Source of the DNA: Convolutriloba macropyga
Lineage: Eukaryota
DNA: 64,000 nt
NCBI RefSeq assembly: GCF_964194025.1
Contig: NC_134472.1
Coordinates: forward strand, 19,654,001-19,718,000
Direction: 5' to 3'
Of the stretch, positions 1 to 64,000 are shown in pieces; position 1 is the stretch's first letter, and each line of letters starts with the position of its first letter. The position numbers and the translations under genes were made by a program. The notes beneath the pieces were generated by a model that had not been told where the DNA came from, made no database searches, and was given only the letters and a program-made list of their open reading frames with translations.

Positions 1-3000
1 GTCTTGATTTTTGAAAGAGAATTGCAAGAAGAACGTTTTGGTGTCAGGGTTGAAGACCGTGAAAAATTTATCATCACTTCCTTTTTCGACCTCCCGCGAA
101 GGAACTGCAACAAGGAAAAATTATTTTTATAGGAATGTGAGAAAAAAGCAACCAGCCAAAATTGATAGTGAAGTGTAAAAATTTCAATGAAAATAGGACT
201 TGGAATATATTAAACAGTAGAAAAAAAACAGACATTTTGCCTTTTTATCGCGTGAAAGATAATTTAGTGTTTCTGCATTTCCTTATTGTACTATCTATAG
301 TAAAGAATTCCTCCGTTTTGAGCCGCACTTTTTCATATAATTGCGCCAATATCTTGGCATGATTACCTGGCCACACAATTCTCGCTCAAATGGCGCTAAG
401 ATCTATAGAAAAATTGATTTACCATCCTAATTTTGGAAATGCAGAAAATTAACGTGTTCATTTGTATTTGTCAATATCAAGAATACAGCCCAATAGCATA
501 ATATGAATCAAGATAGATATTACTTGTAAATGAGGATGTATACCTTTGAAAGCAATCGTTTCGTATGGTTCTGCAGCAAATAGCAAGTACTGCCATCTTC
601 TATCGGGAGGTTCGATCCGCTGTTCATAGGCTGACATGAATCTGTGTCTAGGAACAACTCCATCAGCTGAAAAAATCTTACTGCTTGTACGAGTGACCAC
701 GCTAGCTTGAAGATAATTACACAGCAATTTATTTACAAAAGATCTGATCGAGCGAACTCTCCTCGTAGCCAAAGAAATTAGATACTTTTATTCGCGGTAA
801 AGAAAAGCTTTTCTGAAAGATGAATTTTCTTGACTAGTTACGCCTCCTTGGAAAAAAATCATCCAGAAACTTTCAGAAAAGAAGCAGTAAGTTTGCAACT
901 AAAACTTTTAGTTTAAACTTCATACAAGCTCGAATGAAACATCACTAACAGGCCTGTAAGCAACAATGCGAAACAAAGTCATCATATTTTCCATGAAAAA
1001 AATTCATTCGAAGACCATAACATACCACACTACAGAAGTGGCCTAATATCTAGATTGAAATCAGAGTAGAGCACAAAAGGTATGCAAATAGAGGGCAAAT
1101 TTCGCAGAAAAAAAAGGAGTTAGATTCTTATATCGCATCAAATTTAAAAAGCTGGCCATTTCGCCATCTGGAACAAGTTGACATCTGAAAAAAGTTTTTG
1201 AGAGAAAAAAGAATAAAGGTCAAGATAGAAGAGACAGGAGAGAACGAAGTTCATGAGACAAAAAAGTTTACCAGATGAAAAGATTCATTGCACATTATCG
1301 TGAGAAAGCATTATCAAAACGTTATAATTTTTTAATTAAATTATGGAAATTTTGCCCAGCCAAATATGCTACTGTTTTATACCAAAATAAACTGCAAAAA
1401 ATCAAAAAATCACAGCGTATGAAAATATTGCCTTTTAATCGGGAGTCAATCGAAATTTATCTCTGATACGATTTTCTCAGAATTGTCTGAAACTTTGATT
1501 TCCAATCCTAATTCGTATAGATTAATTATTTTGTCTCAAATCAAATGTATTAAGAGTTTTGTGTGTTTTTCGATTTCAAAATCTGGTTATATTTTCAGAA
1601 AAAGAGGCCACTCATAAAAAGAAATTTGATTCAAATTGCTATTTTTTTTTGCTCATTTAATGTCCACATAGGTAATTTGTCGTTATTATTCTAAACGCAA
1701 CACCCTTCTTTTTACAAACCAAAAAATACCTGAGTACTTGAATGTTACCCAGGCATTTTTGATTCCTCACAAAACTTTCTTTTGCTTTTTTCCTTTTTTC
1801 AAACTTAAAACAAATGCAAACTGAGCAGAGGCTCGGTAGAGCACAAAATTTCTTCCTAAAGCAGAAGTTTCTGCAATAGCAATTCCGATATGTAGTGTAG
1901 TAGTAGCAGCAAAAGAATATTAGCTGCATTCAAAGTTCAAATGAAAAACGGGGACAAAAATAATGAAAAATTGAACATTAAACATGACAGAACTTTGAAA
2001 AGCGGGTATTTATAATCGTTTCCCGGCGAGTACTCATAAATGAAAAATATATAAACTTTTTCTTCAGCTTCTTCTTAAACACTTTAGGTGATTCAAAAAT
2101 GTCGAGTTCTGTAAACCATTGCAAGAAGTTTTTTGCATGAGGTCCTAGGGATCTTAAGCTGTTGTTTTCGTTGAAGAAAATAATCACCTTTTCCGATCAT
2201 CCAAAAAACAAGCAAGAAAAATAAAATGCAGCAGTTATTAGTTTGTTCAGAAAAAGAATAACTTTTACTTCTAGAAGAAGGCTTATCGGACGAATTCTAG
2301 ATTCACGTAATCTCTCAACAGTGAAAGACCTGTCAGAAAAGCACTTGGTTGCTCTACTTTGAAAGAGCTCTAGTTTAGAGAGAGAAGCTTTTGACAGATG
2401 CCGAACATCAGAGGCGTTAAGTAGTGCAGATAAAAATAGCATTTGTCCACTCGTATTTTCGTGGACTTCGGAAGATTTCTTCGGAAGATTTCTTCTATGA
2501 GATAGAAGAGTAAAACATGCCTTATTAATTCTATTCATGGTATGATTATTCGATTTCAAAGTGGCACTAATGGTAACGCCAAGATCGCTTATAACATCTG
2601 CAGCAATGACCCTGCTGTTCCCGCAGGTAATTTGAGTGTCAGCGACAGATCTGTGGGACCCTGTTGGACACAACTAGCTACTGGTAAAAGGCTAGAACAT
2701 AACCGACTAACGTCGGGCGAACTGCTCTCAAACAACCGGTGAGCGGTTGGCTTCGTCAGTAGCCAGCCACGGTGTAGTGAGACTAGCTTTAACTTAATTG
2801 AAGGGGCGTGAGGTGAGCGGGGTGCACCGGGGGGTCTGAGGGTGGCCGCAACAGTGGGAGGGGGTCTTTGGCTGCACGGAGCCCTTACGGCCTCGACGAT
2901 TTGCAGTGGTAATAGGGATTGGGGACTGAAGTGAGGTGTGGCTGATGTGTGTCAGGGGGGTCAGCCTCCAAGAACCGCCCTTCACACCCCAAGTCTCCAA

Positions 3001-6000
3001 AAAGATTTCTGTTAATTGCATACTTGGAGACCAGTGAGCTAAACTTAATGCCAGCTGAGCACTACCTGTTTATCCCGGTTATGAAGACGAGAAGTGAAAT
3101 GGGTCAGACGAAAAATCGATAAAGCGAAAAATCGCATGAACAAGAGCAACAGGACTAACATAACTGCTACAAGCATCGTTTGAGAGCAATTAAAAAGCAG
3201 CCCCCAACGCTAACGAATTGCGAGCGACCAGTTAAATAGCATAAGATTGACTTCAAAAAGTCACCGCCGATGCCAAAAGCAGCTATTTTTTTTAAGAGAG
3301 CGCTGTGGGGGACGTAATCAAAAGTTTTACTAAAATGTTAAAAAACAAAAACAGGAGTCGCTGCCACGGCCATAGTTGTCATATAAGTTGTGCACAGAGA
3401 GTAATACCAGAGACCTCTGTAATACCAGAGACCTGTGTTTCATGAAATAAAACTGAGTTAGAAAGTTGATGTCGCACTATCGGGTAGAGGTTAGAGTCGA
3501 TGATTCTCTCAAAGGCCATAAACTTTTGAAAGTTTACTGATATGTGTATATGAAGATAGATAAACTTGTAGTCTTTTTTGTGAATCGGGATAATCAATGC
3601 AGTTTTCCAATGCAGGGGAAACGTGCAATTGAACTTGATATAATTAACCAATAAGTAATTTTCTTAGAAGCTGTGCTGGGAAATTGTCCAGGAAAATTGT
3701 CAAGACCAAATTCAGGGCTCGATATTGACAAGGCACTTTCTATGTCATCAATGTCAAAATTGTACAAGTTATGGGCTCTATACGAGTAATCACTGAAAAA
3801 CTGATCGCATTTTGTGAAGACCGAAAAGAAATACAAGTTTAAGGTTTTGCTTTCTCGTAGGGAGTTCCTAATTTGCGGTCACCGCTCACCAAAATAGTTG
3901 CGAGGAAAGTGTCTTGAGAAGTTTAAAGCAGCATGCTTCCCTCAACTCTATGTGCTTCCAAAAGCGCACGTGTGAACACTATGTGCCACGCACAGAACCA
4001 TTCACGACATTTGTTCAATTCATTGCGAGTAGTTGAAATACCAATAATCAATCAATTGATCAAAAAATATGCAGTGACTAAAACTAATTAAACAGAAACT
4101 CTGAAAAGCGGAAAATTTCCTGCTTTTTCCTTTTTTCAAACTTAAAACAAATGCAACCTGAGCAGAGGCTCGGTAGAGCACAAAATTTCTTCCCAAAGCA
4201 GAAGTTTCTGCAATAGCAATTCCGATATGTAGTGTAGTAGTAGTAGTAGCAAAAGAATATTAGCTGCATTCAAAGTTCAAATGCAAAACGGGGACAAAAA
4301 TAATGAAAAATTGAACATTAAACATGACAGAAGTTTAAAAAGCGAGTATTTATAATCGTTTCCCGGCGAGTATTCATAATTGAAAAATATATAAACTTTT
4401 TCTTCAGCTTCTTAAACACTTTAGGTGATTCAAAAATGTCGAGTTCTGTAAGCCGTTGCAAGAAGTTTACTCCTCGCACGACGATATCGGAGTCAGCCAG
4501 TTTGCATGAGGTCCTAGGGATCTTAAGCTGTTGTTTTCGTTGAAGAAAATAATCACCTTTCTGATCAGCCAAAAAACAAGCAAGAAAAATAAAATGCAGC
4601 AGTTATTAGTTTGTTCAGAAAAAGAATAACTTTTACTTCTAGAAGAAGGCTTATCGGACGAATTCTAGATTCACGTAATCTCTCAACAGTGAAAGACCTG
4701 TCAGAAAAGCACTTGGTTTCTCTACTTTGAAAGAGCTCTAGTTTAGAGAGAGAAGCTTTTGACAGATGCCAAACATCAGAGGCGTTAAGTAGTGCAGATA
4801 AAAATAGCATTTGTCCACTCGTATTTTCGTGAACTTCGGGAGAATTTTCGGAAGATTTCTTCTATGAGATAGAAGAGTAAAACATGCCTTATTAATTCTA
4901 TTCATGGTATGTTTATTCGATTTCAAATTGGCACTTATGTGACGCCAAGATCGCTTATAACATCTGCAGCAATGACCCTGCTGTTTCCGCAGGTAATTTG
5001 AGTGTCAGCGACAGATCTGCGAGACCCTGTTGATCACAACTAGCTACAGGTAAAAGGCTAGAACATAACCGACTAACGTCGGGCGAATTGCTCTCAAACA
5101 ACCGGTGAGCGGTTGGCTTCGTCGGTAGCCAGCCACGGTGTAGTGAGATTAGCTTTATCTTAATGGAAGGGGCGTGAGGTGAGCGGGGTGCACCGAGGGG
5201 GGGTCTGAAGGTGGCCGCATCGGAAGGGGGTCTTTGGCTGCACGGGGCCCTTACGGCCTCGACGATTTGCAGGTGTAGTAGGGATTGGGGACAGAAGTTA
5301 GGTGTGGCTGATGTGTGTCAGGGGGGTCAGCCTCCAAGAACCACCCTTCACACCCCAAGTCTCCAAAAAGATTTCTGTTAATTGCGTACTTGGAGACCAG
5401 TGAGCCAAACTTAATGCCCGCTGGGGGCTACCTGTTTATCCCGTTTATGAAGACGAGAAGTGAAATGGGTCAGACGAAAAATCGATAAAGCGAAAAATCG
5501 CACGAAAAAGAGCAACAGGACTAACATAATTGCTACAAGCTTCGTTTGAGAGCAATTAAAAAGCAGCCCCCAACGCTAACAACTTGCGAGCGACCAGTTA
5601 AATAGCATAAGATTGGCTTCAAAAAGTCACCGCCGATGCCAAAAGCAGCTAATTTTTTTAAGAGAGGGCTGTGGGGGACGTGATCGAAAAGTTTTACTAA
5701 AATGTAAAAAAAAACAAAAACAGGAGTCGCTGCCACGGCCATAGTTGTCATATAAGTTGTGCACAAAGAGTAATACCAGAGACCTCTGTAATACCAGAGA
5801 CCTGTGTTTCATGAAATCAAACTGAGTTAGAAAGTTGATGTCGCACTATCGGGTAGAGGTTAGAGTCGATGATTCTCTCAAAGGCCATAGAAACTTTTGA
5901 AAGTTTACTGATATGTATATATGAAGATAAACTTGTAGTCTTTTTTGTGAATCGGGATAATCAATGCAGTTTTCCAATGCAGGGGAAACGTGCAATTGAA

Positions 6001-7218
6001 CTTGATATAATTACCAAAATTAAAAATTGGAGAAGTAATTTCCTTAGAAGCTGTGCTGGGAAATTGTCCAGGAAAATTGTCAAGACCAAATTAAGGGCTC
6101 GATATTGACAAGGCACTCTCTATGTCATCAATGTCAAAATTGTAAAAGTTATGGGCTCTATACGAGTAATCATTGAAAACCTGATCGCATTTTGTGAAGA
6201 CCGAAAAGAAATACAAGTTTAAGGCTTTGCTTTCTCGTAGTGAGTTCCTAATTTGCGGTCACCGCTCACCATAATAGTTGGGAGGAAAGTGTCTTGAGAA
6301 GTTTAAAGCAGCATGCTTCCCTCAACTCTCTATGCTTCCAAAAGCGCACGTGGGAACACTCTGTGCCACGCACAGAACCATTCACGACTTTTGTTCAATT
6401 CATTGCGAGTACTTGATGAAATACCAATAATCAATCAATTGACCAAAAAACATGCAGTGACTACAACTAATTAAACAGAAAATCTGAAAAGCGGAAAATA
6501 ACCCTTTTCCTTAAAATGAAAACTTCGAGTGAAATCAGCCTTTTAGGATCTAAAAAGTGAAGCAGTATGCGAACTAGAAATCGATCCCTGTGCACGGTAT
6601 CCTCAGTCGGTTACCGTTGGTCGTAGTTCTCACATGTCCGTCTAAGTACCTCAATAAAATCGATTAAAAATTTGGATAATTGAGTTCATAACATCCGGTA
6701 TCATGAATGGAACGCAAATTTACCAATTTCAGGGTAGTCGATTTGAAAGAGGAGACTCTGTTGCTTGTTAGCAGGATTTAACTGCTTCGTTACTCGGTAT
6801 CCTGGCCTACCAATCTTAACAAACTTCTTGATATCGACTCTAGGCTTCTCAGGGGCAGGTTGAATGGCTGCCTCTTTAGCTTCAGTAGCAGCTCTTCTTG
6901 CAAGATTGGACTGATGTTTCTTACCCTGCGTATGGGCAAGATAACTACCTAAAGCAGGAGACGAGGGAATTCAAATTCTAAGAGAATGCGTCAAAGCACT
7001 TGACTAAATTACTTACCTTCATTATTATGTAAGGTCAAGCAGAGTTTACACTCATAGGAGCCCAGATGATTTTTCATGAAATAGGGATCTTTTGCAAGAT
7101 CAATTGTCTCCAAAGCCAATTGCCGCAGACGCTCACGTCTATCGCGATTGGTCTCAGATGCCGAAGCCACCCCACCACTTCCCGTTTTACCTCCAGCTCT
7201 ATTCTGGAAGTCCATCAT
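1..7218 (-). CDS. SF3A2: Splicing factor 3A subunit 2 (SF3a66/Prp11), spliced gene, 3' end beyond window start; exons 7218-7017, 6948-6724, 666-544, 104-<1
   Basis: Joined exons read MMDFQNRAGGKTGSGG...YECKLCLTLHNNE|GSYLAHTQGKKHQSNLARRAA...KIGRPGYRVTKQ...LLFQIDYPEI|ADGVVPRHRFMSAYEQRIEPPDRRWQYLLFAAEPYETIAFK|VPSREVEK...FFLQFSFK, matching the known SF3A2 sequence (U1C-type Zn finger). All three introns are GT..AG and phase 1 (7016-6949, 68 nt; 6723-667, 6057 nt; 543-105, 439 nt). Confidence 0.97.
1783..6499. repeat. Head-to-tail tandem duplication of a ~2.35-kb unit (copy 1 ~1783-4116, copy 2 ~4123-6499) inside SF3A2 intron 2
   Basis: Near-identical runs (aaacttaaaacaaatgca at 1801 and 4138; ctgaaaagcggaaaat at ~4101 and ~6484) and paralogous ORF pairs (1657/4084, 2197/4565). 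Copy 2 has ~30 extra nt near 4469-4500. Confidence 0.93.
2197..3840 (-). pseudogene. Decayed non-LTR (CR1/L2/Crack-like) reverse transcriptase fragments, duplicated at ~4560-6210
   Basis: RT-like remnants WKTALIIPIHKK, FERII, FDHVPH..LLKKL..FGIGG..L..YLTGRSQVVSVG, SDLGVTIS, KLELFQSRATK, RLRESRIRPIS; many stops and frameshifts. Confidence 0.7.
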
Positions 7219-8429
7219 TTTGAAAATCTAAAATAGTATTCACTGCAGCACGTGGGTTGATGCATAACCAATATATTCAACTGAAGATCATTAGTGAACA
7301 AGAAGATCATTCGCAAAATGATTTCATCCATATATGTACGAAGATAGTGCGAGCCAATGAAGGATTTTGGGTCGATTCTGTTTCGGCCCTCCAGTGCTTT
7401 TGATGACCCAGACTCACCAATTATGATTTGTTACATAGCACGTTTTAAATTGCGCCTGCGCTTGGGGGCATAAAAGTTATTTGCCCATTAAGCTTGGGAG
7501 GATAGAACCCCGCTTTTAACATAAACACAGCTTAAATGGCCTGTCAATAGTAACATAAGACGAAAAAAGCGCATGCATAGCAAAAAAACAAACTTATATT
7601 ATGACGAAATTTGAAAACATTAAGAACGGAGAAATTATATTACATCACTGTTCCAAAAACATAACAGACAACCATCAGAACAATTGCTCTTGAACGACCA
7701 GTGGGAGATCTAATCAATTGCAGCCTGCATCAGTGGGGGAGGGGGGGTAGACTGAACTGACGAAATTCAGTAGGGGACTTCAAAAAACATCATCAGAGGT
7801 TAATATCTATCACTATTAAGATTCAAAGTGAAATGGCAACAATTTTGGGGCACTTATCATTTGAAATTTAGTTTTATATTGCCGCCAATCGAGTTCAGGC
7901 GCTTGAATATGTGAATGAGAGAGAACTTTAGATCAAGCAGTGCAATATCAGTACGTTAGACGTAGAAGACTTGAATTATAAATGTCTTAATGGCTAACAA
8001 ATTTCAAAGGAACATGAAAGAAACAGAAAGAGCAAACTGAATGGCAATTAATGCGATACGGTTAAGGCGATGAGCGAAAGCAAATGAACAGGGTTTTAAT
8101 GTGCGCGCAGCACCAGACATGAAAAAAATAGTTATATATAACATGGTTTTGGAACATGCAGCTTCGCTTCAGTCCTTGAAGGTCAACATGAGGTCATTTC
8201 GAGGTCGTTTTGGCATTGAATGCGAAGACTATGTGTCATGAGAGGTCATATGGTCGCAATAAATTAAAAAATTGAGATAATTAGGATCTGACTTCTACGT
8301 TGAAAGTTTCTATGCTGATTTCATCTGGCGTTTTGGACTTTTGCCCTCAACATCCTTGAATGCATAAAAAAGTGCTCTTTAAAAGACTAAAGCTGACACG
8401 GGTACGGATAAAATTAATGACTTCTGAGT

Positions 8430-8844
8430 AGCGTTCATTTGATTTTTAGGCTATGAGGGAAGCAATGCGTCTGATGAGTTTGCGTCTGATAGGACTGGCT
8501 CCACCGGTGGTGGCAAATATCAACGGTGAAAAGGAACCATGTTCAATGTCCGCAATTCTGTCTTGATATTTAAGGCGTTTTAAATTTTCAAGTGGTAAAT
8601 ATGAACCTTTAGTTTCTTTAATTCTTTTTGTGGGAGCATAGGGGTTGCAGATCTTTACATAACAAAAGGAGCGCTCAAAACGACTATCCCAGATTTCTTA
8701 GGCAGAGATGCCAAATCTGGCCTCATCTTGCAGTAAAAGTTTGTAAAAGCCTCGTTGTCGAAAGGCTGCAAATGTGGTTCGATTTCTACGTCGTGGACAA
8801 CTTTTTTCATTAAATTAGCGAAAAGATCACGTATTTCATTGTGC
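8430..8844 (-). mobile_element. 3' part (restriction-like endonuclease region) of a CRE-clade non-LTR element split by the Gypsy insertion
   Basis: RHNEIRDLFANLMKKVVHDVEIEPHLQP...RPD motif. Joins in frame to 18763 across the TSD to give HALHCPK*GYPIIRHNEIRD, the second half of a CCHC finger. Confidence 0.8.
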
Positions 8845-8848
8845 CTGA

Positions 8849-9463
8849 TATAGTGAACCATAATGTATGACATGCTCATAAATTACATATTAAGAGCATA
8901 ATTCGAAATTTTCATAAACAAAAAGGAGAACAAAAAGAGATGGTTACTAATAGTAAACCGGATTTTAACAATATAGAGAAAGCATCATAAATAATGATGG
9001 GAATCATCCTAGAATTTAATATTGACGGGACACGTCATGGAATGTTTGTTCATGACGGGATTCGTCAAGCAGGTAAACCTGTTATCTGTTAGTTTAACTA
9101 ACAGGGACCCATGCGGTAGAAAATAACTATGAGAAATTCCCACGGAGATTAACGAAAATGGGTAAAAATAACCTAAGATTAATTAACCATTGATAGGACT
9201 GAAACCAAAGAACATATTCAAACCTAAACCTTACACAATCGAGCTGCCTCTCTTTAATTGCTTTACATCTCTCATCTTCACAAATCTTTTAATATTTACA
9301 AGCAATTGATCTAATTTTGTATTAAACTGATTGAACTTTTACATTTGCTCCATTAAATTCAAGTCTGAAACTTGGAAAATTTTCCTCAGTAACTCCGAGT
9401 TTAAAATGCTTAGGAATAACATCCAACCCAAACCGTAACCGTTGACAGTGCACGGATATTACA
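8849..9463 (+). repeat. 5' LTR (615 bp, TA...CA termini)
   Basis: tatagtgaacca...ggatattaca; about 10 differences from the 3' LTR by manual comparison. Confidence 0.93.
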
Positions 9464-9464
9464 C

Positions 9465-9476
9465 TGGCGACAGAGA
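9465..9476 (+). promoter_or_regulatory. Primer binding site (TGGCGACAGAGA)
   Basis: TGG (complement of tRNA CCA) one base after the 5' LTR. TGGCGAC resembles tRNA-Ser-type PBSs; the tRNA identity is inference. Confidence 0.75.
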
Positions 9477-10503
9477 TTTAAAGGAAAGTTAACATTTTAA
9501 AATCTTTAACAAATTTGTCGGTAGGGAGACGCAAATAAAAAGCACTTTAACCCCAAAAACTCCGAGAATCGAATTATTCTCGATACTAACACAAAGATTT
9601 GGGATATCAAATCTTCAATTACCACCCATTTCCACCAATTTGTGTGGGAGTCAATTGCAAAAGCCACAGCGGGGGACATCAGTCACAGGACATCAGTCGC
9701 AGGAAAGCAAGTGGGAATTTACTCGCGTGGTGCTATCTTTTACTCGTTGGTGGAGAAAGAAACTTCTCTGAAAGGAAAGACCGCATCATACCAAGTGAGT
9801 AGAAATAAAGAGTTCTTTCTTGTTTTTGTCGTTCGTAATTGAAACTGATCGCCACTGCGTAATTCCTATTAGTCAAGGAAATATTTTTTTTTTGACCTTA
9901 GTTGCTAAATTGAGTTCTAGAAAACGAGCGGCATAACCATCGAAAAAAAAACAGTGAGGGATAGTCGCCTTGTTGAATTATTTGAAACAGTTGCTGAAAG
10001 TTATATATTGACTTTTTCTGAAACTAACATTAAAAAAAGAGAGAATATAAAGCGAAAAAAGTTGATCAGGTAACAATAAGCAGGGGAAATTAAAAGAAAA
10101 CTAAAGCACCTAATATCATCCTTGCCGTAAATAGAAACGAAAATATATTAAAAACATCAATAAAACAAGGAAAATCGAAGTTCAGCCAAAATCATATTAA
10201 AAAAAACAGAAATCAAGTGGGACAGTCGTCTATAAAACTGTAAATTAAAACTTCCTTAAAAATAAAGGAGAATAAATAAATAAGTAAAAAAAAAGAGAAA
10301 TACCGTATTGAAATAAGCGTTAGATTTCTATAGAGAAAAGTTTTTAAACAGTAAAAAAACAGAGAAAACTATAGGAATTCGAAGTTAAAAATAGAAAACA
10401 CCTGCCGGTGACGATCTACTTGACAATTATTTTATAGAAACTATTAATTTCAACAACTTAACAAAGTTTTAAAAGGGAACGATACAAGTAGGGCAACGAT
10501 AAA

Positions 10504-11472
10504 ATGGCAACGGGCTCAACCTCTAGAATGCTATTACCGGAAGCATTTACCGGTTCAAACGACTTGGAAAGTTACGTGACGCATTTTGAGCTATTAGCGG
10601 AACTACAAAAGTGGAAAAGAACTGAAGGAGATCCGGCTCGCGAAGTTGATGAACGGCCGCATTACTTTGCACTTAGGCTACAAAAATCTGCCATAGAGTT
10701 CTATCGCACTCTACCGCAAGCTACACGAGAAAATTATGATGAATGCGTTAAAGCTTTTCGAGAACACTACAGCGAAAAACCGGTCGTTTTCCGGGGACGG
10801 CTAGCTCGCCGCGTACAGCAACCAGGAGAAAAACTGACTGAATTTTTGGGAGATTTAAAGCAGTTGGCTTTGAAAGCTTACCCAACGGAGTCGCAAGACA
10901 TTAGAGACCATCTCGTTCTGAGAGGATTTCTGGAAGGAATCAACCATAGTCAGGTGAGGTTAGATCTCAGAAAGCAAATCGGCGACAAGGATATGAAAAT
11001 TGAAACAGTTTTGGAAAGAGCATTGCATCTGGAAACTGTAACAAGAATAGAGGAGGAAGAGCAAACACCAAAAGTTGCGGTAATTAGACGAGATGAAACA
11101 AAAGATTTAGTGGAGGCCGTCACCAAGCTTGTAAACCAATTGTCAGTAGATGCCAAACAGCGAGAAAACCGTCGAAACCAATCTAGGGAGCGAAGTGGTT
11201 CCCGGGGACGGTGGGGTGACGACAGACGTGACAGAGGACAGCAACAAGATCGTGGGTTTAACGATCGGCGGCGATTTCCAACGCCAGGACCTAGTCACCG
11301 AGACAGATCTTTTGGAAGAGAGGAACCGTCTAGGAGGAACGACAGGCAGGGTTTCAAGTGCAGAGCCTGTGGACAAGAAGGACACCTTTCGAAGAATTGT
11401 CGAAATTGTTTCCTATGTGGAAGTTCCCAACACGTGAAAAGAAACTGCCCTTTTAAAAAGAAAACCACCTAG
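10504..11472 (+). CDS. gag: Gag (322 aa, intact)
   Basis: Retrotransposon capsid motifs (F.G..D...Y..HFE; RVQQPGEKLTEF...L..LA..AYP), R/D-rich region, two CCHC knuckles CRACGQEGHLSKNC and CFLCGSSQHVKRNC. Confidence 0.93.
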   Translation: MATGSTSRMLLPEAFTGSNDLESYVTHFELLAELQKWKRTEGDPAREVDERPHYFALRLQKSAIEFYRTLPQATRENYDECVKAFREHYSEKPVVFRGRLARRVQQPGEKLTEFLGDLKQLALKAYPTESQDIRDHLVLRGFLEGINHSQVRLDLRKQIGDKDMKIETVLERALHLETVTRIEEEEQTPKVAVIRRDETKDLVEAVTKLVNQLSVDAKQRENRRNQSRERSGSRGRWGDDRRDRGQQQDRGFNDRRRFPTPGPSHRDRSFGREEPSRRNDRQGFKCRACGQEGHLSKNCRNCFLCGSSQHVKRNCPFKKKTT

Positions 11473-14400
11473 AACTGCAATGTCATTAGAGTTTGTTCGA
11501 CAAACACAATTAAATGTCTAAACGCAGAAATCATACTTCATGGGAACAGATGCGTTGGATTAATCGACAGTGGAAGTAGTATATCGCTTTTGAGCTGGTC
11601 CACATACGAAAAACTGGGAAAACCAGGAATTATACAAACATACACAAAACGAGTGTTAACAGCCAATAACTCAGCTGTCAAAATAATAGGCAGAGTAACG
11701 CTTTTGGTACAGATGCAACCAAGACTACCGGAGGTCGAACAAGAGTTTGTGATAACGGCAGACGAAGGTATAGAATGTCTACTGGGAATTGATTTCCTGA
11801 AAACCAATAAATGCGTATTGAACTTACACGAAGAGAAACTATATAGCAGTCACTTTAAAGTTTCAAAACCGCTCACCACAGAAAACGCAAGGTGTTCAAG
11901 TTTTTGCAATTGCGGGACAAAACACTTATATACAGAGTAAAAACGAAAATCTAATCAAAATTAGATTAGCTGATGAAAACGGAGAAGAAATTCCGGGAGT
12001 GGAAGGATTAGTGGAAGCAATTGGAGATTTTGAACTAAAGACTGGTTTGCTTTTAGCCGCCTGTATGATATCAATGGAAGATGGTTGGAGTTTGATAAAA
12101 GTGTTAAATCTAACGGACGCACCAGTAACCGTGTATAAAAGCACTAAAGTGGGAACTTACTTTGAAAACAAACAGAACTTAGTTGTGAATGGAATTTTCA
12201 CAAATCAAAATAAGCCAAAAAGATTAGAAACTTTTCAAATGGGAAAACACGCAAACTTGGAAGGTTCTAAACTAAATGACCAGCAGAAAGAGAAAGTACA
12301 GGAATTGTTCACGAGACATCAACAAGTCTTCTCACGAAACTCAAATGACTTAGGATATTGTGACAAAATTAAACACCAGATTAAACTCAACAAAGATGCA
12401 CAGCCGTTCAGAAGAAGTTATTGCAGTATGAGTTTTGACAAAAGAAAAGCAATGAAAAAAATTGTCGAAGATCTAGAGGATGCAAAATTAATTGAACCAA
12501 CCCATTCGTATTGGGCAGCACCATCAATATTGGTGAAGAAGAAAGATGGTAGCTACAGACTAGTTGTAGATTACAGAGGTTTGAATAAACAAATCGAGAA
12601 AACCAGTTGGCCGCTACCAAGAATAAATGACGTTATTGATTCTCTAGATGAAAATTGTTACTTTTCCAATATCGATTTGACATCGGGATATTTTCAAATG
12701 GCACTCGATGAAGAGTCACAGAACGTGACAGCCTTTGTAACTCCAATGTGACTCTACAAATGGAAGAGACTACCCATGGGTTTGGCGTCAGCGCCAGGAG
12801 CTTTTCAAAATTTAATGGAATTGATCATGTCGGGACTCTTCTATGAAGTGGCTCTAGTATACCTGGATGACATAATCATCTTCGGTAGATCCTTTGAGGA
12901 GCATCTCAACCGCCTAGATCTCGTACTTGGGCGACTTAAAGACGCTGGATTGAAAATAAAAGGCTCAAAATGCAGGTTTTTTCAGGAAAAAATTCATTTC
13001 CTGGGACACATTGTATCAAATAAAGGCGTAGAAGTGGATCCGGAGAAAGTAGCGGCAGTCAGTAAAATGAAAAGCCCACGAACAATAAAAGAATTGAGAG
13101 CTATATTAGGACTAGTAGGCTTTTACAGAAGATTCATACAAGATTTTGGAAAAATAGCAGAGCCGCTTTATAAGCTATTAAACAAAAAAGAACGTTTTAC
13201 TTGGAGCAAGGAATGCGAATCAGCAGTTGAACAACTAAAACAAGCTTTACAGAAAGCACCGATTTTGGGTTATCCGAATGACACGGATCCCTATACGTTA
13301 ACCACCGACGCTTCTCTGTTTGGAATTGGCGCAATTATTTCCCAAAGACAACAATGGGGTGAAAGAGTTATTGCATACGCAAGCAAAACGCTCAGCAAAA
13401 GTCAACGAAACTATTCTGCGACAAAACGAGAACTTTTTGCAATAGTTTATTTTACTCAACACTTCAGAAATTATCTTCTTGGACAACAATTTTTAATTGT
13501 TACTGACCATAGGGCCCTCACGTGGTTATATAGTTTTAAGGAACCAGACGGATTATTGGCCCGGTGGATAGAAAAGCTCGAACAGTTTGACTTTGAAATC
13601 AAACACGAAGCGGGAAAAAAGATCCCTCACGCGGACTGTCTGTCGAGAGTTCCACAGACTGAAGACCAAGTCGAAGACTGCAATCAAGTGAACCAAATAA
13701 ATACGGAAGAAAAAAATATCTGGTCCATTGGACTAGGGAAATCTGTTGAACAACTAGTTGAACATCAGAAAAATGCAGCCGACCTCATTATACTGAGAAA
13801 CTGGATTGAGAACGGGAAACGCCCTCAAAGAAAACACATGGCAGGAGCCTCTAGGGCACTGTGGAAACTTTGGATTGATTTTAGAAACTTACGGATTGAA
13901 AATGATCTAATCAAGAGACAGAAACATATTGACGAAATTAATAACAAATAGTCATTCAGAGATCACTTTTAAAAGAAATTCTACCTTTCCTTCATGAACA
14001 TTGCGGACACTTTGGTATGGCCAAGACATTTGATCGGGTTCGAGAACGATTCTACTGGCCCGGGATGAAAAAAGATGTCCATGAGTGGGTAAGTTCTTGC
14101 GAATAATGCTGTCAAAACAAATCTCCACACCAGAAACACATACACAGTCTGACAACGTGGAAACCAAGTCATCCGTTCTGGCAAGTTGCCTTAGACATTA
14201 TGGGACCTTTACCCGAGTCCAGCGGAAACAAATACATTCTGTTAATTGGAGATCAATTTACAAAATGGTATGAAGCAATTCCCATGAGCAACCAAGAAGC
14301 TTCAACGGTCGCTATGGCCTTTGTAAATATATGGGTTTCAAGGTTTGGTTGTCCGGCAAATCTTCATAGCGACAAGGGCAGTAATTTTATGTCGAATCTT

Positions 14401-15543
14401 TTCAAGAACATGTGTAAAGAGCTGGGAATTAACAGGACTTCAACAACAGCTTATCACCCTCAAGGAAACGCAATGATAGAGCGCACCAATCGCACAATCG
14501 AAGAGAGTCTTGCAAAATACGTGGGTGAACATCACAACACCTGGAGCGACTACCTTCCGCTAGTAATGATGGCGTACAGATCATCAATTCACTTTGTTTC
14601 GAAGTACAGCCCCTTTTACCTCCTTTTTGGACGATCATGCGCGCTGCCGATTGATTGCATGTATCAAACAATACAAACCAAAATCTACCCAACTTTGAGT
14701 GATTATGTTGGTTGCTTGAAAGATGAACTACAAACGTGCCATGAGCTGGTACGGGAAAGCATGGATGTGGAGCAACAAAGACAAAAAACCTACTATGACC
14801 GTAGCACATTTGGACCACAATATGAAGTAGGTGATTTAGTAATGGTGTTCAACCCCACAATGAAAACTGGCCAGACAAAGAAATTTAAATCCTTTTACAG
14901 CGGACCGCAGGTAATACGTGAAATAATAAACGATCTGAACTTTGTTATTGAGGATGTGAAAACAAAAAAACAACAAAAGGTCCACTACGATCGACTCAAA
15001 CGTTTTAACAGTAGAAGTGCTACCACCGATAAAAAAGAACCTAAGAAGGGAAAGATTGAACCGAAAATAGCACAAAACGACCTTACGGAGGACAATGATT
15101 TTGTGGAAATTGAAGTGGTGACCCCGAAACAGAATGACACAGAAAGAAGAGAAGTTCAACCTGAAGGAAATATTAGTCAAATTAATCCTAATACTGAAAC
15201 TCACAATGAGACAGTCAAAGACGAATCGTTTCAAACACCTATGGGTGGGAGTACAAGAGAATCAACAAATACTAACACCAACAATAAGAGCAGAAGCACA
15301 AAGATACCTGCGCCCAAAGTAGCCACACAGCAGAAGCGGGATAGTCTGGTGTCAACATCCGAAAGGAGTGAAGGCGAAGAATTTCCAAATAGGAGCACGG
15401 CTTCTACTTCGCAAAATGTCACCGAACGACGATATCAGACAAGAAGTGCGTCGGGAATAACAAGACCACGGAAACTGAAAGACTATTTTTTATTCAAGGA
15501 TAACGATTCAGATGAAAAATTTGATAATGATGTATTTTTTTAA
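11473..15543 (+). pseudogene. pol: Pol (protease-RT-RNase H-integrase), disrupted
   Basis: PR LIDSGSS in the gag frame just after the TAG; RT YRLVVDYRGLN, MGL..AP..FQ, YLDDII; RH TDAS, RELFAI, TDH; IN H..GHFG..FYWPGM..C..C, DIMGP/HSDKG/IERTN, GPQ-type SH3 CTD. Frameshifts near 11885 and 13940; stops at 12749 (TGA) and 14104 (TAA). Confidence 0.93.
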
Positions 15544-15559
15544 AAGGTGATACGACAAA

Positions 15560-17223
15560 ATGCAGAGTGCGTGGAACCCACATTGGATCGTGCAGCTGAA
15601 CTGGAAACTTCTTCAGATGAATATTGACCGAACCGACTCTGAATTTGTTCAGAAGATATCAAAAACTTTCATGAAAGGCGGAAATGAGAAAGGAGTGAAT
15701 TATGTCTACCCCGTGGATTGGATCAATCCAAAAGGTGAAACAAAGAAAGGTAACATCATGATAAATGCAGAAATTTTCATGGGGACTTTGTTCATTGAAA
15801 CTAGGGAAGCAAATGAAGGAACATGGTTATATTTTAAAGACCCTTTGAAACAGGAGCAGACCTTGTTATATCAAGGAGACACATTTGAAATAGATTCATT
15901 ACAATATCTGTTCGACCAAGACAAAAAACCAAACATCTTAACGATCGTTAAATTTTCAGACTGGATAACAGCAAAACTAGTCCGCGCTGGAAACAAAAAG
16001 TACTTGACGAGCAAATTAGACAGAAAAAGAAATTTAGTTGTCCAGTTGAAAAACAAGACAAAACATATAGACAGTTTTCTGCTTTTTGAAACAAACCACA
16101 GAAATTTGTTTTATACAACGGAAAAGTTGACGGCCACGGAACAAAATTTTTCAACAACAGATATATCTGAGACAGATCTCAGGGACATAAAACTCGATCA
16201 ACTTTTTGTGTGGGATTTTCGAGGCATGTTGAAAACCTGAAAGAAATAGAGTTATTAAATTGTCACATAGAAAAACTGCACAGAGCTATGATTCTAACGA
16301 CATCAACTAACGGAAATTCACACCAAATTTTCTTAAGTCAACAAAACGCTCTGGGTACACACGCAGAAAGAGCGGGAGGAATACTATATGTCCATAGGTG
16401 CGCTAAAGTAATCGTACATGTTGTCGAAAATCAGTTTTGTACGGAGGAAGTACCAGTTAGGGTGTTTTCTGACAACACTTCAGAAGTAATTAGATACATG
16501 GACCCCATTTCTAGAGTATTCTATAGAAATTTCACACTGATTAATTGCAACCCCATGTACCCGAACGCTCTTGAATTGCAGAATGGGTCATGGATAACAT
16601 ATGGGCGAAGGATACAATTACTTGAAAAACCCAATGTTATGCCTAATTATAGAGTTAACGTCAATTGGTCAACTTCGGCGCCAATGGAAGGGTTTTTCAA
16701 TGACAAGGACCTGGAACTTAGCAAAAGGGCCCAAAGGTTAAGGCATTCGAGAAAGACGATAACAGGAAGAGAAGTTTTCCTGGGACAAGGATGTTTATAT
16801 GAGCATGAGACTCTAGAGTATTTCAACACGGATTTAAATTACAATAATCAGTGGCATGAATTGCTGATTTTTGAATATTTGGGTAATGAAGTGAAACAAA
16901 TCTGGCATGTGGCCAGGGAAATAACCATCAGTTTAATGACTATTTTTATTGGATCTAAAATCATATTTTGTTTGGTACGCGTGTTTCTTTCAATCGATAT
17001 GCTACGCAGTGGCACCAATCCTGTAATTGCACTGCAACCCATTAACCGAATGGGGGAACTAGGTTATTTCCATTATCTAAAACAACGTACAAAGGAACAA
17101 GAATTGACAGGAAAAAGGACAGTTGAACGGTGGGATGGTGAAACAAACATCGTTGTTATAAAAGCAAAAAAGGTAAAATCTGTACCAGATATGGCCGAAA
17201 TTGAAATTGATACCTTAGACTAA
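15560..17223 (+). pseudogene. env: env-like glycoprotein (two ORFs joined by a frameshift near 16205), class III fusion protein-like
   Basis: Lies in the env position after IN. Cys pattern AGGILYVHRC.KV.V......C.EE.PV...YMDP.SR......INC.P..P......W, N-glycosylation sequons (NTS, NFT, NGS, NWS), C-proximal hydrophobic TM ITISLMTIFIGSKIIFCLVRVFL. No evident signal peptide. Confidence 0.7.
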
Positions 17224-17245
17224 TTTATGTGTATGATATGTAGGA

Positions 17246-18088
17246 ATGGCAGAACCAAAAATCGGTGATTATTGCTACTATCTACCCGAGTTGTTCGAAG
17301 TGAGGTCAATAGTCAGGCAACAAGTGTATCGGATTGTTGGTGTAACCTCAAACAAAAGGTACGTGGTGCCACTGACGCAGCTGCAACCACCCAATATAGT
17401 GGATAGAGCCGCAATTAGCGTTGATGAGTTAAATGAGATGCAACACAGAATCGAGGAACAACAAAAGAAGATTGACAACAGCGAAATGCTGGGAACAGCC
17501 GGGGCTCGGCTCGAAGAGGAGCTCCGGCAGTTAAAACTTGAAAGTCAAAGATTAGGTGATCAATTGCTGGAGACCCAACGGCAACTTGAATACGCTGGGA
17601 ATCAGCGGGAGTCTTGCAGAAGGCAGGTGGAAACATTGAAGAAAGAGTTGGAGGAGGTTACAAATGTAGCCGAAACAAAAACAAGGGAATGTATCGCTCT
17701 GGTGGATGAGCGGGAGGGCTTAGCTCGGGAGTTGGAGAATGCCGAGATAGACAATAGAAAGCTGAGGGGTAGAGTAAAAACAGAGCAAACCTCAAAGAAG
17801 GTCATACAGAGGAGGCTGGAGGCGATCAATGCGCAGAGCCCGTTCAGTCGACCTCCAAACTTTTATGAACTTCTATTCCTGCCACAGGGGGCCACAACCA
17901 GTACTATCCAGAAACATTTCAAAACGTTAGCAATGCTTTGTCATCCGGACAAGGGTGGTCGTGAGGACATGTTCAAAATCATTCTTCAAGCAAAGAAAAT
18001 TATGGAAGACGAGGAGGCCCGTAATATCTATGACAAGTACGGCATTGAAAAAGCACAAGAATATATGAACTCGAAAATGGACATTTGA
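17246..18088 (+). CDS. Retroelement-encoded 280-aa protein: SH3-like N-terminus, coiled coil, C-terminal DnaJ J-domain
   Basis: aa ~205-266 NFYELL.L...AT...I.K.FK.LA..CHPDKGG.E..FK.I..A..I..DEE.R.IYDKYG is a canonical J-domain (HPD at 17942-17950). aa ~57-195 is E/Q/L/R-rich heptad sequence. ATG-to-stop intact and inside the LTRs. Confidence 0.92.
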   Translation: MAEPKIGDYCYYLPELFEVRSIVRQQVYRIVGVTSNKRYVVPLTQLQPPNIVDRAAISVDELNEMQHRIEEQQKKIDNSEMLGTAGARLEEELRQLKLESQRLGDQLLETQRQLEYAGNQRESCRRQVETLKKELEEVTNVAETKTRECIALVDEREGLARELENAEIDNRKLRGRVKTEQTSKKVIQRRLEAINAQSPFSRPPNFYELLFLPQGATTSTIQKHFKTLAMLCHPDKGGREDMFKIILQAKKIMEDEEARNIYDKYGIEKAQEYMNSKMDI

Positions 18089-18129
18089 AACTCTTGCTGT
18101 GTGAGTGATTGGAACACTCACATTTTTCT

Positions 18130-18142
18130 AAGAGGGAGGCAG
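18130..18142 (+). promoter_or_regulatory. Polypurine tract
   Basis: aagagggaggcag immediately precedes the 3' LTR. Confidence 0.8.
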
Positions 18143-18758
18143 TATAGTGAACCATATTGTATGACATGCTCATAAATTACATATTAAGCGCATAATTCGA
18201 AATTTTCATAAACAAAAAGGAGAACAAAAAGAGATGGTTACTAATAGTAAACCGGATTTTAACAATATAGAGAAAGCATCATAAATAATGATGGGAATCA
18301 TCATAGAATTTAATATTGACGGGACACGTCAAGGAATGTTTGTTCATGACGGGATTCGTCAAGCAGGTAAACCTGTTATCTGTTAGTTTAACAAACAGGG
18401 ACCCATGCGGTAGAAAATAACTATGAGAAAATCCCACGGAGATTAACGAAAATGGGTAAAAATAACCTAAGATTAATTAACCATTGATAGGACTGAAACC
18501 AAAGAACATATTCAAACCTAAACCTTACACAAACGAGCTGCCTCTCTTTAATTGCTTTACATCTCTCATCTTCACAAATCTTCTAATATTTACAAGCAAT
18601 TGATCTAATTTTGTATTAAACTGATTGAACTTTTACATTTGCTCCATTAAATTCAAGTCTGAAACTTGGAAAATTTTCCTCAGTAACTCCGAGGTTTAAA
18701 GTGCTTAGGAATAACATCCAACCCAAACCGTAACCGTTGACAGTGCACGGATATTACA
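18143..18758 (+). repeat. 3' LTR (616 bp)
   Basis: Direct repeat of 8849-9463, followed by TSD CTGA. Confidence 0.93.
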
Positions 18759-18762
18759 CTGA

Positions 18763-20400
18763 TAATCGGGTAACCTCATTTGGGGCAGTGTAGGGCGTGG
18801 ACACAGAACGAAAGATGATCCACAGAAACATGTTGACTGCATATTTTTGAATTCTCATCCGTAGAGGATACAGAGGTCATCGCGGAATACCGATGGTGTA
18901 AGCCAGAGTCCGTGCTTTTTGATTGGCAAGGCGTTTAGCCAGGAGGAGGCACCTTTCTCCTTTGCAAGTTTCAGGCCGTATGAGAAGACGTGACTCGTCG
19001 CACCAATATTTTGGTTTTGCTTTTGCGTTGCTGTGTTCAGGTCTCTTTCTTCATTCGGTCTTCTTCCGGAATTATGAGGTCGGACGATGCGTAGTCGAGT
19101 TGTGCTGAAAGATTCTGGGACTCTGAATAGTTTCTGCTGTAATCATGTGGTTGGTTGATTGCCAGCCCATCATTTCTGACGGGGAGGGAGAGTACACGTC
19201 TCGCTATCTCTTCTGGACGATCTCTGTTCGTCAAGGCTGGGATGAGATTGTCGCTTATGATTTCTTCAGCATGGTGAAGAAAATCTGTTGTTTAGGTGTG
19301 GTTCTGGACGGAAACGTCATTCTTTTCTGAAGTCCTTTGACGTAGCAGTGGTAAGCTGCTTTGGATCATGACTTGCCAAATTTTAAGAGTTAGTGAAATA
19401 ATTTTGTGTAGTCGTTGTTTTCGTTTTTCAACAACTGCTTAGCCAAAGCTAGGCCCCTAATGGGAGAGATTCTCGAAAAGTTCGGGCTGTTGCTGGAGAG
19501 ACCCGGCTGCGTTGCCGCCGTCAGCGTACCATTTTTGCACAATTTTTGGCGTTTGCAGATTCAAGATTAGAGGCTTTTTTGCAATCCCGTACATTAGCAT
19601 GGCTATTGGGTCTCCTGGAGTGCAGCTTTTTTGAGAAAAGAAGGCGCTTTTGTCAACAAAAAGGCTGCTTGTTGTCTGGTAGGTGTTTGAAGGAGGTATG
19701 TAGAGAGAAGGGCTCATTCTGCGAACATTTTCTAGGGCGGTTGTTCTGTTTAGTAGATTGAAGGCATTAGTGGCATCTATCAGTAAAATAGCTTCACAAT
19801 TCTCCTTTTTGAATTCTCTGCGCAGAGCGTGGATTGTATGTTCGATTCCGGCGGTCTCACCAAAGCAGAGCTGAAAATTGCCTCCAATTCTCTCGGCCTC
19901 TGCGCCCTGACAACTTGAGATGCATCGCCCAATAATTCGGCGCAGAATTTCCCCTATCCCAATGGGTTGTACGCTTGGACACTTGTCAAGTAGGATCAGT
20001 CTGCTGTTGTTGTACGCTTCTAATGAAGTATTGGGCAATACTTCAGTCGCTATTCTGTAAGCTAGTCTTGCCACTGTTTTACGGAGGTTAATTGAGGCTT
20101 TGTCGAATGAGGTCAGAAGTCTTCTCCATTGAAAAGAGTCCTGACCAGTGGGTCCATGTGACAATTTTGTTTTTTGAGTTGCCCTTTCAATTGCGTTATC
20201 GTCGATTTTGTTGAAGAATGAGTTGAGGGGTTAGCTTTCTCGTGGCTGACGAGGCATGAAGAATTTATCGGCTGGCCTCCGGGGTGTTTTTCGGCTAGAA
20301 TTTTTGCAATAGTTTTGTCCCCGTTTTTGTCCTTTAGTGACAGAACTTTGCCATTTGCTGTCGAGTTTTCTGATGGCATTGACAATTTTTCCGTTTTTCA
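18763..20400 (-). mobile_element. Decayed CRE-clade non-LTR element (RT and start of CCHC finger), continues at 8844-8430
   Basis: SHGPTGQD...W.RLL, RLI.LDK.P.V.PIGIGEILRRIIG, AGIEHTIH, LLIDATNAFN..NR, GDPIAM..YG, WYADG. Confidence 0.85.
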
Positions 20401-20759
20401 TGAATCAGTGCAACAGTGCTATCTAGTTTTAAATTCAGCAAATTACAAAACGGGGGTGTTATCAACCAATGTAGGGAACAATATGAAACATCACGGCAAT
20501 GTAAATAAATGTACTACACAAATACATGCTCATAGCATCGTCAAACAAAAAGAAGGCACTATAACTCTTTTAAAGCTGCGACATTTAATTAATTTGTTAT
20601 GAATATAGTCTCCCCTACCGCACTATGGCTCTGCAAAAAAATATCAATGTCAGTCGGCCGTTTGGATTCACAATGATCTCTAAGGCATATGATAGCGCTG
20701 CACAGAAGACCAAAATATATTCTCGTGCGTATGTACGTTATTGCGTTCGAGTATTATTC

Positions 20760-22870
20760 GTTTTTGTTTTCAGCAATTTTGCTAGCTAATTGTTTTATGA
20801 TGCTCGTTGCGTACGGTCTTGCGACCCGATGCAGGAAAACTCTAGTGGAACGAAGTAACACTTCTTGACGTCAAGTGTTCGTTGATCATACTTGAGGAAC
20901 TTCAACGACTCATGATATTTCTACGTTTCTACGGAGTTTTTGGGGCATAACTTGGCAAGTGGATTAAAGACTTTTACATCGATGAAACAACGGCTGAAAC
21001 TGGACCCCATAGGCCATTCCTTTTAATGTCTGTTCTCGCGTTTTCATCCGTGCTAAGAGTTTTTTGTATAAGGGAACCGCCTTGAAGCAACTCAAGAGTC
21101 GGCTCAACCTCGACATCATAGCAAACGTCTTGCATGTTCTTAGCAAAGGTGTTTTGGATCTTGTTGTGTCTCATGTGTGTAAACCTACCCTTCGCACATT
21201 GGAGAGCAGGTGATAGCGTGAAAGTTTCACCACATGGATGACTAATGGCCGTATTTTTGGCTTCGATGTTACATCTTATGCAAAGCCTGTCTCTAAATTC
21301 GGATTTCGTTAGTGTGAAACCGCAACGTTTAAGCGGTAGAGCTACGAGCCAGTTCAAGTCTCATTTTTCCGCAGCCATTTCTATTACATGGCATTGCTCC
21401 TTATGAAGGTCTTCCATGAGATCTTTCTTACGCGATAATATTAATGCGTGTGGTTAGTTGGTTGTGCGTTATGCGTTCTTGGGTGAGATGAGCAATTGCT
21501 AGATCCTGGTCTTCAAAAGATGCGCATGCTGTTGGCGAAGCGGCGTATCCGGTTTTGTAATCTTTTGGCTCATTGATGTTAAGTCCGCCCTCCCGGATTG
21601 ATAGCGAATACAATCGCCGTGCGGAATCAGACACCAGAGACTCAAAGAACGACGGTAGGACGTGCATTTGGATGTTGGCTTCCGCATCTGTGAAGTTTTT
21701 CGGCGAGTTTGGCACGCTTCTTGTGAGGCATGCGTAAGCGTTTTGAGGGGATGTTTATGCTACCAACTCCGATTTTTTCAACAAACACTTTCAACAAACA
21801 CTTTCAACAAAAAATACTTTCAACAAACACTTTCAACAAATACTTTCCAGCCGATGTTACCTTAAAGTTTTCATAATCTTTCCCATTGCATATTACAGAT
21901 CCCAGAACGCAGCTGCCGTCAACGATTGCAACTACCGTCTTTTCAAACAATCGTAGAGCTTTCATCTTTGAAGCCTCTTTTACTATTAATTGACACTTCG
22001 GGGCGCTCATGGTGTAGCCAAAATAGCTACCATGTTCAGTGAGTTGTTTGACGAACACATTTAAGTCATGTGCGTGTGCTGGACAAACTTGAGCAAGGTA
22101 AAAGTGGCTGCTCCATACACAGCCATAGCAATGGGGTGCCCTTGAGTTGTGCCCTCTAGGGACTGCAGTGTTTTACAAGTGGCATATAAATCGGACGGGG
22201 CTGAATAAGAGTTTTGAACAAAACTTAAAACGGAGCAAATTCTCTTGACATTTTCTACTGCCAGGTTACGATTGACGTAGTTGAAGGCGTTTTTTGCTTC
22301 TATTAGGAGAACAGTTTCCGTTTAAGGTTTTTCATATTGCAAACGCAGAGACTGAATTGCGTGTTCAATCCCGCGCTATTGGCGTAGGCAAAGTTATGTA
22401 ATGAAGCGTCGGTCATTTTCTATATGCCTGATGATGCATTTGCCTATGATGCGACGAAGAACTTCTCCTATGCCAATAGTTCGAACACCGGGTTTTTGTA
22501 AGGGGACTAGTCTGCATGCTTTGTGCGCTTCAAGAGATTTTTCAGACGATTTTTCAATTGACAGACGGACAGCAATTTTGGCAACAGTTTTCTCTATGTT
22601 TGCTGAAGTGAAAAGTGGTCTCCACTTGTTTGCGTCTAGACAAGAAGGTCCGTGAATGCCATGAGTTTTCAAGGTTTTCTTTTTATTTGCCGATGCGCCT
22701 ATGTTTTCGAAGATTCCGGTGTGGTAAGGGATTGCAGGGAACGTGTTTTTGTCAGCTATGTAATTGATGTTTACTTGAGAAGAATCGAGTGTTTCTCTAT
22801 GAGCAACTCCTACACTTTTCCCATTAATTGTATCCTTTGGTGATAAAATCCCGGACGATAGTTCACCAGT
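20760..22870 (-). mobile_element. Second decayed CRE-clade non-LTR element (RT, CCHC, REL endonuclease)
   Basis: HGPSCLDANKW, RLVPLQKPGVRTIGIGEVLRRIIGK, GTTQG.P.AM, EHGSYFGY...KC, SIREGGLNI, WL..LP....F.L.K.EFRD.L..R, RHNKI, DVEVEP.L, ARTDI...GLW. Includes a 13-bp minisatellite (ttcaacaaacact) at ~21777-21848. Confidence 0.85.
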
Positions 22871-23048
22871 GATGGCGTACAAAATTCTTCCGGTTAGGAA
22901 AGGATTCTTAGTTAGGAATGTGAGACGGGGGGTTGGGGTAGGTGGTACGGGGACAGTGGTGGTGGATGGGGTAGTTGGAGGGAGGATGGATGTAAGTGGT
23001 GGAAGCACCTTTCACACTATGAGTATACGTCTCCAAACGTATTCTGTG

Positions 23049-23397
23049 NNNNNNNNNNNNNNNNNNNNNNNNNNNNNNNNNNNNNNNNNNNNNNNNNNNN
23101 NNNNNNNNNNNNNNNNNNNNNNNNNNNNNNNNNNNNNNNNNNNNNNNNNNNNNNNNNNNNNNNNNNNNNNNNNNNNNNNNNNNNNNNNNNNNNNNNNNNN
23201 NNNNNNNNNNNNNNNNNNNNNNNNNNNNNNNNNNNNNNNNNNNNNNNNNNNNNNNNNNNNNNNNNNNNNNNNNNNNNNNNNNNNNNNNNNNNNNNNNNNN
23301 NNNNNNNNNNNNNNNNNNNNNNNNNNNNNNNNNNNNNNNNNNNNNNNNNNNNNNNNNNNNNNNNNNNNNNNNNNNNNNNNNNNNNNNNNNNNNNNNN
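23049..23397. other. Assembly gap (N run); further gaps at 27125-27523 and 34346-34655
   Basis: Runs of n. Confidence 1.
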
Positions 23398-36137: not shown

Positions 36138-39100
36138 GAAGATGATGGGTACTGAGTAGAAGGCCACATGCACAAAAAAATTAGGCAAAAGGCGGACAAC
36201 GCAGCAATTACTTATATCCTTTACCTTTTCAAGTTAAACCAAATGCTGCGTAAATGTGCTTTTTTCTTCATAAAACTGGGCTGCACCATCTTATATTGCT
36301 TTTTTCCTTCAAAAATACAAAATAAGAAACCAGTGTCAAATATTCAGTACAATTCAGGTACCGTAATATTGTGACGATACTCTTTAATGTCAATGCTTCT
36401 GTGGTGAATTATGCCAGCTTGTAAAACCTAGGACCAAAGGAACATTCTTGACTATCAACAAAAGGATCAGAAAACAGAAGAAAAACAAGTTGCAAGCAAT
36501 TTATGAGAAAATCCATTACGTTTCTGTTGAACGCATAGAGCAATGGTCAGAGCACTTTCTTATAAATCTAGCTGTTTCATTTAAAAAAAGTAAGCTCACT
36601 GAAAAAAGTTGCGCAATGGTCGTATTTATAAGCTAATTTTCTTCAAGAACGAAAAATTACCCAATAGGCTATCTTTAGCAGAGACTGTACTCGCAGTTTG
36701 AGCTCGGATTTTCATATCTACTTGATAGGCTGAGTTGCTTCCAACGAAAGCTCAAAAAGTGAAAACACTGATTACAGACGGAAAAAAGTATACCTAATTT
36801 GAATCAGCTCATGTGTAAAGCCGTTTTGTCCCTGATTTGCGCAGCGCATTCACTTGTTAGTGATTCGTTCCTGTTGGGACATAATGTGTCAGAAAAAAAT
36901 GATAAATTACCTTTTCCTTCTTTATATATTTCCTTCTTTATATTCAATGATTTTGTATTAGAGCAAAAATTAAGACTTGACCAGAATTCAGAGAATGAAA
37001 ACAGGTTCTCAGCGCAATTAGTTATAAAGTAGTCTGAGCGGTGTAAGTCAGTAATTAAAACTGAAAGAATCCTGCAAAGGGGCGTATAAGTGTCTCAAGT
37101 CAGAAAATTTTTTAGCAAATAGGTTCACATCTCTGAAAAGGTCAATATAGATTTCAAAGATGAGTGGCCCAACGTTGGAGAATATGAGATTGCACATATT
37201 GCCAAGACGGCATATTCTGATTTGATTGAAACAGTACTCTTCAACTAAACTGAGCAAATCTTTTGTTGTTGTTATTATGGATTTTCAGGTTGTCTTGAGG
37301 GGTTGTTTCCCTAGTGTTAGATTAGAATCTTGACCACAGATCTGGGCACTGGTGGCAATCACATGCCAGCTTGCCGAGAACCTACATTTCGCTCTGAGAA
37401 ATTGATATGACGCTTTTTCATAAGCTTTAAATTTCGAGTTTTTGGACCAATCGGATGCAAAGATCCACTTGATTTCTGGTAATATTGACAATCCGGCTCA
37501 TTCGGTAGAAGGACTCATGTCAGGTTCCTTCGGTTCTGACCTTTTTGAGGTTAAAGAATAGATTTTTTCTCTTTTCTGCGTCACGCAGATTTGGAATGGG
37601 GCACGAGCAGAACTTCTGCTCCACTGAACTGGAAAAGAAAAGTAAGCTGTTCAATTGCACATACATAGAGAGGGGCAGTAAATCCACTCGTAACAGAAGT
37701 TCTTCTTAGCTAAATTTGAACTTGTTTGTTATACACATCAATAATTTCTTTCGAAACTCCTCTAGCTTCTGCAAGTTTAATCGAGACACGTGGATGAACT
37801 GGAATCCATACGTCAAGAAGGGCAGTAGCAACGATTTGCAGAGACACATATTGAATTTCTCGTACACTTTCTTCAAGCAAATTCTTCTCAAACAAAATTT
37901 ACCTTGTAGGTCTTTCTATATCGACTTTCCAAATGCTCAGGCCATGTTAGCGAAGTATTGACAAATACACCGAGATCGGTTAGCGAATTTGATGACTCTA
38001 GAGGGCCTCAGGGTCTAGGTTTCTATTACCTATATTTGAATACAAATGTCCAATTGAATCGCGGAACTTACAATCATCCTTAGTGAGCAGCTCGTAAAAG
38101 CTGATTTTGCTCGTAAAAGCATTATTCTTCGCATCAAGCTGAATAAAAACGCTTTGAAACATTCAGTTAAAGAAGCGCTGCCATTGTGATAATTTATCAA
38201 TACGAGACAATGTTTGTTACCAAATAGAAAATAAGTAGAAAAAATAGAAATTGAGTAGAATGCTGATGGTGGCTCCACAAGCACAAAATGACGAGACTCA
38301 AAAACAAAAGACAAAGCATTGTTTAGGTCGCTGTTGCAGGCAGTTGGGACAATTCCACGTTCAGCGAGGGAGTGCTCACTACCTGATACTGCATCATCAT
38401 TGCCACCCAAGAAAATATTATGGTTGATATTATTACATTACCACTTATTGCTCAGAAAAAAGTAGTGACGAAAATTCGTTGAAAAAATAGAATCTTACAA
38501 CAAAGCTAAAACCCGATTAACATTGCAGCGTTTTGAAGCAAACTTAATTTCTTGAAATACATTTCTTTTTTAACATTATTCTACACGCTAAATGCGACCA
38601 TTCTCTTTTTTTCCACATCCACATCTATTTGCACCAAAGGAAAATCCGGCTATAGTTCTTTCTTTTTCAAGAAAACCAATCGATCAAAAGATTTTCACAT
38701 AAACAGACAAATTGTGGGTTTGTGAATGTTGGTTGCATTGCACTTTAACTACTGGAAGATGATGGGTACTGAGTAAAAGGCTACATACACAAAAATTATA
38801 GGCAATAAGCGGGCAACGCTGCAATAACGTTTATCTTATATCTTTTCAAGATAAACCAATTGCTGCGTAAATGTGCATAAAACCGGGCTGCCCCATCTTA
38901 TATTGCATTGTAATTAAAAAGATACAAAATCAGAAAACAGTGTCGAGTATTCAGTTTAATTCAGGCACCGTAATAATGTGACAATACTCCTAAATGTCAA
39001 TGCTTCTGGGGTGAAATTTGCAAGCTTGTAAAACCTAGGACAAAATGAAAATTCTTGACTATCAACAAAATGATCAGAAACCAGGAGAAAAACTAGTTGC

Positions 39101-39447
39101 AAGCAATTTATGAGAAAAACTATTACGTTTCATTTGAACGCATAGAACAATGGTCAGAGCAATTGCTTATAAATCTAGCTGTTTCGTTTAAAAAAAGTAA
39201 GCTCACTGAAAAAAGTTGCGCAATGATCGTATATACAAGCAAGTTTTCTGCAAGAACAAAAAATTACCCAATAGCCTATCTTTAGCAGAGACTGTCCTCG
39301 GAATTTGAGCTCGGGCTTTCATATCTACTTGATAAGCTGAGTTGCTTCCAACGGAAGCTCAAAAAAGAAAAGACTGATTACAGACAGAAAAAAGTATACC
39401 TAATTTGAATCAGCTCAAGTGTCAAGCCGTTTTGTCCCTGATTTGCA
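36138..39447. repeat. Dispersed ~700-bp direct repeat (36138-36840 and 38754-39447)
   Basis: Both begin ggaagatgatgggtactgagta and end gccgttttgtccctgatttgc; paralogous ORFs 36448 and 39097. Confidence 0.85.
37560..38750 (-). pseudogene. Decayed LINE fragment; segment ~38085-38750 has a second copy at ~42730-43350
   Basis: DLGV, KSLLLPFLTYG, LQKLEEFRKK motifs; paralogous ORFs 38030-38410 and 42727-43053. Confidence 0.6.
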
Positions 39448-39484
39448 CTTTCACTTTGTGATTTCCCTAACCTTAGAGATACAA

Positions 39485-42400
39485 ATGTAAGTCACGAATC
39501 CGCTTAAAAATTGTTGAGTGGGATTTGAGGTGCGAATCCAAGCTGTTACTAATTTGTGGGATTACCACTTTTAGTTTTGCTTAGCAATTGAGCTACGATT
39601 GCAGCCGTATTTTATCTGACGTGGAAATTCTCCTCGAATCCAATAGGATTCTTTTTATTGGAAAACAGTTATATTAAGAGCAACTGAATTAAGCGATGAA
39701 TTTTATGAGAATGAAAACACAATCAAAAGTGGGAGGAATGAACAACTGAAAACTGGACTTATTAGTCGGCGGCAATTTTTAAGATAGGTGAACGATGAGT
39801 TTTGGTTGGGCAAGGGCAAAACTAAACTGATATTGTACTAAATGAAATAATATGAACTTATTAAGGTACAACCGTACCAAATTGATACTTAATTTTATGG
39901 ATAGATTTATTCAAAATTTTTGAGTCCAAAGCCGGTTTAACTGTTTTATCTCTTTTTACTGTGATAACTATAGGTGAAATGAAGTTTTTATCTGAACAAC
40001 TGTTTATTTTTATGATGTGTTCTTGGTCAAGTAATTTTTTAAGTTCTGCATCAACTATTGGTTGTAAATTAATTGGGACTCGCCGTCCTTTTTGATGTGT
40101 AGGTGTAAACTATTTGCGAAATGTGGATTTGACTGAGTGTTTCAAAGATTTACCGATTCTTGTGATGAAACCCGGAAAATCAAATGCAATCTGTTTCCTG
40201 ATTAAACATTGGTGTTGATCAAATTTGCGACTTGTTTCAACTGTGTGAGAGAAAAGCCTAGCTTTGAGAAGAGATCTAGTCCAATGATGGGTCTAAGGCC
40301 ATCTTCCACTACTGTTACATCAACGCCCGTGGCTATCCAATCATTACATTGGATTGATGTATTAATCACACCAACGATCTCGATTATATATTTAGAGAAA
40401 GTTTTCAGGTCATTTATCTCTGGTGACTGTACCCAATAACTTTCTTTGCACTCTGACACCACCGTTTTTGCGAGACTTTTATTAATAATTGTGCACACGC
40501 TTCCCGAATCCACCAATGCTTTTGTCTTTGTATTTCCGACACAAATGTCACCGGATCCACCTCTCGAGTGTCGCTTTTAATTGAAATCGTCGCCACACAA
40601 TTATCATTATAGTCGTCATAATCCGAGTCATAGTTTGCGTCGTAGATGCTCTGCTGCTGAGGTAGTCTATCCCTATTATGGTCTCGTTCGGCCGCTGTTT
40701 CTGAGGTGCCCACTGTGGCCGCCTCAGAAACAGAATCATCTACATTATTTACTCTGGGTTTCGGTTTATATGGGTGTTTAGGTTTTCGATAACTTTTGCG
40801 AAGTGGTTAGCAATACCATAATTTTTAGAATTCTTTCCACGGGCAGGACAATTTGGTCTGTGTGAGGCTGACCATCCATAGCCACAGTTTGAACAAATTG
40901 TAGGCTTGACGAATTGGTTAGTCGATGGACGTGATCTATTCCAGGATCATTGTACATTATTCACTGTCGTACTTGTAATTTCGTTTGTGGTCGTCTGAGC
41001 TGAGATCCCAGATATTTCTTGCTGATTTTGTATTCCCATTTCAATGTTCATGGCAATTTCAAGTGCGTTTTTTGCTATTCTTGTCTCCTTTAGCAATTCC
41101 TTTTGGATTTCACCATCTTGCATGTTTGCTATGAAGACATCACGAATGATTGATTCCTCGTGGCTTCCTAAATCGCAATTCAAGGATAGTTCCCGAAGGC
41201 ATAAGTAGAACTTTTCTACAGGTTCTCCCTTCAGTTGCTTCCTGGTGAGAAAGGTATACCGATCAAAGGTGATGTTTCGTTGCTTAGTAAACACCCTATC
41301 TAGATTTTCCCAAAGATCCTTTGTTGTTACCCGATCAATCTGGATATTCGGCTTTGGGAACCAAATTTTCGTCTACCCTCCATCCCCAGGCTGAGATACG
41401 CTAGGGAGACTGCTTTGTTATCACAATACTTCCAGGGTTTTTCACCGCACAATATACCTACGAGTTCTGTTTTCTGACAACGATTTAGCCACGCGTTCTT
41501 CAATTGCTGGTTTCGGATTCTTCCATCTTTTTCCCTCTGAGATGTGCTGTTTTCAACATTATCCTCGTATATAGGTTCAGAAGATAGGATGACCTTGTCT
41601 GGGGGATCTTTGAGTAGAATGCTGATCGAAATGCTTTCTTTTGCCATGATAGCCAACTTCAACATTATCTGCCAGCGGTCCCATCTCAAGGGTGATTCTA
41701 GTGTTGGTTTCTCCCAAAAGGGTTCGATTCAAAGGAGTGCTCGTTCTTTGGTTACTGACTGCACCATGTGATATCGCTGACCGTAGAGATACTTATGTGA
41801 GTCATGAAGCCGCTTAGAAATTGTAGAGTGGGATTCAAGGTGCGAATCCAAGCTGTTACTAATTTGTGGGATTACCACTTTTAGTTTTGCTTAGCAATTG
41901 AGCTACGATTGCAGCCGTATTTTATCTGACGTGGAAATTCTCCTCGAATCCAATAAGATTCTTTTTATTGGAAAACAGAGTATATTAAGAGCAACTGAAT
42001 TAAGCGATGAATTTTATGAGAATGAAAACACAATCAAAAGTGGGAGGAATGAACAACTGAAAACTGGACTTATTAGTCGGCGGCAAATTTTAAGATAGGT
42101 GAACGATGAGTTTTGGTTGGGCAAGGGCAAAACTAAACTGATATTGTACTAAATGAAATAATATGAACTTATTAAGGTACAACCGTACCAGATTGATACT
42201 TAATTTTATGGATAGATTTATTCAAAATTTTTGAGTCCAAAGCCGGTTTAACTGTTTTATCTCTTTTTACTGTGATAACTATAGGTGAAATGAAGTTTTT
42301 ATCTGAACAACTGTTTATTTTTATGATGTGTTTTTCGTCAAGTAATTTTTTAAGTTCTGCATCAACTATTGGTTGTAAATTAATTGTGACTCGCCGTCCT

Positions 42401-42660
42401 TTTTGCTGTGTAGGTGTAAACTGTTTGCGAAATGTGGATTTGACTGAGTGTTTCAAAGATTTACCGATTCTTGTGATGAGACCTGGAAATTCAAATGCAA
42501 TCTGTTTCCTGATTAAACATTGGTTTTGATCATTATTTGCGACTTGTTTCATCTGTGTGAGAGAAAAACCTAGCTTTGAGAAGAGATCTAGTCCAATGAT
42601 GTGTCTATGACCATCTTCCACTACTGTTACGTCAACGCCCGTGGCTATCCAATCATTACA
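39485..42660 (-). mobile_element. Internally deleted Gypsy (Mag-like) element: LTR/leader-gag-protease-truncated RT, partially tandem-duplicated (period ~2310 bp)
   Basis: Gag RWDRW..., NITFDRYTFLTRKQLKGEPVEKFY..LRELS.NC; protease DSGSVCTII; RT start GRRVPINLQ..V..EL..L...FISPIVITVK.DK.VK.ALDSK.LNKSI. The ~390-bp non-coding block at 39485-39878 repeats at 41795-42188. Confidence 0.8.
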
Positions 42661-43779
42661 TTTATCATTACCTATATTTGAATACAAGATGTCTAATCGA
42701 ATCTCGGAACATAAAATCATCCACAGTTAGCAGCTTGTAGAAGCTGATTTTTCTCGTAAAAGCATTTTTCTTTGCATCGAGCTGATTAGAAACGCTTTGA
42801 AACATTCGGTTAAAATACGCATGCCATGGGGATAATTTATCATTACGAGACATTGTTTGTTACAGTATAGAAAACAAGTAGAGAGTATAGAAATTGAGTA
42901 GATTGCTGATGATGGTTCCACAAGCACAAGAGGATGAGACACACAGAGAGAATTTTCGGTCGCTGGTGCAGGCAATTGGAACAATTCCACGTTCAGTGAG
43001 GGAGTGCTCACTACTTGATACTGCATCATCTTTGCCGCACAAGAAAATATCATGGTTGATAATATTACAAAACCATTTATCGGTCTGAAAAAAATAGTGG
43101 CGAAAATACGTTGAAGACTTAGAACCTTATATCATAACTAAAGTCCGATTAACATTGCATCGTCATGAAGCTAACTTAATGTCTTTAAACGCAATTCTTT
43201 TTTTAACACAATGCACCTCCAAATCTAATTGCACTAAAGGGAAAATCCGACTGTCGATCTTTTTTTCAAGTTAATCAATCGATGAAAAAGTTTTCACATA
43301 AATAGACAAAATGTGGGTTTGTGAATGTTGGGTTCTTTGTACTTGAACTAATATTTTAACGTCACCAATCCCGTTGTCAATCGCTTTTATTTTGCAGTGG
43401 TTTTTGACTTCTGATACAGATGGCTTCAATTGTCGTAAGTTTTTCAAACCCATGACATGCCTTGAGTGTAAGTTTTTACTCTTTACCACAACATCCAACG
43501 AGATGTATTCCTAATGGAGAAGCTATCTTCAGATGTTCAAAACAAGCCGAAAAAAATCTTTTGAACAAGTGGAATTCACCAAGCTGGCTGGGGTAAAGAA
43601 CCGACTTCTGAAGACGTGGAGATTCCTTAACTCAAATTTTTCCTAAAGTAACATCTGCATATGGCAACAAGCCTGAGCTGGCAACAAGCGCGGAAACAAG
43701 TGGTCTTTGTTTTAGAAGACAAACTTGGAACAGCACCCAGCAACCGAAGTTGCGAATTCACTACAACAACAACAACAAC

Positions 43780-44800
43780 AACAATGTTCTAGTGGCAATT
43801 CCATTGATAACATGTCGGCTAGTTTGGCCAATATATATGTAATTGTATTCCTTGCATTTAAGTTATATGCCGCATGCGATTTCAAATTTTTTGTTAGGAT
43901 GATTTCAGGTTGGGCAAGCGAGTTCCTATTTTTCTCGTTGTAAAAACAATTTGAAAATCAGAAAGTTTTTTCAACCTACTCTTAAATTTGAGTGCTCTTT
44001 CCTTTGTATTCGACAAAAAAAAACCTCGGCTCATGCTCATGTCGTTGAGATTTTCTTTCTTAGGAGGTTTTGCATGAACGTTTTTTTACGTTTTTTTGTC
44101 CAATGTTCTTATTCAAATCACAATAAATCATCACTTCAAGGGACTCTGCTTTTTCGTCCAAATCCTATGATTTTTGTTAAGAGATTTCTCAATCAATGGT
44201 TGCATCGCATGCGAGTCCTGTGTATGGTTTTTGAATCTTGTTTATCTTATGTTGTAACGGTACGATGCTACGGAAATTAAAATTTAATATATGCTGGTAT
44301 AAATACATTTTCGATACCAACGAGTGCTAATTTTCCTGTCCTCACTTATGTTCATAATCAGCTCTAGAAAGGCCCAACTTCCATTCTCGTCGGGTGTCTC
44401 TTGAATGGATGGAAAGCTTTGTGAATTTGTATGAATTTGTATACTCAAGGTGCGCCATCGGTACAGACCAACGTACATTAAAAATGATTCCAATTTTTTT
44501 AAAAACAAATCGTTGTAATTTTTCATTAACCCTAAAAAACTATACATACTCTTTTGAGAACATGTGATGAAGAAGTCAACGAACCATTATCAATTAGACA
44601 TATCCTGATTAGAAACGGGACTGTTGGCACGAAGATCAGTCCATATTTCATTAAGCAGTCATTTTATACGGTGTCTGGAAAATGTCCTCACCAACATAAG
44701 TTGAAGACTTTTGATCATGAATTTTTAATTAAAATTGTAGCTTTCAAATATGCAGCCGAGATAGCGCAATTGTTTTTTTATCTCCTGAAATTTTAATTGA
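43780..44800 (-). mobile_element. Penelope-like element remnant (RT C-terminus and GIY-YIG)
   Basis: E.....AFLELI.....ISTRWYRK near 44300-44400; LPNLKS...YIGQTSRH near 43810-43930. Confidence 0.65.
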
Positions 44801-45670
44801 AATCAAATTTTAACCCTAATTGCATTCTGATATTGATTGTATATTACATGGTTATGTTTAATTTAATACAAAAAGCGTCACTTAAAAAAATTGGAACAGT
44901 AAAAAAAAAAATCAGGTGGTACGAAATGGGGTTCCATTGCCCATTTGTTGATTCATTGTAAATTTTGTTTCACCCACAAATGTACCCCTTAGCTTTGCGG
45001 GGACACAAAACACTGATGCGAACTTCTAGAAATCCTTTGAACTTTTTCATGCAATCAAATTTTGCGTTCAGTTTTTGTTGACCCGTTGACTGCCAGCAGA
45101 TTTTTGCGCCTAAATCTTGCGTTGAAAAAAATTTCTACCGACCCAACATCAAATTTTCCGAAATAGATGTTTGACATCTTTGGATGAATTTCTAATTCAT
45201 CAGCTCAAGCCTTCAGAGATGAAGAAACAGAATCAATTTGTTTTTCTTAAGATGTCGAAAGAACTTTTAGGTCATTACACTAAAGATTATAGCAAAAACT
45301 CACAACAAAATTGAGTCCAGTAGGACATTGAGAAAAATTTGTCATAAAAAATAAAGATGTCTTGTCTATTTCGTCCCCTGAAATCGCAATGAATTGGTTG
45401 TTAGAGAGTTTGACCAGTGGCCGTTGAATGAAAACAAGTTCCGATAACTATTATTTGTAAAGAAATTAGAAAGTAGTTTGAGCTTGAATAACTATAAGAG
45501 TTCCAAACAAGTCCTGCAAAAGCAATTATAAGACGCCGCTTTCCAAAAATTTATTTGCAGAAAGAGTTAAAATGACTGCGAAAAAATTGATTTTGTTATT
45601 ACCAGAAAATTCATCAGAACTGATTTTAATTTTGGGTAGCCACCGTTGAAGAACAAGAAATTGAAAATAC

Positions 45671-45975
45671 CGCAGACAAGTTGCAGAACTATGACCAGAC
45701 TTTCCAGACTGATATCCAGACAGTCTCAGGCCTCATGATCAGACTTATCAGACTTATTCGCAAACAAGTTTCAGAACTATGACCAGACTTTCCAGACTGA
45801 TGTCCAGACAGTCTCCGGACTCATGATCAGACTTATCAGACTTATTCGCAGACAAGTTGATGAACTATGGCCAGAATTGCCATACTTATGTCCAGACGAA
45901 TTCCAGACTCATGATCAGACCTAGCAGGCCTATGACCAGACCTCCCAGTCTTATTGTCAGACAATTTCCAGACAA
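45671..45975. repeat. 88-bp minisatellite (~3 copies), CAGAC-rich
   Basis: cgca(g/a)acaagtt at 45671, 45759, 45847. Confidence 0.85.
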
Positions 45976-48539
45976 CAAAAATTCTTCCAGACCATTTATA
46001 AAATGTTCAGTGTTTACTCCCCACCCCAGACAACCTGTTGTCTGGACATAAATCTGGGACCTCGACTCGGGCTGCAGCGACAGCATATTTGTTAGAATTA
46101 GTGCAAAAAAATTACGTTTATTTCAAGGGTACTGTCCACACCTTTGAAATTTATAAAGAATTATTTCGATATTGATTTACAGAATTCTTCAACTGCATGT
46201 CCTGTTTTCGCTATGTTTGCTGACGAAGAGTTGCCAATACAGTTCGTTTACTTGTGATGCGGCTCTACGTTTGCAGAGCCGCATCTAAACAATTGGAACC
46301 TTTTTTGCTTTTATTGGAAACTTCTGAGCTTTTTGACCAAGTGTTTTCATCGGTCTTGCTTATGGAGTTTTTGATAATCCTGATTTTGCACTCTTGGCTT
46401 TGCCTGGTACTTTTGTTGCCATTATAGCCAAAAGTTTTCCATGTCATTTCTTGTCATTCCTTCATATATGTTTATTTTTGATTTTGCCAATGTTTTGCGA
46501 TGGAATTTACAAGGAACCAGAGGTTCTGAAGGCGTTGGATTTTCCTCTATGTGAATTTTTTTGCGTTAGCCAAAAATTCGCCGTTATTCGGCGCCAGTAT
46601 TCCTGTACCTTTCTTTTTTGTGGCAGATGACACTTTTCTTCTAATATAAAAGCAGAAAATTTCTTGAAGTAGATTGCAAATTTCGGACAGTAAGTTGTTG
46701 CCGTCGGCGTAACCAAGAGTTTCACTATGTTGGTGGGCCGATCAACTATATACACCAGGAAATAAGCTGCCTACATATTGACCAGTGAAGTTCTCCACTT
46801 GTTACATGTCTATATCCGATTTCGGACTCTCTTATTTTCACGCCAGTGAGCAATTACTATTTCTAACATTTCAATTTTGATATTTTTGATCAATCAGTTT
46901 CAGATATTTGCCTCCTAATCGCATGCTTGTAAGGTTTTGATAAATCTTGGTTGTGGCACTGCATCGAATTTTTGTCAAAATTGTCTTAAAAAACAAAGAG
47001 TTTGCCGGTTAAATTGGACGCTTTTTTTAAAAAGAATTGGTTGAGGAAGCTCAATATTTGTACGATTGTTGATCTTTCAGATCTAAATCCGTATTGAAAG
47101 TCATGCAACAGCTCACTTACCGCTAGGTAGGTGTCATTGAAAATGTCTTTAATGACTTTCGAAATACAGCGAAATAGGTTTATTGGTCTATAAAGAGTAA
47201 TTGATGGTTTTTCATCGCTTTTTGAATTGGAGTTAGTTCAATGGTCTTCTGAAATATTTTCCATCTAGTTCAATTATTTGGTTAACTTCCAGAATTCTTC
47301 CACGTAATATATTTCTCGGCGAAAAAAAATTAATTGAACTTTTGTTTCACGAAGATAGCTTTGGGTATAAGTTTTTTTGGACTTGTCATTGAAAACGATC
47401 TGAGAAGATTGGTTGAAAACTTCACCCTTTTGTCAGCCTCATGGTACTGATTTTCATTGAAGATGCATTGCATCAGGAAAGGGTTTGGATTTTTGTTTTT
47501 TTCTTTTATTTTTCTGTTTTTTGTTAAACTGACGTGTAGCAAAGAGACACATTTGTGAAATTATTGGTCAGACTGTCTCGTTTCAAGGATTTCTTCTTCC
47601 ATTTGGTCTTTATTAGTATATTTTTGTGGGGAGTTCTTCATTTTGATACTTTTTGTTTCGAAGTAAATAGATTTTTCATTAACTGGAATATTGAACTCGA
47701 TACAAAAAAGCAGAGAGAGCAGCCCTATGAATTAATACTTCCGCTGGATTTTCATCGAAGACATTAACAAAACAATTTTACAATTGTTGTCGAAGGAAGA
47801 CGATGCGCCGGAAGCAAAACCTTAAAAGAGTTCTCTTGGATTGCATGCTTTAAAACTTCTCATTTGGAATTGTATGCGTGCCTTGTCATGTTGTTTGAGT
47901 TTACTGAGACAATTTTGAAACTGATGTAAATTGAGTAAGCAAATGGTCTAAACTTTTCTTGATACAATCTTCTGATATATTTGTAAGCCTTGTTTCTATG
48001 TTTGCGTCACATCAAAACCTTGGATCCTTTGTGAGGAACACTTCAGGATTATTAAGAACTCGTCACCTGCTTTTCATTTGCTCAGAAGTTCGGCTTTACG
48101 ATGTCTCTTAACAACCATTAGTACCATGCCATATTTTTTTTAACGTTTTCTTTGTCCATTCGGTTGTATCTGAAAGTGATCTAGTTACTTAGAAAGAAAG
48201 CTTCTGTAGGTACGCTTGACGTAATCCAAGTTTCAGTTAGAGAGAGGGCGCTGTAGTATACGTTTTAAAAAACCAAAGCATCTGGGCATATTAATTAAAC
48301 TGTGATTATTGAAATCTAAGATAGTGTTGTTTGGTGGTCGCCTTTTTATGTTGGTGTCAGCTGCTACCCAAATATTATCTATTTTCCTTCTTTAGTTACC
48401 AAACGTGATTGACCTCTAGAATCTGTTTTTCTAACCCACGGACAATGAGGTTGTTGGCCCTTGTTCAGTGTTTCACCTTCATGTGGAAGAGCAGTTTTGC
48501 TGATTTACACGGAATTTGAGTACATTTTCGGTTTCCCGA

Positions 48540-49080
48540 GTAAGAGTAGGAGCATGCATTTGTCATACTTGGAGGACATAGTGGCAACTATTTTGCGGTT
48601 TTGAAATATCTGTAATGTCCCTTCCTGCGGCAGTCAGATAATCTGGAGTATAGATGCAGATTCATTAGCAAAATCAAAAAGCTTTTTTGCCATGTTCTGC
48701 TCTGGAACTATCTTCCAGATCATAGCTTTCATTTATATCACAAATTCTTACTACAAAGTCTTCTTGCCAAACTGCAGAATGCATATTTGACGTTGTGGAA
48801 AACGACGGACATGCCTGCTAGTTTGGCCAACTTAGATGGAAATGCATCCAATAAATGTACATTTGTATATCACATGTGTTTTCAAATTTTTATCAAAAGA
48901 AGATTTCAAGTTGGACAAGCAAGTTCTTGCTTTTCTTGTCGTGAAAAGTATTCGAGTAAAATAAAGTTTCTCCAGCAAACGTGCAAAATTAAGAGTGGTA
49001 TTTCCTCTGTATTGGAAAAAATCCTTGGCTGAAGCATCAAAAGTTGCCATGCTTCTGTCAGAAACTAAAAGTGACAAAAA
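48540..49080 (-). mobile_element. Second Penelope-like GIY-YIG fragment
   Basis: FTTRKARTCLSNLKSSFDKNLKTHVIYKCT..GC..*VGQTSRH. Confidence 0.7.
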
Positions 49081-52000
49081 CAAATTGGAGTCATAGAAGT
49101 TTATAAAATATTATAATAAACTTCACAACTAGACGCTTCCGTTGGTGTGAAGACTCCAATTTTTGTGATTTTTGTGAATGCAAACCCAAAACAAATGGAA
49201 AAAATAGAATAATTCATCATACGCAAAATCAAGGAGCTACATGAGGTTGTGGTTCTTGTCCTGATACCAAACTCACAATTTATGGCTCAACTGAATCGAA
49301 TTCGAGCTGCTGAGATTATAATAATAAGATTTTCATTTTTTGGATGAAAGCTAGACCAATTCGGTAGTTAGAGAGGGCCGATCCTTTTCGGTGACCTGAG
49401 ATTTCGACGCTCATCAAAGATCAGAGACCAAACTTGCTCGCCCGTTGTCCAACTTCAATTCTAAATTCAAGTTTTGTATTGACAATCTGGTCTCAAAAAT
49501 TACTTCAATTCACTTAACGAATCACTCAGTTTTTCTTCATGTCCAATTTGACTTGCATTTCACGCATTGTGAATTCAGGTGGATTTGTATGACACCTGCA
49601 AGAAATCAAACACTATGAATAAGAAAACACTGTGAATAAGAAAACAGGCAAAGCGAAAAATTTTGCTGAGAAAACATTCCCAATTTTGTAGATGAAACAC
49701 TTTTTTGTGATGTTAGTTCAATGATTGAAATAATTTGTCAAGATTACTTTAAGTCAATTCTGTTTTGTCGAGAGAAAAAAATAAAACATTACAGAGTTTC
49801 AAATTTTCGAACAACCTCTTCAGTAAAAAGGCGTAGCCAATAAAAATATGTTCTCTGTTTGCTTCTGGACACCCCCAGTAATTTACCGAGACAGAAGCAA
49901 GTGCAGTTAATTGTATTTTAAAGGTCCGTGGTAATAATATTCATCCGTATTATTTCAGGACGTCAAAATCTGTTTGTTCTGTTTTCCATGATGCGTACGG
50001 TTTCATGAAAGACAGCTAAATCCTTGATCCTGTCCTAGGTTTTACCAAACCTTTGTAGTTGTTTTCTCTCTGCCCATGTCTGCGGTTTACTGATCTAGAT
50101 GCTAGTGGAGTTCCTATCGTCTGAACTGCTCCTTGACGTTCCATTCTATAAATCACGATTGTTTGACCACATTTTATAAACTCCCCATAGCTCATCAATG
50201 GGACATGAAACACAGAACAATGGAAACAATAGTTATAAAAATAGGTGAAAACAGAGCTAAAAAATTGGGTGACAATTAGTTTGATATGAGAAAGCATGGA
50301 TACAAAATATAGGAAACAGTAGACAAATTCAGTTTCTGCTAATCTTTTGGTATTAAACCAAGAAAGCTCTTGGGTACATCCACAGAAAGAAATTTCCTGA
50401 GTTATTTTAAATTAAGTTTGGATTAAACATGAAAAGGTTGATTGAAGCAAGGACTTTGTAAATAAAACTGTTGTTGACTTTGAAAACAAGTAGCGATTAG
50501 CCACAAAATCTTTCTCATCTCTGGAATGCTCTATTTTCCCGCCGCTTGGTTTCATGCTTCTTTCCACAAACTTAGTGGTGAGCAAGTAGAATAAGCAACT
50601 CTTGGCTTAAAATTTGTCGTTTTTCAGTGTTTTGCAAAATCTAATTTTTCTGACGCTGTTTCTTTCAATTTTATGGTAGCAAATCATGTTTTTTTATTTT
50701 ATTTTTAGTAAATCTTTTTACTATAGCAAAGTCATAGTAAGACTTTTTTTACGTGTTGATGAAAATCAATAAGCATATAATTTGTCCAAAAATTGAAAAT
50801 AAATTTTATTTTTTATCGAATTGGCAGCCCACTAACAGCTGGCTCTTATCGGACTTAGCTGACAATTTACTCTTCATCAATGAAATCGACCAGACAAATT
50901 AAATTCCTTAAAAATAGTGGAAAAGCGCCTAAAAATTATTTTTTGGTATTTTTGTAGAGAAAAATTTACCTGACTTTAAAGCTCATTTTGTCCGGTCAAC
51001 ATCCAAGTTGAATCTTGATTTCTCCGACACATAATTTTAACCAGCAACGTCCTAATTAAAAAACAATGAAAAAACCTAAAAAAAATATCAAACTACAAAA
51101 TTAACACAAAATGAAAAAAAATTGAGTTTTTAGGTAAGCAATTGGCTGCCATTCGGACTCTTTGTCGGCTTATCGTTCTGCAAATTCCAATATTTTACCC
51201 CATATTTTGAGTGGTCTGGACTTAAGGTACATGCTTTTTGCATTTCTATTCTAGATTTGACGGCTAACTCGTTTCGCTATTTATTGGAGATTTAAAAAAC
51301 ATTTTCGCATTTCCAATGTGAAAAAACCCTGTTACGTAACAAAAAACAAAACTAAACGAGAACAAGCAAGTACTATTATCCTATCGCTACATATTTCTTG
51401 AAAATTTGCAGCTTTTATTGTTCTAATTCTGTCGGAAAATTCAAAATGAACAAATGCACTGCTTCCAATAAAGTTTGTTTTCAAGTGCCTGTTTCATACT
51501 ACAAACTCACTATTGATTCATCGCGTCTGAGCGAAACGTCCGCTAAGAAAGGTCTAGAGATCCAATTTTTCTTTGAATTATTTCAAACTACCATGTTGCT
51601 GCACAACTAATTGTCTTCTTTGCTTTTTTCAACGTGGGTACACCATCTCATGAACCTGAAAATGCTCATTATTTATGCAAAAAATTAAGTTACTTTCTTA
51701 TTAAAATAGATTGCGGCTAGAGTATCTAACAAATTGTAGGGTACCGGAATCAGCAGCAGTCAAAAGAGCAGTGTCATAAAAACATTTCCAAGAAGAATTG
51801 TCATTATAGATAGATCACCGATTTTTTCTTTGAAATGTCCTCAGGCACAATTGTTTCAAAAACTGATGCTGCAGGAGGATCAAAAATTTGTTTTAACTCG
51901 ACAAACAACTCAATAGGATCCTTGATAACTCCACTCAGTCCAAACAAAAACTGTTGAATAAATTTTTGTCATTTGTGGGAGACAAACATGTACTCCCCAT

Positions 52001-54992
52001 CTAACCAATATTGCTATGAGCTCTGCTTGTCATTTACTCACAATTTCATGTACAGCATCTCCTTCACGTGGACCTCTGTAGATATATATTCTCGACAGCA
52101 GAGCTGTCAGTGTTGACATTCTCTGTATTTCCTCATTGTTGTCTACCGCAAATGGTTTGTGCGGATTTGAATCAAGAATCGAGGAGAACACTGCCAATCA
52201 GTGCCCTTAAAAAGCAGGAGGGTGCACAAAAGAAGTTCAATATTTGGTGTAAAATCTTTAACTGGGCGCATTTTTCTTGGAGTGGTCTATCAGATGCCGC
52301 CTGTCGCATACTCTCAAGCACGTGTCATTTTCAAGGGTCTAAAAGTTTTCACTCGTTGTGTGATTGAGATTTGGTCGCCAAAATGGTTCCTGAGCTTCTC
52401 GTCTTTGAACAGTTGATATTGGTATTTTATTGATACTGAGATATTGATAGAACTCGCAAATTTTCTGAGAAAAGCTAAGTTTTTGTAATAGGCGCACAGC
52501 GGAAAAAATTTTTCTCTGAGGTGCAAAAATTCTGGTCTCTATTAGTTGAACAATCATCACAGATACCAAGTAATCAGACTATGGTTTAGTAGGTTACTTG
52601 AGCAGCAGATCAGTTCTCTGTCATTACTTATTCAAAACAACAATCTACAGATGCAGACCTTGATTGAAATTGGAGATGCTGTACGCGACCGGTTGAAAAC
52701 AGACAATTCACGAAAACTAAAAATTCACTTCAGCCATGAAATATTCTAATTTATTATCATTATAACCAAAAACCCAACTGCCTATAGGTTGTTTTCCAAC
52801 GAAGAAAACGGGAAATTTAGAAATCTTGCCTCAAATCTTAGTTTGTAAAATATCTACATGAGTACTGGCGGAAATAAATTCGCTACCTTTACATTGACAA
52901 TGAAATCAGATTCTGAAATAGAAACATTCAAACACAACATATTGGCAGATATCACTATTTTACTTCTCAGCTTTACAAAATTGAATAGGTCAGGTCAGTA
53001 AAGATGTTTTGTTTTTGCCACGAATCATTTTCCTTGACACCAAAGATTTTCCCGAGCAGACAAAAGTTTCGGATATAGACGAGTAAGAGTCAAACATAAA
53101 TGAATACAGCAGCAGCAGCAGCAGTAATGAAAACAACAGAAAAAGACAAGGACTGCTCAAAAAGAATGAAAGAATTGTGAAAACAACAACGTTGAATTAA
53201 TAGAGGATGCAGAAACTGAACATTGAAAAGAAGATTTCATATATTTGAAATCTGCCCGAAAAAGTTCCAGATTCAACAAAAAAACTTGATCAGACAGAAG
53301 ACTCGACTTCCTTCTCAGTAATTAATAGAGACAAACGGTTCAGACATTTCAATTAATGGGAAGCATCCAGCATTAAAACCACATTGAGTTCGTAGTCAAT
53401 TTGAAAAGCACTACTCAATAATTGATGATTTGTCACATTAAGTTTTTCATACACTACTTTTATTACTGAAGCGGGAGAGCGCAAAAACTGAGTTTTGAAA
53501 GCGTCAAATTTTTCAAAGCAAGTATAATTAAATTCCACTTTTGAAGATAATGATGATAATTATGATGACAATGATGAGCTTCTCGTGCTTTGAATAAAGC
53601 TAGTTTTGTCAGTTAAGCAAAAACATGCGAGGGACAGTCAGAGCTTCTCAAATTGAGGGCATCACTTTTAAGATTTAAGTAAAATTCTGTTGATTTGATG
53701 TTAAACTTGTCATCGTTGTCGTCATAAAGCTCATTCTTGACAGGGCCCACTTATAATAATTACGGGAACCTGTCATGCTGTTTTTTAATACTGTTACCTG
53801 ATAAGAGACCATGTAATGAGTGACTAGAAAACATGATTGTCACGTACTAATGAGACCAAGTAACACGCAACAACTAAACCTTATTGCTCTATATCAAATT
53901 TATAGTGGAAAATTGTGACCAAATCAATATTTCAGTTCGTATCAGTCGATAACCGGAACCAAACGAGTTCTGAGGCTCCATTAAGCAAGAAACTTTTAAA
54001 AACAATTAGTTATTGACGAGGCTTCTTTTTGGTTCAATATTATACTGTTGAAGTCTTTACACTAATTTGCTGATTAAAGTTCTAAACCTTTCCACTGCCA
54101 TTCTCAAGCACTGCAACAAAGCGCCCACAACAATGGTCGCAAGACTGTCAATTCTAGCCGTCTCTTAAGGTCGAACTGCTCTGCCATTGTTCCAAAAGTA
54201 CCAAAGTTTGCGTTGCAATTAATCAATAAGACCCGACTAGTCAAAACATTTTGAAAGCAGCCTGAGCTCAAGGATTCAATATTTGTAAAACAACTGAAGA
54301 ACGCAGCGAAGTCTCCCATTGGCATGTCTATAGCTAAAACTTTTTTAGCGCGAAGCGGGACCGAGAGCGGACGCCCCAAATGATTAAACTACAGGCGTCC
54401 AAAGAACAGCACGAAAAACAATCGCACTTTCTCGAGATCAGCACAATCATCAACCTCAGCCATACTGATAAATCTCAAATTGCTCAATTAGTGGGTCTGA
54501 AAACATTATTGTATTCAAAGTTTTTGCCCACATTTCAAAGCCCGTAACGCATACTAACCTCCATTAGGGTTATTTTAACTCTGTTTTAATCAGAAAACCA
54601 TTGATTTAAAGAGCAGCCCTGTTTTTGGAAAACAAACTGACGATGTGGCTCAATCTGGTTCAAACTGGCAGGATTCTGACTATATCCAACTATCTGACTA
54701 TTATCTCTTCACTTTTCATTAAACTCAAATCTTTTCCATATCCAGGCCACAATAGGAATGGACCAGACCGAGGATTGAACGTCTGGGAGGGTACCTCCCC
54801 AGAGACAATAGTTGTCGAATCATATTGTGAAAATCTTGTTAGAAGGTTGCGAGAGCAACCCAATGAAAAATTGTGTATAAGATCCGCTTTACAAGAAGCT
54901 CCACTTGTTCAACGTATACTTGGCTACAGAAAAGAAGCCTCGATGAGCAAGAAAGAACGTGAGAACGGGTTATAAGAGATGCCCAAGTTCGC

Positions 54993-55062
54993 GAGTTTTT
55001 GGTGTAAATGGCACACTAGGATTGCAAGTAAGAGATACTGGTTCGAATCCAGTACTGGTCCA
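54993..55062 (+). pseudogene. tRNA-like head (tRNA pseudogene or tRNA-derived SINE)
   Basis: Box A-like tggtgtaaatgg (55000), perfect box B ggttcgaatcc (55040) in an intact T-arm actgg/ccagt. Acceptor and anticodon stems do not pair. Confidence 0.5.
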
Positions 55063-56599
55063 TTTTCACAGTAGTTGCAACTGCATAGACCCCTAAAACA
55101 CCTCACCCGGGTGGTAGGAAACATACCAAGCGGGCCAAACAGTATGTATTGGCCAGACCCAACTCAGATATGGGCCTGGCGGAAACTCAGAAACTCACTA
55201 CTGAAATTTGGTCTACACTTGGAGCTCGGCTGCACCGGACCCCTATGTGTGTTACTCTTCATACAGTGTTAGAAGGCTGAGAGAGAACAACCTAATGTAA
55301 ATTGTGCATAGGATAAGCTTGATATAGCTTGACGCGAAGCTCTACTTGTTCAACGTTTTGTTCTCGGGTTTGGGCCTCATCGTGGGTTCTTTCTTTTTAC
55401 GCAAAACCTGGAGAAGTGAACACATTCCTGCAATAAAATGGATTTGATCACGAGATCTGAATTTCTCAGAGAATGAGTTATAGTGGCATGAACAGCATTG
55501 TTTTCTCGAGTCAGTTAAATAAACATCAGTTGACGTTTGTTGTTCTAATCTAAGTTAATATATCTTAGTTATAACTGATCATAACAATCTTTAAACTTGG
55601 CCAAATAACCTCGATTATGATTGCAACACTTTAACAAATAACTTTCATTTTACTTCAAATTATATTCAATACTATTACTACATTGAAAGATCGTTTTATT
55701 CTGCTTAGTAATCGGATTACGGAAACAATATTTTCGGATGAGTTGACATTTTTGAAGTGAAAATTCTTTGGTTTTCGCGGCATCTGAAATTTAACCTGCC
55801 TGTGATTCGCTACAAATTATATATACTTCAAATAAATTCGGTGAATCAATTGGGAGTTGAAAATTGTCTTGAGATCCGTGTCTGAATAATTTATATATTG
55901 ATTGATAAAAGAGACGTTGTAAATCCTTCTATGGCGAACAAAGTCAGCAAGAGTTTACGCACTTAAGCTTCAGATACAGAGCAATGAAATTTGGGCATAA
56001 TGCTGAAATTTATTAAGCTAAAATAATCTAACATTTTGTTGATATCTTTGGAAGTTTTCATTATAGCCGCCTCAAAAAAGTTGGAATTATCTTCCCGATT
56101 CTAACCTTTAACTTCCGATTCTGATTTCATCCAAATTATTCCGCTTTGTCAGCTTCTCGAAGTAATAAAGGGGGAGTAGAGATGAAAGCAACTCTAGTTC
56201 TTCAGCCGAGGGAACTGGCTCTACTCTTCATGGAGCATAATGTCGAATTCATCGAATGGATTGCGGACGAGTATGCTCTTTCTATCAGGTACTTACTATT
56301 CAGAAAAAAATGCACTTTTCAGATAGACATTAAGCATCTTTTCAAAAGCTTCCCCCTCCTCAAGGGTACCTATTAGAGAAATGCCACCCCTTTTTGCGCT
56401 ATACTTTGCGACAATAGTACTTAGTCTGTAATTTAGATAGCCAATTATAACTCAATTACGGACCACTGTTCACGGCCATCTCGGTGCTGGGACATATCAA
56501 AAGGACAGCAGATGGAAACCCAGGTTGAGGTCCTATCCGGAAGTAACCTCTGATAAGACCTAGTCCAACGCACATGGTGTGTTTCCAGACCAAAATTAC

Positions 56600-57650
56600 A
56601 GGGTCTGAGATTTGGTTCGAGCGAACAATAGTTTGATCAGAGGTCACTTCGGTCTGGGGATGGAATGATCCGAGGTCACTTCCGGATGGTAATGGTCTCA
56701 TCAGAGGTCATATCCGTCTGGGTAGGTTTGATCAGAGGCGGATTGAAGTGCACATTAGTCTGATCAGAGAAGAATTTGAGCGCAATTGGGTCTGATGAGA
56801 GAGAAAAAAAAATTTTTTCTTTTGATTTTTTTGTTTTTTTTTACTGAGAGATATAGAGTCTGATGGCATGATCAGAACCAAAGGGATCCAGCTGATAGAA
56901 AATACTGGTCCCCTTAAAAAGAAATTTTGATTAACGGTAGAACACGACGTTTTATTTGGAAAGCTGTCTAAATTCATCCATTCAGTTCACAATTTGCACT
57001 AATGGTATACTACATAAATTTTTCTCAGCAGTTTGGTTTTCTTTTCTTTTGCAATACTCTCAGAATGGTCTTTTTTAGATGAATTGAATAATGCAAACAT
57101 CAATTTTTATTAAACATATACATTATAACAAAACTCAAGAAATTCTTTCATAGTGAAAATCATTCACTGATCAGTCTATTTCGAGAGCAATTGAGTCTGA
57201 TCAGAGGTGATTTCGAGCGCAAAATAGTCTAATCAGAAGTGCTTTTGGGCGCAGAATCGTCTGGACGGTGATCTGGGTTTGGTCTGGGCCATGTTCGCAC
57301 AATCGTCTGGACAATGGTCTGATTTCCGTCTGATCAGATGTAATTTTCGGGATCTTTTCCGTTTGTGCCCCCCAGCTTAGTGGGCGCAAATATTATTTGC
57401 ACCCCCAGACGCACGTGCCATATTTTCACATAATGATTTACTGTGTAATGGCACGTGCTCTGTAACTGGGGGGAGCATAACGTACTGGGGGGGGGACAAA
57501 CGGAAATGATCCCATTTTCGTCTGGAAAGGTGTGATCAGAGCCACTTTCGAGCGCACTCCGAGCGAACACGGTGTTTCGAGCGCACTTTAGCCTGATCAG
57601 AGGATACTTTGACCAAAAATGGTCTGATCAGAGGTTACTTCCAGATGGCA
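56600..57650. repeat. Degenerate ~30-bp repeats built on the palindrome TCTGATCAGA (clusters ~56600-56800 and ~57165-57650)
   Basis: Recurrent gtctgatcagagg...ttcgagcgca units. Confidence 0.7.
57349..57513. mobile_element. 165-bp MITE with ~27-bp TIRs and a 6-bp TSD
   Basis: TIRs gggatcttttccgtttgtgccccccag / ctggggggg..acaaacggaaatgatccc; TSD ATTTTC at 57343-57348 and 57514-57519; internal IR gcacgtgccat/atggcacgtgc. Confidence 0.82.
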
Positions 57651-58258
57651 CCTCAACCAGGGAAACAAAATTGGGAAATTAGATCAAAAATGAAATTTTT
57701 CTGTTTGCTTATTGACCAATCTAATTTAGGGACTCAAAAATAAAACAGCTTTTAGTATAATATTTTTCGTGATAATATTTTTGGAGGAGGACGTCGGGCG
57801 TAGGGCAGAATGATAAAAAACAAATTTTTTTCAGCCGAATATTTCACGTGCGCCGATTGGTCGATCCCAATTTCGTTACCTTACCGGCAGTTTTTTTCAG
57901 GCCTATCAAACTTATGCTTTGACTCTCATTTTTCTCATTCGACTCTGCACCCGTACTGCTCTGATTCCTAGCTCCATGTTCGGTTGCTATAGATTCAAAT
58001 AAATTCCCATGGACCGCGAAGCTATGGCCAGGGCTCGCGAGGCATGGTCAGATGTAGCATTTTCATGTAAGCTTACTGGCAATTCTCACAGATCGCTACC
58101 GCTAGCGCCCCCAGTAAATTAGGCTCCCCATTGTTATATGCTTTTACGTTAGTTATGCCTTTGAGTTTATTACATGCCAATACTCGTGAATGGGCGTTTA
58201 AAAAAATTGACAGAGCGATGGTTTGAAATTATTACGTGCATTAATAATGAACAGCATA

Positions 58259-58375
58259 AGTAGTGGATTAAACAGGGCTTCCAGCCACCAGCCCAATTTA
58301 GCCTATTCCCCCTCAAGAATTTGGGGAATAGGCCAAATCGTCCTGCTAACTGGAAGCCCTGTTTTATCCACTACT
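58259..58375. repeat. 117-bp nested inverted repeat (hairpin), AGTAGT...ACTACT
   Basis: Outer arms 58259-58284 and 58350-58375 match 25/26; inner arms 58296-58311 and 58323-58338 match 15/16. Confidence 0.9.
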
Positions 58376-59069
58376 ATAATCACAAACTAAAAATAAAAAT
58401 AAGGCATATACCATATATACTACATTCACCACATTCACTTTCTACCCAAATAAAGCGCCTCCTTTATGTGCTATATGTGATCTATGTGCATTATTTAATT
58501 TTTTCTAAAATTTTATAATATTACATCATATTATATCATATTATATTATATTACATCAAACTATATTACATTAGATTGAATTATTTTATATTATATCATA
58601 TTATATTATATTACACTTTTTATTTATAATAATGCTAATGCTAATGCTAAAAAATATTTTAAAAAAATATGACAATCTATTCTTCTAACAATTTATTTAT
58701 ATCTATACCCTGAGCTTTTAATTAAGAGAGTATAAGATAAGATCTATAATATTCGGATTCATTAGACTTATGGGTCTTCGACCACGCTTCGCCATCTATT
58801 GAATCAGACTTATATATTGAATCAGATTTATCTGTTGAATCAGACTTATCTATTGAATCAGATTTATCAATTATATTAGACTTATCTATTGGATTAGACT
58901 TATCTATTATATTAGAATTATCTATTTGATTAGACTTATCTATTATATTAGACTTATGGGTCTTCTGCCATGCTTCTCCATTTATTGTATTAGATCTAAT
59001 AAATTCATTAACAGGTTTTATTTTTTAGTAGACTCTAATTCTTTAGATGAATAATCATCTCTGGGGAAA

Positions 59070-59683
59070 TCTATTTCTTTATGAGCTATTTTTATATGAC
59101 GATTTATCCCATTAAAACTAAATATAGAAGAACAATATTCACACCTCACCTTTGTTGAGTTACATTTTTTACATATAGCTTTCTTTTTAATCAAAAGATG
59201 TTATTTATTTTGCAACTCCACATCTATTACAAACTTTAAATATTAAGTCAGTTTTTTTATTAGTAAAACTATAAGTATGACTCGAGTTAGAAGTAAAGCT
59301 AGAGTTAGAAGTGGGGTTAGAGTTAGAAGTAAAACTAGAGTTAGAAGTGAGGTTATAGTTAGAAGTAAAACCCGAGTTAGAAGTAGGGCTAGATTAGGAG
59401 CTTGAATCGGAATTAGAGTTAGAAACACAATCAGAATTAGAATTAGAAAAAGAATTAGGGCTAAAGCTAAAGCTAGAACTAGAACTTGAACTGGAGCTTG
59501 AACATTTTGAAGCAATTCCCCTAGCCTTTGAACGGGCTTTATTCAAACAAATACCCTTCAATATATCATCTGCGCATGCACACTTACTAAGTTTATCCTT
59601 ATGTTTCTTTTTATAATGGAAAGATAAAAAACTAGGGGATCCACATTCATAATCACACTCTAATTATGCTGCTGTTTCCATCA
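59070..59683 (-). pseudogene. Zinc-finger-like gene remnants around a Ser/Asn low-complexity tract
   Basis: CDYECGSPSFLSFHYKKKH near 59600-59660; CEYCSSIFSFNGINRHIKIAH near 59080-59145; in-frame stops. Confidence 0.5.
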
Positions 59684-60479
59684 TTTAATATTTAAAGCAG
59701 GTCAAATTTCAAATTTTAAATATCAATTTTTGATATCTTATAACTAGCTATAATTAACTATAACTAGCTATATCTACCTATAACTAGCTATAATTTTAAT
59801 TAAACTTCTAGTATAATCTTCAGACTGGACACACTCTTTTAGATTTTCCCTTCCTAAATTTTTAAGAATATTAAAATTAAATGTTTTATCTAAAATCTGA
59901 TCAACACCCAATTCAGTTTTATCTCTGATGAAATCTATAATTTCATCTTTAAATTTTTGATTATTTTATATAGATCACTTAAAACAGTTATACCCTTTGT
60001 GTTTAAGTTTTTGTCTCTTCAACAATAAACTCTTCTTGTATACCCCCCAACCCGGACGAAGACCCAAGGGGGGATATAGTTGAAGACTCATATTATTTTT
60101 GTTCATGCTCTAAGTCTTTACCATAACCCATATTCATTAATGAGCCTGTTATATTTATCAAATGAATTGCATGTGTTGCCACGCGTGCTGCAGTTTTTAT
60201 TGTCGGGTCAGGTTTTAAACAATCATGTATGTATAAGAGTTTACCTATACCCATTGTTATACTCCACCTATACTTAACCACATTAGCAATAAGCATTTCT
60301 TTTGTTAGAACATCATTCTGAATCTTAACACCTCTTGAAATAAAAAGTTTATTAAAATAGAATATATAGTTAACTTAATTAATAGTATTTTTGTCTGTAG
60401 CTCTATTCATTAGTAGTTTAAAATAATCTACAATTTTTTTTATCTCGTTACTCTATAATTCATTTTTTAAACTGAGAGC

Positions 60480-61235
60480 TGTCAAGTCTAAGAAACCAAC
60501 TCTTGAGTCATATGCCATAGTTCTATTTCTATCAATAATAATAAAAATTTCCTCTTTCTTATAATATTTAATCATGCCATAACGAAGTGCATCATCTGTC
60601 CATCTCTACAATTATAATAACTATTATTTAATTCTCGATTTATGTCATAGAAGTCATGTTTGCAATTATATGTTGTATTAAAATTTTGAAAAAAATCAGC
60701 TCCATTATCAGTTGTTATATAAATAGTATCACAAATCATTCTAGCCATATTATTTATCTGAGCTGGTTGATGACGCATTACAATCATTTGAATACTTTTT
60801 ATTTCTTCCTTCTGTAAAATAATAAACTATATCCTAAGTAAACTTATCACCCATATCATCAAGAACAATCACAATATTTTTGAATTTTAGTATATTTTCA
60901 TTGTGATCATACTTATATCACCCATATCAAATCCAGCATAGGGCTCGCCAGTCTCAAGATCAATCCAATCCTTTTCATCTTTACATATTCTGATTATTTG
61001 CTTTTGCTTTTGCGTTTGTTGGGGAACTAAGGCCGAATGCCCTTCCATCACATCTTTATTATCTTGGTCCTGATCCCGATACAACTTCAAGTATTGTCTA
61101 ACAATTCTTACCTGCACCAGTAGCACCATAAACAGTAGTATGCAATGGTGACTTTTCAAATTCAAATTTAACTAAACTTTTATTCAAAAACCCTTCTAAA
61201 ATTTCTTCTAGTTTGGTATATTTACTTGGCAACTC

Positions 61236-61240
<5 letters not shown>
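60480..61240 (-). pseudogene. A32/FtsK-HerA-like packaging ATPase no. 1 (frameshifted)
   Basis: Walker A TTVYGATGAGK, Walker B IVIVLDDMG, FTEGR....QMIVMRHQ......AR..CD. Confidence 0.8.

Positions 61241-61278
<38 letters not shown>
61237..61278. repeat. (TA)n microsatellite
   Basis: About 20 TA units. Confidence 0.95.
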
Positions 61279-61282
<4 letters not shown>

Positions 61283-61558
61283 AACACAATGTATTGAATG
61301 CAAGTATAAAAATTATAGGGCCTTTATCCATTTTTATAAATGAAATATAGACTGATAATTAGAGTTGTAAATAGATTTAGATTTAGACTTAGACTTAGTC
61401 ATCTGCGAAGCAGTTCCTGACAGTAATACTCAAAGTCAGACTTATAATTAGAATTATAATTAGACTTATGATTAGAGTTATAATTAGACTTATAGTTAGA
61501 GATATAATTAGACCTAAATTTAGAGATAAGATTAAGTATAAACTTTTATTATATACAA

Positions 61559-62000
61559 ATGCTTACCCTAACTTTTGAAGAATTCATTAATAAATTTGAT
61601 ATTGACAATAAAGCCATGAGTAATATCAAAATAGAAGATATAGGGGGTTATAAATATGATACCAATTCAGATAGTAATGAGAGATGAGATTCCCGTTAAC
61701 ATCAATGATTCTAAATTTAATAATATTGTAAATTTATACACAATTGATGGCACTCATTGGGTTCTCGTTATAAAAAGGAGAGGTGGTAAGGTTTATTACT
61801 TTGATAGTTTTGGTGTTGAGACTCCACCATTATTCTCAAAAGATTATATTGACCTAGGATCTGATGAAAGAATACAGGAATATAATGAATCTTATTGTGA
61901 AGCATATTGTTTATACATGATCTATCTTTTTGATAATGGTTACAGAACAAAGAGTGCATTGAATACTCTAGTTAATCAAGTTAAATGTCAAGAGGTATAA
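61559..62000 (+). pseudogene. Adenain/Ulp1-like (clan CE) cysteine protease of Polinton type
   Basis: IVNL....GTHWVL......YYFDSFG..PP ... IQ......C..YC (H-D-Q-C catalytic set). Frameshift near 61650. Confidence 0.85.
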
Positions 62001-62649
62001 AATAAGTGTTTGGGTTGTAAAGCTAAAAGTAAAACTGAAGTTAAAGATGATGACAACATCAATCAGGGAACCTGCTTCGCAGATGGCAATGTAAATATCA
62101 ATGACAATCAGGGAACCTGCTTCTCAGATGTCAATGGCAATGACAATCAGGGAACTTTCTTCGCAGATGACAAGTTCAATGACAATGTAAATCAGTGAAT
62201 CTGCTTCGCAGATGTTAATGCTAATGGTAATGTCAATGGCAATCAGGGAGCCAGATTCGCAGATGTCAATGGCAATTTCAATGGTAATGTCTATGTTAAT
62301 GGCAAAGACATTTTCATTGGTAATGTCAATGACAATGTCAATCAGGGAACTTGCTCCGCAGATGTCAATGGCAATGTCAATGGTAATGTCAATGTTAATG
62401 GTATTGGAGAAACATGGTTGGAGACCCATAGTGATAGTGATGACAGAGTGTGGTCGGAAAACAATGATAGCAAAGCATGGTCGGGGACCCATAGATGTAT
62501 AAATATATTTAGTGAAACAAAACAAAGAGATAAACCCTGCTCACAATGTGGATGTGGAGGGGGACGTAATGTTGGTGTAGGGACATCCGGTCTTGGTTCC
62601 CCATCCAATTTATAAATTGATGTTAAGGATAGTCTACAATCTTGGATAA

Positions 62650-63250
62650 ATGATAATTATAATCGTTAATAGCACATTCCCGGAAAACTTCAGACGTATA
62701 ATATCTGGTGCTAGTGAATATGGAAAGACGGTATTATTAAAGTATCTATTTTTGAATAATATAGAATTCTATAGATTATATATCATTGGTCCTACTGGTT
62801 ATGAATTTGATGATTTAGAGTATGAAGATATAGTTTTTATTAAAGATATAAAAGAATTACCCCCACCCGAAAAATTACCGGAAGATATAAAGAAACTCAG
62901 TATACTTGATGATGTCGGGGGTAAGGAATCAGTTATTAATGAATACTTCTGAAGAGGTGGAAATAGTAATCGTAATATGATATATCTTAAACAAAATATA
63001 TTCTCGGCAGATAGACAGAATGTTAGAAAGAATTGTAATTTATTTATTTTCTTTGAACAAAGAGGTAGAGCCACCACAGCTATTTATCATGATTTCTTTA
63101 GTAGAGTAGAACCTAGTTATGATGATTTTAGTAGTATATGTGAGAAGGTATGGGCTGACCCTTATAATTACATGGTAATTGGTAAAAAATAAAAAATAGA
63201 AACCTTGATGGTAAATTAGGAATTAGTTGGGATCGGAGAAATTTCTAGTT
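62650..63250 (+). pseudogene. A32-like packaging ATPase no. 2
   Basis: P..FR.IISGASEYGKT, ILDDVG, EYF*RG.N.N.N.IYL.QN.F...RQNVR.NCN.FIFF.Q; internal TGA at 62950. Confidence 0.82.
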
Positions 63251-63467
63251 TAATTATTTTTGTAATTAAGTCTATGACTATGACTAATTCTAAGTCTACG
63301 ACTATGACTATCAGGAACCGCTTCGCAGATGACTAAGTCTAAGTCTATCAGTAACTGCTTCGCAGATGACTATGTCTAAGGTTATATCGATGACTATGAC
63401 TATCAGGAACTGCTTCGCTAATGACGAACTCTAAGTCTATCAGGAACTGCTTTGCAGATGACTAAGT

Positions 63468-64000
63468 CTAATTCAGATGCAAAGAAAAACTTAATATATC
63501 TCCATTGAAATCAATTGGTCTTCCATGCTCATCTTTAATATAAAATTCAACATATTCTATACTATCCTTTGTTACATTTTGATATAAGATATTAGTTTGT
63601 ATAATATTTATCAAGTATACTAGTGGTTCTCTTAGAGTAAAAGTATATAGTATGTCTGTGTTATTGCCATTATCTTTAACACAAGATATAACATTACAAT
63701 GAAAGTTAATAGTACTAAAACCCATAATATCAATAATCTTTTCAGATGCATATTTACCTTGTTCATATACTTTTTTTTCTAAATCCTAGTAATGAGGCTA
63801 ATGAGTTTTCTACATCAAAGCTAAGTCAGCCCTGTTTTTTTCCATTAAACATTTCATTGTACTTTAATCGGGTTCTATTATAACATCACCATTAGTTTCT
63901 TCTTTATTAATTCTGCAATTTCAATTAGTTCATATGCACCTGGTATAACAGCTAAAATGTTGTCATTATACGAAAATTGATTGTTCCCTCTATTCATATT
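63468..64000 (-). pseudogene. Polinton/adintovirus minor capsid (penton)-like gene, 5' part outside the window or disrupted
   Basis: C-terminal pattern I..HCN.I......G....ILY.F....P..Y.I...P...Y......I..I...I.D..GR.IDFNG.....L.L; upstream LA.LLGF and PGAYEL motifs. Confidence 0.65.

Follow-up and report, generated by a model that had tools for sequence, protein, structure and literature searches.

In the genome of Convolutriloba macropyga, one clade of env-bearing Ty3/Gypsy elements carries a fourth open reading frame (ORF) behind gag, pol and env, and this ORF is a dedicated, long-standing accessory gene of that clade. The protein it encodes has a predicted small β-barrel at its N-terminus, a long predicted coiled coil and a C-terminal J-domain. 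We analyzed a window of 64,000 nucleotides (assembly GCF_964194025.1, contig NC_134472.1, positions 19,654,001-19,718,000 of the forward strand; genome of 1.18 Gb) and, from there, the related copies in the same genome. Coordinates refer to the window unless a locus is named.

The element in the window and its fourth ORF

The element in the window is 9.9 kb long, with paired LTRs, a primer-binding site, a purine tract and a 4-bp target duplication, and has the following features:

8845..8848 (no strand): 4-bp target-site duplication, left copy; the right copy is at 18759-18762
8849..9463 (+): 5' LTR, sharing 609 of 619 aligned positions with its 3' partner
9465..9475 (+): primer-binding site, from sequence; same start in families B and C
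9792..9800 (+): inferred leader site with strong likeness to a splice donor, the cut following 9794; families B and C have similar sites in their leaders
10504..11472 (+): gag (Pfam Retrotrans_gag, two CCHC knuckles), open
11473..15543 (+): pol (protease, RT, RNase H and integrase by Pfam), in four frames in the window copy
15560..17223 (+): env of gB/chuvirus type (Pfam PF24664, E 2.2e-13), with an acceptor-like site ending at 15546
17219..17243 (+): inferred stretch resembling a branch point and a splice acceptor, 2 nt upstream of the fourth-ORF start codon (ATG)
17246..18088 (+): fourth ORF, a single open frame of 280 aa with barrel, coiled coil and J-domain
17246..17395 (+): N-terminal small β-barrel (Tudor/PWWP/KOW/SH3-like) with conserved Arg/Lys and aromatics, from predicted fold and alignment
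17420..17836 (+): long heptad-patterned helix spanning residues 59-197 (its length is 78-160 aa across families), from the predicted model and family comparison
17858..18034 (+): J-domain (PF00226; Pfam and structure match), HPD at 17942-17950
18130..18139 (+): polypurine tract, from sequence
18143..18758 (+): 3' LTR, paired with the 5' LTR

Pfam matches in the window run in the order gag, protease, RT, RNase H, integrase and PF24664 (Monjiviricetes fusion) env, which is the Ty3/Gypsy order; by its structure and domain order, the element is a gB-type env-carrying Ty3/Gypsy LTR retroelement. The short target duplication was clear in the window and in 3 of the 5 other copies with both LTRs in view. 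Env matched PF24664 in the window's own family (A) and in family B, and a hydrophobic env N-terminus was recognized by eye in families A, B and C. The window copy is defective in pol and env: its env occupies two frames and, near 15615, falls short of sister copies by about 390 bp, while gag and the fourth ORF are open. The intactness claimed in an earlier reading of this DNA made from the sequence alone (hereafter, the sequence-only reading) therefore holds for the fourth ORF but not for the element around it. In all copies viewed, family-A LTRs start with TA and not with the usual TG (window 8849-8855 and 18143-18149).

The fourth ORF starts 22 nt 3' of the env stop, and the polypurine tract lies beyond its end, as the sequence-only reading had it when it described an intact 280-aa ORF with a full J-domain in this position. 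Residues 205-263 matched the DnaJ family PF00226 (E 7.6e-14; score 52 bits, with the cut-off at 27.8), with HPDKGG at residues 233-238, a string also present in polyomavirus T antigen. Outside the J-domain, the protein matched coiled-coil Pfam families, weakly only. An AlphaFold2 model built from a 20-row alignment (mean pLDDT 89, pTM 0.36) has four strands in residues 9-42, a single 139-residue helix (59-197) and the J-domain helices past residue 206. The coiled coil of about 140 aa that had been proposed was thus recovered as this helix with its heptad pattern. The linker measures 78-160 residues across families, with a heptad pattern in most, and this variation in length argues for a spacer rather than a ruler. 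The J part superposes on the Sis1 J-domain (rmsd 2.3 over 72 columns) and matches other solved J-domains too; together, Pfam and the model give a J fold with the HPD between helices II and III, as in a class C J-domain protein. No further DnaJ Pfam family, and hence no G/F region or client-binding domain, was found in 20 aligned members, and the J-domain is C-terminal. The protein is not built as a class A or B DnaJ, in agreement with the earlier view that it lacks the architecture of a normal host DnaJA/B. Signal peptides, membrane helices and hydrophobic segments were absent from the protein in every family checked.

The barrel modelled by itself with a pLDDT of 82. Its best structure matches were PWWP, Tudor, KOW and SH3-like folds, tied at Z 7.0-7.7 and all below Z 8; the SH3-like N-terminus of the sequence-only reading is one of several equal matches. 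The top match, a PWWP domain, comes from a structure determined together with single-stranded DNA, and the Tudor domains of SMN, TDRD1, TDRD3, Krimper, Papi and chromatin readers are also among the matches. The barrel gave no Foldseek match at E 0.001 or better and no sequence match in the PDB, and the ESM Atlas yielded no usable match for either the full protein or the barrel. Constant residues of the barrel include the aromatics Y11, Y12, F17 and Y28 and the basic residues R29 (12/12), R38 and R54 (11/12 each), plus three basic positions nearby. The positions that would correspond to a methyl-arginine cage, assigned by register with Tudor domains and not by superposition, fall on Pro14, Glu15 and Gly32, none of them aromatic. 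A profile comparison of the barrel with the SH3-like domain at the integrase C-terminus scored 8.7, within the range of 30 shuffles (6.0-12.2), and at this sensitivity an origin by duplication of that domain was rejected.

Copies, families and selection

Searching the genome with the window protein gave at least 138 scored matches among 2018 candidates, and RT, integrase and env lay upstream of the fourth ORF in 19 of the 20 top copies fetched. Confinement of the ORF to this copy, which the sequence-only reading had named as an outcome that would speak against it, is therefore contradicted. In five of the 20 copies both LTRs were in view, and the LTRs of each pair were 97.4-99.8% alike. Distant full-length relatives led to two further families, B and C, in the same genome (150 matches were scored for family B, nearly all of them family B). 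Both families have the gag-pol-env-J layout and the same primer-binding start, and their fourth genes, only 25-34% identical to that of the window, keep the HPD. In comparison with the window, families B and C are 75-76% identical in RT/RNase H, 67-77% in integrase, 73-75% in the N-terminal half of gag and 31-45% in env, and, by part of the fourth gene, 45-50% in the barrel, 35-37% in the J-domain and 21-26% in the coil. The fourth gene diverges at the pace of env (31-45%), much faster than gag and pol (67-77%).

Linkage was counted in 60 ten-kb loci (41 A, 11 B and 8 C), a non-random set chosen from top matches and open frames. Env was found at most 2.6 kb upstream of the fourth gene in 57 of the 60 loci and RT or integrase upstream in 52; one locus had neither. 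The earlier proposal of a dedicated accessory gene of an env-bearing Gypsy lineage is borne out by these counts and by the three gag-pol-env-J families. Elsewhere in the same genome, none of five loci whose env belongs to other PF24664 families had the J gene (0/5), which indicates that the gene marks one clade and is dispensable for such a life cycle in general. Blocks of env-J-LTR or of env, spaced by about 2 kb, are repeated in tandem at G000:C10:58954437-58963035, at L121 and at L064.

Selection was analyzed in 65 family-A copies, with 5 tandem neighbours dropped and with CpG changes and gap-adjacent codons skipped. Variants private to one copy had an N/S of 491/122, those common to at least 3 copies of 92/71 and those common to at least 5 copies of 34/47, so that the shared-variant N:S was 0.32 (at least 3 copies) and 0.18 (at least 5) of the private ratio (p 3e-9 and 4e-12). 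The barrel, the coil and the J-domain, taken separately, were each significantly depleted of shared amino-acid changes. By the same measure gag gave 0.22/0.19, env 0.24/0.16 and RT 0.05/0.03. In a frame control with 46 copies, the true frame gave 0.29/0.19 and the two shifted frames 1.10-1.63, none significant; the LTR read as codons (43 copies) gave 0.76-1.07, again without significance. The HPD was intact and readable in 52 of the 65 family-A copies and not in the other 13, and 34 of the 65 had an in-frame stop. These stops and HPD losses result from decay after insertion, the private class, which is equally strong in gag, pol and env. The HPD was also intact in 10 of 11 family-B loci and in 5 of the 6 family-C loci where the motif was located (of 8 C loci). 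Among family representatives, at about 25-40% overall identity, the HPD is kept in 10/11, the basic helix II in 11/11 and the helix III Phe in 10/11. Neutral evolution with loss of the HPD, the second outcome that had been set against the gene, is thus not what the copies display, and the fourth ORF is almost certainly a genuine selected gene.

Expression, relatives and origin of the gene

The leader of all three families (A, B and C) contains a strong donor-like site, and acceptor-like sites lie just before env and just before the fourth ORF in each of them, as scored with a generic matrix. The leader donor-like site and the two acceptor-like sites suggest two spliced RNAs, and the fourth-ORF protein is probably made from the second, in which the leader would be joined to the acceptor just before the ORF. 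The AG letters of this acceptor are kept in 68/68 and 66/68 aligned family-A copies, with the neighbouring letters about equally kept, and the acceptor phase is identical in A, B and C. When family-A copies without the acceptor G were sought by pattern, there was one match, with env still upstream. There was no leader-to-acceptor join among the 15 joints listed, of 224, in four contig sets (kind not given) from one study that covered 30/30 element bins. A coding leader exon was not apparent either, as no in-frame Met was found at any leader donor in A, B or C. In family B (L106-L114) no Met precedes the conserved first barrel strand, and the same holds for the P0155/P0273 family of an unrelated genome; both may rely on a non-AUG start or on an exon further upstream.

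A search of 1.84 billion representative proteins returned distant full-length relatives at 25-40% identity. For three relatives, a search of the C. macropyga genome gave no close copy: P0283 (best match 43%), P0159 (30-34% over its full length) and P0284 (no match at E 1e-25). The P0284 cluster has 20 members, and the 15 listed are on long contigs of unequal size, as expected of a repeat. Judging from these matches, related proteins occur in other assemblies; the linkage to pol and env is a result for the C. macropyga genome. An env search outside this genome gave one match (26%), on a contig whose length was not shared by any J-gene contig. Of 8000 candidates scored with the barrel profile, 49 proteins matched; they are 224-324 aa long, all belong to the fourth-ORF family and none is named. 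No host gene of the barrel-coil-J build was among these 8000 candidates, which is weak evidence. In viral contigs (14 loci) and metagenome contigs (best 80 of 308) only the J-domain region was matched, at E 1e-12 or weaker, and we read these matches as probable generic DnaJ.

A quick J-domain tree of 87 rows and 80 columns included 17 of the 18 host loci and 5 of the 14 viral loci, and left out P0290. In it, the 13 element rows and two element-like fragments grouped as a single clade (SH-aLRT 97), separate from the host and viral J-domains. The gene is not a near-copy of any of the 17 host J-domains, contrary to what a transduced piece of host mRNA, also considered in the sequence-only reading, would be. 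A single old gain of the J-domain by the element lineage appears likely from this topology. The comparison with host DNAJ genes separated the element rows from the hosts but, in the deeper forks, did not pick out a donor, and the remodelled capture of a host DnaJ that had been suggested is one possible origin. Two J-domain genes lie on small contigs (L229 on C3927 and L230 on C486); one of them is a diverged counterpart of the chromosomal L226, and a second organism in the assembly is possible for both.

Candidate roles, known systems and further elements

Retroviruses and LTR elements rely on host Hsp70 and Hsp40. J-domains deliver Hsp70 to whatever the rest of their protein binds, and the HPD is a loop motif required for function, not for the fold. 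On the basis of its sequence and predicted fold, the fourth-ORF protein is likely a working Hsp70 co-chaperone, and the elements themselves would then probably steer the host chaperone. We propose a soluble adaptor, made by the element, that would tie host Hsp70 to the element's own RNA-protein particle: the basic barrel would bind the element's own RNA or an RNA-Gag/Pol particle, the coiled coil would oligomerise and serve as a spacer, and the J-domain would trigger host Hsp70 beside that target, leading to remodelling during export, assembly or uncoating. As the basic barrel is the only candidate binder in the protein, it would set the Hsp70 target. That this target is the element's own particle we rate at slightly below an even chance. 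Its favour comes from the barrel being the best conserved part, from the constant Arg residues, from the single-stranded DNA in the structure of the top PWWP match and from the lack of a hydrophobic segment, and the available text on CERV of Cer1, a spliced accessory protein acting on genomic RNA, offers a precedent (PMC10309623). Several points count against it. The fast, env-like divergence of the fourth gene fits a host-facing role better than Gag binding, the barrel matches are tied below Z 8 and a function does not follow from a common fold, the letters of the acceptor are kept no better than those around them, the family-B protein lacks a Met ahead of its first barrel strand, and five other env-bearing loci do without the gene.

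A host-facing alternative, which we consider unlikely, is counter-silencing: a Tudor-like barrel would attach to a complex of the host piRNA pathway or of chromatin, which the J-domain with Hsp70 would then dismantle. It would agree with the Tudor domains among the barrel fold matches, with the env-like pace of divergence and with the recent expansion of the families, as judged from the 97.4-99.8% alike LTR pairs in 5/20 copies. The presumed cage positions are non-aromatic, though in a register that was not superposed, the Tudor, KOW and PWWP matches are tied, and the shared variants are under purifying selection with no excess of amino-acid change, all of which weigh against it. Polyomavirus T antigen uses its J-domain and Hsp70 to dismantle Rb-E2F, according to the available text of PMC7356129, and by analogy a Tudor-like reader joined to a J-domain might aim host Hsp70 at the silencing machinery as the LTR-element counterpart of T antigen, an idea that we regard as unlikely. 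If true, it would be a dedicated chaperone-driven counter-defence protein of an LTR element in an infectious retrovirus-like invertebrate clade.

The gene could instead have entered together with env as one module, its product engaging cytosolic Hsp70 for Env traffic, budding or post-entry release in the way of auxilin-type or baculovirus J proteins. Env is upstream in 57/60 loci, both genes diverge at a similar pace behind acceptor-like sites, and env-J blocks are co-duplicated in tandem arrays; however, adjacency explains the co-duplication, none of the five other loci of the same env class carries the gene, and a protein with neither signal peptide nor membrane anchor would not chaperone the Env ectodomain in the ER lumen. 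We hold this partnership to be quite improbable. A decoy or sink for Hsp70 or for host J-protein partners, or a scaffold whose J fold no longer drives Hsp70, would fit the loss of parts of the usual helix III pattern in family C and P0193 and the 52 bits of the window domain against up to 101 bits for the best host DnaJ domains. We consider this more improbable still, given that the HPD, dispensable for the fold, is kept in 10/11 representatives at about 25-40% identity. Least of all do we expect a functionless passenger, that is, a host mRNA piece transduced once: the stops (34/65) and the missing readable HPD (13/65) in family A belong to the private, post-insertion decay that is as strong in gag, pol and env, purifying selection acts on the shared variants, the gene has stayed in position in three families, and the barrel profile matched only this family of proteins (at most 324 aa) among the 8000 scored candidates.

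Env-carrying Ty3/gypsy elements ('errantiviruses' in the wide sense) with an HSV/gB-type env have been described (Chary and Hayashi, eLife 2026, PMC13524379), and in its available text they share with the C. macropyga element the LTR-gag-pol-env-LTR layout, the Ty3/gypsy domain order, a class III-type env with signal peptide and the multi-copy state. The C. macropyga element differs in having a conserved fourth gene; that portion of the text has 0 mentions of DnaJ, J-domain, chaperone or Hsp70, and 7 supplements, which are tables and not sequences, have 0 mentions of DnaJ terms, so that the 1512 elements there are compared by description only. T antigen, as covered in the accessible part of PMC7356129, resembles the fourth-ORF protein in joining a virus-encoded J-domain with a short HPD loop to a targeting part, but its J-domain is N-terminal within a replication protein, whereas here it is C-terminal behind the barrel and coiled coil, in a separate gene. 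J-domains have also been reported, in the portion available of bioRxiv 10.1101/2022.02.15.480533, in 11 RNA-virus families of Kitrinoviricota and Pisuviricota, with a proposed role as folding or assembly aid; these are RNA-genome parasites with a J-domain, like the C. macropyga element, but there the domains are polyprotein parts of non-reverse-transcribing viruses. Stand-alone viral J-domain accessory genes are the baculovirus BJDP and the giant-virus and phage DnaJ proteins (PMC5794183, available text). They belong to DNA viruses, and their fold match to the fourth ORF is confined to the J-domain (TM over the query no higher than 0.24). The sequence-only reading had correctly cited polyomaviruses, giant viruses and phages as precedents, but its list lacked the 11 RNA-virus families and BJDP.

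Additional family-specific genes, typically expressed from spliced RNAs, are CERV of C. elegans Cer1, which acts on genomic RNA and has coiled-coil parts, and the GDSL, DEDDy, coiled-coil and TM ORF3s of bdelloid rotifer LTR elements; both are compared with the fourth ORF by description only, and the available texts of the two papers contain 0 mentions of a J-domain (PMC10309623, PMC5408684). In the literature searched, no J-domain gene was described in an LTR retroelement, as the sequence-only reading had supposed, nor was the barrel, coil and J-domain build; Repbase, GyDB and most subscription journals were outside the search, and a prior annotation is possible. As the gag-pol-env-J set shows, complexity with accessory genes, as in lentiviruses, can occur among the env-bearing Gypsy elements of invertebrates. 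Since the other domain of a J-protein names its client, the ligand of the barrel would reveal where Hsp70 is required, be it at a given step of the cycle or for a given host defence, and the protein is small, soluble and testable in isolation.

Other PF24664-env loci of this genome have ORFs of their own. A RING-finger ORF lies behind env at L253:9053-9478 and L254:8887-9384 (PF13920, E 3.4e-6 and 0.005), with a PAN-domain ORF before env at L253 and a Gypsy pol upstream at L254. An env family with an env frame of 898-902 aa amid several conserved ORFs of 100-280 aa occurs at L251 and L252 (3683-9643), and the 4 of these ORFs that were scanned had no Pfam match; at L255:7499-9334 a 611-aa ORF of no named family lies behind env. 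From this arrangement, L251, L252 and L255 look like further complex retroelements. Elsewhere in the window, positions 62650-62952 gave a weak match to the Pox_A32 packaging ATPase (E 5e-4, below cut-off), perhaps a Polinton-like remnant, positions 23541-26671 hold a broken LINE with endonuclease, RT and DUF6451, and positions 27524-32574 an array in which a 357-bp unit, with inverted arms of about 69 bp inside it, occurs about 15 times.
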